Virus genome (UHGV): UHGV-0240317
Reading direction: 5' to 3' (one strand)
DNA: 64,000 nt
Origin: a virus
Part shown: piece after piece, positions 1-64,000 of the stretch
How positions within the stretch are numbered: position 1 is the first letter of the stretch
How the letters are laid out: each line of letters begins with the position of its first letter
Position numbers and translations under genes: made by a program
The notes under the pieces: generated by a model
The model's input: only the letters and a program-made list of their open reading frames with translations
Told to the model about the DNA's origin: nothing
Databases searched by the model: none

Positions 1-749
1 TCAGTGGCTGGTACAGAACTGCCAATATCAGAGATTGGGTAAGACTGACCATAGATTCGTTTAGCCGTATACACAGCAGGGAAGCTATCAGTTCCTTTAA
101 AGCTGGTTAAGTGGCCTACAGCATTAAATGCGTCATCAGTAAAGCCGGACATACCACGCATAGCAAAGTCATGGCACTGATAAGGCAAATGTAAGTCGTT
201 GTCACAAGTAAGGTCAGCCCACTTCTTACAGATACGTTTGTAGTGCAATGCAATAGTTGCAATGGTACAAGCCTTCCAAATCTCAGCAGAGAAAGCATCT
301 TCCAGATAACCTGCTACCCAATGGAAACCTGAAACAGTGTTCTGAAAAACAATCATCGGAACACGCATAGGGACAACCGTGCCTTCTTCTACAGCGTATA
401 CTTCAACTGGTAGATAACCTAAGTCGTGAAGTGCTTCCCAATGCTCTCGACCGATAGCATCTTTACCCAGAACACCATTCATGACTTCTAAGATTTCGTC
501 AATTGCTTCTTTTTTATCACGTTCAAAGAAGGTGGCATTCCAATGGTCTATCAAGTAATCTTTAACGAAACGTTGAATACCAAAAGCCACTACACCATCA
601 ATTACTAAGGGGCTGTTAAACCACTTATCACTACGTGGTGTCAGGTTCAACATAAGATATTGCGTAGCATCTGGATACTGATATATATGTGATGCCTTGT
701 AAGCATCTGCATTAAGACCTGCTGGTACTGCATAAAGTGATTTAGTCAT
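1..749 (-). CDS. nicotinamide phosphoribosyltransferase-like protein (NadV/NAMPT family), N-terminal part only; gene runs off the window start
   Basis: Minus-strand translation from ATG at 749 reads MTKSLYAVPAGLNADAYKASHIYQYP...HDFAMRGMSGF...SFKGTDS, resembling NAMPT N-terminal motifs; preceded by GAGAGAG RBS; not in ORF track because it has no stop in window. Confidence 0.7.
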   Translation of the reverse strand, partial: MTKSLYAVPAGLNADAYKASHIYQYPDATQYLMLNLTPRSDKWFNSPLVIDGVVAFGIQRFVKDYLIDHWNATFFERDKKEAIDEILEVMNGVLGKDAIGREHWEALHDLGYLPVEVYAVEEGTVVPMRVPMIVFQNTVSGFHWVAGYLEDAFSAEIWKACTIATIALHYKRICKKWADLTCDNDLHLPYQCHDFAMRGMSGFTDDAFNAVGHLTSFKGTDSFPAVYTAKRIYGQSYPISDIGSSVPAT

Positions 750-757
750 CTTTTAAT

Positions 758-785
758 CTCTCTCAAAATGGGGCTTTCAAGCCCC
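758..785 (-). terminator. GC hairpin (GGGGCTT gaa AGCCCC) followed by U-run, between prs-like and NAMPT-like genes
   Basis: Inverted repeat 770-785 with AUUUUGAG on minus strand. Confidence 0.4.
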
Positions 786-794
786 TATAAACTT

Positions 795-1676
795 TCAATC
801 AAGGTTTGCTACAGTAACTTGACCATAATGTGTTAAGCCACGGTCTTTAGCTTCGCCTAAAGAGTTTGTAGTGTAAATATGGTCGATACCGTTGTCAAGA
901 AGGTTTTCAACACCTTTAGAGAAGATACCATGTGTTACATAAAGCTCAACACGTTTTGCACCTGCTTCACGTAGGTGTTTAGCTGCCTCTACGAAGGTTC
1001 GACCACCATCACAGATATCATCAAGAATCATGACGGTTTTATCGGTCAAATCAACATCGTCAAGGATTCGCATACCAGTGATTTCTCCAGTCTTAAGATT
1101 TCGCACCTTAGACATTGTGATATATGGTTTATCCACCTCTTTAGCAGTCTCTGCAATCTTCTTAGAAGCACCTGCATCTGGGGCTACTAAGTAATCAATT
1201 AGAGGGTCATTTGCATAGTGGACTGCAATCTCCTTTTGAGGAATACTTTGGAAGCAGTTAAACAGGTTATCTGGTACATAACTGTGAGGGTCAACTGCAC
1301 AGACTGCACCAAATCCCATTGCATTTACCTGTTTAGCAAAAACCTTTAAAGCTGCTGCGTCGCCTTTAAACATGTGACGGTCATATCGTGCATTTGGTAA
1401 GTAGTAAAAGATGACAGTCTTCATGGCATAATCATGAGGAACTAAATCATCAATTGCTTCTTTAGCAAGTGCCACAGCAAACAATGTGTCTTTGTCATAA
1501 CCCTTTACAATCATAACCACATTGTTAATAGATGATGCTGCATAAGCAGTAAAATCAACAAGCTCTTGTGAAAAGTGTCCACCAATCTCACCAGAAGGAA
1601 ATTGGATAATGTTAAACTCTTCTTCATGAGTTCCTTTAGTTGGTGAATGAACTGTAACACGGATAGATGTTTTCAT
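795..1676 (-). CDS. ribose-phosphate pyrophosphokinase (PRPP synthetase)-like protein; candidate ADP-ribose pyrophosphokinase of a NAD+ reconstitution pair
   Basis: 293 aa; PRPP-binding loop ILDDICDGGRT and Prs-like N-terminal domain; ATG start with GAGAGAG RBS. Confidence 0.7.
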   Translation of the reverse strand: MKTSIRVTVHSPTKGTHEEEFNIIQFPSGEIGGHFSQELVDFTAYAASSINNVVMIVKGYDKDTLFAVALAKEAIDDLVPHDYAMKTVIFYYLPNARYDRHMFKGDAAALKVFAKQVNAMGFGAVCAVDPHSYVPDNLFNCFQSIPQKEIAVHYANDPLIDYLVAPDAGASKKIAETAKEVDKPYITMSKVRNLKTGEITGMRILDDVDLTDKTVMILDDICDGGRTFVEAAKHLREAGAKRVELYVTHGIFSKGVENLLDNGIDHIYTTNSLGEAKDRGLTHYGQVTVANLD

Positions 1677-1805
1677 AGTTTTCTCTCTCTCTCAATCAAA
1701 GGTTACGTTTGTTACTGATATTGCAGCAGAACGTTTTAGGTTTGACAGATACATATCATCTCCAAAATAAAAAGGGAACCTTTACAGTTCCCCTATAGTA
1801 TCTGT

Positions 1806-2126
1806 TTACTGAGCTACTTTCAAGATGCTTGTGAATGAAATCTCACTCTCATCCATAAACTCTTTTGCTTCCCCAGTAACTTTTACAAAGTTATCTAGGC
1901 AGATAATCTTCTTATCTTTCTTGCTGTAGGTTAGCTTAACCTTTTCAATATCTTTCTTAGAGCTTTTCTCTTCATTAAAGAGCTTCACAGCTTCTTTGAA
2001 TGGAAGGTATGAGCCATCATCATCGCTAATAAAACCTGTACCACAATAGTAGAAGTTATACTCTTTAGCCATAAACTTGCACAGTACGAAAATCTGTAAT
2101 TTACGAGTGTTATAAACTTTGCTCAT
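1806..2126 (-). CDS. hypothetical protein
   Basis: 106-aa ORF in compact minus-strand gene array. Confidence 0.45.
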   Translation of the reverse strand: MSKVYNTRKLQIFVLCKFMAKEYNFYYCGTGFISDDDGSYLPFKEAVKLFNEEKSSKKDIEKVKLTYSKKDKKIICLDNFVKVTGEAKEFMDESEISFTSILKVAQ

Positions 2127-2128
2127 GA

Positions 2129-2386
2129 TTATTTAGCCTTCTTATTACGTTTACGGTTACGAGATTTCTTAGCTGCTCGTTTAATAGCTGCTGCACCAGA
2201 CGGACGATGGGCTTGTTTCTTACCACCTTTGCCACGGCCTACATAGATACTTTTCATAATCTCACTAGCCATCTTCTCATCCATCTTGAAGTTCTGCATA
2301 AGATGAGTCACATCAACACCAGTGAGCATACCTAATGAAGCTAGTGCTGCTTTTACTTTTGATTTAAAACTGTTCCAGAGTCCCAT
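2129..2386 (-). CDS. hypothetical protein with highly basic C-terminus
   Basis: 85-aa ORF; C-terminal KKSRNRKRNKKAK. Confidence 0.45.
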   Translation of the reverse strand: MGLWNSFKSKVKAALASLGMLTGVDVTHLMQNFKMDEKMASEIMKSIYVGRGKGGKKQAHRPSGAAAIKRAAKKSRNRKRNKKAK

Positions 2387-2730
2387 TTCGTATCTCTCTC
2401 AACCTTTTCACAAAAGGTTTTAAGTTCTTCTTCAGTGACACCAACAATATTGTCGCCGACGTTTAAATTTGTTTTGTAGAACATTGTGTAGTTACCTTTA
2501 CCGACAACTTCAAATGCTCCAGCCTTCTCAATCTCTGCTAAGGCTTCCATTCCAACATTACCGAAAAGGAAGTTTGTATACTTTCTCCATTCATCAAGTA
2601 GCTCGGTCTTAACTTTATAAGTACCCAATAAAGCACTGTTAAAAGAAAGAACCATTACCTCACCTTTTCCGTAACCCACTTTACGACGAGACTTACTCGG
2701 CTCTCCACTGACAATCACCTTGCCACCCAT
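2353..2730 (-). CDS. hypothetical protein (start uncertain: 2730 or 2655)
   Basis: ORF-track frame 2353-2811 overlaps nrdG; internal ATGs at 2730 and 2655 both have purine-rich upstream sequence. Confidence 0.35.
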   Translation of the reverse strand: MGGKVIVSGEPSKSRRKVGYGKGEVMVLSFNSALLGTYKVKTELLDEWRKYTNFLFGNVGMEALAEIEKAGAFEVVGKGNYTMFYKTNLNVGDNIVGVTEEELKTFCEKVERDTKWDSGTVLNQK

Positions 2731-3178
2731 ACTCTTTTCTCCAGAGGTTTTGGTTATCAGAACCACGATATGGTTTAACTGTTGGTTTAGATGAATCATA
2801 CTTACCATCAATCACCACGTCAACATATTTCATTACATCTAGGTGAATTTTTTCGTGTAACTGAAAACCTGTCCAAAGCCATATAGACTTTTCTGGATAA
2901 ACAGTTTTAATACGCTTGCATATGTTGGTGACCTCTTGAATGTTTCTGTCATCCAGAGGTTCTCCACCAAGTATTGACAGCCCACTGACGGCATTATCAT
3001 CCATTAACTTAATGATGCCATAAAGGTTTGCATAAGTGAACTCTTTACCAGCATTAAACTTCCAAGACTCCCTGTTAAAGCAGCCTTCACAGTGATGCTT
3101 ACAACCAGCTACGAAGAGGCTTACACGAACCCCTTCACCATTAGCTGTGTCAAATGGTCGAATCTCCATGTAATTCAT
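2693..3178 (-). CDS. nrdG: anaerobic ribonucleotide reductase activating protein (radical SAM)
   Basis: 161 aa; cysteine cluster GCKHHCEGCFN and glycine-rich SAM region LSILGGEPL; adjacent to nrdD. Confidence 0.8.
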   Translation of the reverse strand: MNYMEIRPFDTANGEGVRVSLFVAGCKHHCEGCFNRESWKFNAGKEFTYANLYGIIKLMDDNAVSGLSILGGEPLDDRNIQEVTNICKRIKTVYPEKSIWLWTGFQLHEKIHLDVMKYVDVVIDGKYDSSKPTVKPYRGSDNQNLWRKEYGWQGDCQWRAE

Positions 3179-3187
3179 CTAGTTACC

Positions 3188-3487
3188 TCACCAATACATA
3201 TAAGTGTTCTTAGCGGCTTTCTTTGGAGACTTGCTATCAATGTCAAAGTCTTCATCTAAGAAGGCTGTCTTAGAAAGCTGCCTGATTTGTGTTCTTGTAA
3301 GACGTTTAGTAGCCTTCTTAATCTCCCTACAAGGTTGACTTGTAAAGTCATAAGAGCCACCTTTTCTGGACATCATATCAGAATGGAAGTAGACATCTGA
3401 AGCATTTTCTCTGTTACGTACCTCATTTCTCCACTCATAGAGTCCATGAACGTTCTTTAAACCTTTTCTTCGAATTGTTTTACTCAT
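3188..3487 (-). CDS. hypothetical protein
   Basis: 99-aa ORF. Confidence 0.4.
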   Translation of the reverse strand: MSKTIRRKGLKNVHGLYEWRNEVRNRENASDVYFHSDMMSRKGGSYDFTSQPCREIKKATKRLTRTQIRQLSKTAFLDEDFDIDSKSPKKAAKNTYMYW

Positions 3488-3879
3488 TTAAACACCACCT
3501 GACAAGGAACCTGTTTAGTAATAAATTCTTCACAGTGCTCTTTAATGAAGTTTTGTAGTGGCACACAGTCTTGTGCACAAGTCATTAGCATAATGTACTC
3601 TGGATTCATGATGTTTTCAAGACTGTAGAAGACAACATCATCAGATAGTTCGTGACCATCTTCTTCAGACCAAGTTCCAGTGACTACAGCTAATTTGTCA
3701 AGCAATTCATTAGGCAATGCTACACCATCTTCTACAGAATCACTTAGAACGTTGTCGCCGATATACAATGTGAAGACCGTGTGGAATGTTGAGTATCTTA
3801 CATGATTCTTTTCACAAGAGCCACACTCTGAGGCATAATCTTTAATCCACTCTAACTGTTTTTGGCTCAACTTAATCAT
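3484..3879 (-). CDS. hypothetical protein
   Basis: 131-aa ORF with overlapping stop/start to neighbours. Confidence 0.45.
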   Translation of the reverse strand: MIKLSQKQLEWIKDYASECGSCEKNHVRYSTFHTVFTLYIGDNVLSDSVEDGVALPNELLDKLAVVTGTWSEEDGHELSDDVVFYSLENIMNPEYIMLMTCAQDCVPLQNFIKEHCEEFITKQVPCQVVFK

Positions 3880-4076
3880 AATTTCACCTTAGTTGGTAAT
3901 GCACTGAATGCTATGACTAACCCTAAAAATGGTTTGAAGCATGACCATAAATCCATCTGACCATGATATGAGAAACTCCATTGTGGGTCTGAAAAACCCC
4001 ATACCATAACACTAACCCCAAAGAAGAAGACTAGAATATGGAGTATGTATATCAACGCTTTTGATATCTTAAACAT
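3876..4076 (-). CDS. hypothetical small membrane protein
   Basis: 66 aa, hydrophobic segment ALIYILHILVFFFGVSVMVWGF. Confidence 0.4.
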   Translation of the reverse strand: MFKISKALIYILHILVFFFGVSVMVWGFSDPQWSFSYHGQMDLWSCFKPFLGLVIAFSALPTKVKL

Positions 4077-4229
4077 TTTAACTTACCTTTCAATTCGCAA
4101 TAAGAGAGTCATAAAAAGAACCCTAGTAAGACAGAACCTATGAACAACCCAATAATACTCTCTGCCATATCTAACATCCAATAAAAAGGTGATGTAAGCC
4201 TATCAAGACTCACACCACCATGTCAAGTT

Positions 4230-5177
4230 TTACATAGAAACCCTATCCTTAATTTCTGCCATCTTAGCGTCATTCATTCGAGACTGACCTTTAATTTTTG
4301 TGAATGACAAGTACCCGCACACCCTGTTAATCACAGAGATATCGTGTGAATGGCAAACCTCACACTCTTCAACATCAGCCTTTGGTCTGTTACCACAATG
4401 TTCACAGATTGCTAAGTCAAAGTTAAGTCCCTGATAGAAACCTTTCAACATCCCTCTTGTAATACAACTTTTAAGTGCTGATAAGTTTTCTGGATTAGCT
4501 ACCCTTACATACTGGATTCTGCCGCCTCTACAGATATGGAAGAAGGGTTCTTCTAAGTCCTGCTTCTCAAATGGTGAGATGTTTGCTGCAACATTCATAT
4601 GGAAACTGTTTGTGAAGTATTCCTTGTCAGAAACACCTTTAATAATCCCAAACATCTCTCTGAACTGTTTTAGCTGAGTTCCGCAAAGTGATTCTGCTGG
4701 AGTACCATAGACGGCATATAAGAAGCCATCTTCATTTTTAAACTCTTCGGTTTTCATGTTGATGTATGCCAGAACATCATATGCAAAGCTATAGTTTCCA
4801 ACTTCATGAAGTCGTTTACCTTCAGCAAGAACAGACAACTCATCAAGCGCAGTAACACCAAAAGAAGCTGTGAAGGACTTCACAATATCCCAACCAACCT
4901 TGTCAGTAGGCTTCTTAGTTCCTTTGTACAGACCACCTTGTGTAAATGCAAGAGGGTTAGAACTTGCTGGCATATTAGCAATCATTTCATAGCGTTTCTT
5001 GTGGAAACTACGAATCATCTCTAGGTACTTATCAAGCTCTTTCCAGAAATCTAAACCATTCTCTTTAGAGTACTGGTAAATCATCGGTAAGTTCAAAGAT
5101 ACAGCACCAATGTTTGCACGACCTACATAAAACTCTTCACCATATTCGTTATGGTATGGTGATAAAAATGCTCTACA
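4230..5177 (-). CDS. nrdD: anaerobic ribonucleoside-triphosphate reductase, exon 2 (C-terminal part with glycyl-radical motif)
   Basis: Open frame begins CRAFLSPYHNEYGEEF upstream of the ORF-track start; C-terminus has Cys cluster CEHCG...CEVCHSHD and glycyl radical motif RVCGYL; junction with exon 1 gives ...VISPMG|CRAFLSP... Confidence 0.8.
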   Translation of the reverse strand, partial: CRAFLSPYHNEYGEEFYVGRANIGAVSLNLPMIYQYSKENGLDFWKELDKYLEMIRSFHKKRYEMIANMPASSNPLAFTQGGLYKGTKKPTDKVGWDIVKSFTASFGVTALDELSVLAEGKRLHEVGNYSFAYDVLAYINMKTEEFKNEDGFLYAVYGTPAESLCGTQLKQFREMFGIIKGVSDKEYFTNSFHMNVAANISPFEKQDLEEPFFHICRGGRIQYVRVANPENLSALKSCITRGMLKGFYQGLNFDLAICEHCGNRPKADVEECEVCHSHDISVINRVCGYLSFTKIKGQSRMNDAKMAEIKDRVSM

Positions 5178-5919
5178 CTTGTTGTTCAGGTAAGTTCGCT
5201 AAGCTTACCCCGCTTTATTCAAGCTGCTTACTGTCGCCAGTAAGTCCAGACTATATCTTCTACTTATTTCTAAGTAGCGTACCATTTCGAGTCGCTTGAC
5301 CCTACACCGCTACATTCATCACGGTTAGTCGTTCGGCATTTAGATGTATTCAAACTCATATTCGAAGTTATTATGCTCTTTTACACCCTTCAATATTGAA
5401 GAGATGGTCTTGCGATTGTGTCCAAGTATATTGGATAACTCTCGTATTGACTTAGTAACAATAACTTCCTTTGTCACTTTGTGTGTGGCTTTCACGGCAT
5501 ATGAACGCTTGTGGAACTTGTAGCACCCGTTCTCATAACCCTCTTTAGCATTCTCAGAATGAGTACCCCATTCTAAGTTGGATGCGTGGTTATTTAGTTT
5601 GTTATCGTCCTTATGTTTTACAATTGGAAGATTATTTGGGTTAGGTACATATTTCTCAGCAACTAACCTGTGGACATACATGTCACGATTCTTCTTACCG
5701 TAAAACCTCACTTTCATATACCCAGTGTTGGATTTCCACTGCGTAAGCTCTACACCATTTTCCCTAAAGACTTTTCTATCTTCAGTGACGTGATAGTTTG
5801 GCATGTAAGACTCCTATGTTGTATAGTTTCTTACATCGTACATCATTTAGCACAGGATTGTCTACATCTGTAGAGTTTCCCTGTTTAGGCACGTTTTAGA
5901 TGAGCTATAGAGCTTGTTA
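5178..5919 (-). mobile_element. group I self-splicing intron in nrdD (with embedded HNH homing endonuclease ORF)
   Basis: Exon 1 ends with U (…AUGGGU|UAA), intron ends with G (…CUGAACAACAAG|); core elements CTAAACAGGGAAACTCTACAGATGTAGACAATCCTGTGCTAAAT and GTAGGGTCAAGCGACTCGAAATGG ... ATATAGTCTGGAC closely resemble the T4 td/nrd group IA2 intron core as remembered. Confidence 0.8.
5340..5804 (-). CDS. HNH homing endonuclease (intron-encoded)
   Basis: 154 aa; HNH motif HKDDNKLNNHASNLEWGTHSEN; ATG with AGGAG RBS; lies inside nrdD intron. Confidence 0.75.
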   Translation of the reverse strand: MPNYHVTEDRKVFRENGVELTQWKSNTGYMKVRFYGKKNRDMYVHRLVAEKYVPNPNNLPIVKHKDDNKLNNHASNLEWGTHSENAKEGYENGCYKFHKRSYAVKATHKVTKEVIVTKSIRELSNILGHNRKTISSILKGVKEHNNFEYEFEYI

Positions 5920-7116
5920 ACCCATCGGTGAAATAACCTTACCAGAACGCTCAAAAGCCTCTGCTACAGCACCATGACCAGATACACTTAAGAAGTCTGG
6001 ATACATTGCTTTAGAGCAACACTCAATAGCTTTACTGTACAGGTGACTTTGACAGATATTTTCATCATGTCTCTTCTGGTCATAAATATAAACCAGTTTA
6101 GGGAATACAACAGGTTTTTTGCTCTTGCCTTGTCCATTCATACGAACATCTAGGAGAGTACTTGCAATCATGTATTGTAGTCGATTATCCTCATTAGACA
6201 TATCTGAGTCAAGTAAACCAAATGTTAAAGTTGTGAATGCAAAATCACCACGGCTACAAGGTACGGTATTTAGTTTCATCTCAAGTGACTGAAAACCTTG
6301 AGTCAGTTCAATTTGTAACTGCTCCATTACATAATTGTGGTAATGCTCTTTAGGAATACCATAAGATGATGCTTTCTCAGCATGATAGCGTAGAGACTTC
6401 TTAGCATACGGTACAAGTACCTTATCAATCTCTGCTAAAGTAAAACCACCAAATTGCTGTGCAGTTGCTGAAAGTACTACGTCACCAATAACCTGCAACG
6501 CTGACAGTACAGATTTAGGTTCACAGTACTCAATGCCGGACATTTCAAAGCCACCTTTTAGTACTTTACCAATGTCAAACAGGCAACAGTTAATACCACC
6601 AAAAATCAGGTCTCTCAAATCGTGGATATAGATAAAGCCTTTCTCAATGGCTTCAAGTTCCTCTGGTGTTAGATGATACTGTTTAAAGATTTCTTTAGTC
6701 AGGTAACCACGGATAATTGAACCTTTCGTAGAAATTAAACTGCTGTCAAAGTTAGCATTTTCACGGTCACCTAAGAAGAGTGTATCTTTGGTCTTCTGGT
6801 AAAGCTCATCCCAATTTTGAGCAACTTCTTTACGGTAATTTCTATATGTTGAGTAAGACTCATAAATCTCGTGATTGACTTCTGCCAAAGCACCCTCAAC
6901 AATACTGTGAATATCATTTACAGAAATTAGCAAATTATTCTGCTTAGTGGACTTTACCAGAATCCTCATAAATGCTGACTCAAGAGCTTGGGTAACATCT
7001 GGTGGAAGTTCTTTATATCCAACCCTGTTAGCTGACTTTGTGACTGCTGCTAAAACTTTTTTGATATCAGGTTCTTCAAGTGAGCCATTCTTTTTAATAA
7101 TCTGTACTTTGTTCAT
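5920..7116 (-). CDS. nrdD: anaerobic ribonucleoside-triphosphate reductase, exon 1 (N-terminal ATP-cone and catalytic core)
   Basis: 399 codons starting MNKVQIIKKNGSLEEPDIKKV (ATP-cone-like); ends ...YPDFLSVSGHGAVAEAFERSGKVISPMG immediately before intron-borne stop. Confidence 0.8.
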
Positions 7117-7130
7117 TATTACCCCTTTAC

Positions 7131-7156
7131 ATGCTAAAAAGGTCTCCGAAGAGACC
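7131..7156 (-). terminator. hairpin with UUCG tetraloop (GGTCTC ttcg GAGACC) plus U-run, immediately upstream of nrdD
   Basis: Inverted repeat 7141-7156 followed on minus strand by UUUUUAGCAU. Confidence 0.45.
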
Positions 7157-7164
7157 CTTTCATT

Positions 7165-7371
7165 TTAAATCTTTTTAGAAAACTTCGCAAAGAGTTCTCT
7201 TAGTTTTTCAGCGATACCTAACTGTATCTCTAATATTTCGAAGATAACCCATAGTAACATGGCTCCAAACAATGAACCTTGTTCAAAGTCAGTAAATAGG
7301 TTAACGATAAGCATACCAATCACAATAGCTGGTGCATCAACAACCAAACCTTCCCAAATGCGTTTAAGCAT
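7165..7371 (-). CDS. hypothetical small membrane protein
   Basis: 68 aa, hydrophobic core VVDAPAIVIGMLIVNLF. Confidence 0.4.
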   Translation of the reverse strand: MLKRIWEGLVVDAPAIVIGMLIVNLFTDFEQGSLFGAMLLWVIFEILEIQLGIAEKLRELFAKFSKKI

Positions 7372-7606
7372 TATTCACCTCTGCCATAAAATTCTGTAGC
7401 GTACCAACAGGTTTTAGGTTTTGTCCATCAGTTTTCATGATGAATGGCATCTGACGAACTGGCATCTGTGCAATATCCATCAGGTCTGATAGTTCATAGT
7501 CCTGCCCTAACATTCTCACAACATGGTCAATACCACGAGCTTTTGCAAAATTCTTTGCAGTCTCACACTGAGGGCATCCAGTTTTGGAGTAAATTACATA
7601 AGTCAT
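7364..7606 (-). CDS. glutaredoxin/thioredoxin-like redox protein (RNR hydrogen donor)
   Basis: 80 aa; CPQC active-site motif near N-terminus; sits between nrdB and nrdD. Confidence 0.65.
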   Translation of the reverse strand: MTYVIYSKTGCPQCETAKNFAKARGIDHVVRMLGQDYELSDLMDIAQMPVRQMPFIMKTDGQNLKPVGTLQNFMAEVNNA

Positions 7607-8679
7607 TAAGGAACCTCTAAAAATCCACTATTCAAATCATCTACAACAGTATTCAACAGGTACGCACCGTTCTGTTGCTCCTGATTAGCATTCTGCTCTT
7701 TATCAATTTCCATCTTCTTAATCATGTACTTCAAAGGTGGTTCTTTAGGAGCTACAAAATCTCTGGGAATGCCAAACATATCATACAGTGGTGCAGCATT
7801 ATAGTAAACCCACTCATGAAGAAGCTTTGTATTTAAGCCAACTACAGCACGTCCTTCGGAGAAGATATAATACGACCATTTCTCTTCACTTTCAACTACT
7901 TCATCTAAGATTACTTTAATCTCTGGAAGAATTTGTTGAAAAGCTTTCTGCCATTCATCATCTCTTAAAGTTTCTTTTAAAACTTCAATATCAATTTTAG
8001 TGTGAAGGATTTCGTCAAGCATAATTTTCTGAACAGCTTGAGCAATACCCTGAAATTTATCTTGAGCATCAAGTGCAAAAGTACATGCAAAGGATGCCAT
8101 AAAAGATATGCCTTCAAGTGCAGTCACTGCAAATAGACCTTTCAGAATCACTTTATGGAAGTGTAAAGGGTCTTTGTCCAGAAGTGAATCACGGACATAA
8201 CTCAGTCGATAGTTTATACCTTCATCCAGTAATTCTTCAAGAACACGATTCACAGTTTTTAATCGGTCTTGTACAGCAATGTTCTGGTTAATCTCATCTA
8301 AGATTGTTTCAGGATTTTTAATACACTGTCTTACAATCTCCGAGTAAGTAAGAGCATGTAGGTTTTCAATCTCAGACTGCTTCATAATTGCAGTTGCATA
8401 GATGTCATCAGAGATGAATGGTGCAAAAGCAAACGCTAAACTCTTAGCAACTTGGGTATCTGCTTCCCACTGCCACTTAAGAATCTCAAGCATTACACCT
8501 GACATTGATGCTGGTACACTCTCAAAATCAAGACGTGATTGTTCAAAAGGGAACTCATCTTCTGACCAGTCTTGTGCTTTTTGTTGTTTATAGAGTTCAA
8601 AGATTTTTGGGTAGTGCTTGTTAAGTGAGTCAAATGTCTTTCTCTCACCACCTAAAAAGATTGGGTGCTGGTTAATCAT
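7606..8679 (-). CDS. nrdB: ribonucleotide reductase class Ia small (beta) subunit
   Basis: Ferritin-like small-subunit sequence; ATG at 8679 overlaps upstream stop (ATGA); follows nrdA. Confidence 0.75.
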   Translation of the reverse strand: MINQHPIFLGGERKTFDSLNKHYPKIFELYKQQKAQDWSEDEFPFEQSRLDFESVPASMSGVMLEILKWQWEADTQVAKSLAFAFAPFISDDIYATAIMKQSEIENLHALTYSEIVRQCIKNPETILDEINQNIAVQDRLKTVNRVLEELLDEGINYRLSYVRDSLLDKDPLHFHKVILKGLFAVTALEGISFMASFACTFALDAQDKFQGIAQAVQKIMLDEILHTKIDIEVLKETLRDDEWQKAFQQILPEIKVILDEVVESEEKWSYYIFSEGRAVVGLNTKLLHEWVYYNAAPLYDMFGIPRDFVAPKEPPLKYMIKKMEIDKEQNANQEQQNGAYLLNTVVDDLNSGFLEVP

Positions 8680-8933
8680 AGCGTGATTTCTCCTTTCTTT
8701 ATCATTTCTAAGGCTTGTTTTCTGTCTAAAACTTCCCAATTTTCTTTGTTAAACATCTCATAAGGTCTTGCATAGATTTTACCATCTGCTGTAGAGATGT
8801 AAGAGATACCAGCAACCCATGAGTCATCATTTTGTTTTATCATCATGTCTGTGCTACTCACATAGTACATCGTTTTCCGAGGCTTGTGGAGCAAGTATAT
8901 TGGTCGCTCATGTTTTTCTATTAAATCTTTCAT
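8676..8933 (-). CDS. hypothetical protein between nrdA and nrdB (start uncertain)
   Basis: ORF 8676-9017 overlaps nrdA end; internal Met MKDLIEKHERP at 8933 chosen. Confidence 0.35.
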   Translation of the reverse strand: MKDLIEKHERPIYLLHKPRKTMYYVSSTDMMIKQNDDSWVAGISYISTADGKIYARPYEMFNKENWEVLDRKQALEMIKKGEITL

Positions 8934-8988
8934 GGTCTCTCCAAAGTTATTTTTAGAGGGTCTTTTACGACCCTCATAGTTATTAAAA

Positions 8989-11223
8989 CTAAACACCACA
9001 ACCCTCGCAATAGGCATCTTGCAGTGCAGACTTACCTACACCGATGCGACTGTTAAGGTAGTACATGGTTTTCATACCTACCGAGTTGGCATAAATCATG
9101 TACTTCAAAGCTTGAGCCAATGATACCTTCTTAGACTTTGCATAGTCAACATAGAAGTCTGAAGAGATAGCTTGACCAGTGAACTTTTGAACAATTGCAT
9201 AACAATCAATCAGGTCAAAGGTGTCAATACCCCAAGCAATTTCATATACATACTTCAACTCTTCATAATCTGGAACAATAAACAGTACATTACCAGTTGC
9301 AGACTTTTTAGTTAAAATAAAGTCACGAATTGGGTACAATCCATTTGTTGTATTAGTCGCCAGTGAAGAACTCTCATTAGGCATATAAGCCTCAAGTACA
9401 GAGTTTCGGATTCCACCATTTTCTTTGATACGTTGTGCTAAGTCATCCCAATCATATCGTAGTTTTGCATCATGCTTTTCATCAATCTTCTTGTTGGCTG
9501 TCTTTGGAGGAACCCAGCCTTCAGGATACTTAGTGAACTTCATGTACTCTGGAACTCCACGCTCTTTAGCAAGTCTCAGAGAGGCTTCGTGTAAGTAGTA
9601 AGAGTGCATTTCAGCAAGCTCATGAAGCTTCGTCTTACCTGCTCTTGAAGAGTAGTTCACGTAGTTTTTTGCAAGGTAATGAGCCACATTTGTAAGGCCA
9701 ATACCAACAGAACGACGCTTCTGAACATGGTTACGCATCGACGGATACGGATAATCCATAAGGTCAATAACGGAGTCAACCATTGCAAGAGCATAATAAG
9801 CAACGTCAGCGTATTCATCTTCTGAAATTCTCCCTGCAACCAAACTAGCTAGGAAGCAAAGAGCTACCTCACCATCCTCTTTCACAGCATCATCTCTGTA
9901 AAGGTCTGTCTCTTTCTCAAAGCCGTACACTGGCAACACAATTTCCATACAAAGATTTGACATCTTCAAAGGTTCTTTAAATGGCGTATGTGTGTTTGCA
10001 TTATTCGTGAAGAATGGGTACACACGGCCTGTTGCATAACGCTGCTGGATAAACAGTTTAGCAATTTCACGAGCCTTTACTCGTCTGTGCTTAACACCTG
10101 AATGGACTGCGTGACCAACTGCCATAGCAAACTCATCAGCAGATGCTGTGTAGAACATGTCATAGAGTTTTGGTGCATCCTTGTAAGAGAATAGCAACCA
10201 GTCTGTATCATATTGAACACACTGCCAGAAATAATCATTTGTACCAAATGAGTAGTCCATCTCGTTAATACGTTTCGAAGGAACCGTTGTAGGGTGCTTC
10301 AAACGCAGTAAATCTTCAATCTGCGGGTCTAGAGCAGTATAGAAGTTGTTAGCTGAACCACCACGACTCTTCTGTTTGTTTGCCTCTACAGATGAACGTA
10401 CAAGCTTGTAATAAGGTAGCTTACCCATGTGTTCAATAGTATTTTGACGGATACCATCACCAATAGTGCGAGTCTCCATCAGCATCCCGATACCAGCTTG
10501 CTTTGTAGTCATATCATAAGCAACCTTTGCAGCAATACCGAGAGATTCAGCGGTATCATTCGCCTTAATCAAACAGCATGACGCATAACCTGATTTAGTG
10601 GCTCTTAAACCATTCAGGTAAGGAGTAGGAGCGTTAATCTTCAGGTCAGATAGGTAAGTGTACAGCTTGATAACATCTTGCAGTCTACGGTGCTTTGGTT
10701 GCTTCTCAAAGGCTTTCATAGCCATACCCATAAACATAAATTGTGGTGACTCAAAAAGTCTTCCCGTTTTAATATCACGGATACCATACTTGTCTCTGAA
10801 CTGTTTCAGGACTGCATAACCATAAGAGATATCTTTTGAGTGCACAATGTACCCTTGCAGGTATTCAAGCTCTTCCTGAGAATAGTCCATCTTCTCCCAA
10901 AGTCCTGCTCTCTCCATATTTTTAACGAAGGTAACCAGCGTAGGAACCTTAGTAAAACCTCCAAAGGCTTCTTTGTAGATAATTCCCAGAAGTAGCCGTC
11001 CAGCCATATCTGAGTACTCTTGAGTTTGTTTATCAACACAAACATCAATCATGGCTTGGTGCATCTCTTTTGTAGTGCAACCTTCATAGACACGTTTCAT
11101 GGCTTCCATAGTGACTTCTGACCAGATGATTCCGCGCTTATCTGCCCATGATGCCCACTTATTCAGTCTTTCTGGGTCAAAGCTTACTACTGTACCGTTT
11201 GATTTTTTAATTGTCTTAATCAT
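8989..11223 (-). CDS. nrdA: ribonucleotide reductase class Ia large (alpha) subunit
   Basis: 744 aa; N-terminal ATP-cone, C-terminal cysteine pair YCEGCGV typical of class I large subunits. Confidence 0.85.
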   Translation of the reverse strand: MIKTIKKSNGTVVSFDPERLNKWASWADKRGIIWSEVTMEAMKRVYEGCTTKEMHQAMIDVCVDKQTQEYSDMAGRLLLGIIYKEAFGGFTKVPTLVTFVKNMERAGLWEKMDYSQEELEYLQGYIVHSKDISYGYAVLKQFRDKYGIRDIKTGRLFESPQFMFMGMAMKAFEKQPKHRRLQDVIKLYTYLSDLKINAPTPYLNGLRATKSGYASCCLIKANDTAESLGIAAKVAYDMTTKQAGIGMLMETRTIGDGIRQNTIEHMGKLPYYKLVRSSVEANKQKSRGGSANNFYTALDPQIEDLLRLKHPTTVPSKRINEMDYSFGTNDYFWQCVQYDTDWLLFSYKDAPKLYDMFYTASADEFAMAVGHAVHSGVKHRRVKAREIAKLFIQQRYATGRVYPFFTNNANTHTPFKEPLKMSNLCMEIVLPVYGFEKETDLYRDDAVKEDGEVALCFLASLVAGRISEDEYADVAYYALAMVDSVIDLMDYPYPSMRNHVQKRRSVGIGLTNVAHYLAKNYVNYSSRAGKTKLHELAEMHSYYLHEASLRLAKERGVPEYMKFTKYPEGWVPPKTANKKIDEKHDAKLRYDWDDLAQRIKENGGIRNSVLEAYMPNESSSLATNTTNGLYPIRDFILTKKSATGNVLFIVPDYEELKYVYEIAWGIDTFDLIDCYAIVQKFTGQAISSDFYVDYAKSKKVSLAQALKYMIYANSVGMKTMYYLNSRIGVGKSALQDAYCEGCGV

Positions 11224-11227
11224 TTTT

Positions 11228-11255
11228 GAATCCTACAGATGAAAAGAGCCTCCGA
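11228..11255 (-). terminator. hairpin with UUCG tetraloop (GAGCCTC ttcg GAGGCTC) plus U-run, 5 nt upstream of nrdA RBS
   Basis: Inverted repeat 11238-11255, minus strand followed by UUUUC. Confidence 0.45.
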
Positions 11256-11269
11256 AGAGGCTCCCTAGT

Positions 11270-11605
11270 TTAAATCTTGAAAATTTGCTCATTCTGCCAC
11301 ATATCGTAAAACTTATCACTTACTTTTGTGACTGAAGAGGCGTGCATACAATTTAGGAACCATGACGGTGTACTAGCATCCATAATTGTTTCAAGTTTTT
11401 GTGTGACATTCACATCCATGTCTGCAACAACGTAATTGCCTCGCATCTTGCAAACAATTCTTCCAAACAAGATTGCACTTCTACCTCTTCTGTCGTCACA
11501 GTACATAACTGTGTCTCCGTGCTTAACATCTTGTCCGATACTATCAACACCTAATTTAGCACCTGAGATAATGTCATCATAAGATAGCTTTTTTGCTTTA
11601 GGCAC
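11270..11605 (-). CDS. hypothetical protein
   Basis: 111-aa ORF. Confidence 0.45.
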   Translation of the reverse strand: MPKAKKLSYDDIISGAKLGVDSIGQDVKHGDTVMYCDDRRGRSAILFGRIVCKMRGNYVVADMDVNVTQKLETIMDASTPSWFLNCMHASSVTKVSDKFYDMWQNEQIFKI

Positions 11606-11930
11606 GGTATTTCTCCAAGTTTCTTTTTAGATATAACCAACCATAGTCAGTTCTTTCTACACCCATGAAGAGTGGAGCCATTACAACTTTACCAAAAGTA
11701 TTCCTGTGTTGACAGATTTCAAAAGAATACTCTTTCTCAATATCAATCCCGTATTTGTACAGGACTGCTTTTAAAACTTGTTCATTATCCAGAAGTGTAT
11801 CTGGAGTCTCACCATACTTCTCAAGTAACGGGTCATTCATAAACACCGTCATAGAGATATTGTAGTTTGAGAAGTGGCTCTTCTGAGACACACCTTCTTT
11901 ATTAATGTTCTGTGAATCCATTATAACCAA
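11598..11930 (-). CDS. hypothetical protein
   Basis: 110-aa ORF. Confidence 0.45.
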   Translation of the reverse strand: MVIMDSQNINKEGVSQKSHFSNYNISMTVFMNDPLLEKYGETPDTLLDNEQVLKAVLYKYGIDIEKEYSFEICQHRNTFGKVVMAPLFMGVERTDYGWLYLKRNLEKYRA

Positions 11931-12657
11931 CCCCTTTTAACCAGCACTTCAGGTTATTAGCATCATAATTCAGTTTCGGGTATGAGGTTACATGGAACTG
12001 CTCACCATCATAGTAGACAATATCTGCAATCCATAGTCCATTCTCTTTACAGAAGTCTTTATCTGCTTTAGAGGTAATTGGATTAACTTCTACAAAACCA
12101 TCTACACCCAAATCCTTTAAGCTACATACAATACCTTTGCAGATAACGCATGTGTCAGATACTACCACAAAAAGTTCTTGGCTTTCAAGTTCTACAATGT
12201 ATTCACCAAGCTGAACTTTAGGGAGATTAGATTGCTTCATAATCTTCCCATCGGCTGCGCGAACAATTGCATACCACTCTTTACCATCAACTACTGACAT
12301 TCTGATGATACACTCTTGACCAGTACGCTTCTCAATATCTGCAAGACGTTTTAAAGCTTCTTCATAGTCGTCTGTGTACTTCAGGTCATTATTATGGCAA
12401 ACGGCTTCCATAGCGCCATTGTGGTCATGCTGTGACAGGTAAATCAAACCGTCAAGAACATATTGCAAATCTGCCTGAGCATCCAATGTCTCAATGGGGT
12501 CTTTCTCTTCAATTGCTTTTACAAGCTCTTTTGCTTCTTCAAGCATACACAGAGATTGAGATTTCAAAGATTCCCAATACTCATTACTGTAGGGTTGCTT
12601 TTGAGTGTTTCCACAACGAAGGTTCCAGTTTTTTACTGATTCTCTTGAGTTAAACAT
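11902..12657 (-). CDS. hypothetical protein (N-terminal region weakly MazG-like: EEAKELVKAIEE...DAQADLQYVLDGL)
   Basis: 251-aa ORF; acidic-helix motif only, no firm assignment. Confidence 0.4.
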   Translation of the reverse strand: MFNSRESVKNWNLRCGNTQKQPYSNEYWESLKSQSLCMLEEAKELVKAIEEKDPIETLDAQADLQYVLDGLIYLSQHDHNGAMEAVCHNNDLKYTDDYEEALKRLADIEKRTGQECIIRMSVVDGKEWYAIVRAADGKIMKQSNLPKVQLGEYIVELESQELFVVVSDTCVICKGIVCSLKDLGVDGFVEVNPITSKADKDFCKENGLWIADIVYYDGEQFHVTSYPKLNYDANNLKCWLKGVGYNGFTEH

Positions 12658-12896
12658 TCGGACTCCTTAAAATATCTGTTAACTTTTAGCTCTCGTGTTT
12701 CAATATATTCTAGATGCTCACGTAGCTCTTGGCGTTTAAGCATTAGGTGCTGCATTTGAGATTCAACAGCTTCAACTTCTTTAATTATCGACTCTCTAGC
12801 ATTTGCAAGAGTTCGCTCAAGTTCTTCAATCTTGCTGTCAACCTTTGCTACATGACTCACAGCTTTATTTTTGTTAAACATTTTATTCTCTCTCAA
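12633..12896 (-). CDS. hypothetical coiled-coil protein
   Basis: 87-aa ORF rich in E/L/K heptads. Confidence 0.4.
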   Translation of the reverse strand: MRENKMFNKNKAVSHVAKVDSKIEELERTLANARESIIKEVEAVESQMQHLMLKRQELREHLEYIETRELKVNRYFKESECLTQENQ

Positions 12897-12902
12897 TAGT
12901 TA

Positions 12903-13400
12903 TCAAGCACAATTTGCTTTCATTACCTTATGGATTCTTTTTTCAGCATCTTCATAAGTTTCTTTAGTAATAAACTTAATTGCTGCAATATTGGCATTGT
13001 AGAAGAGCCTGAGCTTCGAGTCAATCCTTTTTGTCATTACATCGAATTTATGTTGAAGGTTTGCTTCACCATAGACTAGACCACCTTTTGTGTAGTAGGT
13101 TTGAATAATGTAAAAATCAAAAGATTCTTTTCCAAAGCTTTCAATATCTTTTTTAATATACTCAGAAGAGGTTTCGTAAGTCATCCAATCACTCTCCTTA
13201 GTGACTACCTTCTTCCGAGTCTTCCCAGCAACTTTTCTTTTTGTCACACTGTTAAGCTGTTTCTTTCCGATATAATATTGTCCAGTCTTCTTACAGTGCA
13301 CTAAATAGACAAAGCCAAAATGTTTAGTGGGGTCAACTTCCCCACATAAAGATACCCAATGACCGTAGGTAGGGCAATTGCCAAATCCTTTAATCTTCAT
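12903..13400 (-). CDS. GIY-YIG-like domain protein (possible free-standing endonuclease)
   Basis: 165 aa; FGFVYLVHCKKTGQYYIGKK fits GIY-(10)-YIG spacing. Confidence 0.4.
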   Translation of the reverse strand: MKIKGFGNCPTYGHWVSLCGEVDPTKHFGFVYLVHCKKTGQYYIGKKQLNSVTKRKVAGKTRKKVVTKESDWMTYETSSEYIKKDIESFGKESFDFYIIQTYYTKGGLVYGEANLQHKFDVMTKRIDSKLRLFYNANIAAIKFITKETYEDAEKRIHKVMKANCA

Positions 13401-14430
13401 TCATACACGGCTCCCAATTATATTTCTTGAAAGAGAAATTGTCTTTTGGATTTCTCTCTTGATATGCTATCCAGAAATGCTGTTCCATTAACTCTAATGG
13501 TGTTTTGGTAACAGTCTGTCCATCCCATGACACATAGGTATAAGAATCTTTTTTAGCATAAAGTTCATAGATAGCGTCAAGACACTCTTTGTAGGTCTCT
13601 TTACCCTCTAAAGCATTCATCACAGCTACTTTACCAGCACCTTTTAGGCCGAAGTAGTTGTCTGCATTATCTCCAGCAACAGCCTGATAGCACAAGAATT
13701 TAAAACCTACACCAACTGTTTTTGCAGCTTTTGGTTTTGATTTGATAGGACAATCCCAGATATCACCAACATTATTGTCAGCAATAAAGATTAGTGGTGA
13801 TTTTTCATAGGTCATATCAATGCAGTAAGTCCCTTCAGCTTGTCGAAGGTCTTTGTCAATGCTCATAAGAGCAGCTTTCTTACCCATCTTTTCAGCTTTA
13901 GCAATTACGATTGAATCGGCTTCGAAGCCACCCTTTAAGAGTTTGAATTCTGGTCTTGACAGAAGATACTCACGACAAGCAACTAAGTGTGTTGGTGTGA
14001 CAGCATCTTTACGGTTACCTTGATATTGGTGCTCAAGACCTTTAATGTCTTTATGTTTATGCACACCTTTCTCTGTTAAATAACCTACCCAAGTTCTCTC
14101 TTTACCAACAATCTTAAGCCATTCCTGAAGCACCTGTTGAGTAGCCATGATAGCTTCTTTTTCACTCTTAGCTTCTTTCCAAGTCTGTCTTTCCCATTCA
14201 TCTTCATCAAATGTCAGGCCAAGCTCTTCCACAAGGATTCTCTGGTCTGCTAACCATCTTGCAGCATCTTTCGCATTATCAAATGGCTCAGATTCTTCTG
14301 CTGTGAGTTTATTGATGTATTTATATTTTGCTTTCTCAACTACACAAGCACCTTTATAGGCAATACTGTCAGAGTCGATAAAAACATGTGTAACTGAATC
14401 GGGAAGTTTTGTTAATGTGTACTTCTCCAT
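13390..14430 (-). CDS. 5'-3' exonuclease / flap endonuclease (RNase H-like, FEN family)
   Basis: 346 aa; FIDSDSIAYKG N-terminal metal site and EADSIVIAKAEKMG...MSIDKDLRQ FEN motifs. Confidence 0.65.
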   Translation of the reverse strand: MEKYTLTKLPDSVTHVFIDSDSIAYKGACVVEKAKYKYINKLTAEESEPFDNAKDAARWLADQRILVEELGLTFDEDEWERQTWKEAKSEKEAIMATQQVLQEWLKIVGKERTWVGYLTEKGVHKHKDIKGLEHQYQGNRKDAVTPTHLVACREYLLSRPEFKLLKGGFEADSIVIAKAEKMGKKAALMSIDKDLRQAEGTYCIDMTYEKSPLIFIADNNVGDIWDCPIKSKPKAAKTVGVGFKFLCYQAVAGDNADNYFGLKGAGKVAVMNALEGKETYKECLDAIYELYAKKDSYTYVSWDGQTVTKTPLELMEQHFWIAYQERNPKDNFSFKKYNWEPCMNED

Positions 14431-14439
14431 TATGGCTCT

Positions 14440-14477
14440 CCATATGAAAAAGCCCCATACTAAGTACAGGGCTTTAA
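14440..14477 (-). terminator. hairpin (AGCCC...GGGCT) with U5 run downstream of SSB-like gene
   Basis: Minus strand AAAGCCCUGUACUUAGUAUGGGGCUUUUUCAUAUGG. Confidence 0.4.
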
Positions 14478-14492
14478 AGTAACTTTTAGAGA

Positions 14493-15350
14493 TTAGTCTT
14501 CTGTATCGAAGTCTTCATCTTCTTCGTCATCTGGGTCTGGCAAGTCTTCATCGTCACCATCATCAGAATCATTCGAAGATTTATGGTCTGTTGCGTCTTC
14601 TTCAGTGATTTCACCGTTATCTTCGACACCATCAAGACCAAGCATAGCCAGTTCATCTTCATCCAGTTCAGGTTCACCGTTAGCACCGTTACCACCAGTG
14701 TAAGGTACAAGAGTATCAATGATAAACTGTTCCTGAATAGGTTTTGTCAGAACATTGTTCTCAAAGGTGTAGAAGTGAGTAGAAAGAATCACACTACCAA
14801 AAGAACCGTTACCAACTGCAATATCTGGATGAATTACATCATAGTTCTTGTCATCTTCATGTTTATCAGATGCTTGAGCTTTGATTTTCTTCATCGGCTG
14901 CTTAACAGCTACACGCTTACCATTTACTTCTTCAATCAGCATTACAGGGAATGACTGTTTAGCTGTCCATACAGCACCATCTTTATAAGCTGCTGCACGA
15001 CTTACTTTCAAGATGTAGTAAGTGTCTGCTTCAAAAGGTGGTTTGCAACCAAACTTCTCTTCGAAGTCATCTGCATCAACTGCTTCAGTAGTAACTTTAT
15101 CCCAACCTTCTGGGTTCTTCTTAGACTTAGTAAACTCTTTAAACAGTTTGTTACCGTCTTCTGCCAGAATTGATACGCTGTAGTTACAGTCCTTGCCTGG
15201 GAATTTCTTATCAATAGACTTACCTTTTCCCGGACGTGGTGAAGTGTTCAGGTAATAAAACCAGACATCTTTCAGGAGGTAACGCAGAGTTTGACGTTCA
15301 GTACCGTTGTACTTCTCTACCGGAGCTTTCATTTTAACAACTTTAGACAT
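14493..15350 (-). CDS. single-stranded DNA-binding protein-like with acidic C-terminal tail
   Basis: 285 aa; C-terminus DSDDGDDEDLPDPDDEEDEDFDTED resembles acidic tails of phage SSBs; position in replication module. Confidence 0.45.
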   Translation of the reverse strand: MSKVVKMKAPVEKYNGTERQTLRYLLKDVWFYYLNTSPRPGKGKSIDKKFPGKDCNYSVSILAEDGNKLFKEFTKSKKNPEGWDKVTTEAVDADDFEEKFGCKPPFEADTYYILKVSRAAAYKDGAVWTAKQSFPVMLIEEVNGKRVAVKQPMKKIKAQASDKHEDDKNYDVIHPDIAVGNGSFGSVILSTHFYTFENNVLTKPIQEQFIIDTLVPYTGGNGANGEPELDEDELAMLGLDGVEDNGEITEEDATDHKSSNDSDDGDDEDLPDPDDEEDEDFDTED

Positions 15351-15421
15351 TATTTAAACCTCTATCTCAATTTATGAAGAGTACCAATTCTAATTTGTTG
15401 ATACTCTATTGTCAAATATTA

Positions 15422-15571
15422 ATTACTGGAAGTTGTGCTTATCTTTAGAAGCTGCTTTACGTGCAGTTTTTCCAGTTCTTACACGCTTCTCTTCATAGTA
15501 TTTTGCTGGTTTTCCAGCAGTGGCTTTTAAGGAATCCCCAAAAACTTTTTCAAATGCTTTAGAGTGTTTCA
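15422..15571 (-). CDS. small basic protein (49 aa, below ORF-track cutoff)
   Basis: ATG at 15571; translation MKHSKAFEKVFGDSLKATAGKPAKYYEEKRVRTGKTARKAASKDKHNFQ; fills intergenic gap. Confidence 0.3.
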
Positions 15572-15862
15572 TGATATTCTCCGATATACTTGATATTCAA
15601 ACACATTTTCTTTTATTACAAACAGCCAACCAATATTATGTTCAGGTATAGCGATGATGACTGTGACAGTATTGTGATAGGACTTTTTCTCTACTTCGAC
15701 ACCACCATCACATTTCATGTAGAGCATTCTATAGAACCTATCAACCTTTGTCAAACACTCTTCCTGAAATTCATTTAAACTTTTTTCTCCAAAGAAGGGT
15801 ATGAACCCCTCTCTTTTATAACTATCACTCAGTTTCAAACGGGCAGTCATCTGCATCCTCAC
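15569..15862 (-). CDS. hypothetical protein
   Basis: 97-aa ORF. Confidence 0.4.
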   Translation of the reverse strand: MRMQMTARLKLSDSYKREGFIPFFGEKSLNEFQEECLTKVDRFYRMLYMKCDGGVEVEKKSYHNTVTVIIAIPEHNIGWLFVIKENVFEYQVYRRIS

Positions 15863-17810
15863 TTAATACAGGTGGAATCGTTGAGCTTTGACGCTGTTCT
15901 TCAGTATAGACTTCACCAGTCTCACGGTCAAACACTTCATCTTCATAATGAGGTAGAGAGTCATCATAATGGTCTTCAGCTTCACCAATACCAAACTGTT
16001 GACGAATATTTTCTGCTGCACCATCAATGTCAACACCACATCCAGAAGCTTTGATAAGACGTCCTGTGTCGGGATTGTACCAAGTATGACCAGCAATACC
16101 TGTTGACTTACCATGACGACGACACTTAGTTAACTTGATTTTTGTCAAGTTTTTCTTAACAGGGTCTGGGTCAACCTTGTTACGCATTAACAGAATGTTG
16201 TTCATAGAAATCTGGAAATACGCACCAGAACCTTTAATATCCTCTTCAGAGATATCTCCACCTTCGGAGTTAGCCTTCTGACCACCTGCACTCTTACGAA
16301 CGTGACAGACGTTCACCTGTGCATACTGGTAGCGTTTGCAACGGCGCAATAGCTCAGACAAAACTTCCTCTTCATCCGTATCTGAACGTGACAGAGCCAA
16401 CGTAATAGGGTCAAGAATAATAATCTTACAGTCTAAGCTGTTAACAAGATAGTCAACAAACTCCAGCAAGTTATCTTGGTCAATTGCCCCTTGATGGTCT
16501 ACGATGTGGATACGACGACCTTTAGACAGTTCTACGTGTGCTTCCTTCAATTCATCCCAATCACGTTCGTCATAAGGAATCTCAGAAATCTGCTTGCTAA
16601 GGTGGATTGCACAGAGCATCTCCATCAACTCTTCATAGGTATCTTCTACAGGAATTACACCAATATTGTAATCGGTATCTTTCCAAGCAGTGTAAATCAT
16701 TTCACGAGTGTATGCTGATTTACCCACTGAAGATGGTGCTGCCAGAGTTGTAATCTCTCCTAAACCGTAACCACCATAAGTCAGCCTGTTCAAATCTCCG
16801 AAAGATTCTGGGAAAGGAATCAATGGAATCTGACCACGATTCTTCATTGCCTCAAAACCATCTGCGAAGTTCTTGATACCAGCAGGACAGTAACGAGGTG
16901 CATTGTAGATACGCTGCTTAAATCCTTCCAGAACTGTATCTTTCTCTTTATAGAACTTTGTCCACCATTCGTTAAGGTCTTTTACACCTTCTGGATACTG
17001 GAATAAACGAACCTTCTCGATAGGGAGAATGCCAGCAGCCTCTTTGGTAGCTTTAGCACCTGCTTCATCGTTATCAAAGCACAAGTAAATCTCATCAAAT
17101 GATGTGATGTACTGATAGTTGTCTTTGATAGACTTAATGTTTGCACCTGATGGAACAGATACGTGACAGTAATTCTTACGACGAGACTTGTCCTTAATCG
17201 CAAGAGAAGTCATATAGATTGCTGTCGCACATTCCATCTCACCTTCCCAGATGAATAGACGGTTACCACCTTCTGGAGCAATCCATGAACCGAACATTGC
17301 CAGCTCACCTTTAATGTCTCCAACACCACCTGAGAAGTCTTTTAGCTTACCTCGTAGGTGTTCTTTTGGATGGTCTTCTGGATAACGATGACGTACACGG
17401 TAACCAACGTGCTCTAGCTTACCATCTTCATTACGTTTGTAAGTTGGATAGAAATGCGCATCAATTTCACCATCACTGTCAATGTCAACCTTGATACCTA
17501 AACGCTCAAGAACTTTTGCAGGAATCTTCCTGTCTTTTAAGTCCATTGCTTCAAGGTTTTCTTTCACATCGTCTAAATCCATTCCACGGAAAGTACGGTT
17601 TTTATTGTCTGAACCAGTAGAATAAGTGCTCACGATTTGTCCTTTATCAAAATCCCACTCTGGGAAGCCTTTGTTACAACTAAAGCAAGTCATCGAATAA
17701 GAATCATCGTCATGATGATAGATTGAACCAGCATCTGATGAACCACAACGTGGACATGCACAATGACCAATAAACTGACCAGCCTCTTTCAATTTACGAC
17801 CTTTAGACAT
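15825..17810 (-). CDS. bifunctional DNA primase-helicase (T7 gp4-like: zinc ribbon, TOPRIM, DnaB-like ATPase)
   Basis: N-terminal CxxC...CxxC (CACPRCGS...CFSCNK), TOPRIM acidic motif IYLCFDNDEAGAKA, Walker A LAAPSSVGKSAYT and Walker B KIIILDPITLAL; ATG at 17810. Confidence 0.8.
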   Translation of the reverse strand: MSKGRKLKEAGQFIGHCACPRCGSSDAGSIYHHDDDSYSMTCFSCNKGFPEWDFDKGQIVSTYSTGSDNKNRTFRGMDLDDVKENLEAMDLKDRKIPAKVLERLGIKVDIDSDGEIDAHFYPTYKRNEDGKLEHVGYRVRHRYPEDHPKEHLRGKLKDFSGGVGDIKGELAMFGSWIAPEGGNRLFIWEGEMECATAIYMTSLAIKDKSRRKNYCHVSVPSGANIKSIKDNYQYITSFDEIYLCFDNDEAGAKATKEAAGILPIEKVRLFQYPEGVKDLNEWWTKFYKEKDTVLEGFKQRIYNAPRYCPAGIKNFADGFEAMKNRGQIPLIPFPESFGDLNRLTYGGYGLGEITTLAAPSSVGKSAYTREMIYTAWKDTDYNIGVIPVEDTYEELMEMLCAIHLSKQISEIPYDERDWDELKEAHVELSKGRRIHIVDHQGAIDQDNLLEFVDYLVNSLDCKIIILDPITLALSRSDTDEEEVLSELLRRCKRYQYAQVNVCHVRKSAGGQKANSEGGDISEEDIKGSGAYFQISMNNILLMRNKVDPDPVKKNLTKIKLTKCRRHGKSTGIAGHTWYNPDTGRLIKASGCGVDIDGAAENIRQQFGIGEAEDHYDDSLPHYEDEVFDRETGEVYTEEQRQSSTIPPVLSEDADDCPFETE

Positions 17811-18003
17811 TAACACCTCTTCGTTGTAGTTCTGCCTTCAATCCATTTTCAATCTTGTCCAGTTCATGAATCTCATCTGCAATCTCTTTCCTTCGTGATT
17901 CAACTCTCTTAAGACGTTCAATCATTACCTCATTGGAAAGAGATGAGAGTTCCACTAAACGGTGGTCAATAACTTTAAAATTGTCTTTTACTCTCATCTT
18001 CAT
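17803..18003 (-). CDS. hypothetical coiled-coil protein
   Basis: 66-aa ORF. Confidence 0.4.
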   Translation of the reverse strand: MKMRVKDNFKVIDHRLVELSSLSNEVMIERLKRVESRRKEIADEIHELDKIENGLKAELQRRGVNV

Positions 18004-18011
18004 TCTCTCTT

Positions 18012-18755
18012 TTAAATCTTCAGGATAGCTCTTAGCTTGCTCTCAAGGTCTGCAAGAGTACCATTATTATGAATAATGTCACGCTCATATTTTGTAGAAA
18101 TCCCATTTTCTGAAACATGTGATGAAACTTTGTCCACATTGTCTCTTTTTACTTCAATGGTTTGGTGTGCAAATCTACTCAGCCACTCAGCTTCAGAGTC
18201 AAATCTTAAATCACTGATTAAAACAACACCTTCTTGATTTCTAAGTGAGCAAACATCAAAGAAATTTACCATTCGTTTTTCGAGGTCTTTAGCCCAGAAC
18301 TTGTCACCCATAACTTTACGGATAACTTCAGTGCCCCAAATCTGTTGGATTTGTCTTGATGAGAATTTATACTTTTTACTAAATCCCAGACGTGTTAATA
18401 GGGTCGGCTTAGCAACCTTCTTAAGTTCCATGATTAATCGTCCGGTTAACTCTGACATAAGCTTAAAATCCATATGGTAACGCTCACCTTTGAAGGTGAA
18501 CTCCATAGCCTCTGTAACTTTGGACATCAGTTCAGGATATGATAAATCAAAAACCTGTGGAGTCTCTTTAGTTTCACCATACAGGTCATTCCAAGTCAGG
18601 TCAAATATCTTTGATGCAGATAGCTTAAGGTTGTCTGCATAGGCCATTACTGCAACATTGTAGCCGTACTCATCCTCTAAGATGTTCTTCACAATAGAAC
18701 ATGAGGTGTCTTTTCCAGAGCGTGCCTTTCCAGTAAATGCGATAATATTACTCAT
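18012..18755 (-). CDS. deoxynucleoside monophosphate kinase
   Basis: 247 aa; N-terminal P-loop IIAFTGKARSGKDT closely matches T4 gp1 dNMP kinase start LIFLSGVKRSGKDT as remembered. Confidence 0.65.
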   Translation of the reverse strand: MSNIIAFTGKARSGKDTSCSIVKNILEDEYGYNVAVMAYADNLKLSASKIFDLTWNDLYGETKETPQVFDLSYPELMSKVTEAMEFTFKGERYHMDFKLMSELTGRLIMELKKVAKPTLLTRLGFSKKYKFSSRQIQQIWGTEVIRKVMGDKFWAKDLEKRMVNFFDVCSLRNQEGVVLISDLRFDSEAEWLSRFAHQTIEVKRDNVDKVSSHVSENGISTKYERDIIHNNGTLADLESKLRAILKI

Positions 18756-18816
18756 TTTATCTCCCTTAATTACTAAAAAGCCCCCAACTAAGGAGGCTTG
18801 TAAGATTTATAAAGAC

Positions 18817-19617
18817 TTAGTGCAGTTGCTCAGCAGACTCTTTTTCAGACATAGCTGAGATTTGCTTCACAAAATCATCACCGAAGTTAATGCGTAGCTT
18901 CTCTTCAATGATTGAAGCACCAATACTCACCAAAACATCATTGATTGCTTGCATACTAACGCCACCAGTCATCTCCTCAATGAACTCAATACTCACACCC
19001 ATCATCTGTGACAGTTGGATTAGTGCAACGATATTCATCATCGTAGAGATAGCTGGAATCATCAGTGCAACTTTCACCTGAAGTGGTTCAATGTCAGCTA
19101 CAGAGTCATTTTCAACAGCTTTTTCCAAAGACTCTTTAGTTTGCTGGATAATCTCTTTGATTCGTGGGTTTAATTCTTCTACGCCCCAATCAAGTTTTTC
19201 ATATCGTGAAAGTTTCTCTTCCATGCGCTTCTCAAGAGCAGCCATAACAGCACTAGTTGATGAAATTAACAGGTCAATTAGTTCATCATTACCTGCGAGT
19301 AGTAGCAAGTCTTTTTCTTCAGTGGTCATGGCAATATAGTCATTTTTCTGCATCTTATAAAAAATGAACTCTGCAAGAGCATCAACACCTACAACGATAG
19401 ATGCTAAAGCAAGTGTTTTGTCGCAAAGCATCATGTTAACCTGTTCTGCAAAAGCACCGTTATCAAACTTGTCTTCAGGCAAGTTATAGCTTGCAGGCAT
19501 AAACTGTTCTGTGTAGTTGTTGCCACGAAGAATCATAGCCATGCTTTCTACGGCATTGATTAAGAACGCTTCGTCAACACCTTTTTCTTCAAGCATCTTT
19601 TCTACATCGATATTCAT
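18817..19617 (-). CDS. hypothetical acidic protein
   Basis: 266-aa ORF. Confidence 0.45.
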   Translation of the reverse strand: MNIDVEKMLEEKGVDEAFLINAVESMAMILRGNNYTEQFMPASYNLPEDKFDNGAFAEQVNMMLCDKTLALASIVVGVDALAEFIFYKMQKNDYIAMTTEEKDLLLLAGNDELIDLLISSTSAVMAALEKRMEEKLSRYEKLDWGVEELNPRIKEIIQQTKESLEKAVENDSVADIEPLQVKVALMIPAISTMMNIVALIQLSQMMGVSIEFIEEMTGGVSMQAINDVLVSIGASIIEEKLRINFGDDFVKQISAMSEKESAEQLH

Positions 19618-19618
19618 A

Positions 19619-20041
19619 TTATTTCTCTCTCAGTTTGTTAAGTTTCTTTCTAGAACATTTTAAGTTTTCGGATGAAGAAAAGTCAAGTGTCTTTTCAGAA
19701 CGTGGATAATAGTGCCTATCCCAAGAAGTTTCAACATCGTTAATCAGTGATGCTAGGTTACACAGGTCTGTACCACTTTGCAACCTCTTTTTAAGAGAAT
19801 CTAGTAAAGCAACTGTGTCTTTAGCTTTACGTCTCGCTGTAGCAACATCTTTCATATGCTCAAATACAGAGCATTTTAAGTCATCTTCATAGTTTTCAGA
19901 CAACTCTATTTCATGTTGTATATCAACCATTCTCCTGTGATGGTGAGCATATTCCCGCTGAGCAGCAATGTCAAGTTCTTCCAACTTCTGCAAAGCTCTA
20001 ACAAAGTCAGCTATGTCTGGGTGAACAAACATTTTCTGCAT
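19619..20041 (-). CDS. hypothetical protein
   Basis: 140-aa ORF, first gene of minus-strand block after divergent region. Confidence 0.45.
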   Translation of the reverse strand: MQKMFVHPDIADFVRALQKLEELDIAAQREYAHHHRRMVDIQHEIELSENYEDDLKCSVFEHMKDVATARRKAKDTVALLDSLKKRLQSGTDLCNLASLINDVETSWDRHYYPRSEKTLDFSSSENLKCSRKKLNKLREK

Positions 20042-20298
20042 GTAAGCCTCTTTTAAGTAACTATTAAGTTTTAATCTTTTATCTTAACGTATTCTATACG
20101 TTATACTTTAAAGCTTTTTAAAAGCTATTAAATAATCTTTTAAGAGTTTTAAAGTATCTGTATAGTTAAACTGTTAAGTAACCTTTTAAGTAAAAACCCA
20201 CTTCGCAAAGATTAACACCTTGTCAAGTGCATTGTCAACTTGCTTTTTATAATTTTTTGCAGTAATGTATGAGGTTAATGATTTTAGAGGGAGTAAAA

Positions 20299-22441
20299 AT
20301 GGAAAACGTAGATTTTAAAAACTTACATTTAGTTGGTGATACAGAAACTGATGGTTTACTCCTTGAGTTCACTAAAGTGCACGTAATGGCTTTCGCAGAC
20401 TATAAATCTGACGATGAAGAGCCACCTGTATGGGTCTTTACAGATGAGCCTATCCTCGGTCACAAGTATACCAAGTACATTAAGGGTGGCTTACGTGAAG
20501 GTGTTGAATTTGCGTTAAAGGCAAAACGTCTTTGCATCCATAATGGTCTCGGTTATGACTGGTGGGTTTTTAATCACATTGCACCTGATTTATGGAACTT
20601 TGATAATCCAAAGTGTAAACCGTGGAGTAATTTCTTTCAGGATTCTCTTATCCAGTCTCGTGTTCAGTGGATGGATAGACCAACCCCAAAAGGTTATAAG
20701 GGTGCTCATGGCTTGGCTGCATGGGGTGCTCGTGTTGGTGTCCGTAAACCAGAGATTGAACATTGGGGTGTGTGGAATGCAGAAATCTTCACTCGTGTTG
20801 TAGAAGATATCCGTATTAACGCCAAAACTAAACGGGCACTTGATAATGAATATCTCAAGCTTAAGAAGTGTGGCATAGATACTTATGAAACCTACATGCG
20901 AGCTAAAGAAACATCTTTTTGGATGAGTCAACAAGCTATCAATGGCTGGAAAGCTGATAAAGAGCTTATGGAGTTCCATGTAAAGGAACTTGACAAGTTG
21001 ACTAATGAGCTTGCTTCAGAGGTTGAACCACATCTACCTCCAACTATTAAGACCAAAGGTAAAGTCACTGGAGAAGAGTTTGCAAAAGCTTGGAATGAGT
21101 ATGTTGAAACATTTGGTCATGCAGATGGACTGAAGAGAATTACCAAGTACCCTAAGACAAAGTATCGTCAGCAGGTACGTAATGGTGAGATGCAGACTTA
21201 TGAAATCAAACCATTTGGTAAGCCAACTACAAAGATTTTTAACATTGAAAAGAGAAATTGCTATACACCAACCAACTCTGTAACTGGTGAAGAGTACAAG
21301 GAAGGTTTTGTAGCAATGAAGGATGCTCGTGCAATTTGCAATGAGTTGAATGCAAAGATTGGTAAGAAATGCAAAGACTGGAAGCCAGCAAAAACAGTTA
21401 AGACTGTGAAGTACTATAACAGCCATGTTGTTAACCACTTTGAGCTTGAGTCAAGTCGCTACACAGGTTTGATTGATGCACCATATACACCAATCGAGTT
21501 CGAAGTTTCTCGTATGACTCAGGTAGCAGTTGTTAAAGACTACTTGAAATCAGTTGGTTGGATTCCAGATGACTGGAACTATAAGAAAGACTCTGATGGT
21601 CGTCCTGTTAAGGTTTGTCGCTTCAAAGACAACAAAAAGATGATTACAAAGCATCCTAAATGGCAGGAAATGGTTGAACGGTGTGGTTTGAGCTATGTTG
21701 AACATGAAGGCGTCCAGTACATTGAGCATAACTGGTCTGTGAAGAAATACACAGATTTGCTTGAGCCTTGCTTAATCCGTACTTCACCAAAACTTACTGA
21801 ATCATCTTATGATACGATTGAAGGTGAGCTTGGACAGAAGATTGCTAAGTACTATACTTTGATGCACCGACGCAGAACTATTGAGAACTCAAAGGATGAT
21901 GAGAAAGGTTGGTTAAACCAGATTCGTCCTGATGGTCGCCTTAGTGCTGGTGCAATGGTGTTTGGTACTTCAACTGGACGTATGACACAATATGGTATTG
22001 TAAACGTACCGTCTGGTGCTGCTGTCTATGGAGCACCTATGAGGGAGGTGTGGATTTGTGAAGAGGGGACTAACATTGTTTCTGTTGACCAGAACTCAGC
22101 CCAGCTTGTTTTACTGTGTAACTTTATGGGTGATAAAGACTTCACCAAAGCAGTAACTGAAGGTAAAGAGTCAGTAGAGTTCACTAAGCAAGATGATGGT
22201 AGATACTACTGTAAACATCTTGACAAGTATCTTAACCCAGAAACTGACAAGTATCTGCGTTATGATGCTGAAAATGACCTCTATGAAGTCTACACAGGGA
22301 CTGATGCGCATACACTGAACAGTATTTACTTTGGTCTTAACAAGGAAGAAGATATTGTCCGTTGTAGGGAGACACAGGGTGAGGAACTTCTCCACGAGAT
22401 TACAAAAGGTCGTAAGAAAGCCAAAAATGGCATTTATGCGT
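20299..22441 (+). CDS. DNA polymerase family A (T7 gp5-like), exon 1 (3'-5' exonuclease and N-terminal polymerase domains)
   Basis: ATG 20299 with GAGGGAG RBS; exo motifs LVGDTETDGL and HNGLGYDWWV; exon ends ...RKKAKNGIYA + U, before in-frame stop located in intron. Confidence 0.8.
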
Positions 22442-22709
22442 CAGTGGCGCATGTAAAACGTTGTGAATTGCTGGAAGCCTAAGTCTGTAAAGATATGGTA
22501 ATCAGCAGCGAAGCCTCTTGAGAGGAACGTTCAGAGACTATCGAAAAGCATACTTAATGTATGAACTGAGTAGAGTAGGGTGGTAAGCTAATGACCATAC
22601 CCAAGTGCAACGGTAGCATCACTGCTACGTGATATAGTCCGACACTCCGTAGAAATGCGGAGAAGTTCATAAGAGAACTGGTACACCTTGCGAGTGTATT
22701 GACCAGATG
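22442..22709 (+). mobile_element. ORF-less group I intron in DNA polymerase gene
   Basis: P1: exon ATGCGU pairs with intron GCGCAU (U-G at splice site); P7 strands GTTCAGAGACTATCG and GATATAGTCCGAC; terminal G at 22709; splicing restores ...NGIYALLFGAGDEKF matching T7 pol motif YGFLYGAGDEK. Confidence 0.75.
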
Positions 22710-23266
22710 TATTGTTCGGTGCAGGTGATGAGAAGTTTGCCAAAACCATTAAGGCAGCTTCTACAGAGGAAGGTGCATTGACTAAGCAGACCTACTATAT
22801 GCGTCTACCAAAGATTAAGAAACTACTTGATAGCTTAGAAGCCGATTTTAAGGCGTCTAAAAAGGCTCTGGAAGAGGTTTTTGGGAAGAATTCTTCAATT
22901 GCTAAAGGTGGTTATATCAGAGTCGCTGGAGCATGGATATGGTGCAAATCTCCACATAAACTACTGAACTACCTCCTGATGAGTTCGGAAGCACAGATTC
23001 AGAATGAGGCCATCAACCTAGCAGCAAGAAAAGCCTGTGAAGATGGCCTGACAAAACTGAATGCTCGAAAACCAGCTATCGGAGCAAGGTTACTTCTGGC
23101 ATATCACGATGAAAATAGTTGGGAATGTCCAGAGGGTATGACACAGGATATGAAAGCAATTGCTGACTGGATGTATGGACAAGCTTCAAAAAACTTAGGT
23201 TTGAGGAAAGAAACACTTGTAACTGGTACAGCAAAGGTTGGTAAGAGCTGGTATGAGGTGCATTGA
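22710..23266 (+). CDS. DNA polymerase family A, exon 2 (motif B/C region to C-terminus)
   Basis: Begins (L)LFGAGDEKFAK; contains ...AYHDENSWECPEG (motif C-like HDE) and C-terminal ...WYEVH. Confidence 0.8.
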
Positions 23267-23269
23267 TTG

Positions 23270-23803
23270 ATGGATTTTATTTCACAAAAACGTTTAAAGG
23301 AGCTACTACACTATGACCCCGAAACAGGGGTCTTTACTTGGCTTCGTAGAGAAGGTAAATCAAGAGCTGTTAGTGTTTTTAACAGTAACTATGCAGGAAA
23401 GGTAGCAGGTAATGTTCAGACAGATTCAACTGGTCATAAACAGATTAGTATCTATTTTGACAAGAAAGCACATAAAGCACACAGACTCGCATGGCTTTAT
23501 GTATATGGCAAGATGCCAAAAGGTATCATTGACCATATCAACGGAGACTCTCTTGACAACAGGATTGCAAACTTAAGGGAAGCAGATGACTTCCAAAGTG
23601 CTTGGAATAAAGGTAAACTAGCCACCAATAAATCTGGGTACAAGGGTGTAAGCCTTAAGAAGAAGTCTGGTAAGTGGGTCGCACAGATAAGTTATAAAGG
23701 TAAGAAGATGTTTTTAGGTTACCATGACACCCCTGAAGAAGCCCATAAAGCTTACTGTGAAGCTGCTATGAAACTCCACGGAGAGTTTGCAAAACTAAGT
23801 TGA
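23270..23803 (+). CDS. HNH homing endonuclease with AP2 DNA-binding domain (free-standing, abutting DNA polymerase gene)
   Basis: HNH region HRLAWLYVYGKMPKGIIDHINGDSLDNRIANL; AP2-like SGYKGVSLKKKSGKWVAQISYKGKKMFLGYHDTPEEAHKAY. Confidence 0.75.
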   Translation: MDFISQKRLKELLHYDPETGVFTWLRREGKSRAVSVFNSNYAGKVAGNVQTDSTGHKQISIYFDKKAHKAHRLAWLYVYGKMPKGIIDHINGDSLDNRIANLREADDFQSAWNKGKLATNKSGYKGVSLKKKSGKWVAQISYKGKKMFLGYHDTPEEAHKAYCEAAMKLHGEFAKLS

Positions 23804-23854
23804 CAAGGTGCTCATGGAAGAGTACCTTATACTATATCTTATATAGGAGGGCTT

Positions 23855-24064
23855 ATGAGCCATCGTGGAAGAACCCATGCAGCGATGATGAAAGGTGCTT
23901 CAAAGGAAACTATCAAGAACCGTAAGCAGAAGTTGTTTGAGAGAATGAATAGACTCATTGATAACACTTCCCTGTCTGGTGGTGAGAAAGTTTTCCTTAA
24001 AAGTAACCTTAAAAGCATTGCACAAGAACTTGTAGATATTGAATATTGGGGACATCAAAAATGA
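23855..24064 (+). CDS. hypothetical protein
   Basis: 69 aa; AGGAGGG RBS 6 nt upstream of ATG. Confidence 0.5.
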   Translation: MSHRGRTHAAMMKGASKETIKNRKQKLFERMNRLIDNTSLSGGEKVFLKSNLKSIAQELVDIEYWGHQK

Positions 24065-24279
24065 CACTTGCAGACGTTATTCAGCAACTTCATGATAACT
24101 GCTATACTCCAGAGTTGATTCAGGAGATGTGTATTGTAGTGATGCCTAGCAAGTTCGTAAAAGCCTTTAACAGTGACACTTTAAGGTCTGCACACATTCT
24201 TATTGTTGAAGGGAAGATTGCAAAAGACCGTACCGGAGTCCTTAAGGGTGAACGTATTGATATTGACTTAGCTTTTTAA
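24061..24279 (+). CDS. hypothetical protein
   Basis: ATGA overlap with upstream stop; 72 aa. Confidence 0.45.
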   Translation: MTLADVIQQLHDNCYTPELIQEMCIVVMPSKFVKAFNSDTLRSAHILIVEGKIAKDRTGVLKGERIDIDLAF

Positions 24280-24288
24280 GGGAAAACT

Positions 24289-24495
24289 ATGGAAGTCTTA
24301 GTAAACTATATCTATTGTTATGATGTTGTTCACTCCACTACAACCGTAGCTCAACGTAATCCCATCATCCCACGAGAAGGTGAGTTGGTTCGCATTGATG
24401 GTTGGACTTACACTGTGGAAAGCATCATTCATAAGTTTGATGTTGCTGGCGATGTTCAAGTTATCGACGTAGAGATTGGTGGTAAGAGAAAATGA
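24289..24495 (+). CDS. hypothetical protein
   Basis: 68 aa; stop overlaps ligase start. Confidence 0.45.
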   Translation: MEVLVNYIYCYDVVHSTTTVAQRNPIIPREGELVRIDGWTYTVESIIHKFDVAGDVQVIDVEIGGKRK

Positions 24496-25592
24496 CAATC
24501 CTGTACAAACAAAATAAAGACGGTTCCTTCAACGTCTGGTCATGCGTTGCTGTAGGTGACAAAGTTATTACAACCTACGGTAAAGAAAATGGCAAGATGA
24601 CGTTTGAAGAGTATACAGCAGAACCTAAAAACATCGGTAAAAAGAATGAGCGTAACGCTGAACAGCAAGCCCTCTTTGAAGTTGCTGCTAAGTATAAAAA
24701 ACAAGTTGACCGCAAAGGTTATGCTTACACAAAAGAATCTGCACAGAATACTGAGAAGGTAGGTGTACAGCTTGCTCATGATGCTGCAAAGGTTAGTCAT
24801 GCAAAGTATCTGAAGTTCCCTGCTGATGCTCAACCAAAACTTGATGGTGTCCGTTGTAGAATTTCAAGAGATGCTGATTCAGTCAGTTTCACAGCTTATT
24901 CTCGTGAGAACACTATTTATAAAATTCCTACTGAGCTAACACCTGACATTATGGCAATGTTGAGGCTCCATAAAGATGTTGATGAATTTGATGGTGAGAT
25001 TTATGCTCATGGGTGGGACTTAGAAGATATTGTCTCTATGATTAAAAATGAAGACAATCCTGACAGACACTTACTTAAGTTCTACTGGTATGATATCTGT
25101 GACAGTACTAAAACGTGGCCTGAGCGTAGAGATATTATTGAGACTTCACCATTGAATGACTTTAGAGACGGCTGTAAAGTTGTTCCTGTTAAATCTCGTC
25201 GTGTAAATTCTTGGGAAGAGTTTGATGAAGCTCATGATAAGTGGGTTGAAGCTAAGTTTGAAGGTGCAATGTACCGTTCAATCTCTGAAGACTCCTTCTA
25301 TGAGTGTTGTCACCGTTCATACTTCTTGATTAAGCACAAGAAGATGCACACTGAAGAGTTTAAAGTGACTGGTGTAAAGACTGATAAGCGTGGTCATGGC
25401 AAGTTCGTTGTAGAGACTCTTCCTAACGTCTTTGTAGATGTCTCATGGAAGACTACTCATGAGAAGAAACAGTATCTTGCTGAACATCCTGAAGAGTTTA
25501 TCGGGAAACCTTTGACGGTTCAGTTCCAGAAGATGACTCGTAAAGGTTCTTTACAGTTCCCTGTTGGGTTAGTTATTCGAGACTACGAATAA
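24492..25592 (+). CDS. ATP-dependent DNA ligase
   Basis: 366 aa; nucleotidyltransferase motif I PKLDGVRC (KxDGxR) with downstream motifs (FDGEIYAHG). Confidence 0.75.
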   Translation: MTILYKQNKDGSFNVWSCVAVGDKVITTYGKENGKMTFEEYTAEPKNIGKKNERNAEQQALFEVAAKYKKQVDRKGYAYTKESAQNTEKVGVQLAHDAAKVSHAKYLKFPADAQPKLDGVRCRISRDADSVSFTAYSRENTIYKIPTELTPDIMAMLRLHKDVDEFDGEIYAHGWDLEDIVSMIKNEDNPDRHLLKFYWYDICDSTKTWPERRDIIETSPLNDFRDGCKVVPVKSRRVNSWEEFDEAHDKWVEAKFEGAMYRSISEDSFYECCHRSYFLIKHKKMHTEEFKVTGVKTDKRGHGKFVVETLPNVFVDVSWKTTHEKKQYLAEHPEEFIGKPLTVQFQKMTRKGSLQFPVGLVIRDYE

Positions 25593-25599
25593 AAAGTTG

Positions 25600-25627
25600 T
25601 TGACATAGGAAATTTGGTGAGTATACT
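25600..25627 (+). promoter_or_regulatory. sigma70-like promoter candidate (TTGACA-16 nt-TATACT)
   Basis: TTGACA at 25600-25605, TATACT at 25622-25627; downstream of ligase, upstream of repeat array and accessory genes. Confidence 0.35.
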
Positions 25628-25639
25628 GAGCAGCATAAA

Positions 25640-25975
25640 CCAACGGGTACTCACCAGCATCACTTAAGAGTCTTTTAAAAGGGTTTTTAAGTAATGTGAT
25701 GTTTGGTTTGGTGTGGTCAGGTAATGTGATGTCTGGTTTAGTGCGGTGATGTGCGGTCCGGTAAGGTCCGGTGCGGTAAAGTGCGGGTAGTTAGTCTCAG
25801 CTACATTAAAATGAGACTTACCTTTTTAAAAGGTCTTTAAGAGGGTCTTTTAATAAGGTGCTGTATGGTAAGGTGATGTCTGGTGTGGTAGGGTGAGGTT
25901 AAGTGAAGTGAAGTGAGGTGAGGTATGGGTGGATGGTAGTAGCCACGTTAAAAATCTACCAAGTTTCTAAAGAGT
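25640..25975. repeat. intergenic repeat array 1: two units of [GGTCTTTAAGAGGGTCTTTTAA-like box] + [GGTNN pentamer-periodic tract ~70-100 nt] + [covarying stem-loop]
   Basis: Tracts such as tGGTttGGTgtGGTcaGGTaa... ending GGGTAG, followed by hairpins AGTCTCA-gctacattaaaa-TGAGACT and GGTAG-tagccacgttaaaaat-CTACC. Confidence 0.6.
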
Positions 25976-26018
25976 CTTCTGTTGAGGGTTCTTTACAAAC
26001 AACTTAACAATCAACTAA

Positions 26019-26624
<606 letters not shown>

Positions 26625-26626
26625 TT

Positions 26627-27067
26627 ATGAATACAAAAGCATTAGCAGCAAAGTTTAGTTATGGTGACACTGTATCACACTCTGAGATGGACACCTTCTT
26701 AGGTATTGTGAAGCCAACTTATCAAGGTGACATTGTTAAGTACGAAGATGAAATGAAGGCTTATGCGCTTACACGTCTAAACCGACTTGAGAAGTTTATT
26801 GAGAAGCTTCTTAAAGAAGAGAAGATTTATCTGGTTGCTTCAATGGGTGTTGGTTATCGTGTGGTTGAACCTAAGCATCAAGCAACTATTGCAAAACGCA
26901 AAATGTCTGGTAAGATTGGTCGTGCTTTAAAGCAAGCCACTCAAGCTATTGAGAATGTGAACACTATGGCACTTAGTCATCAAGAACGCTCACGACTGAT
27001 TGAACAGCAAAACCATTTAGCTGCTATGAAAGCTAACATTAACAAGCAACGTAGAAAACCTTTCTAA
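26627..27067 (+). CDS. hypothetical protein
   Basis: 146-aa ORF, basic C-terminus. Confidence 0.5.
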   Translation: MNTKALAAKFSYGDTVSHSEMDTFLGIVKPTYQGDIVKYEDEMKAYALTRLNRLEKFIEKLLKEEKIYLVASMGVGYRVVEPKHQATIAKRKMSGKIGRALKQATQAIENVNTMALSHQERSRLIEQQNHLAAMKANINKQRRKPF

Positions 27068-27077
27068 GTTGACTAGG

Positions 27078-27101
27078 TAGCCTCTTCGGAGGCTCCTTTT
27101 T
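27078..27101 (+). terminator. intrinsic terminator with UUCG tetraloop (AGCCTC ttcg GAGGCT) + U5
   Basis: Inverted repeat 27079-27094 followed by CCTTTTTAAAA. Confidence 0.55.
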
Positions 27102-27495
27102 AAAAGGTCTTTAAGAGGGTCTTTTAATGAGGTTTGGTATGGTCAGGTATGGTGTGGTGTTGTAAGGTTTGGTGCGGTCAGGTTAGGCTTGGTATGGGTA
27201 GTTAATCGGAGCTACATAAAAATCCGATTACATCACTTAAGAGTCTTCTAAGAGGGTTTTTAAGTGGTGTTTGGTAGGATAGAGTAAGGTAAGTTAAGGT
27301 AGGGTGAGGTCTGGTATGGTAAGGTAATGTATGGGTAGTTAATCGGAGCTACATAAAAATGAGACTCACATCACTTAAGAGTCTTTAAAAAGGGTTTTTA
27401 AGTGTTGTGAGGTGATGTAAGGTCGGGTATGGCTATGTCTTGTATGGTTTGGTATGGAAGGATGGCAGTAGCCTTATAAAAAATCTGCCAAATAA
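27093..27495. repeat. intergenic repeat array 2: three units of box + GGTNN periodic tract + stem-loop (paralogous to array 1)
   Basis: Units end GGGTAGTTAATCGGAGCTACATAAAAATCCGATT, ...AATCGGAGCTACATAAAAATGAGACT (chimeric, unpaired), GGCAG-tagccttataaaaaat-CTGCC. Confidence 0.6.
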
Positions 27496-27581
27496 GCTAT
27501 AAAATCTGTTGACAGTTCAGGTGTTATAGCTTATTTTTATACTCAACGTCATACAAAATTTAATATAACTTTGAGGTGTTT

Positions 27582-27965
27582 ATGAAAAAGATTTTATTAG
27601 CTGCTGCAATGGTTATGGCAATGAGTTTACCAGTTAATGCAACAGAACTGCCAAATGTGAACTTATCAGGTGTCCCAGAGGATACTTGCCAGATTGTAAA
27701 AGGTGTTGCTCTAGCTAATGGTGAACTACTTAAACCAATCTCTGAAGAGTCTTTAACAGAGATGACTGACAAGGTAACTGACTATCAGTATCGTGTTCTT
27801 GCAGAGTATTTCCTGCAATCTGCAAATATTAAAGAGAAGCACCATGATGATATTGATGTACAGGCTATGCTTAATCATCGTATTCAGTTTAAAGAAGATT
27901 TGATGCAAAAAGCTATGTATGGTGTTGAGTATTTCTTAGAAAACAGAAGCTGCACAGGTATTTGA
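27582..27965 (+). CDS. hypothetical secreted/periplasmic protein (signal peptide)
   Basis: MKKILLAAAMVMAMSLPVNA-TEL: n-region, hydrophobic core, AxA-like cleavage site. Confidence 0.55.
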   Translation: MKKILLAAAMVMAMSLPVNATELPNVNLSGVPEDTCQIVKGVALANGELLKPISEESLTEMTDKVTDYQYRVLAEYFLQSANIKEKHHDDIDVQAMLNHRIQFKEDLMQKAMYGVEYFLENRSCTGI

Positions 27966-27966
27966 T

Positions 27967-28179
27967 ATGGCTCTTAAAAAGTTACATCCCAGAAGCGGTT
28001 ATGGTAAGATAATTGATGATACAGACGGCTTTACAGTCTTTACAGTTATCTGTCAAGATGATTCACAGATTGAAAAGGCTCTTGATGATTATCTTAATGA
28101 TGAACGTGAAAAGGTTAGGGCTACAAACATAGATTCATTGATTGACACTTCACGCAAACGGAAGAAGAAAGATGAATGA
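27967..28179 (+). CDS. hypothetical protein
   Basis: 70-aa ORF. Confidence 0.4.
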   Translation: MALKKLHPRSGYGKIIDDTDGFTVFTVICQDDSQIEKALDDYLNDEREKVRATNIDSLIDTSRKRKKKDE

Positions 28180-28471
28180 AGTTTTTGACCCTTATGCCCC
28201 ACAAGATGATTGGGAGGCTGATAGAGAGGCTGAAATGGAGAGTTATATTTGTCCAATGGATGTAGACGAAATGAGAGACTTCGTTGCACATCGTTTTAAG
28301 AGAGAGATTAAATCAAGAGGTCTTTCTCAAGAGCAAGTTGCTAAAATTTGTGGTATCTCTCAGTCTCGTGTATCCAACATAATCCATCTCACTGGTAATG
28401 TCTCCCTTGAGTATATGTTGGAAGTATGTGAAAAATTTGGTGTTAATTTCAATTTAAGGTTGGCAGATTAA
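28172..28471 (+). CDS. helix-turn-helix (XRE/Cro-like) DNA-binding protein
   Basis: LSQEQVAKICGISQSRVSNI matches HTH_XRE pattern. Confidence 0.55.
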   Translation: MNEVFDPYAPQDDWEADREAEMESYICPMDVDEMRDFVAHRFKREIKSRGLSQEQVAKICGISQSRVSNIIHLTGNVSLEYMLEVCEKFGVNFNLRLAD

Positions 28472-28472
28472 T

Positions 28473-28832
28473 ATGAAACGTGAAAACATTATCCACTCTG
28501 AAAACTTCGCATTAGGCTTTTATGGTGTACCTACTCACCTTGAAAAGTATTATGGTGTAAAAATTCTTTCCAATCTCATTATGGCTTACAAAGATGGTAA
28601 GATTAAGCATACTGAGAAGAAACGTGTCATGGGCTATATGGCTGTAGGTTCAGCAATCTCGAACATTAAGCTGGAAACAACTAGCAGTCAGATTGTGAAA
28701 GACCACTTCATCAAAGAGCTTTACCAGAATCTTGATGGTGTAGATGTTCAGGCTGTTTGGCTGGATGTTGATGGTCACAACTACACAAGTTTTGTTTTTA
28801 AAAACGATGACATCAAGTGTCTGTTCCCATAA
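28473..28832 (+). CDS. hypothetical protein
   Basis: 119-aa ORF. Confidence 0.45.
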   Translation: MKRENIIHSENFALGFYGVPTHLEKYYGVKILSNLIMAYKDGKIKHTEKKRVMGYMAVGSAISNIKLETTSSQIVKDHFIKELYQNLDGVDVQAVWLDVDGHNYTSFVFKNDDIKCLFP

Positions 28833-28835
28833 TAG

Positions 28836-29360
28836 GTGATTACTATGATTGATATCTACTTACAAGATGCTCATGCAGATTTCCTTAAAGTGATGCTTAA
28901 AAAGTTTATGGCTTCACAGTATGAGAATGAAGCATCTTTTAAAATAGTTACATGTGGCGATGAAGCTGGTTTTGTTGAGATTGAACATGAAGGTACTGGA
29001 AAGATTGTTTGTAAGCTACCTGATAGTATGTTCTCTAGCACATTCTTAACAAAGACTAGTATAAATGTTAAGCTTGTGCCTCAGATTGAAACATACTCTG
29101 GTACAGATTACCCTAAAGGTTTTAAGTCACTGATGAAGCACTTCTTAGATGACTTTGTAAGTAATCTTCTGAGGGAGGTAAAAGAAAGTCGTACAGTGTT
29201 GACTGTAGAGAACATAGGAGGAACTATCAAGGTCACTTCTGACTGTTTTGTTATGAGCCTCTTCGACTTCGTCCCTAAGAACTTTGATGGTATTCTGGAT
29301 GAAGAAGATGACTGTGTAGATTTTATATTGGTTCTTGAGCCAGTTTTTGAGGTTAAATAG
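28836..29360 (+). CDS. hypothetical protein (start 28836 GTG or 28845 ATG)
   Basis: 174-aa ORF. Confidence 0.45.
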   Translation: MITMIDIYLQDAHADFLKVMLKKFMASQYENEASFKIVTCGDEAGFVEIEHEGTGKIVCKLPDSMFSSTFLTKTSINVKLVPQIETYSGTDYPKGFKSLMKHFLDDFVSNLLREVKESRTVLTVENIGGTIKVTSDCFVMSLFDFVPKNFDGILDEEDDCVDFILVLEPVFEVK

Positions 29361-29621
29361 ATGAAAATTGAACACTGCTATGAGTCTGATGGAACACCTA
29401 TCCGTTGTCCACATTGTGGGTGTACAGACTTACAAGGTGAGGTAAGTGAAATAGTCAACGGTCATATTGCTGAAGAAAGTACCCGATGCACAGGGTGTAA
29501 TGAAATTATCGCTTTCTGGGCTTATGGTTCATACCAACCATCTCCACATTTTATCTACCATCGTAGTAAAGTTGTGAAGAGTGTCATCAACTGGTTCATT
29601 AAGAAAGGGTTTACAAAATGA
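29361..29621 (+). CDS. hypothetical zinc-ribbon protein
   Basis: CPHCGC ... CTGC cysteine pairs. Confidence 0.45.
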   Translation: MKIEHCYESDGTPIRCPHCGCTDLQGEVSEIVNGHIAEESTRCTGCNEIIAFWAYGSYQPSPHFIYHRSKVVKSVINWFIKKGFTK

Positions 29622-30163
29622 TTAAACTAATATTTGCAAGTGGTGAAAACGGTGAATTTGGTACACCGACTGGTATGCCGTGGCCTCGACATAAGCAAGA
29701 TATGCAAGAGTTTAAGAGACTCACTAAAAACAACTTAGTAGTGATGGGTAATGAGACTTTCAAGACTCTGGGGGGTAAGCCTTTACCAGAACGTGCAAAC
29801 CTCATCTTAACAAATTCTGTACCATACTTAGGCATAGACTTTGGCAAAGATGATGTAATGTATGCTAAAGCCAGTAAAGAGTCATTTGGAGCATTTTTGA
29901 AGTATCTTGATAGCTCTATTGATGAAGATGTCTTTGTAATTGGTGGCGCAGGTGTCCTTGTCGATGCTTTACCGTATGCTGATGTAGTGTTCCATACTGT
30001 TTTCCATAAAGTTACTGAAGAGGTCACTGTGTATTTACCTTTTGAGAACTTCTTTGAGAAGCTGTATGATAACCGTGTATTTACAAAGGTGCAGTCAAGA
30101 CCCTCAGATGATGGTAAAGCAACCTTTGAAATTTATGTTCCACAAGTAAAAGGACACTTTTGA
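29618..30163 (+). CDS. frd: dihydrofolate reductase
   Basis: 181 aa; IFASGENGEFG, GMPW and VVMGNETFKTLG motifs characteristic of DHFR. Confidence 0.8.
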   Translation: MIKLIFASGENGEFGTPTGMPWPRHKQDMQEFKRLTKNNLVVMGNETFKTLGGKPLPERANLILTNSVPYLGIDFGKDDVMYAKASKESFGAFLKYLDSSIDEDVFVIGGAGVLVDALPYADVVFHTVFHKVTEEVTVYLPFENFFEKLYDNRVFTKVQSRPSDDGKATFEIYVPQVKGHF

Positions 30164-30164
30164 T

Positions 30165-31064
30165 ATGTCACAAGCAGATTCAAGTTACAAAAATATCCTG
30201 AACCATGTTTTATCCGTTGGTGAACTGCGTACTACACGAACTGGAGACGTTATCTCTGCATTTGCTCCACCACAATTTCGTTTTGATATGAGAACTGGTT
30301 TCCCACTCTTAACATCTAAACAGGTGTTTACACGGCAAGTTATTGGGGAAGCTTTATGGTTCCTGAATGGTGAGAATAAACTTGGTGAACTCCGTTACCG
30401 TACTTGGGGTGAAAATGACGGAGAACGTTGGACTATCTGGTCAGATGATTTTAAACGATGGCTAAGTTCTAATTATTCTTCTGAACAAGATTGGTTAGAA
30501 GATGCAGGTGGGAGAATCTATGGGGTCCAGTGGAGAAACTTCGAAGGTCATAATGGTTGTGTTGTAGACCAGTTAGAGACCTTAGTAACGAAGATGAAGG
30601 GTGATATCACAGACCGTTACATGCTTGTTAATGCTTGGAATGCAGCAGATATTGCAGCAAACTCAATGGCTTTAGCACCTTGTCATGTTCTGTTTCAGAT
30701 TTATATAACTAATGAAGGTGAAGTGGATTTGCAATGGTATCAGCGTTCTGTAGACACCTTTTTAGGACTTCCGTTTAACATTGCGTCTTATGGCTTCATC
30801 TTAGAAGTTCTTTGCAAGATGACTGGATACACTCCACGGTACTTGATAGGTGTCTTTGGAGATACTCAGATTTATCAGAACCATATGAAGCAGGTTTATG
30901 AACTGATGAACAATGAAGAGTTCCATGCACCTACTTTTGAGATTGGTGTACAGCTTAACACTTTAAGTGACTTAAAACATCTTACTGCAAGTGACTTTAT
31001 TGGTGGAATTAACAACTACCAACATGCAGGGAAGATTGAAGCACCTTTGTCAGTAGGTAAATAA
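30165..31064 (+). CDS. td: thymidylate synthase
   Basis: 299 aa; LAPCHVLFQIY active-site cysteine motif and FPLLTSKQVF folate-binding region. Confidence 0.85.
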   Translation: MSQADSSYKNILNHVLSVGELRTTRTGDVISAFAPPQFRFDMRTGFPLLTSKQVFTRQVIGEALWFLNGENKLGELRYRTWGENDGERWTIWSDDFKRWLSSNYSSEQDWLEDAGGRIYGVQWRNFEGHNGCVVDQLETLVTKMKGDITDRYMLVNAWNAADIAANSMALAPCHVLFQIYITNEGEVDLQWYQRSVDTFLGLPFNIASYGFILEVLCKMTGYTPRYLIGVFGDTQIYQNHMKQVYELMNNEEFHAPTFEIGVQLNTLSDLKHLTASDFIGGINNYQHAGKIEAPLSVGK

Positions 31065-31069
31065 AACAA

Positions 31070-31098
31070 AAAAGGCTCCCGTCAAAAGGAGCCTTAAA
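31070..31098. terminator. bidirectional intrinsic terminator between convergent td and minus-strand genes
   Basis: AGGCTCC cgtcaaa GGAGCCT flanked by A-run upstream and T-run downstream. Confidence 0.6.
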
Positions 31099-31101
31099 AT
31101 T

Positions 31102-31473
31102 TTATTTTTCAGTATTCTTTGTGTTCTTCTCAGTAATAGCTTGGAGGGCTGATACTGATTGAGCCAGATTATTCACACTGTCAGAGAATTTATCAAGAGT
31201 TTTGGTAAGTTTTGCGTTTTCACCCTTAACATTCTCTAACTGAACTTTCTGGTTCTCCATCCCTAACTGAATCAGTCTCATGTCAGACTGTAAATCACGA
31301 ATAGCTAAATAGTTACTTTTGGAATAATTATCGAGCTGCTGTAACTTTGTTGTGACAGACACTTCTTGTTTACCACTTGAAACTTGCATCGTGGTATACA
31401 TCCCAATAACACTAAAAATACCAACTACAATTGCACCAATATTATTTTTAAAAGCTTCCTCTAGCCACTTCAT
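31102..31473 (-). CDS. hypothetical membrane-anchored coiled-coil protein
   Basis: N-terminal TM (IGAIVVGIFSVIGMY) then coiled coil. Confidence 0.4.
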   Translation of the reverse strand: MKWLEEAFKNNIGAIVVGIFSVIGMYTTMQVSSGKQEVSVTTKLQQLDNYSKSNYLAIRDLQSDMRLIQLGMENQKVQLENVKGENAKLTKTLDKFSDSVNNLAQSVSALQAITEKNTKNTEK

Positions 31474-31667
31474 TTATTCTCCCCCTTAAAAGCTTTTTCT
31501 AAGTTATCTACGAACTCATCATCAATAGGTGTGTCTGTTTTACTCGCAAGGTATCTTGCAAGCTTAAAGAACACTTTCTCAATCATGTATTCACTTAGAA
31601 GGGATAAAATGAGTTTCCAGAAGAAGCTACCTAGATTTTTTAGAAGAATTGCTAGGATTGTAGGCAT
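31470..31667 (-). CDS. hypothetical small membrane protein
   Basis: 65 aa, N-terminal hydrophobic segment. Confidence 0.35.
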   Translation of the reverse strand: MPTILAILLKNLGSFFWKLILSLLSEYMIEKVFFKLARYLASKTDTPIDDEFVDNLEKAFKGENK

Positions 31668-31746
31668 TTAATCACCTCATCAGCCAAGATGGTGAGAATA
31701 CCCATAAAGAATATTAACACCATCTTAACAATCAGTCAACAAGGGA

Positions 31747-34314
31747 TTAAGCAGTTCTTACCCAAGCCATTAACTTGTAGAACTGGTTAGTAACACTAAA
31801 TGCTGAACCAGAACCTGTACCACCAGTGTTACCACTAACTGTATGAGTGTGAGCACCGATACCTACAGAGTGGGAATGGTCGCCAGCACCACTTGTAGTA
31901 CCAGACCATGTATGTGTATGGTTGCCAGTTGTGTTAGTGTTAGGGAATTTATTGTCCCTTCTGTCAAGCCAGTCAAGTGTTCTAGGGAGACTGTTACCAA
32001 TGGTTGTATAACCGTACAAAGCATCACCACCATTAACCAATAGTAGACCTAAGTGGTGAGCGTGGTCACCAGCAGCACTTGTTGTACCACTTACAGAGTG
32101 AGTGTGTCCACCAGTACTATTAGTTCCCTTCGTACCATAATCAAAAGATGAAGTAGTTGCAGAGAAACTATGAGTGTGTGATGGTAAGTTACCAACAGCT
32201 AACGTCACAGAATCTGAACCACCTGTTGTAGCAACATCTGAACCGTTTGCTGCTGCAATTCTGATAGTTCTACCAACACCATTGTTCAGGTACGTCCAAG
32301 TTAACCCAGGCAACGCTGTGTTAGGGTTAACATTACTGTTAAACCACGTTACAATACCAACTGGGTAGATTTTATTAAGGTCTGTAGAGTCACTTACTGC
32401 CTGTGCAATCTTCTGGTCAGTCTCAGCTTTAGTGTATGCACCGATATCTGAAGGGGTTGGTTTTTGCATACTTGTGTAGTATTTTGCAACAGTGCCTTTA
32501 ACAATACCTTGTGGTGCATCATCAAATGTTTGTGGAGTTTCAAACAACTGTACACTTGCATTACTAGAAGACTGAACTCTTGTTGTTGTCCCATTTTGGG
32601 AATTACCAACTCTACAGTAGATATCATAAGTATCACCAGACGTATTCACATAACCAATGTCACTGATAAGATTATTCTTCGAGACTCTCCAAGCTACAGC
32701 GTTTAGACCCTTCGGTCTGTTATTTGATGTTCTCAAGACAATCTCACACTTACCTGCCTGATGTGGTGTATTAGCCTTAAAACCTGACCCACCAAATACT
32801 TCAATCACCGCAGTGGATGCAGCTTGTGGCATCACAACAGTAGCAAGTTTAGCCCACTTGTCAGTGCTTCCTTTATTGAAGCCAGTACTTCTGATTCTCA
32901 AATATCTCTCATCACTAGTACTTTGGGTGAAGTATCTCCCATCAATGTTAGTCCAATCAGAAGGTCGAACTTGACCAATGATGCTCAATGTTTTATTGAT
33001 AACAGCGATACTAGATAGAATAACTTCACAATCTGTCTTGTGATTGCGAATGGTAACATCATCACTCCCTGAGCCATTACCTACATACCACCTGTAAGCA
33101 CCAGTGCTGTCCTGACCTCTAATGTACAATGGTGAGTTCTCAGAAGAGTTTTTTAACCTAATGGCTTCACCGTTTGCTTGAATAATTTGTTGGAAAGTGA
33201 AAGTGTTAGCCACATTAATCTTAGCAAGATTACTCAAAGTAGCTGCTGGAATGTATCTAGAGTCAATGTTAGCCCAATCAGAAGGTTGAACTTGACCAAC
33301 GACTTTAAGTTGCTTATTAACCTTAACATAACCATTGTCGAGTCTAAGATTAGAACCATACGTATAGTTGTGGATTAATACAGCAGGTGTATTATCACCA
33401 TTACCTACATACCACTTACCAGAGCCATCATTAGCTTCGCCTTTAATGTACAGTGCACCATTAGCTACAGTATTTTTTAACCTTAAGGCTGCACTATTCG
33501 TCTCAATTGATAGGATTTGATTAAATGTATTCACGCCTCTAAAGGTATTATCACCAGATAACTGTGCAAACCTCTGATTAGCTGCTGTCTGAGTAAAATA
33601 CCTAGCATCTAAGTTAGTCCAATCAGAAGGTCGAACTTGACCAGTGATTTGAATTGATTTATTCACAGAGATTAGGTTAGCTAAAATAGCTACGTATGCA
33701 CCAGATTTAACGTTTTTTAAAACAAGGTTGTCTGTGCCTTTATTATCATTGCCTAGATACCATCTGTTAGTACCATCTGCATCTTGACCACGAATATACA
33801 GCGGCATTCCTTGTGTAATATTCTTAACAATAAGAGCTTTATTGTCAGAGAGAATAGCTTGAGTACCTCTAAATGTGTTATTTACAGCTAATCTTGAGTA
33901 TCTTGCATCATTTTCTTCATTAGTTCTCATCCCAAGTTCATTAGGACTTGGTTTATTCAGAGTATGATAAACAGTTGCTGACCTTGAAGCATCTGCAATA
34001 GTCAGTTTAAGACCATTTGCGTTGATTTTAAAAGTCTTTAAAACATCCCCGATATTAATCTCAGAAGAGCCTGTTGGGTTAAATACTACCTTACCACCAT
34101 AAAGTAACTTAACAATTCCTAAGTCACCCGTCATAGTGCTACCAGCAATCTGAACAAATCTTTCAAGTTTAAAAGAAGCTAAGAAATCTCGATAGGTCAT
34201 TCGACGGTCTTCATCGCCAAGCATTTCAGGTCTCTTTTTAACTCTGACATGAAGAAGGTCATCTGAACGGATTGTATCGATTGAGTTTAATTCACTCAAC
34301 TTGTAATCTGCCAT
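31747..34314 (-). CDS. tail fibre protein with internal tandem repeats and C-terminal His-rich (HxH) module
   Basis: 855 aa; three ~98-aa repeats; C-terminus HTHSFS...GHTHSVSG...DHAHH...NHTHTWSG...[17 protein letters not shown] ending AWVRTA. Confidence 0.7.
32994..33885. repeat. three in-frame tandem repeats (~294 bp each) inside tail fibre gene
   Basis: Protein repeats ...LYI(R/K)G(Q/E)..G..(R/K)WY(L/V)GN...GQV(R/Q)PSDW(T/A)N(L/I)D.RY...; antisense ORF-track peptides 32824-33018 and 33178-33378 are near-identical. Confidence 0.6.
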
Positions 34315-34319
34315 TATAA

Positions 34320-34349
34320 ATTTTCCTCTTAAAAGGGGCTATCAAGCCC
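34320..34349 (-). terminator. hairpin (GGGGCT tgata AGCCCC) + U-run upstream of tail fibre gene
   Basis: Inverted repeat 34334-34349, minus strand followed by UUUUAAGAGG. Confidence 0.45.
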
Positions 34350-34360
34350 CTGTAAAGAAA

Positions 34361-35548
34361 TTAAGCTGTTCTCTGCCATACATAAAGTACGAAGGATGGC
34401 TGCTCAATGTTAAAAGCTTGTCCACCACCAACTCTGTTAGTGTTCCCGCTATGCGTATGCTCAGAAGAAGAAACTGTTACAGTACCATTGTGTGTATGTG
34501 AACCAATACCAACCGTATGGCTGTGAGCACCAATACCAACCGTGTGGTTGTGGTTACCAGTCGTGTTAGTGGTCACACTGAAAGAGTGGGCATGTGAACC
34601 AGCAACTTCACAGACAGCATCTGCTGAGTACCATGATTGGTCATTCCTTGAAGACCAAACCATTGCAGGTCTTTCCGATAAACCACCACCTGCTTCATAG
34701 GTCAATCTGTGGTTGTGAGCACCAGCCGCATTTGTTGACCCACTACCCACATGGTTGTGGTTACCAGTCGTGTTAGTGGTCTTTGTTCCATAGTCAAAAG
34801 AGTTGGTAGTCTTAGTTCCATAATCAAAAGCTGAAATTGACACCGTTGCATTATGGGTGTGACCACCGCCACTAAGAGACACAGAGTGTGAGTGTTGTGG
34901 CATGTTATTAACTGACAAAGTGACAGTTGAAGCACCAAATACAGAGCCTGCTGGTCTTGTATCAGAGTCATAACCAACCAATGCTCTACCTTTTGAAACT
35001 AACTCCCAAGTTCCTCCACAAATTAAATACGTAGAAGGGTTTGCAGAGTTCATGGAAAGATGGATAGTACCTACTGGATAAGAAGCCTGAACAGCCTTGT
35101 ACAAGTTATTTACTGCTCTTGCTGTAGCATACTTATCTGCATCTTCGTTATAAAGGTTCGATGTTGTCCAGTTCTGGACATTGCGCAACCCTACCTGTGC
35201 CTTAGTTGTATTGTGTGGGTTGCTCTTGTCCTGAATATGCTGTTGAACAAGATTATTAACCTCTTCTGAAGACATAATCTGTAGATTTGCTCTTGCCTGA
35301 GCTACATTAGTAACGTCTGATAAGTTATTTGCAGCAACTAACTGAAGAGCATTAATAACATTATCTAAACCAATTTGTGTTTTAGTAACACCATGAGGGT
35401 TATTTCTTAGGCTTGAGTGTGGAGCAAGTAATTGCTCAAGAGTGCACCTCTTATCCTCAATACCCTGCTTAAGATGGAAGATATCACTAAGGTCAATTGG
35501 TAAGGCTGCTTGAGGCAAGGCACTAATTTGAATTTCACCTACTGCCAT
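34361..35548 (-). CDS. tail fibre protein paralog sharing C-terminal His-rich module
   Basis: 395 aa; C-terminus HSHSVSLSGGGHTHN...FDYGTK...NHNHVG...AHNHR...SHAHSFS...HNHTVGIGAHSHTVGIGSHTHNG ending VWQRTA. Confidence 0.65.
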   Translation of the reverse strand: MAVGEIQISALPQAALPIDLSDIFHLKQGIEDKRCTLEQLLAPHSSLRNNPHGVTKTQIGLDNVINALQLVAANNLSDVTNVAQARANLQIMSSEEVNNLVQQHIQDKSNPHNTTKAQVGLRNVQNWTTSNLYNEDADKYATARAVNNLYKAVQASYPVGTIHLSMNSANPSTYLICGGTWELVSKGRALVGYDSDTRPAGSVFGASTVTLSVNNMPQHSHSVSLSGGGHTHNATVSISAFDYGTKTTNSFDYGTKTTNTTGNHNHVGSGSTNAAGAHNHRLTYEAGGGLSERPAMVWSSRNDQSWYSADAVCEVAGSHAHSFSVTTNTTGNHNHTVGIGAHSHTVGIGSHTHNGTVTVSSSEHTHSGNTNRVGGGQAFNIEQPSFVLYVWQRTA

Positions 35549-35550
35549 TA

Positions 35551-43548
<7,998 letters not shown>

Positions 43549-43549
<1 letters not shown>

Positions 43550-43788
43550 TACATTTTTCCTGCTCTTCTAAGTTCGTTGTAAGCAATTTCCTCTTTATAC
43601 GACCTCTGAATTTCAAGAAATTGTCTCAATGATAATAAATCAGAGAATGTCATAGCAAAGAGTTGGTCAAGTGTTTCTTTACACCCTTCCATACCATAAA
43701 TAGCAAGCACAAATTTCATCTCGTCTGCTTCTTCATAGGTTGCCTCTACAGCAGCATCAGTTAGTGGTGTCTGTAGAGTATTACCCAT
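43549..43788 (-). CDS. putative tail assembly chaperone (small)
   Basis: 79 aa between chaperone-like ORF and tape measure. Confidence 0.4.
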
Positions 43789-43790
43789 GT

Positions 43791-44189
43791 TTACTGAGAA
43801 GTTAGGCTTTTGAAAATGCTTGCTTCGAAAAAACTTCCGAAGTTTGCCTCCAGCGCAAATGCTAAGTAATCAATAAACTCACCGTAGTTTGCTTGGAAGT
43901 ATGTATCAATATTAAGTGGGAAATCATCAACAGTTGCCCCTTGAAATAATAGTGTAGCCATTTCTTCAAGGTTAATTTCTTCAATTCTGTCAAAACAAGC
44001 TTCAACAAGTTCTTTAAATGGAACCATTGGAGCTTCTTTTTTATCTTTATCAGTCAGACTTGACAGCATCTGTGCAAATGTTGGAACAACAATCTTACCC
44101 AACTTCATAGACATCTTAATACCATCTCTTGCCCCAAGCAGAATGATATTTACTTTCTTACCATTAATTACTCTAGATTCTGTTTTCAT
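43791..44189 (-). CDS. putative tail assembly chaperone
   Basis: 132 aa; position tube-chaperone-TMP. Confidence 0.4.
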   Translation of the reverse strand: MKTESRVINGKKVNIILLGARDGIKMSMKLGKIVVPTFAQMLSSLTDKDKKEAPMVPFKELVEACFDRIEEINLEEMATLLFQGATVDDFPLNIDTYFQANYGEFIDYLAFALEANFGSFFEASIFKSLTSQ

Positions 44190-44207
44190 TGTGATTCCTT
44201 AATACTT

Positions 44208-44249
44208 TTAAAAGAAACAAAAAAGGGGAAGACCTTTTAAAGTCTCCCC
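44208..44249 (-). terminator. strong intrinsic terminator after tail tube gene
   Basis: GGGGAGAC uuuaaaag GUCUUCCCC followed by UUUUUUGUUUCUUUU on minus strand. Confidence 0.6.
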
Positions 44250-44262
44250 CTTATAGGATTTA

Positions 44263-44709
44263 TTAAACACTTGACGCTGGAATTGTAGAAGTGTAGTCTA
44301 GCTTCTCACAACCAAAAATCCAAGTTTTAGAGTTCTGGTCACGCCCAAGTTCAATCTGTGGTAATTCCTGCAACCAAGCATTAATACCAGTTGCCAGAAC
44401 AGAGCCTGATGGGTCGTATATTACGAAGTTAGAAGAGATGTCTTCTTCAAGTTCCATGTTGTCTTGTTTAGCTTGAATTGCAGAAAGCATCTGGTTAGAG
44501 AGAGAAGTCTGCATTAGCTCAATCTCAATAGTACCTGTCTTGTCTGCATTTCTTGTCAGAGCAACTTGACCACCTGCCCCAACAACTGGTGTCACAAGTG
44601 GTGATGTTCTCTGTAGACGTAAAAATGAGTCTGGGGCAAAGCCTTCAATGGCAATACCATTCCAGCTACATACAACGTCTTTAGGGGAATATTGCTGATA
44701 CATAGCCAT
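44263..44709 (-). CDS. putative tail tube protein
   Basis: 148 aa directly downstream of sheath-sized gene and upstream of terminator. Confidence 0.5.
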   Translation of the reverse strand: MAMYQQYSPKDVVCSWNGIAIEGFAPDSFLRLQRTSPLVTPVVGAGGQVALTRNADKTGTIEIELMQTSLSNQMLSAIQAKQDNMELEEDISSNFVIYDPSGSVLATGINAWLQELPQIELGRDQNSKTWIFGCEKLDYTSTIPASSV

Positions 44710-44724
44710 TCCAATTTACCTCTA

Positions 44725-46077
44725 TTATTCGTAAGCCACTGTACCTTTCAAGTCAACATCCAAGATAGCCCCTGCTAAGATACCTGCAAAGGTAACATCT
44801 TTCAGGATACGAGCTTTCTTGTCTGCCAAAGCAACTTGAGAGGCTTTAGGAACATTAACTGTGTAAGATGACAGGAAGTTTCTGTTGACTGCTCTTTGTA
44901 GAGAGGTTTCAATGACTTGACGAATACGGGTAATACCAGTATCATCATAAGTAATCTTACCACCCTTCTGGTTAATTAGCAAGTCCCTCAGAGAAGTTTT
45001 CAGGTCTGATTCTAACCAGTCAACGCCACGGACGATATCAATCCATTCCCCACCAGAAGTAATCCCTCTACGAACCACTGGAACACCACCATCAAGGTCA
45101 ATAAAGTTACAGTGACGTGCATCTAAAGCTGACTTCTGAATACTTGTCAGAGGTCTCTTATTAGATGGTTGTAGAGAAGCTGCTACACCAGTTAGCTGAG
45201 CATTACCCCAAGCAATTGAACCTGCATCATATGGAGCACCATAAGCAATGTATGCCATCTCTGGGTAATCTTCTGCTGCTGCGTGATGCCACAAGCAAAC
45301 TGTGCGAGTATACATACTCTTAGCAAGCTGTGCTGGAACATCATTTGCACTGTTTAATTCTGTACCTTGCAGTGCTGCTACATCAGAGTTAGCTGTGAAG
45401 AAGATTTTCTTACGAGCCTGAATCTCAGAAGCCATTGCTAAGACAAATTGTTGAGTTCTGTCTTCTGCTGCAATGAAATACCAGTCAGTAGAATAAGCTT
45501 CAATGGCTGCCAGAGCAGTTGATGCTGTATCAGCAGTTGTGCTTGCAATAGATACAGTCTGTGCTGTAGTTGTTACCTTCACAAAGTCGTTATCACCAGC
45601 TTTGGTAATAATCATTGTGGCGGAACCAGCACTACCAGTTACATTCACAGAAACCTTATCTTTGATGGTTGGGTCATCTTCAATCTGTGATTTAAACTGT
45701 TGCAATACTTTCTCAGCAGTGTCTGATTCTTGTGCTGTATACTGATATGGTTGAGAAATTCCACCCCCAGCAGCTACAGTAATTGAGTAGTCTGTGCTTT
45801 CAGTAACAGAGTCGGGAATTGATACAGTGTACTGCATAGCACGTCTACCAATATAAAGCTGAGTTACTTTAGGAGTCTGACTCCAAAGTTGTTTAGCAGC
45901 CTTATATGCAGCAGACCTCTCATCGAAATCTTCAGCAACTTCAGTTAAGGAAGTGTAGCCACGGACTCTTTCTTCAAAGTTATCTGTTGAAGCTAAGAAT
46001 AGTGGCAAACCAAAACCTTCTCTTGTAGTTCCTGCGGTGTTCAATGTAATATCTACATTAACAATTGGATTCCACAT
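44725..46077 (-). CDS. putative tail sheath protein
   Basis: 450 aa; sheath-tube-chaperone-TMP gene order typical of contractile tails. Confidence 0.5.
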   Translation of the reverse strand: MWNPIVNVDITLNTAGTTREGFGLPLFLASTDNFEERVRGYTSLTEVAEDFDERSAAYKAAKQLWSQTPKVTQLYIGRRAMQYTVSIPDSVTESTDYSITVAAGGGISQPYQYTAQESDTAEKVLQQFKSQIEDDPTIKDKVSVNVTGSAGSATMIITKAGDNDFVKVTTTAQTVSIASTTADTASTALAAIEAYSTDWYFIAAEDRTQQFVLAMASEIQARKKIFFTANSDVAALQGTELNSANDVPAQLAKSMYTRTVCLWHHAAAEDYPEMAYIAYGAPYDAGSIAWGNAQLTGVAASLQPSNKRPLTSIQKSALDARHCNFIDLDGGVPVVRRGITSGGEWIDIVRGVDWLESDLKTSLRDLLINQKGGKITYDDTGITRIRQVIETSLQRAVNRNFLSSYTVNVPKASQVALADKKARILKDVTFAGILAGAILDVDLKGTVAYE

Positions 46078-46677
46078 TTATTTTACCCCTTTGGAGTCTA
46101 CATCTAGATGGATAGTATATTCTGGTGGCTCTTGTCCTTCTTCATAAACCAACTCACCATCAACAATGACACGCTCAATAATACTTCCACGTTCATCTTT
46201 CAGGACTGAGTTTTTTACAAGAGTTACAACAAGAGGTGCAGAATTTTCGAAATCTGTATTGAGATAAGTGTAATCATTTGGGATTGCTCCAGTGTCTAGT
46301 ACTGTAGCTCCTGTTTCTTCAAGGATTAAATCTCTGACTGAACTCATCTCTAATCGTTGTTTAAGCTCAAGCATAATACTGTGAGCACCTTTACCATTTA
46401 CCGTAATCAATACAGGAATCTGAAAAGCAATTCTGTAGCAAACTACATCATCCTCAACAAACTTATCAAGAACCCAACCATAAGGTGTTGCAGCATCTTG
46501 ACAATATACGGTAATAAATGGCTGGTCAGGCTTTAAACCTTTGTCATTTGAGTTATCAGAAGGGTAAGCTCTAATTACGTTTGGTCTATTATTTTTATCA
46601 CGAGCTAGTCTGTGACCAATAACATCCACTAAGGTTCTAACTAGACCTTTTTCAAGTTCTGCTGTTTCTAACTGCAT
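46078..46677 (-). CDS. hypothetical head-tail joining / tail completion protein
   Basis: 199 aa between capsid and sheath genes. Confidence 0.35.
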   Translation of the reverse strand: MQLETAELEKGLVRTLVDVIGHRLARDKNNRPNVIRAYPSDNSNDKGLKPDQPFITVYCQDAATPYGWVLDKFVEDDVVCYRIAFQIPVLITVNGKGAHSIMLELKQRLEMSSVRDLILEETGATVLDTGAIPNDYTYLNTDFENSAPLVVTLVKNSVLKDERGSIIERVIVDGELVYEEGQEPPEYTIHLDVDSKGVK

Positions 46678-47053
46678 TCATTTTATCCCTTCTAATAATG
46701 ATATATTCATAATGGGACGTATGGGCTAATTGCTGTGACCAATCCATAGTCATAAATACCTCATACTCATGACCATCAATCATAACAATATCAGACTCAT
46801 TCCACTCTACATCATCTGAAGTTCTAAGTTTATATGTGGTATACAGGATTCTTGTATCTGTAAGTCTAATACCTTCCGGTAAAGCAATCTGTGTACCATT
46901 CTTTACAGAACCTTTGATATATGGCTGGATATTGCCTCTACAGTTAACCTCTACAATATCTTGTGAAGCTACCCAATCACCATCATCGTTATAATAACCG
47001 TCTTCAGAGACTTTACGCTTTACTACAAAGCTGTGTCTGTTTAAGAGTCTCAT
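46652..47053 (-). CDS. hypothetical head-tail joining protein
   Basis: 133-aa ORF. Confidence 0.35.
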   Translation of the reverse strand: MRLLNRHSFVVKRKVSEDGYYNDDGDWVASQDIVEVNCRGNIQPYIKGSVKNGTQIALPEGIRLTDTRILYTTYKLRTSDDVEWNESDIVMIDGHEYEVFMTMDWSQQLAHTSHYEYIIIRRDKMNAVRNSRT

Positions 47054-47532
47054 TTTTTAATACCCTTCTTAGTAGAAATTTTATAAGCAAGGTTATCTCT
47101 TAAGTCACCTGTCTCAACAAGAGGTGCGTTAAATCCTTTTTTCTTGACTGTGGAAGGTGCGTTAGGAGGAAGGATAGCAGAATTACCAAAACCCCTTTTA
47201 ATTACCTTTTGAGCATTCTTTGCAAATGCTTCTAAGGTATCTGAAGGGTCTGTGTTGAGACTGCTAAGTTGCTTATATAGATTCTTCTTAGTCTGCTCTA
47301 ACAAGGTCTGTTTGTTTAGCATCATAGTGATTTCAAACAACCTACGATATACTTTACCAGAAGCTGAAGGAACCCCAATAACTTCTTGTAAATACATTAA
47401 AGCAGGGTAAGAAAAACCAGAGCTATGTTGACCTTGTTCTTGAAAATACCCAACTTGAGCATTAGCCGTTTGCAAGTTCTTCATAGCCCCGACTAATTTT
47501 GCTCTAGCGGGGTGAATAACCCTTTTAACCAT
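47050..47532 (-). CDS. hypothetical head-tail connector protein
   Basis: 160-aa ORF. Confidence 0.35.
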   Translation of the reverse strand: MVKRVIHPARAKLVGAMKNLQTANAQVGYFQEQGQHSSGFSYPALMYLQEVIGVPSASGKVYRRLFEITMMLNKQTLLEQTKKNLYKQLSSLNTDPSDTLEAFAKNAQKVIKRGFGNSAILPPNAPSTVKKKGFNAPLVETGDLRDNLAYKISTKKGIKK

Positions 47533-47981
47533 TATTCATCTCGCTCGATAATAAATACGCCATTAACACGGTTGCAGTAATCTCTGCCTTCGTATCTGGC
47601 AGCATCACCATATTCTGTGTATTTCTTGACAGAGCAAGGATTCTGACGACGCATGTCAATATCACACTGATTAATACCACCTGCATAGGGTAGTCCTGAA
47701 ACAGAGCTTTTAACAAGGTCATCATAAACAGCTTTCAGAGATTTGAATCTGGAAGAGTTACGTAAATAAACACCACCAACCTTCTCATCTCCCATCTTGG
47801 CTACTTGAAAGAGTAAATATTTAAGAGCTTTGATGGCTGCTTTCTTTTCATCCTTTCCAGATTCTAGATAGAACCACTCTAGCACAGACTGTTCAATAAG
47901 GATTTCATCATTATTGGTGTCTGTGCAGAGGACTCTTACTCTATCAAGAGGGTTATTGGCTGGGTCGCCTGTATAACACAT
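47532..47981 (-). CDS. hypothetical head completion protein
   Basis: 149-aa ORF. Confidence 0.35.
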   Translation of the reverse strand: MCYTGDPANNPLDRVRVLCTDTNNDEILIEQSVLEWFYLESGKDEKKAAIKALKYLLFQVAKMGDEKVGGVYLRNSSRFKSLKAVYDDLVKSSVSGLPYAGGINQCDIDMRRQNPCSVKKYTEYGDAARYEGRDYCNRVNGVFIIERDE

Positions 47982-48002
47982 TCATAACCCTCCTTAAGAA
48001 TA

Positions 48003-49115
48003 TTATTCACCTTTAGCGTCAGAACGAACATCTACCAGCAACTGAGGACGAGTACAGTATGGCAGCATGTAAGAGTGAGCTTCAAAGTCGATACCTTCGT
48101 CACGGTCTTTTTCGTATTCGAATACGTATAGTTCCTGACCAAGTGTATTCGCATAACCCATCTTAGGACATGGGCCATATGCCACTTCGAAGATGTTGTT
48201 TGCTTCACCCAGCATAGAAACGTTAGGGAAAGCATGTCCTACACCTACAGTTCCATCCTGAGTAACACCATCAATGCTAACCAGAGTGTGAACCTTACCA
48301 CGCTTGTCTTTGAACTTACCGTTGTACTGGACAAACTTAACACCACCGTAGTAGAAGGTGTTCATATGAGCCTGAACGCCGTCAGCACCACCAGTTCTCA
48401 GAGAACCAGTAATCTGTTGCCAAGCCAGTGGAGTCTGCTGTGCAAGATAAGCGTCACGAATCTTAGGATGCTTAACCAGTTTGCTGAAGAATACACGGTC
48501 AACAACTACGTGAATCTCTTCACCGTTGATTACAGTGCCAGTCTTAGCTTCGTCTTCCATGTGCATACGCAGTTCTTCAATAGCAGCGTCAATGTCAGCA
48601 TTAGGATTGTCGAGGTCGAAGTGAATAGTCTTCTTCTCAACGTCGAACTGCTTGTACAGGTCAGCGTACAGAGTACCACGAGCATCAACAACTTTACCCT
48701 TCAGAGCTTGCATAAACAGGAACTCACGAGTAATATCGAACTTGGTACGAATCTTCATCAGCTTCTTAGCACGTACTACAGCTTCAGTAGTCAGTTCGTT
48801 TGCAGTGCCTGGCTGACGTACACCCTGAATCTCATCAGGAGTAATGCTTTCAACTTCTTTGAAGTACATCATTGGGAAGCTGATTTGACGAACACGCTCA
48901 GGTGCGCTAGTCTCTGCTTTACGGCTATCACGGTCTACCGCATCAAGCAAGCTAACATCCCAATCAGTCAAGTCCATAAGGAAAGTAGTTTGGGTGATTG
49001 GTGCTGAACGGAACAGACCTAAGTTGGAAATATACCCATAAGTATTTGGGATAGACTGGACTTCACCAGTCAGGTCAGCAAGGTAAAATCTGCTTTTTTC
49101 AGAATTAGTCAACAT
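48003..49115 (-). CDS. major capsid protein
   Basis: 370 aa; follows protease/scaffold and decoration-like gene; ATG 49115. Confidence 0.6.
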   Translation of the reverse strand: MLTNSEKSRFYLADLTGEVQSIPNTYGYISNLGLFRSAPITQTTFLMDLTDWDVSLLDAVDRDSRKAETSAPERVRQISFPMMYFKEVESITPDEIQGVRQPGTANELTTEAVVRAKKLMKIRTKFDITREFLFMQALKGKVVDARGTLYADLYKQFDVEKKTIHFDLDNPNADIDAAIEELRMHMEDEAKTGTVINGEEIHVVVDRVFFSKLVKHPKIRDAYLAQQTPLAWQQITGSLRTGGADGVQAHMNTFYYGGVKFVQYNGKFKDKRGKVHTLVSIDGVTQDGTVGVGHAFPNVSMLGEANNIFEVAYGPCPKMGYANTLGQELYVFEYEKDRDEGIDFEAHSYMLPYCTRPQLLVDVRSDAKGE

Positions 49116-49148
49116 TGTAAAATTCTCCAGAATGTCTTATTATTGTTA

Positions 49149-49526
49149 TTACAGGCCAGTTGGTACGAAATCAATACCTTTAGCAGCCAGAGCTTTCTTG
49201 ACGTTCTCAGCGTTAACACCGGATTCAAGTTTAAGCATGTCTTTCAGTTCTGCATCACGGTGGATACCAACAACTTTCAACTGACCATGATAAGACAGTT
49301 GCAGGTCTGCATAAAAGTTAACGATACATACAGAGTCGGCCTGAGTCTCTTCTCCTGCTGCAACTTTAGTACCATCTGCTTTCAGAACTTCACCTACACG
49401 GTATTCTGTAGAAGCTTTTGGAGTGTACTCTTTACGAGAGTGGCCTGTTGGGGTAATCTGTTCCCAAAGAATGATATCATTCAGAGGTTCTCTGTTACCT
49501 AACTTAGTAAAACCTTGATATGCCAT
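49149..49526 (-). CDS. putative head decoration / minor capsid protein
   Basis: 125 aa between protease and capsid gene. Confidence 0.4.
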   Translation of the reverse strand: MAYQGFTKLGNREPLNDIILWEQITPTGHSRKEYTPKASTEYRVGEVLKADGTKVAAGEETQADSVCIVNFYADLQLSYHGQLKVVGIHRDAELKDMLKLESGVNAENVKKALAAKGIDFVPTGL

Positions 49527-49537
49527 TATTGTGTTCC

Positions 49538-50884
49538 TTATTTGATAAGAGATTTTAGAGCATTCTGGAGAGCCAGTTTGCGTTGTTCAGCGGTGTCTTC
49601 TGAAGCATTCTTAGCTGGTTCTTTTTCTTCTTCAACCAAATCAGCTTCGCCGTCATTACCCACTTCTTCCATAGCGTTGGAATGTTCAAGAACAGCACCA
49701 GCAGTTTCTTTCAGCTTGGTGATTTCTGATTCTTTTTCTTCCATTGCAGAAGCATGGGACGCGATAGTTTCATTAAGTTTCTGGTTAGCACCTTCCATAG
49801 CATTCATAAACAGAACACTCAGAGGGTTATCAAGACCAGCACCTAAAATAGTCGTTGCAGCTTCTTTTGCATCAAATCCAAAAGCTTCAGCAGAAGCAGA
49901 AATCTTATTAGTCAAATCTGACAAAGCAGCTTCCTGTTCTTTGGCTTTCATTTGAGCAACCTGAAGACGCAAAGCTTCTAGTTCTTGCTTTTCTTGTTCA
50001 GTCATTTCTTCACCTGAATTGTTAACGTTTAAACTTACAGGAGCCTCTTCAGAACCTTGTAAGTAATTTAAGAAATCATCTTGAGACATGATTGAGTTAA
50101 TTAAACCAAGTTCAAGAGCTTCCTGAGCAGAATAAACATTCGCCTCAGTATTCTTTACAGCTTCTTCAGAGAGATTACGAGATTCAGCTACAAAACCTGT
50201 AAAGGTTGCGTAGGTATCATTAATTCTCTTTTGAAGTCTTTCTTTGCTTTCTTCTGAGAGTGCTTGGAATGGTGAACCCATACCTTTAAACTCACCAGCT
50301 TTGATGACGTTAATTGTTACGCCATTCTTTTCAAATGCCTTAGTTAATTCCTGATGAACCATGATTACACCGATAGAACCAACATCTGCATCTGGTGATG
50401 CAATAATTTCTTCAGCAGAAGATGCAAGAGCATATGCAGCGGAACAAGCGAACTCATCTACATAAGCAATAATTTTCTTTTGGCCTCTTGAAGCCATAAT
50501 GTGACGTGCTAATTCAAAGCAACCTGAAGCTTCACCACCACCAGAATCAATATGCAGAACAATAGTCTTGATTGACTCATCTGCTAAAGCTTCGTCAAAG
50601 CCTCTACGCAAACCTTCATAAGAGCTTAATCCACCTGTACACATTGCATCAATGAATGTCATACGATGGGTTAAACCACCCATAATAGGGATAATAGCAA
50701 CGTCATCTTTTACTTTTAAAAGACTTCTTGCTTCACCTTTGGGTTTATCAAAGTTTACTGCTGCTTGGACATCACCCAGCAATCTGTTATTCACATAAGT
50801 TGCTGCTGAGTGAGCTAATGATTCAGTGGCTAGTAAAGGTTGGTTGAATAATCTATCAGCAAGTCTGAAGATATTCGAACTCAT
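49538..50884 (-). CDS. prohead protease (S49/ClpP-like) fused to scaffold-like coiled-coil C-terminus
   Basis: IVLHIDSGGGEASG...YVDEFACSAAYALASSA...DADVGSIGVI peptidase core; C-terminal E/A/K-rich coiled coil. Confidence 0.6.
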   Translation of the reverse strand: MSSNIFRLADRLFNQPLLATESLAHSAATYVNNRLLGDVQAAVNFDKPKGEARSLLKVKDDVAIIPIMGGLTHRMTFIDAMCTGGLSSYEGLRRGFDEALADESIKTIVLHIDSGGGEASGCFELARHIMASRGQKKIIAYVDEFACSAAYALASSAEEIIASPDADVGSIGVIMVHQELTKAFEKNGVTINVIKAGEFKGMGSPFQALSEESKERLQKRINDTYATFTGFVAESRNLSEEAVKNTEANVYSAQEALELGLINSIMSQDDFLNYLQGSEEAPVSLNVNNSGEEMTEQEKQELEALRLQVAQMKAKEQEAALSDLTNKISASAEAFGFDAKEAATTILGAGLDNPLSVLFMNAMEGANQKLNETIASHASAMEEKESEITKLKETAGAVLEHSNAMEEVGNDGEADLVEEEKEPAKNASEDTAEQRKLALQNALKSLIK

Positions 50885-50895
50885 TTTTACTCACC

Positions 50896-51228
50896 CTATT
50901 TGTTTAAATCTACAGAGACTGAAGAGATAACATAGATACCTTCTTCAGCAAAGAATTGAGGTTTGCTAAGAGCGCCAGTTGCCACGCATTTATTGTTAGC
51001 ATCCCACAAGCTATAGTGTGAGACCGTTGCAGAAGCTGGGACAGTAATATTAACTGTGTCTTCTGAGGCAATTAAGCCATTATCCGGTTCAGAAAAATAA
51101 ATAGCCACTGGCTGAGTAACCTTATTTGCTGTAGGGTCTGCCGTTGGGTCTACATTGTGTAAAATAATAGTCGTTGGGGTTAGCGTGGCGAGGATTTTAT
51201 TCTTACCATCAATAGTTAATGTTCCCAT
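50896..51228 (-). CDS. hypothetical head protein
   Basis: 110-aa ORF. Confidence 0.35.
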   Translation of the reverse strand: MGTLTIDGKNKILATLTPTTIILHNVDPTADPTANKVTQPVAIYFSEPDNGLIASEDTVNITVPASATVSHYSLWDANNKCVATGALSKPQFFAEEGIYVISSVSVDLNK

Positions 51229-51728
51229 TAATTAAACCTTACTTTTTGTTTAAGGACTGTTGAATGGTTACCAGATTCATCTACCACATTTACAATCATA
51301 TCATATACTTTACCTTTGACAAGTACTTTGTAATCATTTTGTGAAAAAATGTATTCAAGTCTGTTTGTTTCTTTATTAACTGTCATTGGAGATTGAAATG
51401 CAGTGTCGAGGGTAATGAAAGCGGCTTCAATGCTATTAACATTGATACGTTTATTCTCGCAGTTATATAACTTTACACCCAAAAGGCATGAACTGTCAAA
51501 TGGAATTTTAACAATTTCACTACAATTTCCTAAAATAAACGGTTTTCCACTCATTGGTGCATCAAGTAACCTGCAAATAGTGAAAACGTCAGAGGTTCCA
51601 CCATCACTTACATAACCTGAAAGGCTGACCCTTGAGCCAGCCTCTACAGATAATTTGTCAGTGATAATAAGAACACCTCTATACGAATGCACTCGTGTAG
51701 CATTTGAAATAGAGATAACTTCAGCCAT
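51228..51728 (-). CDS. hypothetical head morphogenesis protein
   Basis: 166-aa ORF. Confidence 0.35.
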   Translation of the reverse strand: MAEVISISNATRVHSYRGVLIITDKLSVEAGSRVSLSGYVSDGGTSDVFTICRLLDAPMSGKPFILGNCSEIVKIPFDSSCLLGVKLYNCENKRINVNSIEAAFITLDTAFQSPMTVNKETNRLEYIFSQNDYKVLVKGKVYDMIVNVVDESGNHSTVLKQKVRFN

Positions 51729-53194
51729 TATTTATTTGCCTTATTTGCTGTGCTCGGGTCTTTCGCTGAAGGTGTCTTTGCAGTACCTTCTCCAGCGGTC
51801 TTATAACCATCTCCTGAGCGGCTTTGGCTATTTGGAGAAAGCTTTTCAGATACTGGCTGAGACTCATCAGCAGGAGGAAGACCAATATGCTCTCTAAGCT
51901 TGTTAGATAGCTCTTTGTCAACTTCCAAAGCACCTACTGCAACAGTCTTCTGGATATAAGAACCAATTACTTCAAGGTCTGGAGTTTCGATATCATCATA
52001 AGTGATTTGTACATGTTCTTCATCGTCCCACATATTAAGAGCATAAGTCTGTGCAACTAAATCACGGTTAATTACGTTCTTAATTTGCTTCAGCAGAATA
52101 TCTACCGACATCGCTAGTAGGCTTGTCTTAGAATCTGCAAGAGAGAATGAACCGTATTTTGACTGACCCATAGCAAGAACATCTGACATAAATGCCATCA
52201 TAATCTGCTTGGAATATCTGTCAATAATAGAACCTGTATCGTATGCTTTAGCACCCTGTCTAGAAACTAATGAGAACTCAAAAATATCCTCTTTAGTATC
52301 TGGGTCGATATATCTAGGCCAGATTAAACCTGCTCTATCATTAGCAATCATATCGTTAACAACAGTTTTGCAGTATTGTACGAAAGCTTTCTTTTCAGGT
52401 TCTGCATTTTCATCCAGATAATCTGGTGGTAAACCAATCTTTGGCATACCTACCAAGTCTCTTGAAACACCAACAGCTTCGTACTCTTCAATCTGGACTT
52501 TGTACTTCCACGGTACATAGGCATTAAGTAATGGTGAACGACCTTCTGGGTTTCCATATTCATCATCATACTTAAACAGCATGAATTTAGCTCGTGGAAG
52601 TTTTCTTGTTAGTGGTCTTTCTCCAAGATTAATTGCTCCAGCAATATGTGAAACATTTCTCAGATTCTGTCTAACACCAGTAACTTTTCTAAAGTCTTCG
52701 TCAAAATACCACTTATCAAGTGTTGATTGGTTTCTGATTGGTAATTTAGCCCATCCAATGAGACCATCATCAAATTTTGACTGGTACTTTCCTTTTTTAC
52801 CCTGTCGCTTCTTATAAACTTTCTCGTTAACACAGAACCCATAAGTGCAGAATGACATTACAGAGTTAATAAAATCTGCCCAATCATGCTCCATGTCGTC
52901 CATTAAAGAATTAAAGAAGTCTGCTCTTTCAAGCATTTTAGGGTCTTGCTCTTTTCCCTTTGGAGGTACAAATCTCCAGTTGACTTTTCTGACAAACATC
53001 TTAATAATATTTACAGATGCTGCTACAGCAGGGTCACGCATCATTAATTGGAAAGTTTTAATACTTTCAGGGAACCTTAGTGCCTGACGAGGTTCTTCAT
53101 AGATTCTTCCATTCTTAACCTTCAGACCCAAAGAACCTACTTCACCCATTCTAAATGGTGGTAAGCTTTCTTGTGTTTCTGTAATATCTGCCAT
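51728..53194 (-). CDS. portal protein
   Basis: 488 aa directly downstream of large terminase; acidic/basic C-terminal tail. Confidence 0.6.
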   Translation of the reverse strand: MADITETQESLPPFRMGEVGSLGLKVKNGRIYEEPRQALRFPESIKTFQLMMRDPAVAASVNIIKMFVRKVNWRFVPPKGKEQDPKMLERADFFNSLMDDMEHDWADFINSVMSFCTYGFCVNEKVYKKRQGKKGKYQSKFDDGLIGWAKLPIRNQSTLDKWYFDEDFRKVTGVRQNLRNVSHIAGAINLGERPLTRKLPRAKFMLFKYDDEYGNPEGRSPLLNAYVPWKYKVQIEEYEAVGVSRDLVGMPKIGLPPDYLDENAEPEKKAFVQYCKTVVNDMIANDRAGLIWPRYIDPDTKEDIFEFSLVSRQGAKAYDTGSIIDRYSKQIMMAFMSDVLAMGQSKYGSFSLADSKTSLLAMSVDILLKQIKNVINRDLVAQTYALNMWDDEEHVQITYDDIETPDLEVIGSYIQKTVAVGALEVDKELSNKLREHIGLPPADESQPVSEKLSPNSQSRSGDGYKTAGEGTAKTPSAKDPSTANKANK

Positions 53195-53211
53195 TCTTCT
53201 TCACCTAGCTA

Positions 53212-54813
53212 TCAACGTCTAAGCCCCTCATACGGGTTTCCTCTCACTAAGTCTGTGTGAGCACCCATTGATGGTGGCTTGAATAATTTAACTTCGTTAA
53301 GACTGTTGAAAGCATCACTGGTAGCATCCACTTGGTCATCTTTAGTTTTACCATCACCACAAAAGCCTTCAAGCTCTTGGAAGTAAGCTTCATTCCAACT
53401 ACCTCTCAAGACTTTTACAAGTCCAGCTTCAGAAGCAGCAGAAAACCCCGCAAATCGGGTAACTTTATCTTTATTTGTTGGTTTAGCTCTTGCACGATAG
53501 CCTTTCTCGGCAAGTTTCCTGATGAGGGATGTTGCATAGGATTTACCAGCAGCGCCTGGGTCTTGAGGGATAAAAATACCAGTTCGCTTACCGTCACTTT
53601 CAGCAGTCAAATTAATTTGTGTTTCGACTCCAGAGGGTCTATCTCTAAATCTTACTACATCAATGATATAATAGCAACCGTCTTTTTTAGATTTACCCAT
53701 CTTAACACCCGCTGTCCAGTCTGGGTTAGGGTTAATTTCAGATGGTAAAGTCGCTGCTAAGTCCCATGCTCTGACATCAAAAACATCTTCTGGTAGTGAA
53801 TCAACAATCTCACACCATTGTCTTTGCCAATAGTTTGAACCTTCTGCACGAGCCTTCCAGTTACCGAAACGAAGTCTTGCAACGTTTACAGGTGTGTTGT
53901 TTTCCAACTTACCACGATATTTAGGTTCTAAGAAGTCAAGAATTGGGTTATCATCAATCGTACCAGAGATGAAGGTGTATGTTTGAGGAATCTCAAGAGG
54001 GAACATTTCAAGAATCTTGTCTCTCTCCCAATCAGAAACCATCACACCATCGTTCATAACATACCAACGAATACGACCACACTTTTCAGGGTCTGGATAA
54101 CCTTCTTCATCTAAGAATGGCTCTACCCAATCGTAAATAAAGTGGTCTCTGTCTGGGTTCATGGAAATCTTCATGTATGAATCACCTTCAGCACCAGAAC
54201 GTAGACGGGTTTGTAGGTATGAAATCTGTGAAGCAGAGAAGTGTGTACCTTCGTCAAAGTAGATAGCTGAGTATTCAATACCCTGATGACCTTCAGCGTG
54301 CTTTTCAAGTTCTAGGTAGGTAAACTTGATAGTTGCCCCAGAAGGGAATGTGATAGTCATTTTCTGCTCGTGAGGAATCCCACCAAACTTACCAAATAGT
54401 TTCTTTGCAGCAGGCCATAAACCACCTTGTAACTGTGTTGTATTTCGACGGAAATATACAGCATTATAGTTAGGGTCTTCAATAAATCTTAAAGAGTCCA
54501 TTAACAATGCAGCAGTTTTACCAGCACCAGCAGCACCACCATATAAAACCAAGTCAGCATTAGTATTTAAAAACACCTCTTGAGAACCCGGTTGAGGGGC
54601 TACATAATTCTTATCAGTCATCAATTTGAAGATAAGTCTAACTTGGTCTGGTGTGTATCTTAATAAAGTCAGAATTTGAGTTGGAAGGAATTTAGAGGGG
54701 TCTTTACCGAATGATTTGATAATTTCTTTTACTTCATCAGAAAGCCCCAACTCTCCAGCTAGGACTTTCCTAACATCTTCCACTCGCTTCTGCTTAACAG
54801 CATTTAAGTCCAT
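53212..54813 (-). CDS. terminase large subunit
   Basis: Walker A LVLYGGAAGAGKTAAL; C-terminal nuclease-like acidic residues; ATG 54813 with GGAGGTG RBS (ORF-track start 54828 is an upstream TTG). Confidence 0.8.
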   Translation of the reverse strand: MDLNAVKQKRVEDVRKVLAGELGLSDEVKEIIKSFGKDPSKFLPTQILTLLRYTPDQVRLIFKLMTDKNYVAPQPGSQEVFLNTNADLVLYGGAAGAGKTAALLMDSLRFIEDPNYNAVYFRRNTTQLQGGLWPAAKKLFGKFGGIPHEQKMTITFPSGATIKFTYLELEKHAEGHQGIEYSAIYFDEGTHFSASQISYLQTRLRSGAEGDSYMKISMNPDRDHFIYDWVEPFLDEEGYPDPEKCGRIRWYVMNDGVMVSDWERDKILEMFPLEIPQTYTFISGTIDDNPILDFLEPKYRGKLENNTPVNVARLRFGNWKARAEGSNYWQRQWCEIVDSLPEDVFDVRAWDLAATLPSEINPNPDWTAGVKMGKSKKDGCYYIIDVVRFRDRPSGVETQINLTAESDGKRTGIFIPQDPGAAGKSYATSLIRKLAEKGYRARAKPTNKDKVTRFAGFSAASEAGLVKVLRGSWNEAYFQELEGFCGDGKTKDDQVDATSDAFNSLNEVKLFKPPSMGAHTDLVRGNPYEGLRR

Positions 54814-54834
54814 TAAGCACCTCCGCAAATAGAA

Positions 54835-55035
54835 TTATTCAGAGTCTGTAGCAGTCTCTTCTTTCTTAACTTCGAACTTTGCATCAACAGCATCAAGAAG
54901 TGCATCCATAGATGCCTCTTTAATATCAATACCTGTTGCTACAGATAATCTGTCTGCAATTGCCATGATAGTATTCTGCATAAATTCTAGCTTCTTGTTA
55001 GCTTCATAAAGTTCTTTATAAACGGTCTCGCTCAT
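54835..55035 (-). CDS. hypothetical protein
   Basis: 66-aa ORF upstream of terminase. Confidence 0.4.
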   Translation of the reverse strand: MSETVYKELYEANKKLEFMQNTIMAIADRLSVATGIDIKEASMDALLDAVDAKFEVKKEETATDSE

Positions 55036-55064
55036 TATGTTTTCTCCAAATAATTAACCATGTT

Positions 55065-55095
55065 TCCCCTTAAAAAAGACGGTACAGAGACCGTC
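55065..55095 (-). terminator. intrinsic terminator at downstream end of tRNA cluster
   Basis: GACGGT cucugua ACCGUC followed by UUUUUUAAGGGG on minus strand. Confidence 0.5.
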
Positions 55096-55259
55096 AAGGA
55101 GAAACCACAATGTACGTCAGAGACATACTGTATAAGCCTTCTTATAAAGTATAACTCTGTAAAAAAGCCCTGTCTAAAAATACTCTTCGGTAGCGAAAGG
55201 AAGAATACTTATAGCAGGGCATTATTATTATTTTAATTGAGAGAGAGAGTAAAATAACT

Positions 55260-55335
55260 TGGAGAATCCGAAGGGACTCGAACCCTTATAAGCCTGTTTT
55301 GCAGACAGGCACATAGCCATTTCTGTCACGGATTC
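55260..55335 (-). tRNA. tRNA-Cys (anticodon GCA)
   Basis: Acceptor GAATCCG/CGGATTC, T-arm GGGTTCGAGTCCC, anticodon loop CTGCAAA, encoded CCA. Confidence 0.75.
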
Positions 55336-55339
55336 AAAT

Positions 55340-55432
55340 TGGAGGAAGATACCAGACTTGAACTGGTACACCGATTTCTCAGCTACTGGCAGTTTAGCAA
55401 ACTGCTCCCTTACCTTTTAGGGTTAATCTTCC
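55340..55432 (-). tRNA. tRNA-Ser (anticodon GCT), class II
   Basis: 93 nt with long variable arm; anticodon loop TTGCTAA; T-arm ACCAGTTCAAGTCTGGT; CCA. Confidence 0.7.
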
Positions 55433-55433
55433 A

Positions 55434-56009
55434 TTATTTCTGTAATGCGTTCTTCATTTCTGGTGTTGCAATAGTGTCAATCACACCAGTTTTACAAGCA
55501 TCATCAAACCAGTCTGGTAAGATACCTGCTAAGAACCCATTGATATTCGTTTTAAGGTACTCTGCAATAAGGGCAGCTTCTTCTTCAATCATCTGCACAA
55601 CTTCATCTGCATAAGCTGTAATCTTTGAGATACCTTCATTAATCTTACTGACAGCTTGGTTAGCTAAATCAGAAACAGTATCAAGACCCTTATCAATAGC
55701 ATCTTGTAAGTCACTTAATACACCATTAACACTATCCAATGTACTGTTCATCATGTCAATAGCTTTTTGACCATACTCTGTAGCAACACCCATAATACCA
55801 CTGAATGGTGTACAACCAACTTGTTCTCCTGCTGCACCCATAACATTGGAGTATCCCTTTGCTACCTGCATACGTGATGAAAACTCATCAATAGACTTTT
55901 GACCGTAGTCTGTTAGGGTCTTAGTAGTTGCTGTAGTGCTTGTAAGGCTTGTTGTAAAGCTGTTTAGAAGGACTGTTGTAAGTCCAGCAGCAACAAGTTT
56001 CTCCTTCAT
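55434..56009 (-). CDS. hypothetical protein embedded in tRNA cluster
   Basis: 191-aa ORF, Ser/Thr/Ala-rich, helical. Confidence 0.4.
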   Translation of the reverse strand: MKEKLVAAGLTTVLLNSFTTSLTSTTATTKTLTDYGQKSIDEFSSRMQVAKGYSNVMGAAGEQVGCTPFSGIMGVATEYGQKAIDMMNSTLDSVNGVLSDLQDAIDKGLDTVSDLANQAVSKINEGISKITAYADEVVQMIEEEAALIAEYLKTNINGFLAGILPDWFDDACKTGVIDTIATPEMKNALQK

Positions 56010-56185
56010 TGTAGGGTCTGTTACAGAGCTAATAGAGCTTACAAGTGATGTAGAAGCAGCTACGGTTCCACCGAGAACTGCTGCACCAGTAATAAGTGGG
56101 TTAGAGAACCCTTTACCGGTTTTTTAAGAGATTAAAAATCTCCTTACCTTGTTCTGTCATCTCTTTCATTAAGCACCTTTGAAAT

Positions 56186-56261
56186 TGGTAGTCCAGTGGG
56201 ATTTGAACCCTCTTCTCATGTTTTTCAGACACGCGCTTTAACCATATAAGCTACTTGGACT
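56186..56261 (-). tRNA. tRNA-Phe (anticodon GAA)
   Basis: Anticodon loop CTGAAAA; T-arm GGGTTCAAATCCC; CCA. Confidence 0.7.
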
Positions 56262-56267
56262 ATAAAT

Positions 56268-56343
56268 TGGGGTGACCTACGGGATTTGAACCCGTATAGA
56301 CCATGTTCACAGCATGGGTCATTACCATTTATGATAAGGCCAC
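56268..56343 (-). tRNA. tRNA-His (anticodon GTG)
   Basis: Anticodon stem-loop CCATG-CTGTGAA-CATGG; T-arm CGGGTTCAAATCCCG. Confidence 0.7.
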
Positions 56344-56374
56344 ATTTAAGGACTCTCGCAAGAATCCTTAGAAG

Positions 56375-56450
56375 TGGCAGCGGCATAAGGATTTGAACCT
56401 TAATAGGACAGCTTCAGAGGCTGCTGCATTGCCAGTTATGCTATACCGCT
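56375..56450 (-). tRNA. tRNA-Gln (anticodon CTG)
   Basis: D-stem GCAT/ATGC, anticodon loop CTCTGAA, T-arm TAAGGTTCAAATCCTTA, CCA. Confidence 0.65.
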
Positions 56451-56455
56451 AAATT

Positions 56456-56534
56456 TGGTACTCCATATCGGATTCGAACCGATACATAACACAGATTTTA
56501 AGTCTGGCCTCTCTGCCAATTGGAGTAATGGAGC
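56456..56534 (-). tRNA. tRNA with anticodon TAA (Leu-type anticodon but class-I-like length)
   Basis: Anticodon loop CTTAAAA; T-arm ATCGGTTCGAATCCGAT; 7-nt variable region; isotype uncertain. Confidence 0.5.
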
Positions 56535-56536
56535 AT

Positions 56537-56611
56537 TGGCGGGGGATGTTGGAATTGAACCAACTTCTTCGATTTCAAAGACCGAGGTTTTAACCTTGTA
56601 AACTAATCCCC
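56537..56611 (-). tRNA. tRNA-Gln (anticodon TTG)
   Basis: Anticodon stem-loop TCGGT-CTTTGAA-ATCGA; T-arm GTTGGTTCAATTCCAAC; CCA. Confidence 0.6.
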
Positions 56612-56620
56612 TTTAAATCT

Positions 56621-57178
56621 TTACTTTCTCAGTGGATGAATAAAGAATGCCAACATAACTCTTTCCCTTGAGAATGCTCTTTCTTCTGGGACAACACTTT
56701 TTAGTTTCCATCCAATATAAATTCTCCAGTAAAACTGTTTACCAAAGACTTTAATTGATGGGATAAAAGCGAATAATCCCCAAGCATTACTGTTCCACAT
56801 TAGGAGATAACCTGTCTGATTATCTTCAGGGTCAGAACTTACGTTGATATTACCTTTCCACTTAGTAACATCTTTTACATCTCTTCCTAATACATGGTAA
56901 GAGAAGTTATAAGCTTTGTTTCTCCAGAGCCATCCGACTCTCTGCATGTAGACACCCAGCTTACCAATCTTTCTAATCTTAGCCCATCTTTTAACGTGGC
57001 CTTCATCACCATCAATCGGGTTGTCATAGGTCTCCATCCATCTGAATCCAAAAGGTAGATGCCCTTTCTTCTCACTGTAGAATGGAACTACGAAAGGTGC
57101 TAAGATGACTGCTAGGGTTGCTGCAAATGGTTCTAACAAAGCTAGGAAAATCCATGAAGCATATTTTAAATATCTCAT
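56621..57178 (-). CDS. hypothetical membrane protein embedded in tRNA cluster
   Basis: 185 aa; N-terminal TM segments IFLALLEPFAATLAVILAPFVV. Confidence 0.45.
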   Translation of the reverse strand: MRYLKYASWIFLALLEPFAATLAVILAPFVVPFYSEKKGHLPFGFRWMETYDNPIDGDEGHVKRWAKIRKIGKLGVYMQRVGWLWRNKAYNFSYHVLGRDVKDVTKWKGNINVSSDPEDNQTGYLLMWNSNAWGLFAFIPSIKVFGKQFYWRIYIGWKLKSVVPEERAFSRERVMLAFFIHPLRK

Positions 57179-57417
57179 CGTCTAATCCTTGTAAGGAGAT
57201 AAATGTTATTATTCGTTTCTAAACCTTCTGGTAAAACTGTCTCAAAAATAACACTCTTTAGCTGTCTACCACCAAAACAATCACGTATAAATCTTTCTAC
57301 TCTAGCGGGGTCACATAAGTACCCTACTTTTAAGAAAATGTGGTGTTCAACACCAATGACCCTGACAAACTCAATATTCTCACAGTTTTCATGTTCAACT
57401 ACTGTTAATGTTTGCAT
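57175..57417 (-). CDS. hypothetical protein
   Basis: 80-aa ORF. Confidence 0.4.
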   Translation of the reverse strand: MQTLTVVEHENCENIEFVRVIGVEHHIFLKVGYLCDPARVERFIRDCFGGRQLKSVIFETVLPEGLETNNNIYLLTRIRR

Positions 57418-57434
57418 AGTATCACCTTTTTATC

Positions 57435-57510
57435 TGGCGCAGGATAAGGGATTCGAACCCCTATTAACAGCTTCGTAGACTGTTGCTCTATCCATTTGAA
57501 CTAATCCTGC
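57435..57510 (-). tRNA. tRNA-Arg (anticodon ACG)
   Basis: Anticodon stem-loop ACAGT-CTACGAA-GCTGT; T-arm AGGGGTTCGAATCCCTT; CCA. Confidence 0.75.
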
Positions 57511-57515
57511 AAAAT

Positions 57516-57593
57516 TGGTGTTCCAAGACGGATTCGAACCGTCACTAATACAAGGTTTGAGCTTGCATCCTCTTCCAATTGGGATACTGGAAC
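57516..57593 (-). tRNA. tRNA with anticodon CAA (Leu-type anticodon but class-I-like length)
   Basis: Anticodon loop CTCAAAC; T-arm GACGGTTCGAATCCGTC; perfect acceptor stem; isotype uncertain. Confidence 0.5.
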
Positions 57594-57594
57594 A

Positions 57595-57669
57595 TGGTAC
57601 TCACTAAAGGACTTGAACCTTTTTCTTCATCTTGTAAGGGTGATGTTTTACCATATAAACTAAGCGAGT
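57595..57669 (-). tRNA. tRNA-Val (anticodon TAC)
   Basis: Anticodon loop CTTACAA; T-arm AAAGGTTCAAGTCCTTT; CCA. Confidence 0.65.
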
Positions 57670-57674
57670 GTGAA

Positions 57675-57760
57675 AGAGGTCTGAAGTTGTGCCGCTAACT
57701 CAACTCCGTGGAATTTGTTACGGTCTTCAGTTGACACCAGCGGTCTTTCACTTGACCTCT
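57675..57760 (-). ncRNA. structured non-tRNA element in tRNA cluster (7-bp closing stem AGAGGTC/GACCTCT, inner 6-bp stem CTGAAG/CTTCAG)
   Basis: No T-loop/CCA; contains GAAGACCGT box related to the repeated elements at 59928-60707. Confidence 0.3.
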
Positions 57761-57764
57761 GAAT

Positions 57765-57841
57765 TGGTGCTGCTCACAGGACTCGAACCTGCATTTCCAT
57801 CCTTACAAGGGATGTGTAATAGCCAATTATACGAAAGCAGC
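57765..57841 (-). tRNA. tRNA-Thr (anticodon TGT)
   Basis: Anticodon stem-loop CATCC-CTTGTAA-GGATG; T-arm GCAGGTTCGAGTCCTGT; CCA. Confidence 0.65.
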
Positions 57842-57847
57842 ATTGTT

Positions 57848-57922
57848 TGGAGCATCCAGAGGGAATCGAACCCTCAACCTCAGTTTGGAAGACTGTAATT
57901 TTCCCGTTTAAACTATGGATGC
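57848..57922 (-). tRNA. tRNA-Gly (anticodon TCC)
   Basis: Anticodon loop CTTCCAA; T-arm GAGGGTTCGATTCCCTC; CCA. Confidence 0.7.
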
Positions 57923-57928
57923 ACTAAT

Positions 57929-58004
57929 TGGTGGAGAAGCAGGGAATTGAACCCTGTACTTAAGTTTGCAAAACTTATGTTTTAACCATGTAAACTACAT
58001 CCCC
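57929..58004 (-). tRNA. tRNA-Ala (anticodon TGC)
   Basis: Anticodon stem-loop TAAGT-TTTGCAA-ACTTA; T-arm CAGGGTTCAATTCCCTG; CCA. Confidence 0.65.
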
Positions 58005-58010
58005 AATGTC

Positions 58011-58086
58011 TGGTACAGGTGGAGGGAATTGAACCCATCGTCTTACTGATTAAGAGTCAGCCGCATAACCATTTTGCTACACCTGC
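58011..58086 (-). tRNA. tRNA-Lys (anticodon CTT)
   Basis: Anticodon loop CTCTTAA; T-loop TTCAATT; acceptor GCAGGTG/CACCTGT; CCA. Confidence 0.6.
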
Positions 58087-58093
58087 ATTAATT

Positions 58094-58170
58094 TGGTACA
58101 CCTAGAGAGATTCGAACTCACACTGAGCAGATTCTAAGTCTGCTGCCTCTACCAATTGGGTTATAGGTGC
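58094..58170 (-). tRNA. tRNA with anticodon TAG (Leu-type anticodon but class-I-like length)
   Basis: Anticodon stem-loop GCAGA-CTTAGAA-TCTGC; T-loop TTCGAAT; isotype uncertain. Confidence 0.5.
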
Positions 58171-58171
58171 A

Positions 58172-58624
58172 TTAAATCAAATGTCTTGAGAATTGACTGT
58201 GGCAATTTGGACACAAGAACCGAAGATTCTCTTTTCTATCATCTAACCAGTTCTCGTTAATGTGGTCAACATCAAGAGTTAGAGGATTACCCAACCAATC
58301 AGGTAACTGACCACATTTAGAGCACTTGTATTCGACACCAGAGGCTATTAAAGCTCTTCTTAGTTGTGAAGACCTCGCTCTTTCACCAGATTCACGTAGA
58401 ATTAGGATTTCTTCAGGCTTTCTTTTTGGTACAGTTTTAATCTTACCAGCCTTTTGTCCGAGAAAATGAGAAGTGTCTATTTCAAACTTTTCTATAACAC
58501 GCTTTAGATGTGACTGAGAACCACCTGCTGGTTTTCTCCCAAGCTTAATAAGTACTTCTCTGAATGATACTGAATCCTTTACTAAAGGTTCAAGAATATC
58601 TTTAGTCAAACTGCTGCGTGCCAT
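58172..58624 (-). CDS. HNH endonuclease (free-standing, inside tRNA cluster)
   Basis: 150 aa; C-terminal HNH/zinc motif CSKCGQ...LDVDHINENW...NLRFLCPNCH. Confidence 0.7.
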   Translation of the reverse strand: MARSSLTKDILEPLVKDSVSFREVLIKLGRKPAGGSQSHLKRVIEKFEIDTSHFLGQKAGKIKTVPKRKPEEILILRESGERARSSQLRRALIASGVEYKCSKCGQLPDWLGNPLTLDVDHINENWLDDRKENLRFLCPNCHSQFSRHLI

Positions 58625-58894
58625 GTGTCAATCTCCCATTAAATCTTTTTAGAGAACTTCTAAGAACCTAAGCAACAAGGTTCCACAACAAGCTGTAATA
58701 ACCTTAGAAGCCCTCTAAAAAGACCTAAAAAGGTCTTTGCATAGTCTTGTTTAATCCGGTGACTAGAACCTTTGGAGAGCTTGATATTATCTCTTCTCCG
58801 TGACACCTACTAGGTGCTTTATCAGTGCGTACAACAATACACGCGGTATACCAAAGCAACATCCGAATGAAGCTTGGCTTTAAATCTTATTAGG

Positions 58895-58982
58895 CGGTAA
58901 GTAAAGGAGTCGAACCCTCACCGTATCTCTACAGTGGCAACAGTTTTCAAGACTGTTTGGCTGCCATTAGCCGCTACCTACC
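58895..58982 (-). tRNA. tRNA-Ser (anticodon TGA), class II
   Basis: 88 nt; anticodon stem-loop ACAGT-CTTGAAA-ACTGT; long variable arm; T-arm GAGGGTTCGACTCCTTT; CCA not encoded. Confidence 0.6.
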
Positions 58983-58995
58983 CCTAATAAGACTT

Positions 58996-59078
58996 TGGCA
59001 TGGGACGGAGGATTTGAACCCCTTTGAAACGGTTTTGGAGGCCGTTGCTCATGCCTTAGAGTCTTAACATCGTCCCAT
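58996..59078 (-). tRNA. tRNA-Trp-like (anticodon CCA) with enlarged D-loop
   Basis: Perfect acceptor ATGGGAC/GTCCCAT, T-arm GGGGTTCAAATCCTCC, anticodon loop CTCCAAA on a 4-bp stem; 83 nt. Confidence 0.45.
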
Positions 59079-59220
59079 ATTATAATTCGAAGCTTACCGT
59101 ATTATCTCAACACTGTAAAGCCCCTTCTCAGATTATTTACATGTTCTGGAAAACATGAGATACAGACCACCTCCCTACAGGAAGACCCGCTTAGGTCGTC
59201 TAAGTAATCTGCTAACTAAT

Positions 59221-59297
59221 TGGCACACCCTACAGGATTCGAACCTGTAACTAACGATTTAGAAGACCGTTGCTCTATCCAATTGAACTAAGGGTGC
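59221..59297 (-). tRNA. tRNA-Arg (anticodon TCT)
   Basis: Anticodon stem-loop ACGGT-CTTCTAA-ATCGT; T-arm ACAGGTTCGAATCCTGT; CCA. Confidence 0.7.
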
Positions 59298-59544
59298 ATT
59301 AATCTTTAAAGACTCTCTGAGAAAGCCCTTAAAGATGCCCACCTTATTAATCATACCGTGGGCTAGTACGCCAAATTCTTCGATGAGGGATTGGAAGACC
59401 TCACTGGTGTTTAGCCTATCAAGCTACTGCCAGAAAAACATTGTCGTTTGCATTTATTTTAAATTTGCAAAATAGACGCTACGCAACGAAAACTAAGGTT
59501 ACTATAAAGTAGTCACATCTCAATGTCAACAACTTTATTGAAAG

Positions 59545-59619
59545 TGGTTGTAGGTGAGGGTATCGAACCCTCTTCTAACGGTTATCAGCCGTTTGCATTA
59601 CCATTTATGCTAACCCACA
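59545..59619 (-). tRNA. tRNA-Ile (anticodon GAT)
   Basis: Anticodon stem-loop AACGG-CTGATAA-CCGTT; T-arm GAGGGTTCGATACCCTC; CCA. Confidence 0.7.
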
Positions 59620-59621
59620 AT

Positions 59622-59698
59622 TGGAGGTTCAGATGGGAATCGAACCCACATTCATAGGGCTTATGAGACCCTTGCATTACCTTATCTGCGACTGAACC
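59622..59698 (-). tRNA. tRNA-Met (anticodon CAT)
   Basis: Anticodon loop CTCATAA; T-arm GTGGGTTCGATTCCCAT; perfect acceptor GGTTCAG/CTGAACC. Confidence 0.65.
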
Positions 59699-59702
59699 AT
59701 AT

Positions 59703-59778
59703 TGGTAGAAGTGGAGGGATTCGAACCCATCGCCTGTCAGATTAAAAGTCTGCCGCATCACCATTCTGCTACACTTCC
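59703..59778 (-). tRNA. tRNA-Lys (anticodon TTT)
   Basis: Anticodon loop CTTTTAA; T-loop TTCGAAT; CCA. Confidence 0.6.
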
Positions 59779-59927
59779 ATTAAATTATCTTTGTAGATAA
59801 GCTACCCAGACTTGCTTAAGGTCTGTAGCGATGTGTATTGTTGGGTTTAAATCTAGAATTTACCCTTTCACCCTTTGTGGTCGCATACTCACAGGTAAGC
59901 TTAATAACTTATCTACAAAGATAATTA

Positions 59928-60060
59928 CCAGACCGTTGTTTAACATCTTAAGTGCTACCATTACACCAACTCGACATCTGCCGAGTGAAGGAATCGAACC
60001 TTCTCCTTTTCTTTACCGGAGAAATAGATTGTTTAAAGTTTGCTGTAAACGGTCTTCTGT
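59928..60060 (-). ncRNA. structured RNA element (repeat-family member 3) containing a tRNA-like module without anticodon arm
   Basis: Closing stem ACAGAAGACCGTT/AACGGTCTGG; interior has canonical T-arm GAAGGTTCGATTCCTTC, 7-bp acceptor-like hairpin ACTCGGC-agat-GTCGAGT and D-arm-like GTGT-AATGGTA-GCAC. Confidence 0.35.
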
Positions 60061-60072
60061 AAATTTGTTGAG

Positions 60073-60151
60073 CCAGACCAAGTTTTAAAATTTTTTCAAA
60101 ATTAAATTGGCTTGAAAATATCATACGTACTTGCTGTAATTGGTCTTCTGC
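60073..60151 (-). ncRNA. structured RNA element (repeat-family member 4)
   Basis: Plus-strand CCAGACC...TTGCTGTAATTGGTCTTCTGC; same terminal boxes as members 1-3. Confidence 0.3.
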
Positions 60152-60211
60152 TCCTTTAAAGAATACTCGTAAGAACTCTTTAAGGGAGGGGCTAAATAGC
60201 CCTCTCAAAAT

Positions 60212-60289
60212 TGGCGGTTACGAAGGGATTTGAACCATCATCATCTCCCGTGACAGGGGAGTATTTTAACCAAATTAAACTACATAACC
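60212..60289 (-). tRNA. tRNA-Asp (anticodon GTC)
   Basis: Anticodon stem-loop CTCCC-CTGTCAC-GGGAG; T-loop TTCAAAT; CCA. Confidence 0.7.
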
Positions 60290-60294
60290 TTTAT

Positions 60295-60382
60295 TGGTGT
60301 GCCGTGTAGGAGTCGAACCTACCGAGTCTCAATGACAAGGGATTTACAGTCCCCACCGCTACCATCTACGGGATAACGACAC
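60295..60382 (-). tRNA. tRNA-Tyr (anticodon GTA), class II
   Basis: 88 nt; anticodon stem-loop GGGGA-CTGTAAA-TCCCT; long variable arm; T-arm GTAGGTTCGACTCCTAC; CCA. Confidence 0.7.
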
Positions 60383-60391
60383 ATTTAAATT

Positions 60392-60468
60392 TGGCGGTTA
60401 GTCAGGGATTCGAACCCTGTGCCATTCGCTTAACAGGCGACCGCACATACCTTATGTGCTTCCTAACC
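60392..60468 (-). tRNA. tRNA-Asn (anticodon GTT)
   Basis: D-stem GCAC/GTGC; anticodon loop CTGTTAA; T-arm CAGGGTTCGAATCCCTG; CCA. Confidence 0.7.
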
Positions 60469-60479
60469 TTAATACATTG

Positions 60480-60541
60480 CCAGACCGTGTTTTTTCTTTT
60501 ATCCGCAAAAAGTATTTTGTTGCTGTAAACGGTCTTCTGTA
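60480..60541 (-). ncRNA. structured RNA element (repeat-family member 1)
   Basis: Plus-strand CCAGACCG...TTGCTGTAAACGGTCTTCTGT; on minus strand directly follows tRNA 3' end. Confidence 0.3.
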
Positions 60542-60545
60542 AATT

Positions 60546-60621
60546 TGGAGGCGGGTGCAGGAGTCGAACCTGCCGATACCATGCTAATGAGACATGTGAG
60601 ACGCCCTTTCTCTATACCCGC
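60546..60621 (-). tRNA. tRNA-Met-type (anticodon CAT), second copy
   Basis: Anticodon stem-loop CATGT-CTCATTA-GCATG; T-arm GCAGGTTCGACTCCTGC; could be initiator or Ile-lysidine type. Confidence 0.55.
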
Positions 60622-60633
60622 AATTCTTAATGA

Positions 60634-60707
60634 CCAGACCAAATCTCTTCTTTGTCCGATTTACCTTCAGATGAATAAGATTAAGTTTGCTGTAATTGGT
60701 CTTCTGT
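60634..60707 (-). ncRNA. structured RNA element (repeat-family member 2)
   Basis: Plus-strand CCAGACC...TTTGCTGTAATTGGTCTTCTGT. Confidence 0.3.
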
Positions 60708-60713
60708 CAAAAC

Positions 60714-60791
60714 TGGCGTTCCAGAAGGGATTTGAACCCTCAGATATCCACTTTGAAAGAGTGGTGACTTTACCATTTTGTCTACTGGAAC
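60714..60791 (-). tRNA. tRNA-Glu (anticodon TTC)
   Basis: Anticodon stem-loop CCACT-CTTTCAA-AGTGG; T-arm GAGGGTTCAAATCCCTT; CCA. Confidence 0.7.
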
Positions 60792-60798
60792 ATTAATT

Positions 60799-60875
60799 TG
60801 GTCTCTGTTGGAGGACTTGAACCTCCGGCCTTACCGCCCCAAACGGAACGCTCTACCAAGCTGAGCTAAACAGAG
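60799..60875 (-). tRNA. tRNA-Pro (anticodon TGG)
   Basis: D-arm GCTC-AGCTTGGTA-GAGC; anticodon loop TTTGGGG; T-arm GGAGGTTCAAGTCCTCC; CCA. Confidence 0.75.
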
Positions 60876-61040
60876 ATAAACTTTTCAAACTCTATGTAAC
60901 CACTTTAACATTATTTTTTAGTGGTTGTCAAGAACTTTTTTAAAATATTTTTCAGTATCTTAGAAAAGCTCTCATTTCGTTTCTATGTAGAACATATTAA
61001 AGGGTATTAAACGCATTGTCAATACCCTTTTTAAAACTTT

Positions 61041-62456
61041 TTACCAGATGTAACGGTCAATCATTACTGCTCTGAGCATTACGCTGGTTGGGTCAAACTT
61101 CTCACCACCAAGCAGAGCTTTTAAAGTGGCTGGAGAGAACCCTGATACTATTGCTACACCATTATCCTTAACAGACACTTCGCAAGTACCACTACGGTTT
61201 GCTAAGTACCAGAATACCAGTTGTGGCATTTCGTATCCAGCTTTTTTGTACTTACTACGAATTACTTCAAAGTTTGTACGACCATTTGCACCGTCAACCT
61301 GATTAAACTCCATATCAGAGAAGATGATAAGCTTACTTGGCATATCTTTCTGAGTCAAGTTGTTTCTCTTACCTGTCTCAAGGATGCGGTCAAAAGCTGC
61401 TTGTAAGTTAGTTGAACCGTATTCAACGTGTCGCATCACCTGACGATGACGGTTTAGTAAATCACCACTCAGTTCGATGAAGTGAGGGTTTGTTGAATAG
61501 ACCATTAACTCATTTTTAAAGCAACCTGTATTGCGTTCTGCTACATACAAGGCAAGTGATACACCAATATCAAGAGCAGTAATGGAGCCAAATTTAACCC
61601 AAGACATTGAGTTTGAAACATCAGACATACATAGAATGTTTTCACCCTCTGCCATCCAGTTTGGTAGTGCTTTCCACTGCTCATTAGCAACATCTGCATT
61701 GCCATACTTAACAGATTTAATCACATCGTATGGGTAAACAGCACCAGCATTAATCTTAGTCTCACCCTTTGATAAGGACTCAATGTAAGCTTTGTAGCGT
61801 TCTCCATCTTTACGGTTAAACAGTTTTTGGTAACGTGCAGCAGCAAGTGAAGGAATCTTACTGTAGTCAATCTTGCCGAACTCATTAGCAGAGATTTTTT
61901 GCTCAACTGTATCAGATAGTGCAGACAAAAGTGTGCGGTACTCTTTCTCACTCAAGTTGGCAAACTTGCAGAAACGTTTTACAAACTGCTTATGACGTGG
62001 TTTGACTCGTGGTAACCACTTAGCTACCAAACCTGCTGTTGCAGGGTCTAGTAATGCTGCTTCTAAATGTTTGAAGGCATCTGTCTCGAAACGAGTACCT
62101 ACGAAGATTTTGAAGTCATCAAAACGACCAAGTTCTGCAATCTTATCCATAATGCGAAGAACCTGTGTAGGCTCTAAAACTTTATCTTCACTTGCTTGAA
62201 GCAAAACAGTTCTGAAGGCTTTACGCTCACCCATACCTTCTCGTACATCTCGCATATGAAGCAAAATACGAACTGCAACATCAACATCCTCACGCAAAGC
62301 TTTGTAGAACAAGTCTGGTAAGATTTCTACATTACTACGGCTTGAACCAGCAGCTTTGTAAAAGTCTACAAGAGCAGACATTGATGAAGTATGGTTTACA
62401 GCACCATTTTCAGTTCGACCTGCATGAAGGTGCGCATGTTTAAATAATTCGCTCAT
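61041..62456 (-). CDS. vWA-domain protein with MIDAS motif; candidate Ro60/TROVE-like or DUF2828-type RNA-associated protein
   Basis: 471 aa; helical N-terminal region then ILCMSDVSNSMSW (DxSxS) ... LIIFSDMEFNQ pattern that I recall from Ro60 vWA domains; ATG 62456. Confidence 0.45.
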   Translation of the reverse strand: MSELFKHAHLHAGRTENGAVNHTSSMSALVDFYKAAGSSRSNVEILPDLFYKALREDVDVAVRILLHMRDVREGMGERKAFRTVLLQASEDKVLEPTQVLRIMDKIAELGRFDDFKIFVGTRFETDAFKHLEAALLDPATAGLVAKWLPRVKPRHKQFVKRFCKFANLSEKEYRTLLSALSDTVEQKISANEFGKIDYSKIPSLAAARYQKLFNRKDGERYKAYIESLSKGETKINAGAVYPYDVIKSVKYGNADVANEQWKALPNWMAEGENILCMSDVSNSMSWVKFGSITALDIGVSLALYVAERNTGCFKNELMVYSTNPHFIELSGDLLNRHRQVMRHVEYGSTNLQAAFDRILETGKRNNLTQKDMPSKLIIFSDMEFNQVDGANGRTNFEVIRSKYKKAGYEMPQLVFWYLANRSGTCEVSVKDNGVAIVSGFSPATLKALLGGEKFDPTSVMLRAVMIDRYIW

Positions 62457-62537
62457 ATTTTACTCTCTTCTCTCATTTGTTGTTTGATGTGACAGACTTT
62501 AGAACAACTTTGTAGAGTCTGTCAACACCTTTTAAAA

Positions 62538-62909
62538 CTATTTTTTGAGAGTCGCTACAGCAGAGAACGTTGGTTTGTTATCTGTCTGGGGTTGACCACC
62601 ATTATCAGGAGCCTTCTTAGTGTCTGCTGCAATCGCTTTCATCTCACCTGCTGAGTGAGTCATGATAGTTTTACCGACCTCAATCATACTCTTGATGGTT
62701 ACATCGTCTGTGTTTAACCCGAACTCTGCAAGCTTAGCAGCATCCCTTGTAACAATCGCTTCAAATAACTTTGCAGCAAACTCAGCAGAATTATCAATGG
62801 TCAGTTGAGCTTTTACGAGTGAGCTTTTGTTACGAGAGCCTTTTGGTCTTCCGGATGGGTTTCCAGACTGGCCTTTTTTAAACTGGCCTTTGTTTGTTCT
62901 ATTTTTCAT
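62538..62909 (-). CDS. hypothetical protein with N-terminal KGQSGNPSGRPKG basic motif
   Basis: 123-aa ORF. Confidence 0.45.
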   Translation of the reverse strand: MKNRTNKGQFKKGQSGNPSGRPKGSRNKSSLVKAQLTIDNSAEFAAKLFEAIVTRDAAKLAEFGLNTDDVTIKSMIEVGKTIMTHSAGEMKAIAADTKKAPDNGGQPQTDNKPTFSAVATLKK

Positions 62910-63158
62910 TGGTATGCCTCTTATAAGACCTCTTAAAAGGCTTTTAAGATAAAAGATAGATATCCAGAAAGATATCTGTTTAAATAGCCTTTTTAGAGGA
63001 ACCTTTTAAGTTATCTTCTAAGTATTTATAAGCCTACACCTTGTCAAGTACTTTGTCAACAACTTTTTTAACTTGCAATAGTTCTTGACTTGTTGTATGG
63101 ATTACTGTACCATCTTACTTAAAGCTGTAGGTCTGCCTTGTTCTACAAAGGAGACTTA

Positions 63159-63320
63159 ATGAGAAAATCAAATAACCCGAAGAAAGGTAAAAATACCAAT
63201 CACTGTAAGGAATCAAAAAGGGTAGAGTTGCTCTACTATTCATCCTCTGAAATTGGTCTGTACCTGTTCTTTCAAAATTACAGAAGACAAGAGGATTATC
63301 TATGTGTAGTTCCCAATTAG
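63159..63320 (+). CDS. hypothetical small protein
   Basis: ATG 63159 preceded by AGGAG; 53 aa. Confidence 0.35.
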   Translation: MRKSNNPKKGKNTNHCKESKRVELLYYSSSEIGLYLFFQNYRRQEDYLCVVPN

Positions 63321-63535
63321 AAATCGCAGATATTATAGATTTATATCAAACTGCAAAGAGTCATGGCTATATAACCTCAATTGGAAAGAATAGTCACTAT
63401 GATGCTTTGACTGGAATGTATTTCAGGGCAATGGCTCAATCTAGTGAACAACACTTAATGGTTTCTTCCAGTGAGTTTACTTCGTTTCTCTATTGCAGCA
63501 AGATTATAAACCGCAGGAGAACTGAAAAATGTTAA
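63302..63535 (+). CDS. hypothetical protein
   Basis: 77-aa ORF. Confidence 0.4.
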   Translation: MCSSQLEIADIIDLYQTAKSHGYITSIGKNSHYDALTGMYFRAMAQSSEQHLMVSSSEFTSFLYCSKIINRRRTEKC

Positions 63536-64000
63536 CAGTAAGTTTTAATTACAATAGTGATGGCTCTGTATCAATTAATTCACCATATGCAAATGACCTT
63601 CTTAAAGAGCTAGTCAATCAGTGTGATAGAGGTCTCCACTATGTTCAAAATTCTTTTAAACAGAAGACTATTGCTAATAACTTGATGCGTGTAACAGTAA
63701 CGGCATCGAATCCAAATTATGACTTTGATAGTGAAAGTCCGTACTCATTAGTTGCTCTTGGAGAGAGCAGCCAATTCAAACTTGTTTGCCACGACTCAGA
63801 AACATTCCTTAAGGTATTTTCCAACCTTATCCATAATAATAAGTACAGCTACGTTGATGGTAGTGTAAATTTCTATCCAGCAAACTACACATGTTTATTG
63901 GTTGATAATATGAGAAAAAGTAAGCAAGAGCCTACAGAAATCTCATTTGATGTGAACTCTAGTCCAGACGCAGAAACAAGTAAGAACTTTGATATGAGTT
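63529..64000 (+). CDS. hypothetical protein, N-terminal part (runs off window end)
   Basis: ATG 63529, open frame MLTVSFNYNSDGSVSINSPYANDLLKELVNQ... continues to window end. Confidence 0.45.
   Translation, partial: MLTVSFNYNSDGSVSINSPYANDLLKELVNQCDRGLHYVQNSFKQKTIANNLMRVTVTASNPNYDFDSESPYSLVALGESSQFKLVCHDSETFLKVFSNLIHNNKYSYVDGSVNFYPANYTCLLVDNMRKSKQEPTEISFDVNSSPDAETSKNFDMS

Follow-up and report, generated by a model that had tools for sequence, protein, structure and literature searches.

The window, a 64-kb stretch of a phage genome of about 88 kb, carries two adjacent fibre genes on the minus strand whose open reading frames were located exactly, one for a short tail fibre of 395 aa (STF, 34361..35548) and one for a long tail fibre of 855 aa (LTF, 31747..34314). 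A megablast search matched the window to 269 phage records, mostly Escherichia and Salmonella phages of the Felixounavirus type with genomes of about 84-90 kb, Felix O1 among them, and on its sequence it is assigned to a Felixounavirus, a Felix O1-like myovirus. In the cryo-EM study of Escherichia phage JohannRWettstein (Bas63), published in Sci Adv in 2025, gp26 is the short and gp27 the long tail fibre (PMC12609058); STF is the orthologue of gp26 (74% identical), with PDB 2XGF as its structural reference, and LTF is the orthologue of gp27, matching PHROG 4277 over aa 1-855.

The block of genes for proteins of 489 aa, 285 aa and 100 aa, STF, LTF, proteins of 65 aa and 123 aa, td and frd is syntenic with Bas63 gp23-gp31 and also with Felix O1, and the proteins flanking the fibres are 95-98% identical to their Bas63 counterparts. 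The 100-aa protein (35551..35853, minus strand) is 98% identical to its orthologue Bas63 gp25, a platform protein for the long fibre and a T4 gp9-like attachment point (role from PMC12609058). Baseplate wedge 1 (285 aa, 35853-36710) and baseplate wedge 2 (489 aa, 36713-38182), both on the minus strand, are 95% and 97% identical to Bas63 gp24 and gp23, respectively; the wedge region (35853..38182, minus strand) matches Pfam Baseplate_J, and in Bas63 wedge 2 is the attachment point of the short fibre (PMC12609058). STF has full-length homology to Felixounavirus short fibres and lies between the platform protein and LTF, while LTF follows STF and combines full-length homology to the long fibres with a conserved N-terminus and three PF20744 units. 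We consider it highly probable (about 0.93) that the two genes encode the short and long tail fibres of a Felix O1-like phage, each with a T4 gp37-type tip.

The short tail fibre

All segments of STF lie on the minus strand. The N-terminal region (aa 1-145, 35114..35548) contains helix-and-turn segments and two NPHxxTKxQxGLxNV motifs, and would bind the baseplate, to judge from the description of Bas63; AF2 predicts helices at aa 67-106 and 143-156. The collar domain follows (aa 146-218, 34895..35113; Pfam Gp10_C, E 1.4e-18; pLDDT 80-90), aligning both to the 2XGF collar and to the C-terminal domain of T4 gp10. The descending needle strand (aa 219-280, 34709..34894) has four HxH motifs and holds a 30-bp x2 duplication, located at 34772-34830 by Tandem Repeats Finder. 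The head cassette (aa 281-318, 34595..34708), the presumed receptor contact, is the most variable part of the protein, with the lowest conservation among 73 homologues (0.21-0.31), and its type is present in 32 phage records, all of them Felixounavirus. The ascending needle strand with the conserved C-terminus ...VWQRTA (aa 319-395, 34364..34594), delimited by motif and by alignment to 2XGF, carries five HxH motifs; NHNHTVGIGAHSHTVG corresponds to aa 332-347, the end reads ...YVWQRTA, and W391 and R393 are invariant.

The AF2 monomer of STF had a mean pLDDT of 67, with the head below 50, and Foldseek found no match to it in the PDB at E <= 0.001; the best matches were T4 gp10, Bizionia C24 and the Pa223 fibre, with E values of 0.01-0.3. 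These neighbours raise the question of whether STF might be a baseplate protein akin to T4 gp10 instead of a receptor-binding fibre, the more so as Gp10_C (E 1.4e-18) is its sole Pfam match and gp10 chains are its best structural neighbours beyond 2XGF by both Foldseek and phmmer. The gp10 similarity, however, is limited to the collar (aa 144-220), whereas the other 175 aa have their counterpart in the needle and head of gp37 (E 4.5e-26). STF also matches PHROG 2097, 'tail fiber protein', over its full length (E 1.3e-135), and Bas63 gp26 was seen as a 430-Å fibre (PMC12609058), all of which makes a gp10-like baseplate protein extremely improbable.

The long tail fibre

LTF, whose segments likewise lie on the minus strand, begins with a conserved N-terminal baseplate-binding region and first shaft segment (aa 1-143, 33886..34314), weakly similar to the N-terminus of STF and at least 93.7% identical to the query in 120/120 homologues. 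Three repeats, each matching PF20744, come next: R1 (aa 144-253, 110 aa, 33556..33885), R2 (aa 254-367, 114 aa, 33214..33555) and R3 (aa 368-474, 107 aa, 32893..33213). The linkers between the shaft modules, of the form GQVxPSDWxNxDxRY, are conserved. The middle domain cassette (aa 475-612, 32479..32892) is predicted by AF2 to consist of beta strands throughout (pLDDT 65-85) and is common to several tail-fibre PHROGs. It differs in type from that of Felix O1 and Bas63, no similarity to either LTF being found along the segment; PF12604, the middle domain of Felix O1 LTF, is absent from LTF here. A linker helix and collar domain (aa 613-712, 32179..32478) with a weak Gp10_C match is at least 93% identical to the query in 120/120 homologues.

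The needle and head segment common to Tequatrovirus gp37 spans aa 719-826 (coding nt 2157-2477, 31838..32158) and includes the motif GHTHSVSG (aa 736-743). Within it, the head cassette (aa 744-812, with the head proper at aa 754-798; 31879..32085) is replaced relative to Felix O1 and Bas63. The ascending needle strand (aa 813-855, 31750..31878), with two HxH motifs and the conserved C-terminus ...MAWVRTA, was recognised by its motifs and by conservation among homologues. In the AF2 monomer of LTF, the N-terminus and the whole tip (aa 613-855) have pLDDT below 50, which leaves the repeats and the middle domain as its usable parts.

HxH needle tips and their homology to T4 gp37

The tip segments contain nine HxH motifs in STF (aa 219-366) and six in LTF (aa 713-824), far above residue shuffles of the same segments, in which the means were 1.6 and 1.0 and the observed counts were attained in 0/20000 and 3/20000 cases, respectively. 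An earlier note on this DNA had reported HxH-rich C-termini in both proteins, and these are present, as are the motifs it quoted and the termini AWVRTA in LTF and VWQRTA in STF. Searched against the PDB with phmmer, STF aa 146-367 (E 4.5e-26) and LTF aa 711-834 (E 1e-22) both matched 2XGF, the T4 gp37 tip. In alignments with the T4-type gp37 of BYEP01, which has seven HxH motifs, STF keeps all seven and has two extra, and LTF keeps six in register, three descending and three ascending.

In 2XGF, the structure of Bartual et al. from 2010, the HxH motifs of the T4 gp37 tip reportedly coordinate iron ions inside a trimeric needle. The 2XGF match and the register of the motifs establish homology between the His-rich ends and the receptor-binding tip of T4 gp37, and the view of the earlier note that they are of the metal-coordinating receptor-binding type is borne out at this level. 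The needle fold of both tips is likewise predicted from the alignments, the low-confidence monomer models not being its basis.

The C-terminal modules of the two fibres also align with each other (33% identity, 282 columns, E 7e-22). Their description as paralogs in the earlier note is apt in so far as STF and LTF have in common the tip and, more weakly, the N-terminal attachment region (E 0.001). It does not suit the needle and head of LTF, which are 93.5% identical in amino acid sequence to a Tequatrovirus gp37, that of BYEP01, but only about 33% identical to the STF of the same phage.

This arrangement bears on the idea that STF and LTF are the proximal and distal halves of one jointed fibre, like T4 gp34 and gp37. 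The genes are adjacent and co-oriented, and the shaft of LTF is similar to T4 gp34, which forms the proximal half-fibre. Nevertheless, in each protein both the attachment-type N-terminus and the gp37-type tip are complete, the tip ending in the same C-terminal motif, and cryo-EM of Bas63 and Sf14 revealed two distinct sets of fibres that are each attached to the baseplate (PMC12609058, PMC11821841). A jointed fibre is therefore hardly credible, and we proceed with two separate fibres.

Shaft repeats and copy number

Pfam PF20744 matches LTF three times (E 7e-58), and Smith-Waterman comparison of repeat against repeat gave z-scores of 29-50 against shuffles. The units are 35-47% identical at the amino acid level and 51-56% at the nucleotide level, and are visible at the protein level only, Tandem Repeats Finder having detected no array of about 330 bp in the DNA. 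Three tandem repeats had been proposed before, and there are three, with units of 107-114 aa instead of the ~98 aa given; the array, placed at ~32994-33885, extends about 100 nt further at its lower end and spans 32893-33885. An HMM built from 241 distinct units and run at relaxed thresholds found only these three in LTF and STF, with no further degenerate unit. For Bas63, five beta-helix repeat domains have been counted (PMC12609058), a number that is not confirmable by sequence, since the profile HMM detects three homologous units only.

The repeats were modelled in the AF2 monomer with pLDDT 70-90. Foldseek matched the repeat region to T4 gp34 over about 465 columns (4UXG, E 1.8e-4; 5NXH, E 6e-4) and to T7 gp17 (4A0T, E 2e-3, probability 1.00), at a sequence identity of 11-13% and with a monomer model of what is expected to be an intertwined trimer. 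In phmmer, LTF matched chain positions 55-120 of T7 gp17 (4A0T, E 2e-3). With modest confidence, these models suggest that the units have a gp34 / T7 gp17 pyramid-type shaft fold.

It had been proposed in the earlier note that the copy number of the repeats could vary and alter host range, and the tandem arrangement might be seen as a device for frequent gain and loss of units, with effects on fibre length and host range. In agreement with this, the unit profile found Ounavirinae-type LTF homologues with five units (P0241, 1015 aa) and four units (P0242, 901 aa), the former within a fully syntenic fibre module, and R1 and R3 have one identical 31-nt run in register. The comparison of copy number that the earlier note asked for, however, gave exactly three units in 120/120 of the closest homologue clusters (795-858 aa), as also in Bas63 and Felix O1, and the repeats lie in the shaft, not in the tip. 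Units that are 51-56% identical in nucleotides and not detected by Tandem Repeats Finder offer little substrate for slippage or unequal crossover. Moreover, the extra copies of the five-copy protein are ancient, its closest two units having no more than 60% identity. The four- and five-copy versions are confined to distant uncultured Ounavirinae; no sequenced isolate with such an LTF was found, the best phage records being three-copy Felixounaviruses at 41-49% identity. Neither high nucleotide identity between units nor a copy number differing among close relatives, as expected of contingency-type repeats, was observed, and a copy-number device is very unlikely. A further candidate explanation, that docking on the sheath fixes the length of the fibre, is weakened by the five-copy relative, whose tape measure is of similar size (743 aa, compared with 735 aa for the candidate of the window).

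Cassette replacement

Variation in LTF proceeds through cassette replacement and not through repeat number. The N-terminus, the collar and the needle strands are at least 84% identical, and most segments at least 90%, in 120/120 homologues; R1-R3, the middle domain and the head form discrete allele classes in the same set, with head identity distributed bimodally (20-40% or 80-100%). Some types of repeat unit are found at different positions among LTFs, and the R3 type occupies position R1 in eight other LTFs. At the DNA level, the match to Felix O1 LTF is interrupted between coding nt 2229 and 2435. Over 321 nt, the needle and head are 91.0% identical to gp37 of phage sutha and 88.8% to that of BYEP01. 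About 30 Felixounavirus and six Tequatrovirus phages carry this head cassette. The concept of recombination at 'His boxes' goes back to Tétart and Krisch in the 1990s; the term is absent from the open literature searched.

The high variability of the shaft also bears on the question of where specificity resides. Among the 120 homologues, variability is greatest in R1-R3 and the middle domain, with identity down to 0.19 at aa 421-440, so that specificity could lie mainly in these parts through lateral binding of surface glycans, with a minor role for the head. When a Felixounavirus was challenged with S. Infantis, variants at LTF aa 497 and 534, both within the middle domain, swept (PMC6669636), and the authors of the Sf14 study suggest receptor contacts proximal to the tip (PMC11821841). 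By contrast, it is the head that contacts the receptor in T4 (PMC12609058), and the head here is a discrete swapped cassette common to different phage families. A mainly lateral recognition seems improbable to us, and the head is retained as the likely principal contact.

Discussion

The observed homologies, anatomy, allele classes and cross-family identity are consistent with the following model. Each fibre would form a homotrimer, as do its homologues, the T4 gp37 tip and the Bas63 fibres, and would be fixed to the baseplate by its N-terminal domain; as suggested by the Bas63 cryo-EM, STF would be anchored to wedge protein 2 and LTF to the platform protein of 100 aa, whose gene lies immediately upstream. 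Beyond the collar domain, the chain would descend as the needle, make a small head domain and ascend again, and the HxH motifs of the three chains would stack into a column of metal ions, nine being predicted for STF and six for LTF. LTF corresponds to STF plus a shaft of about 470 aa, made of three gp34/T7-gp17-like beta modules (PF20744) with helix-and-turn linkers, followed by the beta-rich middle domain. The head at the far end would meet the surface of the host, the most probable contact being the LPS core, on which Felixounavirus phages depend (PMC8594841; PMC4690856). Host range would evolve by replacement of cassettes between the conserved linkers and the His-box flanks, not by a change in repeat number. 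The LTF head cassette of this phage is the same as in some Tequatrovirus gp37 proteins.

T4 gp37 requires the chaperones gp38 and gp57A. In tblastn searches of the window, which covers 64 kb of the ~88-kb genome, BYEP01 gp38, T4 gp57A and T4 gp57B gave nothing significant, and for gp38 and gp57A nothing fell below E 0.2, a search in which divergent chaperones could be missed. As the dedicated gp38 and gp57A of a gp37-type fibre were not found within the window, either folding must differ somewhat or a chaperone sits in the remaining ~24 kb, and the question arises of whether a gp37-type needle can fold without the T4 chaperones. A bolder reading, which we regard as possible but rather doubtful, is that of a cassette system with three zones, in which units move between positions, the middle domain and the head are replaced independently, and a gp37-type head works without a gp38 or gp57A homologue. 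If true, it would mean that the T4 chaperones are dispensable for the folding of a T4-type iron needle and head. In this reading, the hypervariable shaft modules may share in host recognition as well.

The LTF head appears to be interchangeable with the head of T4-like phages. The cassette map, with the N-terminus, collar and needle strands as constant parts and the three shaft units, middle domain and head as swappable ones, may be useful to engineer host range in Felix O1-type phages for therapy or diagnostics.

The finding of the fibres themselves is already known from the Bas63 paper of 2025, the Felix O1 GenBank record (AF320576), which carries the annotation 'putative tail fiber protein GP37', and the VpaE1 paper of 2015, which noted that both C-termini resemble gp37, that the N-terminus is conserved and that the middle varies (PMC4690856). 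Two gp37-like, HxH-tipped fibres and a repeat shaft are thus published for the genus (PMC12609058, PMC4690856), and Felix O1 ORF180/ORF184 and VpaE1 gp74/gp75 are orthologous fibre pairs. In Felix O1, the needle-plus-head regions of STF and LTF are 81% identical over 270 nt, whereas the two fibre genes of the window have no detectable nucleotide similarity.

Compared with T4-type gp37, both fibres of the window align in the collar, HxH needle, head and return strand and are unrelated outside the tip; a scan of one T4-type gp37, that of sutha, gave no PF20744 match. The seventh HxH is missing from LTF, as is the doubled DLGTKTT/FDYGTK motif, and LTF ends in MAWVRTA where T4-type gp37 has NYIVRLA. 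In BYEP01 and sutha, gp38 lies directly downstream of gp37, whereas no gp38 homologue was found in the window.

In Bas63 the two fibres form trimers of their own, which lie docked along the sheath and have gp37-like collar-needle-head tips and a gp34-like repeat rod (PMC12609058), and the related phage Sf14 has the same arrangement (PMC11821841). The window resembles Bas63 in genus and gene order, in three PF20744-type LTF units at the same positions, and in an LTF that outside the middle domain is 63-75% identical (63% over aa 1-472, 75% over aa 610-855). It differs from Bas63 in having nine HxH motifs in STF instead of seven, and an LTF of 855 aa instead of 784 aa, with another middle domain and a longer, Tequatrovirus-type head cassette.

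The fibre operon

The short tail fibre (STF, 395 aa) and the long tail fibre (LTF, 855 aa) are encoded on the minus strand at 34361-35548 and 31747-34314, respectively, with a gap of 46 nt between them. Both match PHROG families annotated 'tail fiber protein' over approximately their full length (phrog_2097 for STF, phrog_4277 for LTF). On the same strand, 5' of STF, lie ORFs of 100 and 285 aa and a 489-aa Baseplate_J protein, which are 98, 95 and 97% identical to the long-fibre platform (gp25), wedge 1 (gp24) and wedge 2 (gp23) of Escherichia phage JohannRWettstein (Bas63). STF is 74% identical to gp26, the short fibre of that phage, and LTF is 63% (aa 1-472) and 75% (aa 610-855) identical to gp27, its long fibre. 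The motif NPHxxTKxQxGLxNVxN occurs twice in the N-terminal half of STF (aa 46-66 and 107-127).

Downstream of LTF, minus-strand ORFs of 65 and 123 aa (31102-31667), 98 and 97% identical to Bas63 gp28 and gp29, are followed by a bidirectional terminator-like hairpin (31072-31095); the stretch from the LTF stop codon to these ORFs has no terminator-like site. A hydrophobic segment lies at the N-terminal end of both proteins, which belong to PHROG families without known function; by eye, the 123-aa one seems rich in coiled coil. They could be holin/spanin-like or fibre-assembly factors. Past the hairpin, the plus-strand frd (dihydrofolate reductase) and td (thymidylate synthase) genes (29618-31064) run towards the fibre operon, an arrangement shared with Felix O1 and Bas63; the order of the genes described here is the same in both phages. 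Megablast matched 269 phage records, mostly Felixounavirus-type Escherichia and Salmonella phages of ~84-90 kb, Felix O1 among them, and only 3 of the 269 covered more than 80% of the interval.

Two gp37-like tips

The HxH motifs and both C-terminal peptides quoted in the earlier note were all found in the STF and LTF sequences. LTF has six HxH motifs, all within aa 713-824, and STF has nine, within aa 219-366; shuffling the residues of the tip segments gave means of 1.0 and 1.6, and the observed count was met in 3 of 20000 shuffles for LTF and in 0 of 20000 for STF. STF and LTF are 33% identical in their C-terminal modules (E 7e-22), and their N-termini align weakly (23%, E 0.001). LTF aa 711-834 (E 1e-22) and STF aa 146-367 (E 4.5e-26) are similar in sequence to the T4 gp37 receptor-binding tip, whose crystal structure is 2XGF. 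The STF collar also resembles the T4 gp10 C-terminal domain, which is why Pfam Gp10_C matches it.

In the T4 tip, a collar is followed by a needle made of a descending stretch of chain, a head and a returning stretch, with iron coordinated by seven HxH motifs (PMC12609058). When aligned with the T4-type gp37 of the Tequatrovirus phage BYEP01, LTF keeps six of the seven motifs, and STF has all seven plus two extra ones, early in the descending strand (aa 230) and late in the ascending strand (aa 364), which would lengthen the needle at its collar-proximal end. With the motifs in register with gp37, the proposal that these C-termini are metal-binding fibre tips appears to be the correct reading, and a trimer would carry six metal sites in LTF and nine in STF. 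Monomer AF2 models of both tips were uninformative, so the needle argument stands on sequence homology. Six HxH motifs are present in all 120 LTF homologues, and nine in 50 of 73 Ounavirinae STF homologues (range 0-11).

A 30-bp tandem duplication (two copies, 86% match) at 34772-34830 on the minus strand repeats SFDYGTKTTN in the descending needle strand of STF (aa 240-259). The doubled motif (DLGTKTT / FDYGTKxT) also occurs in T4-type gp37, whereas LTF has a single copy.

The repeat shaft and its copy number

The three tandem LTF repeats previously noted are real, with pairwise Smith-Waterman z-scores of 29-50 and 30 invariant columns, but the units are somewhat longer than the ~98 aa proposed, and the array, placed at about 32994-33885 in the earlier note, spans 32893-33885. 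The units R1 (aa 144-253), R2 (aa 254-367) and R3 (aa 368-474) measure 110, 114 and 107 aa, share 35-47% amino acid and 51-56% nucleotide identity, and were missed at the DNA level by Tandem Repeats Finder. PF20744 matches LTF three times (E 7e-58) and the Felix O1 LTF likewise, and has no match in gp37 of the Tequatrovirus phage sutha, the T4-type gp37 scanned; hence the Pfam name 'gp37_trimer' appears to mirror the 'gp37' annotation of Felix O1.

R2 matches the T7 gp17 C-terminal structure 4A0T (phmmer, E 2e-3). The LTF monomer AF2 model is poor overall (mean pLDDT 54), with values of 70-90 in the three all-beta units and 65-85 in the middle domain (aa 480-610). Foldseek matched it to WceF (1.7e-7), to the T4 gp34 rod (4UXG, 5NXH and 4UXE, 2e-4 to 1e-3, ~465 columns) and to T7 gp17 (2e-3). 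These matches support the fibre-like fold that the earlier note set as a check, for the LTF shaft only.

The suggestion that the repeats serve as a copy-number device does not hold. An HMM made from R1, R2 and R3 found exactly three units in all 120 clusters of closest homologues (795-858 aa), and three in the Bas63 long fibre. When 1.84 billion cluster representatives were searched with a profile, other counts came up in distant Ounavirinae-type LTFs: five units in P0241 (1015 aa) and four in P0242 (901 aa), together with the three-unit P0245 (724 aa), which has 3 HxH motifs and a much shorter needle. The P0241 gene (8001-11048 of the 77-kb metagenomic Logan contig SRR22802239_169, five PF20744 units) lies in the order wedge, platform, STF, LTF, 65-aa, 122-aa, td, frd, as in the window, and the wedge protein is 72% identical to that of the window. 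Even the two most alike units of P0241 share just 60% identity, and no sequenced phage is more than 49% identical to P0241. The tape measure of the five-unit phage has 743 aa, against 735 aa for the candidate in the window (41342-43549), so fibre length is not simply tied to tail length. Unit number has changed over the evolution of the subfamily, without being fast-switching.

Proposed exchange of shaft units and heads

LTF was compared segment by segment with its 120 homologues. In all 120, identity to the query never falls below 90% in the N-terminus (aa 1-143), the collar (aa 613-712), the ascending needle strand or the C-terminus, nor below 84% in the descending needle strand. Discrete classes are seen for the three repeat units, the middle domain and the head: a unit has either ~35-50% or 70-100% identity to the query, the middle domain has <20% in the 795-aa class, and the head has 20-40% in the 839-846-aa class. 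The PF12604 domain found in Felix O1 and Bas63 shows no relationship to the middle domain of the window. At 65% identity the 360 units form 18 types, mostly position-specific, with some found at more than one position; 8 proteins have the R3 type of the window at R1, and identity reaches 88% in R2/R3 pairs. Conserved GQVxPSDWxNxDxRY linkers separate the variable blocks, and this pattern of variability suggests that recombination takes place in the linkers.

Over LTF coding nt 2157-2477 (aa 719-826; 31838-32158), identity is 91.0% to sutha gene 37 and 88.8% to BYEP01 gene 37, and at the protein level 93.5% to BYEP01 gp37. The DNA match with the Felix O1 LTF ends at nt 2229 and restarts at nt 2435, with none between, which delimits a swapped unit of about aa 744-812. 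Its flanks, FDYGTK...HTH and a 16-residue segment, are conserved in all three lineages. The LTF head cassette lies at 31879-32085 and the STF head cassette at 34595-34708. The LTF head type was found in 36 phage records, ~30 of Felixounavirus and 6 of Tequatrovirus, and the STF head type in 32, all of them Felixounavirus; among these 32 is every Felixounavirus record with the LTF head type. The two heads may be either co-inherited or functionally coupled. Among the hosts recorded for the ~30 Felixounavirus carriers of the LTF head type are E. coli O145, O121 and O1 strains as well as Shigella sonnei.

In the Felix O1 fibre genes (5566-9131 of the Felix O1 locus, compared with 31747-35548 of the window), the needle-plus-head parts of STF and LTF are 81% identical over 270 nt, an identity that suggests intragenomic exchange; no nucleotide similarity between STF and LTF was detectable in the window. 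The term 'paralogs' is therefore fair for the architecture of the two fibres, but their tips have been exchanged independently.

Proposed function and comparison with known fibres

Felixounaviruses need the LPS core, and not protein receptors (PMC8594841; PMC4690856; 10.64898/2026.04.02.716166). Most likely, infection follows four steps: both fibre sets would be stored along the sheath, the fibres would extend, their heads would bind LPS-core structures, and a signal through the platform and wedge proteins would trigger contraction. Of this, only the anatomy and homology of the fibres are shown here; the attachment sites would by analogy be those of Bas63, and we infer the binding of receptor and metal. 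In a single short evolution experiment (PMC6669636), variants in the LTF middle domain swept, so the shaft may share in host recognition.

The finding of two fibres with gp37-like tips is correct and already described. The Felix O1 GenBank record names both genes 'putative tail fiber protein GP37', and Simoliunas et al. 2015 reported homology of both VpaE1 fibre proteins to the T4 gp37 adhesin. The two fibres of Sf14 measure 430 Å and 630 Å and have T7 gp17-like and T4 gp37-like parts; the phage is without Mu-type chaperones (PMC11821841). Cryo-EM of Bas63 revealed a short and a long fibre docked along the sheath; both have a gp37-like collar, needle and head with HxH motifs, and a baseplate-binding domain that is conserved (PMC12609058). 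To these reports our analysis makes modest additions: a map of cassettes with position-shuffled shaft units; relatives with four and five units; a Tequatrovirus-type head, which in BYEP01 and sutha has the gp38 assembly protein encoded directly downstream of gene 37, in a window where no gp38 or gp57A homologue is detectable (~24 kb of the genome lie beyond it); and an STF with nine HxH motifs, compared with seven in Bas63.

Follow-up and report, generated by a model that had tools for sequence, protein, structure and literature searches.

Leucine tRNA genes with short variable regions in the tRNA cluster of a Felix O1-like phage

The tRNA cluster and its three leucine tRNA genes

The window, i.e., the whole stretch of 64,000 nucleotides that was analyzed (UHGV virus genome UHGV-0240317), belongs to a Felixounavirus, a Felix O1-like phage of E. 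coli and Salmonella, and carries a large cluster of tRNA genes (Table 1). Three of these genes, already given as tRNA-Leu in GenBank entries, are devoid of the long variable arm. A sequence-only reading had described them as 77-79 nt genes with the anticodons UAA, CAA, and UAG and variable regions of 5-7 nt, and had proposed that they might be atypical phage tRNAs, tRNAs with altered identity, or the product of misfolding by manual parsing. ARAGORN reports the same three genes at the same coordinates and with the same anticodons, and both ARAGORN and Rfam return the short lengths, the short variable regions, and the same anticodon positions, without any long arm. Since the two programs concur on the structure, the misfolding reading is refuted. 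The matches to the Rfam model RF00005 are full-length in all three genes (model positions 1-71) and far beyond chance, with scores of 47.5 bits for the UAA gene, 43.7 for the CAA gene, and 51.0 for the UAG gene (gathering score 29) and E-values of 5e-8 to 5e-9.

Table 1. Features of the tRNA cluster and of the region around the UAG gene.
Feature	Position	Strand	Source
tRNA cluster, 26 tRNA genes, 19 amino acids, no Trp	55260..60875	all -	ARAGORN, Rfam
tRNA-Leu(UAA), type I shape, 79 nt with encoded CCA	56456..56534	-	ARAGORN, Rfam
tRNA-Leu(CAA), type I shape, 78 nt with encoded CCA	57516..57593	-	ARAGORN, Rfam
tRNA-Leu(UAG), type I shape, allele A, 77 nt with encoded CCA	58094..58170	-	ARAGORN, Rfam
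HNH endonuclease ORF, 150 aa, ends 2 nt upstream of tRNA-Leu(UAG)	58172..58624	-	Pfam PF01844
10-nt remnant GGGAGATTGA of the allele B 5' end, upstream of the HNH ORF	58628..58637	-	alignment

The variable regions read GUUAUGU in the UAA gene (7 nt), AUUAGU in the CAA gene (6 nt), and UCAGU in the UAG gene (5 nt), a long variable arm (>10 nt, with a stem) being absent from all three; the five E. coli isoacceptors have 13-15 nt. With variable loops of 5-7 nt that end in U48, a Leu anticodon, and an otherwise bacterial cloverleaf, the three genes are of the type I shape. The D stems of the UAA gene (C10-G25/U11-A24/C12-G23) and of the CAA gene (U10-A25/C11-G24/C12-G23) each comprise three Watson-Crick pairs, and that of the UAG gene comprises two (C11-G24/C12-G23) and an A10.C25 mismatch. 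Because a 3-bp D stem is also normal in E. coli tRNALeu, the earlier description of all three D stems as weak holds for the UAG gene and falls for the other two. As in E. coli tRNALeu, C13 and A22 of the phage Leu genes form no pair, and their D loop reads AAUUGGNAGA; it is C-AAUUGGCAGA in the UAA gene and C-AAUUGGAAGA in the CAA gene, while D-loop positions 14-22 of the UAG gene (AAUUGGUAGA) are the same as in E. coli leuW, leuV, and leuU. The T loop of the phage Leu tRNAs is UUCGAAU. All three genes possess A73, the first pair being G1.U72 in the UAA and UAG genes and G1-C72 in the CAA gene. Further mismatches are C27.U43 in the UAA gene and U50.U64 in the UAG gene. The cloverleaf lies 1-4 kcal/mol above the predicted minimum-energy fold, which is not a cloverleaf in any of the three. 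The mismatches C27.U43, A10.C25, and U50.U64 and this folding result are points against working tRNAs, the thermodynamic one being taken as uninformative in view of the covariation evidence for the cloverleaf given below.

The other tRNAs expected to carry a long arm have it: ARAGORN reports lengths of 93 and 90 nt for the Ser tRNAs of the cluster and of 88 nt for its Tyr tRNA, and across the phage loci with type I Leu genes, 97 of 100 Ser genes and 39 of 41 Tyr genes are long. The GC content of the phage is 39%, and it makes heavier use of UUA and CUA than E. coli, the Leu codons of the window ORFs including 26% TTA, 12% CTA, and 28.5% CTT.

Conservation among related phages and the wider family

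Felix O1 and phiSUSP1 carry exactly the same UAA gene as the window, the Mordin copy deviating at 1 nt, and the CAA gene shows a single D-loop difference (position 20: A vs C) from the Felix O1, phiSUSP1, and Mordin copies. Across Felixounavirus, Suspvirus, and Mooglevirus, these two genes differ at 0-2 nt, and the DNA around them is 84-100% identical in aligned segments. The UAG slot of Felix O1, phiSUSP1, and Mordin is occupied by a different type I allele (allele B). Phage wV8 possesses allele A, with G10-C25, and is devoid of both the allele B remnant and the HNH ORF. In the window, this ORF is located inside a 529-bp stretch (58099-58627, from blastn break points and alignment) where Felix O1 has 63 bp, and blastn homology restarts at 58628. 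An HNH homolog in the Pseudomonas phage PPSC2 (57.5% identity) also adjoins a type I tRNA-Leu(tag), and the UAG gene itself is 81% identical, without gaps, to the tRNA-Leu of Mycobacterium phages. A blastn search of 5,426 complete E. coli genomes with the UAG gene, in which only near-identical copies are detectable (77-nt query, 28 Gb), returned no match at E <= 0.01; recent copying of the phage Leu genes from host or prophage tRNAs was therefore rejected.

The three genes are members of a large family of short tRNALeu found across many unrelated phages. Several hundred relatives were retrieved, from phages of Mycobacterium, Streptomyces, Enterococcus, Pseudomonas, and enterobacteria, from bacterial tRNA arrays, and from Streptomyces chromosomes, the hosts belonging to the Proteobacteria, Actinobacteria, and Firmicutes. 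A single motif pattern retrieves both the phage genes and the Streptomyces Leu(CAA) genes, tRNAs being too short for a firm phylogeny. Members exclusively carry Leu anticodons, of which all six kinds occur, and the anticodon UAG is found in at least two unrelated type I sequence families, which suggests repeated acquisition. Among the matches listed in the viral-contig sample, type I genes represent roughly 10% of the tRNALeu genes and type II genes about 90%, and several phages carry both types together. The tRNALeu(UAG) of phage T5 is of type II, so the old T5 biochemistry is unusable as evidence for the charging of type I tRNALeu. Our literature search, with subscription journals mostly outside its reach, returned no paper on short-armed tRNALeu in phages, and an older description is possible.

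An alignment of 149 diverse type I tRNALeu indicates that the cloverleaf is maintained in this family. Indeed, 97.2% of the stem cells pair, double changes occur at 20 of the 20 stem pairs, and the covariation score is 0.864, shuffles reaching 0.199 and slid partners no more than 0.14. In the D stem, 97.1% of the cells pair, and each of the three pairs covaries. Among the tertiary pairs, U8-A14 is present in 148 of the 149 members, A15-U48 in 146, and G19-C56 in 148, and A73 is invariant. Regarding a possible origin of the family through arm deletion in type II tRNALeu, nearest-neighbour scoring against 2,402 tRNAs, with anticodon and variable region removed, assigns 34-38 of the top 40 neighbours of the window genes to type I Leu; the neighbours beyond the family are of mixed isotypes (Glu, Lys, Thr, Trp, and Arg) rather than type II Leu. 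A derivation from tRNATrp was also considered, as this isotype has the similar motif CAAUUGGUAGAG and makes up 70 of 120 bacterial hits, along with 12 viral hits, to the motif pattern. It was rejected: the Leu genes have A73 and a 3-bp D stem vs G73 and a 4-bp D stem, and their anticodons are UAA, CAA, and UAG instead of the CCA that together with G73 is the hallmark of tRNATrp, A73 occurring in 2% of phage tRNATrp.

Leucine identity and comparison with known tRNAs

The E. coli LeuRS identity set used here is a published one, of which the long arm is not part (PMC9976931, PMC6614811). Outside the variable arm, every position of this set is kept in all three genes, which possess U8, A14, A15, G18G19, A20a, U48, U54 U55 C56, A58, A73, and CCA, as well as the tertiary contacts U8-A14, A15-U48, G18:U55, G19-C56, and U54:A58; G3.U70 is absent from all of them. 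[quoted passage not shown] The published E. coli element 47n, an unpaired residue at the base of the arm, is without equivalent, as there is no variable stem, and the LeuRS C-terminal domain contacts the long arm according to PMC3561953. These two features, and the failure of the E. coli enzyme on a Streptomyces tRNA described below, are points against charging.

The signature formed by A15-U48 and A73 is shared by the two types of tRNALeu (95% and 100%, respectively, in type I, 96% and 99% in type II) and is unlike that of every other isotype. The isotype-model check that the sequence-only reading had proposed is available for Mooglevirus Sf14, in which tRNAscan-SE ranks Leu first for all three Leu genes (PMC12482277); judging from Mooglevirus Mordin, the Sf14 UAA and CAA genes are presumably orthologs of those of the window, and its UAG gene probably corresponds to the other allele. 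In 43 ortholog pairs of the window and Mordin, TTA, TTG, or CTA is exchanged with CTT, CTC, or CTG 117 times, and replacements by residues other than Leu amount to 8-11%, mainly Ile, Val, and Met; this evidence is indirect, as the codons in question are also read by host tRNAs. The window ORFs return strong Pfam matches under the standard code.

The closest described counterpart is the S. coelicolor type I tRNALeu(CAA), which has the 5-nt variable loop ACAGC and coexists with type II tRNALeu in an organism with a single LeuRS (PMC6614811). Both its own LeuRS and the human mitochondrial LeuRS leucylate it in vitro, a variable loop of 5 nt including position 48 being the minimum for good charging (Fan et al., PMC6614811). 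E. coli LeuRS failed to charge it in vitro, and the authors claimed that this enzyme takes type II tRNALeu only, its leucine-specific domain favoring a large variable loop, and that among prokaryotic enzymes the S. coelicolor LeuRS alone handles both shapes (PMC6614811). Three Streptomyces chromosomal genes retrieved here (L155, L176, and L235) are very similar to the published tRNA, their anticodon being CAA, their D arm GCCCAAUUGGCAG, their variable loop ACAGU, and their T loop GGUUCGAAUCC; by these features, they probably fall into one sequence family with the phage genes. However, the S. coelicolor tRNA has C48, whereas the window genes have U48 paired with A15, and the D loop, which in the window genes is exactly as long as in E. 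coli, is longer by one nucleotide in the related Streptomyces CAA genes. The failure of the E. coli enzyme may therefore not carry over to the window tRNAs. The setting differs as well, the S. coelicolor gene being single and chromosomal and the window genes residing in the tRNA cluster of a phage whose host is E. coli or Salmonella.

The E. coli genes leuZ (UAA), leuX (CAA), and leuW (UAG) have the same anticodons as the phage genes, a 3-bp D stem, and the D loop AAUUGGUAGA, and share U8, A14, A15-U48, A73, and CCA with them. In contrast, they possess a variable arm of 13-15 nt, G9, and G59, their anticodon-loop flanks differ (e.g., G37 in leuW vs A37 in the phage gene), and their stems have no sequence similarity to those of the phage tRNAs. 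The tRNALeu of animal mitochondria are likewise of type I; A73 and A14 are retained in them as identity elements, and a bacterial-type LeuRS charges them (PMC9976931). However, they have degenerate D and T loops and a dedicated LeuRS, whereas the phage tRNAs, with canonical G18G19 and a UUCGAAU T loop, must use the sole LeuRS of the host alongside type II tRNALeu. Lastly, according to PMC9976931, Larkin et al. [quoted passage not shown] These are laboratory constructs assayed in vitro, whereas the phage genes occur in nature, with an ordinary anticodon arm.

Probable charging by the host and the missing arm

Of the options in the sequence-only reading, atypical phage tRNAs is the one that stands, as the tRNA-Leu genes are genuine, conserved, and of type I shape. 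We propose, with a probability of about three in four, that they encode working leucine tRNAs, most likely charged by the host LeuRS during infection. The enzyme would recognize A73, U8-A14, A15-U48, G18G19, A20a, and U54-A58, and the aminoacylated tRNAs would then be used on the ribosome, where the three are predicted to decode UUA/UUG, UUG, and CUA, the last of these along with other CUN codons through wobble. The same codons are read by the three minor tRNALeu isoacceptors of E. coli. Loss of the arm is clearly tolerated in Leu only, since these phages have Ser and Tyr tRNAs with the arm in place. The dependence of SerRS on arm length fits the retention of the Ser arms. Arm loss may be neutral streamlining, or it may have been selected because it makes the tRNA a poor substrate for toxins that act on long-armed tRNAs.

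Selection by host defenses is an alternative to neutral loss in explaining the shape and does not bear on the functionality of the genes. Toxins would recognize or cut class II tRNAs, and the armless tRNAs would maintain leucine decoding when the host tRNALeu is disabled. A precedent exists for defenses aimed at the variable arm: the tRNATyr of phage T5, whose variable loop is altered, withstands retron-Eco7/PtuAB (Azam et al. 2024, PMC11555353). Like the Leu genes, it is a phage-encoded class II isotype with a variable region unlike that of the host, and it replaces the host tRNA cut in the variable loop; however, its arm is changed and not lost, its isotype is Tyr, and its link to defense is experimental, whereas that of the Leu genes is hypothetical. 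Type I tRNALeu also occur repeatedly among unrelated phages, with hosts from at least five genera, comprise the unrelated UAG families mentioned above, have anticodon loops that differ from those of the host (PMC12482277), and sit in tRNA arrays, which have been proposed as anti-defense elements (PMC12803027). On the other hand, nothing in the window links the Leu genes to a defense, the Ser and Tyr arms are kept though tRNATyr is a proven target, and the large type II majority on viral contigs and the mixture of both types in several phages also speak against such selection. We know of no defense system in enterobacteria that acts on tRNALeu through its arm. On balance, we regard this explanation of the shape as unlikely.

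It is far less probable that the genes are decaying, or that they specify tRNA-like RNAs without a role in translation (decoys, processing signals, or pseudogenes), with the host tRNALeu alone decoding leucine. The label tRNA-OTHER in some GenBank records, Rfam scores that are among the lowest in the cluster, a stem mismatch per gene, minimum-energy folds other than the cloverleaf, and the failure of the E. coli LeuRS on the related Streptomyces tRNA speak in favor of this reading. However, the genes are nearly invariant over three phage genera, and their family shows strong compensatory change in all four stems, an invariant A73, and near-invariant tertiary pairs. Moreover, the family is restricted to Leu anticodons, all six kinds of them being present, CCA is encoded, and the full LeuRS identity set would be superfluous in a decoy. 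Least credible of all is an altered identity, in which the tRNAs would be charged with another amino acid, e.g., Phe via A35 A36 A73, and UUR/CUA codons recoded or mistranslated: an ordinary type I tRNA shape, the A73 and A35-A36 common to tRNAPhe, and the mixed isotypes nearest to the family point that way, but the position 15-48 and 73 signature is that of tRNALeu and no other isotype, G3.U70 is lacking, Leu leads in the tRNAscan-SE models of the Sf14 genes (PMC12482277), the six Leu codons interchange freely, with otherwise leucine-typical replacements, and ORFs read in the standard code match Pfam strongly.

If working leucine tRNAs are indeed what these genes encode, and are charged, then host LeuRS in general, that of E. 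coli included, must accept armless tRNALeu. One bacterial exception to the long-armed tRNALeu had been published, that of S. coelicolor in 2019 (PMC6614811), and the window genes with their several hundred relatives indicate that armless tRNALeu are common in phages of Proteobacteria, Actinobacteria, and Firmicutes. A broader proposal, to which we give low odds, is that they are a widespread phage counter-defense against toxins directed at class II tRNAs, such as AbiEii/MenT-type nucleotidyltransferases and PtuAB/Septu-type nucleases, that they are still substrates of any bacterial LeuRS, and that they are transferred among phages without a close relationship, in some cases together with HNH endonuclease genes. 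Were this true, E. coli LeuRS would charge type I tRNALeu in vivo, contrary to the published in vitro conclusion. The family provides a natural and diverse test set for tRNA recognition by LeuRS and a reason to revisit the records that label such genes tRNA-OTHER or pseudogenes, and it connects the tRNA genes of phages, in a concrete and testable way, with the newly discovered host defenses that act on long-armed tRNAs.

Short-armed tRNA-Leu genes and their cluster

ARAGORN finds the three tRNA-Leu genes at the same coordinates and with the same anticodons as the sequence-only reading, and the Rfam tRNA model (gathering score 29) matches each of them end to end. The short variable regions noted in that reading are confirmed by the ARAGORN drawings and by manual segmentation, at 7 nt (UAA), 6 nt (CAA) and 5 nt (UAG). 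The acceptor stems and T-arms are regular as described, with a 7-bp acceptor stem, a UUCGAAU T loop, A73 and an encoded CCA in all three genes, while the D stem comprises three Watson-Crick pairs in the UAA and CAA genes and two in the UAG gene. Each gene carries one stem mismatch, and folding prediction gives minimum-energy structures other than the cloverleaf. As ARAGORN, Rfam and the segmentation agree, the observation stands, and misfolding by manual parsing, a reservation of the first reading, is excluded.

Features of the tRNA region
Feature	Position	Strand	Remark
tRNA cluster	55260-60875	minus	26 genes, ARAGORN
tRNA-Leu(taa)	56456-56534	minus	ARAGORN; Rfam tRNA model, 47.5 bits
DUF7338 ORF	56621-57178	minus	185 aa
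ORF, no family	57175-57417	minus	80 aa
tRNA-Leu(caa)	57516-57593	minus	ARAGORN; Rfam tRNA model, 43.7 bits
tRNA-Leu(tag)	58094-58170	minus	ARAGORN; Rfam tRNA model, 51.0 bits
UAG slot	58099-58637	minus	
HNH endonuclease ORF	58172-58624	minus	
Allele B remnant	58628-58637	minus	alignment; first (5') 10 nt
Sub-threshold Rfam match	58633-58732	minus	microRNA model, 32.7 bits
Sub-threshold Rfam match	59002-59076	minus	tRNA-Sec-like, 22.4 bits
Sub-threshold Rfam match	59298-59602	minus	tmRNA-like, weak
CAU-anticodon tRNA	59622-59698	minus	
Sub-threshold Rfam match	59979-60043	minus	tRNA, 22.2 bits
CAU-anticodon tRNA	60546-60622	minus	
ORF, DUF2828 and DUF7788	61041-62456	minus	471 aa

The cluster spans 19 amino acids and is devoid of tRNA-Trp; its two CAU-anticodon genes may be Met, fMet or Ile2. 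Long arms are retained in its tRNA-Ser (93 and 90 nt) and tRNA-Tyr (88 nt). The four sub-threshold Rfam spans could represent tRNA genes that have decayed, or stable tRNA-like RNAs such as those annotated in T5. The DUF7338 and 80-aa ORFs, embedded between tRNA genes, are variably present in Felix-like phages, with megablast coverage ranging from 46% to 100%, and both are missing from Mordin. The 471-aa ORF adjoins the cluster, and its Mordin ortholog is annotated as an RNA-binding protein with a von Willebrand A domain. A "Ro-like RNA binding protein" is encoded beside the tRNA cluster of Streptomyces phage MulchMansion. The 471-aa product may be a Ro/TROVE-like tRNA-handling protein.

Megablast analysis of the window region reports 94-97% identity to many Felix O1-like records, from phages of E. 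coli and Salmonella, which assigns it by sequence to the Felix O1-like phages (Felixounavirus, Ounavirinae). Between the window and Felix O1, phiSUSP1 (Suspvirus) or Mordin (Mooglevirus), the UAA and CAA genes show 0-2 nt of difference, and the DNA around the tRNA-Leu genes is 84-100% identical to these relatives in the aligned segments.

Probable leucine identity of the three tRNAs

Alignment with the five E. coli K-12 tRNALeu isoacceptors indicates that the phage genes share with them a 3-bp D stem and an unpaired 13:22. At positions 14-22 the phage UAG gene is identical to leuW, leuV and leuU (AAUUGGUAGA), and the UAA and CAA genes differ only at position 20. All three possess U8, A14, A15, G18G19, A20a, U48, U54 U55 C56, A58 and A73, the elements reported to be used by E. 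coli leucyl-tRNA synthetase (LeuRS), which needs neither anticodon nor long arm, constructs of tRNALeu devoid of both arms still being chargeable (2023 review PMC9976931; Fan et al. 2019, PMC6614811). The sole published E. coli element without a counterpart in the phage genes is the position of residue 47n, at the foot of the arm. In the Mooglevirus Sf14, the tRNAscan-SE isotype model ranks Leu on top for all three Leu genes (67.4, 49.1 and 60.2; PMC12482277, which never brings up the variable arm). By analogy with Mordin, the Sf14 UAG gene is probably allele B, a tRNA-Leu(UAG) distinct from the allele A of the window, so the scores may not extend to the UAG gene of the window.

Among phage loci, the A15-U48 pair and A73 are found in 95% and 100% of type I (short-looped) Leu genes (n=197) and in 96% and 99% of type II (long-armed) ones, versus 65% and 59% for Arg and 64% and 2% for Trp; no non-Leu isotype counted over these loci comes near Leu on both. 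In vitro, EcLeuRS left the Streptomyces type I tRNALeu(CAA) uncharged, and Fan et al. conclude that it takes type II only (PMC6614811). However, that tRNA has C48, whereas the Felix-type genes keep A15-U48; likewise, the D loop of related Streptomyces genes of our scan includes one extra nucleotide, whereas that of the Felix-type genes agrees exactly with E. coli. To judge from the sequences, C48 or the extra nucleotide may explain the failure, which in that case would not carry over to the Felix-type genes.

Decoding was assessed in 43 orthologous ORFs (12,498 codons) of the window and the Citrobacter phage Mordin. TTA, TTG and CTA are exchanged with CTT, CTC or CTG 117 times and among themselves 131 times, and replacements outside Leu amount to 8-11%, chiefly Ile, Val or Met, figures in line with those for Leu codons read by host tRNAs alone. 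All six Leu codons therefore behave as synonyms in these pairs, which speaks against an altered identity of the tRNAs, also considered in the sequence-only reading.

Distribution of type I tRNALeu and possible allele exchange at the UAG slot

Type I tRNALeu is already known from animal mitochondria and S. coelicolor, and the window genes are already annotated: the Felix O1 reference record lists all three as tRNA-Leu, reading UUA, UUG and CUA, and a few records label them "tRNA-OTHER". Full-text searches of the accessible literature turned up no claim that phages, coliphages included, commonly carry type I tRNALeu, and the review literature still gives the opposite rule (PMC9976931).

A gapless alignment at 81% identity links the window UAG gene to tRNA-Leu genes of Mycobacterium phages, and also to genes of Streptomyces and Enterococcus phages. 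The Bixzunavirus Patter has tRNA-Leu of 74-76 nt (caa, gag, cag), MulchMansion has two tRNA-Leu(tag), and in Enterococcus phage CCS1 a type I tag gene adjoins a type II taa gene. Another type I family for UAG, unrelated in sequence, occurs in the T5-like DT571/2, Salmonella PVP-SE1, Pseudomonas PPSC2 and Felix O1; the genes of T5 and of a Vibrio phage are ordinary type II. An IMG/VR scan for the motifs of the D and T loops, spaced as in type I, returned at least 120 loci; 104 of the 123 matching tRNAs listed bear Leu anticodons, all six kinds being present, with lengths of 74-79 nt. Twelve of the tRNAs listed match the Leu-type D-loop pattern with a CCA (Trp) anticodon (e.g. loci L014 and L090), and the tRNA-Glu(ctc) of L014 is the nearest non-Leu neighbor of the window UAA gene; they may be relatives of the family whose anticodon has shifted, or else ordinary tRNAs that have the motif in common with it.

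The same scan of bacterial genomes reports 70 ordinary tRNATrp and 45 type I tRNALeu among the matches listed. Many of the latter lie in tRNA arrays, 8-kb stretches with 11-34 tRNA genes (L143, L224, L231 and others), in MAGs and isolates of Acidobacteriota, Actinomycetota and Planctomycetota; one of these, L231, contains four type I Leu genes, with the anticodons gag, caa, tag and cag. Others are single Streptomyces CAA genes with the variable loop ACAGU, closely resembling S. coelicolor tRNALeu(CAA) (loop ACAGC; PMC6614811). With a motif pattern blind to arm length, the matches listed for viral contigs comprise 72 type II and about 8 type I tRNALeu, and every Leu gene listed in the sampled loci 107 and 16, respectively; type I therefore represents roughly 10-13% of the sample listed.

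With the cloverleaf imposed on 149 type I tRNALeu, almost all of them sharing less than 93% identity, standard pairs fill 97.2% of cells and both-side changes occur in all 20 stem pairs; the covariation score is 0.864 versus 0.199 in shuffles and at most 0.14 with slid partners. The tertiary pairs U8-A14, A15-U48 and G19-C56 are held in 146-148 sequences, and A14, G18, A35, U54 U55 C56, A58 and A73 are invariant. In 58 of the 149, including the window UAA and UAG genes, the acceptor stem begins with a G1.U72 wobble; phage tRNAs for type II Leu, Val and Glu have it at similar frequencies, so it may be a feature of phage tRNAs at large.

Three states of the UAG slot, a hotspot of recombination, occur among Felix-like phages (loci L369, L375, L372): allele B alone (Felix O1, phiSUSP1, Mordin), allele A alone (wV8), or, in the window, an allele B remnant followed by an HNH ORF and the whole allele A. 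This HNH gene is found at 90% identity or more in only about ten Felix-like records, and its next relative, from Pseudomonas phage PPSC2 (57.5% identity), likewise adjoins a type I tRNA-Leu(tag), which suggests that tRNA-Leu alleles are exchanged by an endonuclease-linked route. In a second case where an allele difference correlates with an adjacent HNH gene, the type II tRNA-Leu(UAG) of T5 (85 nt, L127) adjoins hegC, and DT571/2 (L124) has at the same spot of its T5-type tRNA region a type I gene (77 nt) without hegC.

Loss of the arm and codon supply

In loci selected for type I Leu, the long arm is present in 97 of 100 Ser and 39 of 41 Tyr genes; arm loss is therefore specific to the isotype whose synthetase reportedly needs none. 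Neutral loss, tolerated because LeuRS has no need of the arm, is an open explanation. That loss was selected because long-armed tRNAs are targets of host defence seems unlikely, viral tRNALeu being still mostly type II, although several observations lean that way. The tRNATyr variable loop is cut by retron-Eco7/PtuAB and Septu, and T5 tRNATyr escapes retron-Eco7/PtuAB through a different loop (PMC11555353). The abortive-infection toxin AbiEii apparently prefers class II tRNAs, as does MenT3, and MenT1 acts on a mycobacterial tRNALeu. It is also suggestive that type I tRNALeu recurs in phages unrelated to one another, forms at least two sequence families, and is present in tRNA arrays suspected of anti-defence roles (PMC12803027).

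Codon supplementation, which leaves the short shape unaccounted for, fits the three genes. The window has a GC content of 39%, and Leu codons in its 54 long ORFs are TTA 26%, CTT 28.5%, CTG 15%, TTG 13%, CTA 12% and CTC 6%. In E. coli, CUG makes up about half of Leu codons and CUA about 4%. The phage would thus provide the three isoacceptors of which its host has little.

What the first reader, a model, noticed from the sequence alone, without database searches (positions are those of the whole stretch)
57675..62456. vWA/MIDAS protein next to a family of conserved structured RNA elements: possible phage Ro60/Y-RNA-like system
Four intergenic elements in the tRNA cluster (60480-60541, 60634-60707, 60073-60151, 59928-60060) share the same terminal boxes, reading on the plus strand CCAGACC...(G)TTTGCTGTAA(A/T)(C/T)GGTCTTCTG(T/C). 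On the tRNA-coding strand these ends can pair (ACAGAAGACC with GGTCTGG, with a bulge) around variable interiors of 40-100 nt. A fifth related element lies at 57675-57760. About 1 kb away is a 471-aa protein with a vWA MIDAS motif (DVSNSM) whose architecture recalls Ro60/TROVE-vWA proteins. In bacteria Ro60 orthologs are encoded next to Y RNAs, some of which carry tRNA-like domains; T4 also has small stable RNAs in its tRNA cluster.
Basis: partly seen in the sequence, partly recalled or inferred. Interest (0 to 1): 0.85.

Follow-up and report, generated by a model that had tools for sequence, protein, structure and literature searches.

The report
Phage Ro60-like protein with Y-like RNAs
A Felix O1-type phage encodes a ring-shaped Ro60-like RNA-binding protein and, right next to it inside its tRNA gene cluster, four small structured RNAs of a previously undescribed family that accompanies this protein in very different phages and closely resembles the enigmatic Class I RNAs of social amoebae.

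Summary
The window is a Felixounavirus genome. The four elements are real (19-nt box: 4 hits vs 0.05 expected). On the tRNA strand each reads 5'-AGACC(GU/AA)-UUACAGCAA-variable-(AC/UU)GGUCU-GG-3'. The 471-aa neighbour is DUF2828+DUF7788 with a complete MIDAS. It has no TROVE sequence hit, but its confident model matches Ro60 over its full length (E 3e-8, TM 0.6).

The same design (7-bp covarying stem, invariant CAGCAA, variable loop, 3' G) lies beside homologous genes in Aeromonas, Vibrio, Campylobacter, Listeria, Enterococcus, Staphylococcus, Cronobacter and Mycobacterium phages. A covariance model tested on 65 loci it was not built from gave 49 hits. All 49 were on the gene's strand and 37 lay within 500 nt of the gene. 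A T4 control gave none.

The long element carries a permuted tRNA-like module (T arm, acceptor hairpin, D arm), as bacterial YrlA Y RNAs do. The "fifth element" is not a member.

The Ro60 likeness of this protein (Bas63 gp130, an anti-Ppl factor) was already published, with a guess that Y RNAs hide among the tRNAs. The RNA family itself appears to be new.

Unexpectedly, the only Rfam family that matches the elements is Dictyostelium Class I RNA, below threshold but with the same motif and layout. RNA expression and binding to the protein are untested.

The parts
61041..62456 (-). Ro60-like protein gene (471 aa). It has an N-terminal helical-repeat domain (DUF2828) and a C-terminal vWA domain (DUF7788) with MIDAS DVSNSM...T349...D381. 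It is the orthologue of the gene upstream of the tRNA array in Felixounaviruses (Bas63 gp130).
   Evidence: Pfam DUF7788 1.1e-42 and DUF2828 5e-29. PHROG 850 'RNA-binding protein'. Model pLDDT 86.5. Best PDB fold matches are Ro60 1yvr, 2i91, 9kop and 2nvo. Invariant MIDAS residues.
62496..62525 (-). Sigma-70-like promoter upstream of the Ro60-like gene (TTGACA-18-TAAAGT).
   Evidence: Consensus scan only.
60994..61022 (-). Sigma-70-like promoter (TTGACA-17-TAATAT) just downstream of the protein gene, reading into the tRNA / Y-like RNA array.
   Evidence: A paralogous copy of this box was found as direct repeat D19.
60902..60931 (-). Second sigma-70-like promoter (TTGACA-18-TAAAGT with TG) upstream of tRNA-Pro.
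60634..60707 (-). Short Y-like RNA 'B', between tRNA-Glu and tRNA-Met. 5' stem AGACCAA at 60696-60702, box UUACAGCAA at 60687-60695, 3' stem UUGGUCU plus GG at 60634-60642.
   Evidence: Covariance-model hit of 41.4 bits, E 3.6e-7. Rfam RF01414 19.7 bits.
60480..60541 (-). Short Y-like RNA 'A', between tRNA-Met and tRNA-Asn. 5' stem AGACCGU at 60529-60535, box at 60520-60528, 3' stem ACGGUCU plus GG at 60480-60488.
   Evidence: Covariance-model hit of 52.5 bits, E 5.4e-10. Rfam RF01414 23.9 bits.
60073..60151 (-). Short Y-like RNA 'C'. 5' stem AGACCAA at 60140-60146, box at 60131-60139, 3' stem UUGGUCU plus GG at 60073-60081.
   Evidence: Covariance-model hit of 43.9 bits, E 8.5e-8.
59928..60060 (-). 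Long YrlA-like RNA 'D'. It has the same closing stem (60048-60055 with 59930-59937) and box (60040-60047). Inside is a permuted tRNA-like module: V hairpin 60001-60024, T arm 59987-60003, acceptor-like hairpin 59969-59986, D arm 59952-59966.
   Evidence: Rfam tRNA 22 bits over the T-arm half. The acceptor hairpin is fully compensated between the window (ACUCGGC/GUCGAGU) and Moogle (ACCCUUC/GAAGGGU).
59779..59927 (-). 149-nt long hairpin directly downstream of element D. It may be a related structured RNA. It contains a mini hairpin CAGAC-CUUAAGCAA-GUCUG (59806-59825) that looks like a collapsed copy of the family motif.
   Evidence: Inverted repeat I2. Fold z-score -6.1, and the Moogle counterpart folds the same way (z -5.7) with a different stem sequence. 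The family model does not detect it, so membership is unproven.

Best explanation
The four elements are genes for small non-coding RNAs of a Y-RNA-like family that partners the adjacent Ro60-like (DUF2828/DUF7788) protein.

Inferred steps. The elements are transcribed with the tRNAs from the two promoters just downstream of the protein gene. They are released from the precursor by the tRNA-processing nucleases: RNase P cuts at the next tRNA's 5' end, and trimming runs back to the closing stem. The closing 7-bp stem, the single-stranded (U)UACAGCAA box immediately 3' of its 5' strand, and the 3' G form the constant module that the protein recognises. This corresponds to the conserved stem and GGUCCGA/CGAA motif of canonical Y RNAs. 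The variable interior is the effector module. In the long RNA it is a tRNA mimic in YrlA order (T arm, closed acceptor hairpin, D arm) that could dock tRNA-binding enzymes or nucleases. In the short RNAs it is an A-rich loop. The resulting RNP would act on host or phage RNA metabolism (tRNA surveillance or repair, or tethering or blocking of an exoribonuclease as in Ro60-Y RNA-PNPase) and so help the phage against host defences.

Shown here: the RNA structure, by covariation; strand-specific and position-specific linkage to the gene across phyla; the Ro60-like fold of the protein.

Shown by others: the Bas63 orthologue counters the Ppl defence.

Inferred: transcription and processing, direct binding, and the downstream activity.
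For: Reality of the elements.

RNA-level helix. Within the window the paralogues differ by two compensated pairs, GU/AC against AA/UU. Moogle has G.U and U.G wobbles, which pair only on this strand. Across 32 elements from 11 phages, 98.7% of cells are paired, all 7 pairs covary and 0/500 shuffles reach the observed score. Slid-partner controls give 28-41% paired.

Linkage to the gene. Every one of 10 diverse annotated phage loci with a homologous gene has 1-7 elements on the gene's strand, mostly abutting it, including loci with no tRNAs nearby (LeBron, Staphylococcus phage).

Independent test. Model R2 on 65 IMG/VR loci that were not used to build it (proteins 39-46% identical) gave 49 hits at E<=0.1. 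All 49 were on the gene strand, they fell in 38 loci, and 37 were within 500 nt of the gene. Covariation was again 7/7 pairs. The rest of the 64-kb window has no hit below E 0.1. The T4 tRNA region, which includes rnaC/rnaD, gives nothing (best 13.8 bits).

Some phages have a single copy in the gene's 5' UTR, as expected for a site bound by the protein.

Protein. Ro60 fold, conserved MIDAS and many invariant arginines, weak vWA_Ro60 hits in 8 of 36 homologues, and BFVD matches that bridge to TROVE phage proteins.

The long elements share T arm, acceptor hairpin and D arm with covariation, and the LeBron copy hits Rfam YrlA.

Neighbourhoods contain RtcB, RNA ligases and a CCA-adding enzyme.

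Literature. Bas63 gp130 is Ro60-like, sits upstream of the tRNAs and counters Ppl (PMC11482910). The YrlA architecture is described in PMC4201824.
Against: There are no expression or binding data for these RNAs.

Rfam Y_RNA and YrlA do not match the window's elements. The canonical Ro-binding motif (GNCGAA/CGAA) is absent. The protein has no TROVE sequence signal.

gp130 alone, expressed from a plasmid or inserted into T7, which lacks these RNAs, is enough to overcome Ppl. The RNAs are therefore not needed for that phenotype.

27 of 65 test loci had no model hit. Several of these hold variant copies, but Aeh1-type T4-like phages show none beside the gene.

The seed elements were chosen for complementarity, so the first covariation count is partly circular.
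Confidence: 0.75

Rival explanations
1. The RNAs are made and structured as described but act without binding the neighbouring protein. For example, they could be decoys or sponges for a host factor: an anticodon nuclease, a tRNA-modifying enzyme, PNPase or an RNA chaperone. The gene linkage would then reflect a shared pathway, not a physical complex.
For: The long RNA is a tRNA mimic. gp130 works against Ppl without the RNAs. The neighbourhoods are tRNA and RNA-repair regions.
Against: The constant part of the RNA (stem plus CAGCAA) is conserved from Actinobacteria phages to Campylobacter phages, whose hosts share few specific RNA-binding factors. The one constant companion is the DUF2828 gene, often within 100 nt and always on the same strand. 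Single copies in the gene's own 5' UTR fit binding by the gene product.
Confidence: 0.13
2. The elements are cis-acting signals. They could be processing or stability sites for the tRNA precursor, or translational operators through which the protein controls expression, rather than free-standing small RNAs.
For: In the window they sit between tRNAs. In some phages one copy lies in the 5' UTR of the gene. Two promoters and a hairpin flank the array.
Against: In LeBron and the Staphylococcus phage, tandem copies lie downstream of the gene with no tRNAs present. Copy numbers of 3-7 with highly variable interiors, and the tRNA-like modules, are not expected of simple cleavage sites. The window's copies are not in any 5' UTR. 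An operator role in a subset of phages is compatible with the main explanation.
Confidence: 0.08
3. The elements are DNA-level repeats: miniature inverted-repeat mobile elements, homing-endonuclease scars or protein-binding palindromes in a recombination-prone tRNA region.
For: They have terminal inverted repeats with variable interiors. HNH endonuclease genes lie in the cluster.
Against: 49 of 49 independent hits are on one strand relative to the gene. G.U wobble pairs would be A.C mismatches on the other strand. An asymmetric single-stranded box is invariant while the stem sequence changes freely. tRNA-like modules read only on this strand.
Confidence: 0.02

Closest known systems
Bacterial Ro60 (Rsr) with YrlA/YrlB Y RNAs (Salmonella, M. 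smegmatis; Chen et al. 2014, PMC4201824)
   Same: A ring-plus-vWA protein is encoded next to several small RNAs on the same strand. One long RNA has a T arm, closed acceptor hairpin and D arm held by a 5'/3' closing stem, and there are shorter RNAs without that module. A short conserved motif sits near the 5' end next to the stem. There is an association with RtcB and RNA repair genes.
   Different: The protein belongs to DUF2828/DUF7788, not TROVE, and is shorter (471 aa). The RNA motif is (U)UACAGCAA instead of GNCGAA. The RNAs are embedded in a phage tRNA array. The Rfam YrlA model does not reach its threshold (no hit in the window, 39.8 of 69 bits in LeBron).
Bas63 gp130 (PhageMaP preprint, PMC11482910)
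   Same: Same protein family and position: a Felixounavirus gene directly upstream of the tRNA array. It is reported as structurally Ro60-like and as a counter to the Ppl defence, and the authors guessed that some 'tRNA genes' might be Y RNAs.
   Different: That work identified no RNA. Here the candidate RNAs are specific intergenic elements, not annotated tRNAs, and they form a family conserved far beyond Felixounaviruses.
Thermus phage phiLo phiRo60 with Yrl1/Yrl2 (PMC12135203; PDB 9kop)
   Same: A phage Ro60-type ring protein with two adjacent Y-like RNAs. Binding was shown by EMSA and cryo-EM, and the complex attenuates host PNPase. 9kop is among the best fold matches (E 5.8e-8).
   Different: phiLo uses the CGAA motif, and its protein is called a TROVE/Ro60 homologue. 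The fold alignment shows only 16% identity, and the RNA family is different.
Dictyostelium Class I RNAs (Rfam RF01414; Kjellin et al. 2021, PMC7919456)
   Same: A short covarying stem joins the 5' and 3' ends, with a conserved G near the 5' end. A single-stranded box CCUUACAGCAA lies directly after the 5' strand (window: GUUUACAGCAA or AAUUACAGCAA). The invariant phage positions CAGCAA include the positions invariant in all dictyostelids (C6, C9, A10, A11). The interior is variable and A-rich. The 3' end is ...CUG(U). Lengths are about 50-65 nt. RF01414 is the only non-tRNA Rfam family that repeatedly hits the elements, and it hits nowhere else in the sequences scanned.
   Different: All scores (14-32 bits) are below the gathering score of 41.5. 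The Class I RNAs are eukaryotic, individually transcribed genes with a DUSE promoter. Their known binder is the RRM protein Rnp1A/CIBP. It could not be tested here whether dictyostelids have a DUF2828 protein. The spacing between stem and box differs by one nucleotide.
T4 species 1 and 2 RNAs (rnaC, rnaD) in the tRNA cluster
   Same: Small stable non-tRNA RNAs co-transcribed and co-processed with phage tRNAs.
   Different: No sequence or structure match to the family model, and T4 has no DUF2828 gene at that locus.

Membership tests
Ro60 / TROVE protein family | TROVE (HEAT-repeat ring) domain detectable by sequence profile | tested here: not met
   No TROVE hit for the protein or for any of 36 homologues. 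A profile search of PDB sequences finds no Ro60.
Ro60 / TROVE protein family | Fold: helical-repeat ring followed by a vWA domain | tested here: met
   On a predicted model only (pLDDT 86.5, pTM 0.87). Full-length top matches are 1yvr, 2i91, 9kop, 1yvp and 2nvo, at E 3e-8 to 1e-6 and TM 0.5-0.63.
Ro60 / TROVE protein family | vWA domain with MIDAS (DxSxS...T...D) | tested here: met
   D279, S281, S283, T349 and D381 are invariant in 36 homologues. There are weak vWA_Ro60 Pfam hits in 8 of 36.
Ro60 / TROVE protein family | Binds Y RNA on the outer ring surface and misfolded RNA ends in the central hole | not testable with these tools
   Needs EMSA, RIP or a solved structure.
DUF2828 / DUF7788 (PHROG 850) | Pfam PF11443 and PF25043 above their gathering scores | tested here: met
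   101.8 and 146.2 bits. phrog_850 E 2e-180.
YrlA Y RNA (Rfam RF02553) | Score at or above the Rfam gathering score (69 bits) | tested here: not met
   No hit on the window at E<=10. The homologous long element of LeBron reaches 39.8 bits, E 2.9e-5.
YrlA Y RNA (Rfam RF02553) | 5'/3' closing stem that encloses, in order, a V region, a T stem-loop, an acceptor-like stem-loop and a D stem-loop | tested here: met
   Element D and six homologues show it. The T arm, acceptor hairpin and D arm are predicted with 10 of 16 pairs compensated.
YrlA Y RNA (Rfam RF02553) | GNCGAA(N)G motif near the 5' end | tested here: not met
   It is replaced by the invariant CAGCAA.
YrlA Y RNA (Rfam RF02553) | Encoded within 4 kb of the Ro60 gene and on the same strand | tested here: met
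   The elements lie 334-1113 nt from the gene's stop codon on the same strand. In the independent loci 49 of 49 hits were on the gene strand.
Dictyostelium Class I RNA (Rfam RF01414) | Score at or above the Rfam gathering score (41.5 bits) | tested here: not met
   Window: 23.9, 19.7 and 14.1 bits. Related phages: 25.7-31.9 bits.
Dictyostelium Class I RNA (Rfam RF01414) | Short terminal stem conserved in structure but not in sequence | tested here: met
Dictyostelium Class I RNA (Rfam RF01414) | 11-nt box CCUUACAGCAA directly 3' of the 5' stem strand | tested here: met
   9 of 11 positions are identical in three of the four window copies, and CAGCAA is invariant in 32 phage elements. The stem-to-box spacing is one nucleotide shorter.
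Dictyostelium Class I RNA (Rfam RF01414) | Dictyostelid origin, DUSE promoter, binding by Rnp1A/CIBP | not testable with these tools
   These are phage genes. The relevant question, whether dictyostelids have a DUF2828 protein that binds Class I RNAs, could not be addressed because the afdb50 library was unavailable.

The most novel reading that the evidence does not exclude
The phage RNAs and the Dictyostelium Class I RNAs are one family: the cognate small RNAs of a second, DUF2828-type lineage of Ro60-like proteins. On the protein side this lineage is shown here in phages and in giant viruses of protists; that cellular eukaryotes also have it rests on my memory of the Pfam family description and was not tested. 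If the reading is true, Class I RNAs, whose function has been unknown since 2004 and which were thought unique to dictyostelids, would be 'Y RNAs' of an unrecognised Ro-like RNP. The box UUACAGCAA would be its protein-recognition code.
Probability: 0.25. Interest if true: 0.92.

Novelty: new variant of a known kind. Interest (0 to 1): 0.78.

Why it matters
It assigns concrete partner RNAs to a protein family found in 710 of the 50,697 phage records searched by tblastn, among them relatives of Felix O1, KVP40, Listeria Pecentumvirus phages (LMTA-34), large Staphylococcus and Enterococcus phages, Campylobacter phages and cluster L mycobacteriophages. These records annotate the protein only as 'hypothetical', 'vWFA' or 'RNA-binding protein'.

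It defines a new, easily searchable non-coding RNA family with a different recognition motif from canonical Y RNAs. That widens the Ro60/Y RNA paradigm to a second protein lineage.

The protein is already known to defeat a bacterial defence (Ppl) and to be transferable to T7. Knowing its RNAs therefore makes the mechanism directly testable and is relevant to engineering therapeutic phages.

The unexpected match to Dictyostelium Class I RNAs gives a specific, cheap hypothesis for a long-standing orphan RNA class.

Tried and rejected
- Rfam Y_RNA and YrlA on the window: no hit even at E<=10.
- Sequence search of the protein and of its family profile against PDB: only noise.
- MAFFT alignment of the natural elements misplaced the 3' strands. 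I therefore trimmed each element to 42 nt anchored on CAGCAA, built model R1 from those, and built model R2 from R1's hits.
- The fifth element (57675-57760) is rejected as a family member.
- T4 rnaC/rnaD were considered as relatives and rejected.
- The MITE or DNA-palindrome reading is rejected on strand asymmetry and wobble pairs.
- Whether Dictyostelium encodes a DUF2828 protein, and whether the Class I pull-down protein DDB_G0281243 is one, could not be resolved. The afdb50 library was unavailable, BFVD accessions cannot be retrieved as sequences, and literature searches found nothing.
- A literature search for Felixounavirus small-RNA data found nothing useful.
- Supplementary tables of Chen et al. 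2014, which list the 22 phages with YrlA, are not held. I therefore could not check whether any DUF2828-type phage was already in that list.

Full report
**What the window is.** Megablast places the region in the Felixounaviruses (Felix O1-like myoviruses, Ounavirinae) at about 95% identity to many Escherichia and Salmonella phages. ARAGORN finds 26 tRNA genes, all on the minus strand, between 55260 and 60875. Directly upstream in the direction of transcription lies a 471-aa ORF at 61041-62456(-).

**The observation.**
- The four elements exist as described. The 19-nt box TGCTGTAAWYGGTCTTCTG occurs exactly four times, against 0.05 expected and 0 of 100 shuffles. Each copy is preceded, 40-110 nt earlier on the plus strand, by CCAGACC.
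- On the tRNA strand they read 5'-ACAGA-AGACC(GU|AA)-UUACAGCAA-[variable]-(AC|UU)GGUCU-GG-3'.
- The helix that folding finds is AGACCGU/ACGGUCU in copies A and D and AGACCAA/UUGGUCU in copies B and C. The paralogues therefore already differ by two compensated base pairs.
- The fifth element (57675-57760) is a stable hairpin. It has no CAGCAA box, the family model does not detect it, it is nearly identical in Moogle and it is missing from a more distant relative. I do not count it as a member.

**The protein.**
- Pfam gives DUF2828 (residues 171-264) and DUF7788 (274-456), with no TROVE hit. PHROGs calls the family 'RNA-binding protein'.
- The MIDAS residues D279, S281, S283, T349 and D381, and a set of arginines in the helical half, are invariant in 36 homologues.
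- An AlphaFold model built on that alignment is confident (pLDDT 86.5, pTM 0.87).
- Its best PDB matches are all full-length Ro60 structures: Xenopus 1yvr (E 2.8e-8, TM 0.63/0.58), 2i91 and 1yvp, the phage 'Trove' structure 9kop, and Deinococcus Rsr 2nvo. Isolated vWA domains follow far behind.
- Sequence profiles do not see this relationship. The exception is weak vWA_Ro60 hits in 8 of 36 homologues.
- In BFVD the family extends to giant viruses of protists and connects to phage proteins annotated as TROVE or Ro-like.
- tblastn finds full-length homologues in 710 phage records. These include cluster L mycobacteriophages, where the gene is annotated 'Ro-like RNA binding protein'.

**Prior knowledge.** The PhageMaP preprint reports that gp130 of Bas63, which it describes as a Felixounavirus, is structurally similar to Ro60 and lies directly upstream of the tRNA genes. 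It counters the Ppl defence and is transferable to T7. [quoted passage not shown] No RNA was identified there. The searches I ran found no description of these elements, and Rfam 15 has no family for them.

**The RNA family beyond this phage.**
- Moogle (protein 84% identical) has the same four elements. Two substitutions give G.U or U.G on the RNA strand only. The acceptor-like hairpin of the long element is completely re-paired, ACUCGGC/GUCGAGU becoming ACCCUUC/GAAGGGU.
- Yersinia phage P778 (53% identical) has GGACUGU/ACAGUCC, GGAUUC/GAAUCC and GGACUC/GAGUCC stems followed by UUUACAGCAA or UAUUCAGCAA.
- I then wrote a simple scan for [stem]-N2-5-C[AC]GCAA-[loop]-[complement]. In every one of eight further annotated loci there were one to seven such elements, on the gene's strand and mostly abutting the gene. 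The phages infect Aeromonas, Vibrio, Campylobacter, Mycobacterium, Listeria, Enterococcus, Staphylococcus and Cronobacter. In two loci the nearest annotated tRNA is distant or absent (LeBron has none in the 13 kb fetched; the Staphylococcus phage has one about 2 kb beyond the elements).
- When the elements are anchored on CAGCAA, a 7-bp stem ends three nucleotides before the box in all 32 of them. CAGCAA is invariant, and the nucleotide after the 3' strand is G in at least 90%.
- On this alignment 98.7% of cells pair and all seven pairs covary. There are 100 double-change cells against 26 in shuffles (0/500). Sliding the partner by 1-3 columns drops pairing to 28-41%. Because I selected the elements for complementarity, this count is partly circular, so I set up an independent test.

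**Independent test.**
- A model built from the trimmed alignment (R1) recovered 21 natural elements at E<=0.011 and found nothing else in 206 kb. Those hits gave model R2.
- A viral-contig scan with the protein alignment returned 80 new loci.
- On the 65 loci whose proteins are only 39-46% identical to the window's (766 kb, both strands), R2 gave 49 hits at E<=0.1. All 49 were on the gene's strand, they fell in 38 loci, and 37 were within 500 nt of the gene. Again 98.3% of cells paired and 7 of 7 pairs covaried.
- A stricter regular-expression scan gave 60 hits on the gene strand, 8 on the other strand and 14 in shuffled sequence over both strands.
- Among the loci without a model hit, several have variants:
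  - a single short copy in the gene's 5' UTR;
  - a roughly 150-nt form with CUGCAA in phages with Bacteroidota-type promoters.

  Aeh1-type T4-like phages have none beside the gene.
- All 15 Felixounavirus and Mooglevirus loci carry the three short copies.
- T4's tRNA region, which has the classical rnaC/rnaD RNAs but no DUF2828 gene, gives no hit even with filters off.

**The long element is a YrlA-type tRNA mimic.** Element D and its counterparts in Moogle-like phages, LeBron, the Enterococcus phage and Cronobacter S13 share three features in this order inside the closing stem:
- a T arm with a GGUUCGAWUCC loop;
- a 7-bp hairpin in the position of a closed acceptor stem, in which 5-6 pairs are compensated;
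- a D arm with the GG loop (coordinates).

This is the arrangement described for YrlA (PMC4201824). The LeBron copy is picked up by Rfam YrlA at 39.8 bits (E 2.9e-5, gathering score 69). The window's copy is not. Canonical Y RNAs carry GNCGAA/CGAA, whereas this family carries CAGCAA.

**How it probably works.**
- Two sigma-70-like promoters lie between the protein gene and tRNA-Pro, and one lies upstream of the protein gene. These are consensus matches only.
- The elements are separated from the flanking tRNAs by 4-12 nt, so ordinary tRNA processing would release them. This step is inferred.
- The constant stem, box and 3' G would form the protein-binding module, and the variable interior the effector module.
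- Gene neighbourhoods elsewhere contain RtcB, RNA ligases, an HD phosphohydrolase and a CCA-adding enzyme. This fits the Ro60/RtcB RNA-repair context known in bacteria.
- The published anti-Ppl activity shows that the protein matters in defence conflicts. Because gp130 alone rescues T7, the RNAs are more likely to modulate or retarget the protein than to be required for that particular effect.

**An unexpected resemblance.**
- The only non-tRNA Rfam family that repeatedly matched the elements is RF01414, the Class I RNAs of Dictyostelium. It hit three of the four window copies (23.9, 19.7 and 14.1 bits), four Aeromonas-phage copies (25.7-29.8 bits) and two in the new loci (31.9 and 28.2 bits). 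It never hit anywhere else in about 135 kb scanned.
- All scores are below the gathering score of 41.5, so this is not membership.
- The shared design is nevertheless specific (PMC7919456):
  - a short covarying stem joins the ends, with a conserved 5' G;
  - the box CCUUACAGCAA follows immediately;
  - the interior is variable and A-rich;
  - the 3' end is ...CUG(U);
  - the length is about 50-65 nt.
- Class I RNAs were reported as unique to dictyostelids and have no known mechanism. A pull-down found Rnp1A/CIBP, GuaB, NdkC and the uncharacterised DDB_G0281243.
- DUF2828 proteins occur in giant viruses of protists. By my memory of the Pfam description they also occur in eukaryotes.
- I could not test whether dictyostelids have one, so common ancestry against convergence stays open.

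**Verdict.** This is a Ro60-like protein with a set of Y-RNA-like genes. The protein's Ro60 likeness is already published. The RNA family, its recognition motif, its breadth across phages and its likeness to Class I RNAs appear to be new. Expression, binding and function still have to be shown experimentally.

Noticed in passing
window 59779-59927 (-): A 149-nt region between element D and tRNA-Lys folds into a 24-bp-closed long hairpin (z -6.1). The Moogle counterpart folds alike with a different stem sequence. Inside is a mini hairpin CAGAC-CUUAAGCAA-GUCUG (59806-59825), which in Moogle is CAAACC-CUUUAGCAA-GGUUUG. It resembles a collapsed copy of the family motif.
   Followed up: partly
It is conserved in Moogle, absent from Yersinia phage P778, and has no CAGCAA box. 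Its function is unknown.
   Followed up: partly
window 58172-58624 (-): A 150-aa ORF with an HNH endonuclease motif sits inside the tRNA cluster and is probably a homing endonuclease. It is followed by a 26-nt-arm inverted repeat at 58639-58728.
   Followed up: no
window 59002-59076 (-): A tRNA-like sequence with a good T arm and acceptor stem that ARAGORN does not call (Rfam tRNA-Sec model 22 bits). It may be a degenerate or unusual tRNA with CCA in the anticodon region.
   Followed up: no
window 59298-59544 (-): A roughly 250-nt non-coding stretch is preceded by the best promoter match of the region (59529->59501, 11/12). It gives weak tmRNA and permuted-tmRNA Rfam hits (15-32 bits). ARAGORN calls a doubtful 'tmRNA*' at the equivalent place in Moogle (L001 10382-11130).
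   Followed up: no
L003 3494-3628 (Aeromonas phage 4_4572): A tRNA (49 bits) carries a 52-nt insertion in the anticodon loop that contains AGAUUCCUUACAGCAA. The complementary strand follows the tRNA's 3' end. This is a chimera of a tRNA and the Y-like element.
   Followed up: no
L007 4428-4979 and 1941-2039 (Listeria phage LMTA-34): A ROOL RNA (88.5 bits, just under its gathering score) and a drum RNA (50.2 bits, above its gathering score) lie in the same tRNA region as the Ro60-like gene, next to RtcB and RNA ligase genes.
   Followed up: no
L045, L034, L026/L027/L004 just upstream of the gene start; L046, L056, L063, L079, L086 just downstream of the gene: Variant forms of the element exist. 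One is a single 35-45-nt copy in the gene's 5' UTR, possibly an autoregulatory operator. The other is a roughly 150-nt form with CUGCAA and a second conserved box GGGUU(U)AGAAGUAAA in phages with Bacteroidota-type promoters.
   Followed up: partly
L010 7896-8138 (Cronobacter phage S13): Two over-long 'tRNAs' (121 and 113 nt, one annotated tRNA-OTHER) are annotated just upstream of the YrlA-like element. They may be further mis-annotated Y-like RNAs.
   Followed up: no
L075 9710-10201: An uncultivated phage with the Ro60-like gene also encodes a bona fide tmRNA (87 bits) about 2 kb downstream.
   Followed up: no

What the first reader, a model, noticed from the sequence alone, without database searches (positions are those of the whole stretch)
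59783..59926. Pair of identical 16-bp palindromes (TTATCT-N4-AGATAA) in inverted orientation 124 bp apart within the tRNA cluster
59783-59801 (AATTATCTTTGTAGATAAG) is the exact reverse complement of 59908-59926. Each is itself a perfect palindrome, which is typical of operators for dimeric DNA-binding proteins or of hairpins at RNA processing sites. Together they flank a roughly 100-bp segment next to the tRNA-like element.
Basis: seen in the sequence. Interest (0 to 1): 0.4.

Follow-up and report, generated by a model that had tools for sequence, protein, structure and literature searches.

The report
Closing stem of a phage RNA
The two "palindromes" are the two strands of one 19-base-pair stem that closes an unannotated, conserved ~145-nt structured RNA inside a Felix O1-like phage's tRNA operon, just downstream of a Ro60-like gene; they are not protein operators on DNA.

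Summary
59783-59801 is the exact reverse complement of 59908-59926, the longest perfect inverted repeat in the window (simulations reach 11-14 nt). Each arm is a 6+6 dyad around a non-palindromic 4-nt centre, so it is not a "perfect palindrome".

The window is a Felixounavirus and all 26 tRNAs lie on the minus strand. Relatives carry five diverged versions of the element. All keep an 18-26 bp long-range helix. In the three alignable types, 7 of 19 pairs show compensatory changes and 97% of cells are paired. Only the window's type keeps the local dyad.

The arms therefore form the terminal helix (P1) of a ~144-nt minus-strand RNA, "RNA-X". It has three internal hairpins and always ends 0-11 nt before tRNA-Lys(UUU). 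No Rfam family matches it.

RNA-X sits 1.1 kb downstream of a gene whose predicted fold is full-length Ro60. Four Y-RNA-like modules lie beside it, one a YrlA-like tRNA mimic. The same RNA architecture accompanies this gene family in many unrelated phages.

Best reading: a stable, processed small RNA. It may be a further partner of the Ro60-like protein, and its stem may also be an RNase III target; both are inferred. The operator reading is not supported.

The parts
59783..59926 (-). RNA-X: a ~144-nt structured non-coding RNA made of P1 plus three internal hairpins.
   Evidence: Minus-strand fold is -45.6 kcal/mol, z = -5.9. Covariance model R1 scores 163 bits here. Homologues occupy the same position in relatives.
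59908..59926 (-). 5' strand of terminal helix P1 (RNA: AAUUAUCUUUGUAGAUAAG).
   Evidence: Exact complement of 59783-59801. Duplex energy -22.5 kcal/mol. Pair counts.
59783..59801 (-). 3' strand of terminal helix P1 (RNA: CUUAUCUACAAAGAUAAUU). It ends 4 nt before tRNA-Lys.
59876..59893 (-). P2 hairpin: UGUG / CACA stem with conserved loop AGUAUGCGAC.
   Evidence: The stem becomes GGGG/CCCC in type C while the loop AGUAUGCG is kept. Read from the alignments; not counted formally.
59843..59865 (-). P3 hairpin around the conserved AUUCUAGAUU.
   Evidence: The four inner P3 pairs are 98-100% paired; one shows a change on both sides once type C is added, with UCUAGA (types A, B) becoming ACUAGU in type C.
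59807..59825 (-). P4 hairpin: CAGAC-CUUAAGCAA-GUCUG.
   Evidence: The stem covaries: CAAACC/GGUUUG in B, CAGUC/GACUG in C, AAGUC/GACUU in D, UGUUC/GAACG in E. The loop C(C)UU(U/A)AGCAA is kept in all five types.
59703..59778 (-). tRNA-Lys(UUU), immediately 3' of RNA-X. RNase P cleavage at its 5' end would create the RNA-X 3' end (inferred).
   Evidence: ARAGORN. The same adjacency is seen in L115, L116, L117, L118, L119 and L120.
59923..60064 (-). Neighbouring module 1: a YrlA-like tRNA mimic. It has a bulged closing helix, the UUUACAGCAA motif, a V hairpin, a T arm, a closed acceptor-like stem and a D arm.
   Evidence: RNAalifold predicts 31 pairs, 14 with compensatory changes. Model R2 scores 149 bits.
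60068..60155 (-). Module 2 (CAGAAGACC ... GGUCUGG family).
   Evidence: (D6).
60475..60544 (-). Module 3.
60629..60711 (-). Module 4.
61041..62456 (-). Ro60-like protein gene (Pfam DUF2828 + DUF7788, 471 aa), directly upstream of the tRNA/RNA array.
   Evidence: Pfam. AlphaFold2 pLDDT 87, pTM 0.88. The top 10 Foldseek PDB hits are all Ro60/Rsr/TROVE, E 2e-8 to 4e-7, full length.
60902..61022 (-). Two sigma-70-like promoter matches between the Ro60-like gene and tRNA-Pro. They are candidate start points for the array transcript.
   Evidence: These are consensus matches only and are not enriched over shuffles.

Best explanation
Shown: the two arms pair with each other, not each with itself. Together they form the 19-bp terminal helix (P1) of a ~144-nt RNA, RNA-X, read from the minus strand like all 26 tRNAs. 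P1 closes a junction carrying three conserved hairpins (P2, P3, P4).

Inferred biogenesis: RNA-X is co-transcribed with the tRNA array from promoters just downstream of a Ro60-like gene. Its 3' end is made by RNase P cutting at tRNA-Lys(UUU), 4 nt away. The long helix gives the excised RNA protected, paired ends. It may also be cut by RNase III.

Inferred function, less certain (about 0.3): RNA-X is a further RNA partner of the phage Ro60-like protein. This rests on its neighbours. Four Y-RNA-like modules lie beside it, one a YrlA-like tRNA mimic, and the same module architecture accompanies this protein family in many unrelated phages.

The 6+6 dyad inside each arm is a peculiarity of one sequence type, not the conserved feature.
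For: Statistics: the repeat is the longest perfect inverted repeat in the window, 19 nt against 11-14 in simulations.

Conservation of pairing:
- In a structure-blind MAFFT alignment of 18 distinct sequences, P1 is 97.6% paired and 3 pairs changed on both sides. Slid controls give 26-47% for the whole three-helix structure.
- With type C added (25 sequences, aligned to the model), 7 of 19 P1 pairs changed on both sides, 4 changed by wobble only, and 97.2% of cells are paired.
- Types D (Yersinia phage P778, L117) and E (L119) have unrelated stem sequences, yet form terminal duplexes of about 23 and 26 bp (-28 and -33 kcal/mol) at the same place.

Strand: 16 G-U cells in P1 on the minus-strand reading, from about 6 events. 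About 2 events favour the plus strand. All tRNAs are on the minus strand.

Interior: P4 covaries with a conserved loop in all five types. The P2 stem compensates between A and C. One inner P3 pair changes on both sides in type C.

Position: RNA-X is always 0-11 nt 5' of tRNA-Lys(UUU).

Context:
- The upstream gene has a full-length Ro60 fold.
- In Bas63 the equivalent gp130 is Ro60-like and counters the ppl defence. Those authors guessed that Y RNAs hide among the tRNAs (PMC11482910).
- Model R2 of module 1 gives 68 of 68 hits on the Ro60-like gene's strand. Full-length hits lie beside that gene in at least 13 unrelated loci.
Against: - There are no expression or end-mapping data. RNA-X ends, RNase P and RNase III involvement are all inferred.
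- Covariation rests on few independent lineages: A, B and C in the counts, D and E by eye.
- The link to the Ro60-like protein is by neighbourhood only.
- P1 has no bulged helix and no GNCGAA/CGAA motif, the marks of a Y-RNA Ro60 site.
- The C that is invariant in the modules' UUNCAGCA motif is A or U in the P4 loop of every RNA-X type.
- Model R1 and a P4 descriptor find RNA-X only in Felix O1-like relatives, not in about 75 distant loci that encode the protein.
- The type-A dyad (about 1 in 4000 by chance for a given arm) remains unexplained.
Confidence: 0.8

Rival explanations
1. P1 is only an RNase III processing stem that separates parts of the polycistronic tRNA precursor, in the way the stems flanking rRNAs do. 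The enclosed ~106 nt would have no function of its own.
For: P1 is a 19-22 bp, AU-rich, nearly perfect duplex. In type A the duplex is two-fold pseudo-symmetric, which would suit a homodimeric dsRNA enzyme. Other long stems lie just 5' of tRNAs in this array and in relatives: 58639-58728; L115 9907-9994; L117 7647-7838; L119 7844-8023. From memory, not checked here: T4 species I RNA from the tRNA region is cut by RNase III.
Against: The interior is not neutral. The P4 loop is conserved across five lineages with a covarying stem, and the P2 loop and P3 core are conserved. RNase III cutting and a functional RNA are not mutually exclusive.
Confidence: 0.12
2. The two sites are DNA operators, TTATCT-N4-AGATAA, bound by a dimeric phage DNA-binding protein.
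For: Each arm has 6+6 dyad symmetry. There are three exact copies in the window against 0.02 expected.
Against: Two of the three copies are the arms of one repeat. The third (1891) and the best one-mismatch site (28046) lie inside ORFs. With up to 2 mismatches there are 12 sites against 6.8 expected. The dyad is absent from types B-E while the long-range pairing is kept. G-U wobbles are tolerated, which matters for RNA and not for DNA. The site is inside a tRNA operon with no adjacent promoter match.
Confidence: 0.03
3. Each arm folds on its own into a small RNA hairpin that marks a processing site.
For: The type-A arms can form 6-bp hairpins (-3.4 and -3.0 kcal/mol). Such hairpins could form briefly during transcription.
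Against: The long-range duplex is -22.5 kcal/mol and the whole RNA is -45.6. Arms of types B and C have no local fold. Substitutions preserve inter-arm pairing, not intra-arm pairing.
Confidence: 0.03
4. The inverted repeats are the termini of a small mobile or recombining DNA cassette, like a MITE.
For: Salmonella phage SPJ41, a Felixounavirus, carries a type-B RNA-X between flanks that are about 97% type-A-like. So the cassette has been exchanged, with breakpoints in the conserved outer part of the arms.
Against: There is one copy per genome, always at the same place next to tRNA-Lys(UUU), with no target-site duplication and no other copies. Change is compensatory on the RNA strand. Exchange by homologous recombination between related phages explains the swap.
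Confidence: 0.02

Closest known systems
T4 RNAC and RNAD (species 1 and 2 RNAs) from the T4 tRNA region
   Same: Small stable RNAs of about 120-140 nt (sizes from memory), encoded among phage tRNA genes on the same strand and released by processing. Their function is unknown (PMC3014915).
   Different: No sequence relation was detected: the blastn hits to RNA-X listed from 50,697 phage records were Felix O1-like phages. As far as I know T4 has no Ro60-like gene. T4 sequences were not folded or compared here.
Bacterial and phage Y RNAs (YrlA, YrlB, Yrn1; phiLo Yrl1/2) that bind Ro60
   Same: About 100-150 nt, with the 5' and 3' ends paired in a long stem that closes a structured interior. Encoded on the same strand within a few kb of a Ro60-type gene (PMC4201824, PMC12135203).
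   Different: The RNA-X stem has no bulge and no GNCGAAN0-1G or CGAA motif, and RNA-X has no tRNA-like domain. The neighbouring modules fit this family much better than RNA-X does. The protein is Ro60-like by fold only (Pfam DUF2828/DUF7788, not TROVE).
RNase III processing stems, such as those flanking rRNAs or in T7 early RNA
   Same: A duplex of about two helical turns formed by sequences that flank a released RNA.
   Different: Here the enclosed RNA has its own conserved hairpins. Cleavage is untested.

Membership tests
Y RNA (Ro60 partner RNA) | Encoded near a Ro60 orthologue, on the same strand (within about 4 kb in Chen et al. 2014). | tested here: met
   RNA-X starts 1.1 kb downstream of 61041-62456 on the same strand. 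The protein is a Ro60 homologue by predicted fold, not by Pfam TROVE.
Y RNA (Ro60 partner RNA) | The 5' and 3' ends pair into a long stem that closes a large structured loop. | tested here: met
   P1 is 18-26 bp in five sequence types.
Y RNA (Ro60 partner RNA) | A Ro60-binding motif (GGUCCGA, GNCGAAN0-1G or CGAA) in a bulged helix or bulge near the 5' end. | tested here: not met
   P1 is an unbulged duplex without the motif. GCCGAAG occurs only in the P2 loop of some type-B copies and is not conserved.
Y RNA (Ro60 partner RNA) | Physical binding to the Ro60 protein. | not testable with these tools
   Needs RIP/CLIP or EMSA.
YrlA (tRNA-mimic Y RNA) | V, T, acceptor-like and D stem-loops in that order. 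| tested here: not met
   There is no tRNA-like match in RNA-X by Rfam at E up to 10 or by model R2. The adjacent module 1 (59923-60064) does meet this feature.
Any Rfam 15 family | A covariance-model match. | tested here: not met
   No hit on 59783-59926 at E up to 1 in 10 kb, or at E up to 10 in 446 nt.
Operator for a dimeric DNA-binding protein | Dyad symmetry conserved in relatives. | tested here: not met
   The dyad is present only in type A.
Operator for a dimeric DNA-binding protein | Recurs at promoters or regulatory regions. | tested here: not met
   The other sites lie inside ORFs and there is no enrichment. The element lies within a tRNA operon.
RNase III substrate | About 20 bp of largely uninterrupted dsRNA. 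| tested here: met
   19-22 bp in the window.
RNase III substrate | Cleavage by RNase III. | not testable with these tools
   Needs an in vitro assay or an rnc mutant.
Phage tRNA-operon small stable RNAs (T4 RNAC/RNAD type) | Encoded between tRNA genes, on the same strand, with no ORF. | tested here: met
   It lies between module 1 and tRNA-Lys, and the only ORFs are short, unconserved database calls.
Phage tRNA-operon small stable RNAs (T4 RNAC/RNAD type) | Accumulates as a discrete stable RNA. | not testable with these tools
   Needs a Northern blot or RNA-seq.

The most novel reading that the evidence does not exclude
RNA-X is a previously undescribed class of partner RNA for a divergent, phage-wide branch of the Ro60 family (DUF2828/DUF7788). 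Together with the four Y-like modules it would build a multi-RNA ribonucleoprotein that underlies the anti-defence activity reported for Bas63 gp130. Its strict linkage to tRNA-Lys(UUU), a classic target of anticodon nucleases, could reflect a role in protecting, repairing or decoying for that tRNA.
Probability: 0.25. Interest if true: 0.8.

Novelty: new variant of a known kind. Interest (0 to 1): 0.6.

Why it matters
A 2024 preprint showed that the Ro60-like protein of a Felix O1-like phage counters a bacterial defence system. Its authors guessed that Y RNAs hide among the phage's "tRNA genes", but named none.

This region supplies concrete candidates:
- four bulged-stem modules, one of them a tRNA mimic;
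- RNA-X, a fifth conserved structured RNA.

Exact coordinates and compensatory-mutation designs are now available. That makes the idea directly testable by RIP, EMSA and deletion. It also suggests that Ro60/Y-RNA-type particles are far more common in phages than TROVE-based searches indicate.

For genome annotation, these conserved RNAs are currently either left blank or mis-called as tiny hypothetical proteins or pseudo-tRNAs.

Tried and rejected
- Operator family: searched TTATCTN4AGATAA with 0-2 mismatches. No enrichment; the extra sites are inside ORFs.
- Known RNA family: Rfam at E up to 1 and up to 10 gave nothing for RNA-X. Rfam at gathering threshold on 11 related loci gave only tRNAs.
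- Host mimicry: blastn of RNA-X against 5,426 E. coli genomes gave no match.
- Distant homologues: model R1 on about 75 unrelated loci encoding the Ro60-like protein gave no credible hit. A descriptor search for the P4 hairpin in those loci found only unrelated 7-nt loops.
- Small peptide: only an unconserved 8-codon ORF. The database CDS calls over it in LMP34 look spurious.
- Sequence-level Ro60 membership of the protein: Pfam gives DUF2828/DUF7788, not TROVE. phmmer against PDB gave nothing relevant. PADLOC gave no hit.
- Literature: DUF2828, Felixounavirus ncRNA and phage Ro60 anti-defence searches found no description of these RNAs. Burroughs and Aravind 2016 and the Sim 2020 review are not held.
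- A possible pairing between the P2 loop and the junction 5' of P4 (GCGA/UCGC in A, GCGG/CCGC in C) was seen by eye only and is not claimed.

Full report
**Observation.** The region was read directly. 59783-59801 (AATTATCTTTGTAGATAAG) is the exact reverse complement of 59908-59926, with 106 nt between the arms. The repeat finder extends the arms to 22 nt at 95%. This is the longest perfect inverted repeat with a loop of 400 nt or less in the whole window. Thirty first-order Markov simulations gave maxima of 11-14 nt. Each arm has TTATCT and AGATAA around a centre (TTGT or ACAA) that is not self-complementary, so "perfect palindrome" overstates it. The pattern TTATCTN4AGATAA has three exact copies against 0.02 expected, but two of them are the arms of this one repeat.

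**Setting.** The window is a Felix O1-like phage (Felixounavirus), 96-98% identical to many E. coli and Salmonella phages. All 26 tRNA genes lie on the minus strand between 55260 and 60875. The element fills most of the space between a tRNA-like module and tRNA-Lys(UUU) at 59703-59778, and its lower arm ends 4 nt before that tRNA. Sigma-70-like promoter matches on the minus strand lie just upstream of the array at 61022-60994 and 60931-60902, and none lies next to the repeat (consensus matches only).

**Related sequences decide between the readings.**
- Blast, a pattern scan of IMG/VR and contig look-ups gave 25 distinct versions.
- They fall into three alignable types. Type A is the window and most Felixounaviruses. 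Type B is Sf19, SUSP2, Mordin, SPJ41 and others. Type C is two metagenomic phages whose Ro60-like protein is about 63% identical.
- In a MAFFT alignment made without reference to structure, the 19 inter-arm pairs are 97.6% paired and 3 pairs changed on both sides. Sliding the partner by 1-3 columns drops pairing across the whole three-helix structure to 26-47%.
- With type C added (alignment fitted to model R1, so it leans slightly towards the structure), 7 of 19 pairs changed on both sides. Four more changed only through G-U wobble, and 97.2% of cells are paired.
- Two still more distant phages carry unrelated stem sequences at the same position: Yersinia phage P778 (L117) and a metagenomic contig (L119). 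Their terminal duplexes are about 23 and 26 bp long (-28 and -33 kcal/mol). They share the P4 hairpin described below.
- The local dyad inside each arm is not kept. Type-A arms fold to -3.4 and -3.0 kcal/mol; arms of types B and C do not fold at all.
- So the long-range helix is the selected feature, not the two small palindromes.

**RNA, and which strand.** On the minus-strand reading, P1 holds 16 G-U cells from roughly six separate changes. About two changes would favour the plus strand. Conserved G-U pairs also occur in P3. Tolerance of G-U fits RNA and argues against a DNA site. The minus strand is the strand of every tRNA. Both strands fold well, as expected for an inverted repeat, so folding energy does not discriminate.

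**Anatomy of RNA-X (59926 to 59783, minus strand).**
- P1 is the 19-bp terminal helix.
- P2 (59876-59893) has a UGUG/CACA stem that becomes GGGG/CCCC in type C, with the loop AGUAUGCG kept.
- P3 (59843-59865) is centred on AUUCUAGAUU. The UCUAGA core becomes ACUAGU in type C.
- P4 (59807-59825) is CAGAC-CUUAAGCAA-GUCUG. Its stem covaries in all five types while the loop C(C)UU(U/A)AGCAA stays.
- No Rfam family matches, even at E up to 10 in a 446-nt search. No E. coli genome holds anything similar.
- In every lineage RNA-X ends 0-11 nt before tRNA-Lys(UUU), although the surrounding tRNA order differs.

**Neighbourhood.**
- The ORF just upstream of the array (61041-62456, 471 aa) is Pfam DUF2828 + DUF7788 and is annotated "vWFA protein".
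- Its AlphaFold2 model (pLDDT 87, pTM 0.88) matches Ro60/Rsr/TROVE structures over its full length. These are the ten best Foldseek hits: E 2e-8 to 4e-7, TM 0.38-0.64 (0.52-0.64 for nine of the ten).
- This agrees with a preprint on the Felixounavirus Bas63. There gp130 is called Ro60-like, counters the ppl defence system, and is suspected of using unidentified Y RNAs among the tRNA genes (PMC11482910).
- Between the tRNAs I found four copies of a module, NNNNC-AGA-AGACCR-NWWNCAGCAA ... YGGUCU-G-GNNNN. Its outer helix covaries.
- Module 1 (59923-60064) has the YrlA order V, T arm, closed acceptor-like stem, D arm. RNAalifold predicts 31 pairs, 14 of them with compensatory changes. YrlA features are taken from PMC4201824.
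- A covariance model of module 1 (R2) gave 68 hits at E up to 1 in 80 sources, all on the strand of the Ro60-like gene.
- Full-length R2 matches lie next to that gene in at least 13 unrelated IMG/VR phage loci, for example L035 at 1e-13, L085 at 3e-12, L063 as a tandem pair 16 nt after the stop codon, and L017 10 nt before the start codon.
- These matches share UUNCAGCA, the T arm, the closed 7-bp stem and the D arm.
- About half of 44 distant loci scanned have tRNA clusters on the same strand as the gene, mostly directly downstream, and a few have tmRNA.
- The modules are therefore strong candidates for Y RNAs of this Ro60 branch.

**How RNA-X most likely works.**
- Shown: a conserved terminal helix and conserved internal hairpins on the tRNA strand.
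- Inferred biogenesis: co-transcription with the array, a 3' end made by RNase P at tRNA-Lys, and a helix that gives the excised RNA stable paired ends.
- RNase III might cut the ~20-bp duplex. In type A the duplex is two-fold pseudo-symmetric, which would suit a homodimeric dsRNA enzyme, but that symmetry is not conserved.
- A role as a further partner of the Ro60-like protein is suggested by position and by the terminal-stem design.
- The P4 motif also resembles the module motif: AGACC-UUAAGCAA against AGACCG-UUUACAGCAA.
- A similar stem (GUCUUUUUAGAG in the window; GGUCUUUGUAGAUGGC in L115) occurs in a second long hairpin just 5' of tRNA-Leu(UAG) in relatives. This hints at sequence-specific recognition.
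- Against the Ro60 link: P1 has no bulge and no GNCGAA/CGAA motif. The C that is invariant in UUNCAGCA is A or U in every P4 loop. RNA-X is absent from distant phages that have the protein and the modules.
- I put the structured-RNA core at about 0.8-0.9 and the Ro60-partner role at about 0.3.

**Comparison and novelty.**
- The nearest described things are the T4 RNAC/RNAD small RNAs of the tRNA region, whose function is unknown (PMC3014915), and Y RNAs.
- RNA-X meets the location and terminal-stem features of Y RNAs but fails the binding-motif feature, so I do not file it as a Y RNA.
- It is an unannotated, conserved structured RNA: a new variant of the small RNAs embedded in a phage tRNA operon, sitting in an apparently undescribed Ro60-like/Y-like RNA array.
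The RNA-hairpin idea is right in kind but wrong in geometry.

Noticed in passing
window 61041-62456 (-): The 471-aa DUF2828/DUF7788 protein, annotated 'vWFA protein', has a full-length Ro60 fold by AlphaFold2 plus Foldseek. It sits directly upstream of the tRNA array. More than 2,600 homologues were found in phages. About half of 44 distant loci scanned have tRNA clusters on the same strand as the gene, mostly directly downstream, and a few have tmRNA.
   Followed up: yes
window 59923-60064, 60068-60155, 60475-60544, 60629-60711 (-): Four copies of a bulged-stem RNA module (CAGAAGACC...UUACAGCAA...GGUCUGG) lie between tRNAs. The first is a YrlA-like tRNA mimic. A model of it finds the same architecture beside DUF2828 genes in at least 13 unrelated IMG/VR phage loci, always on the gene's strand. 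These are probable Y RNAs of a divergent Ro60 branch.
   Followed up: yes
window 58639-58728 (-), within a conserved non-coding stretch about 58633-58892: A second long hairpin (26-nt arms, 85% complementary) has a stem, GUCUUUUUAGAG, that resembles the RNA-X stem. In relatives (L115 9907-9994, L116) it abuts tRNA-Leu(UAG) and ends in the same UUUAAU tail. Rfam's MIR473 hit here is a hairpin artefact.
   Followed up: partly
window 58172-58624 (-): A 150-aa HNH endonuclease ORF (Pfam HNH, 1e-4) is inserted between that hairpin and tRNA-Leu(UAG). It is absent at this spot in L115 and L116, so it is probably a homing-endonuclease insertion in the tRNA array.
   Followed up: partly
L004 (Salmonella phage SPJ41) 565-715, against window 59779-59930: A Felixounavirus carries the type-B version of RNA-X between type-A-like flanks. 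The identity break-points lie in the conserved outer part of the stem. This indicates cassette exchange by recombination.
   Followed up: partly
window about 58995-59075 (-): A tRNA-like sequence with a T arm and a paired acceptor, similar to tRNA-Arg (repeat D9), is called neither by ARAGORN nor by Rfam. Some relatives annotate pseudo-tRNAs ('tRNA-OTHER') in this array.
   Followed up: no
window 60152-60205 (-): Two adjacent hairpins lie just 3' of tRNA-Asp: CUCCCUUAAAGAGU...AUUCUUUAAAGGAG and GAGGGCUAUUUAGCCCCUC. They are conserved in relatives and their role is unknown.
   Followed up: no
window 1891-1906: The third exact TTATCTN4AGATAA (TTATCTAGGCAGATAA) lies inside ORF 1806-2126 (-). The best one-mismatch site, 28046-28061, lies inside ORF 27967-28179. 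Neither looks regulatory.
   Followed up: partly
window 62538-62909 (-): A DUF5681 gene with a basic N-terminus lies just upstream of the Ro60-like gene. The order DUF5681, Ro60-like gene, then tRNA array is kept in L115-L120, with the terminase large subunit following in the four loci that reach that far (L115, L116, L118, L120). Function unknown.
   Followed up: no
window 59298-59602 (-): There are weak, sub-threshold Rfam matches to tmRNA and permuted tmRNA in the 247-nt spacer between tRNA-Arg and tRNA-Ile. That spacer also holds the best promoter-like match of the region (59529-59501, 11 of 12).
   Followed up: no
L117 7647-7838; L119 7844-8023: In more distant relatives, other RNAs with 23-27-bp terminal stems enclosing about 135 nt lie just 5' of tRNA-Pro. 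A long-stemmed RNA placed before a tRNA seems to be a recurring design in these arrays.
   Followed up: no
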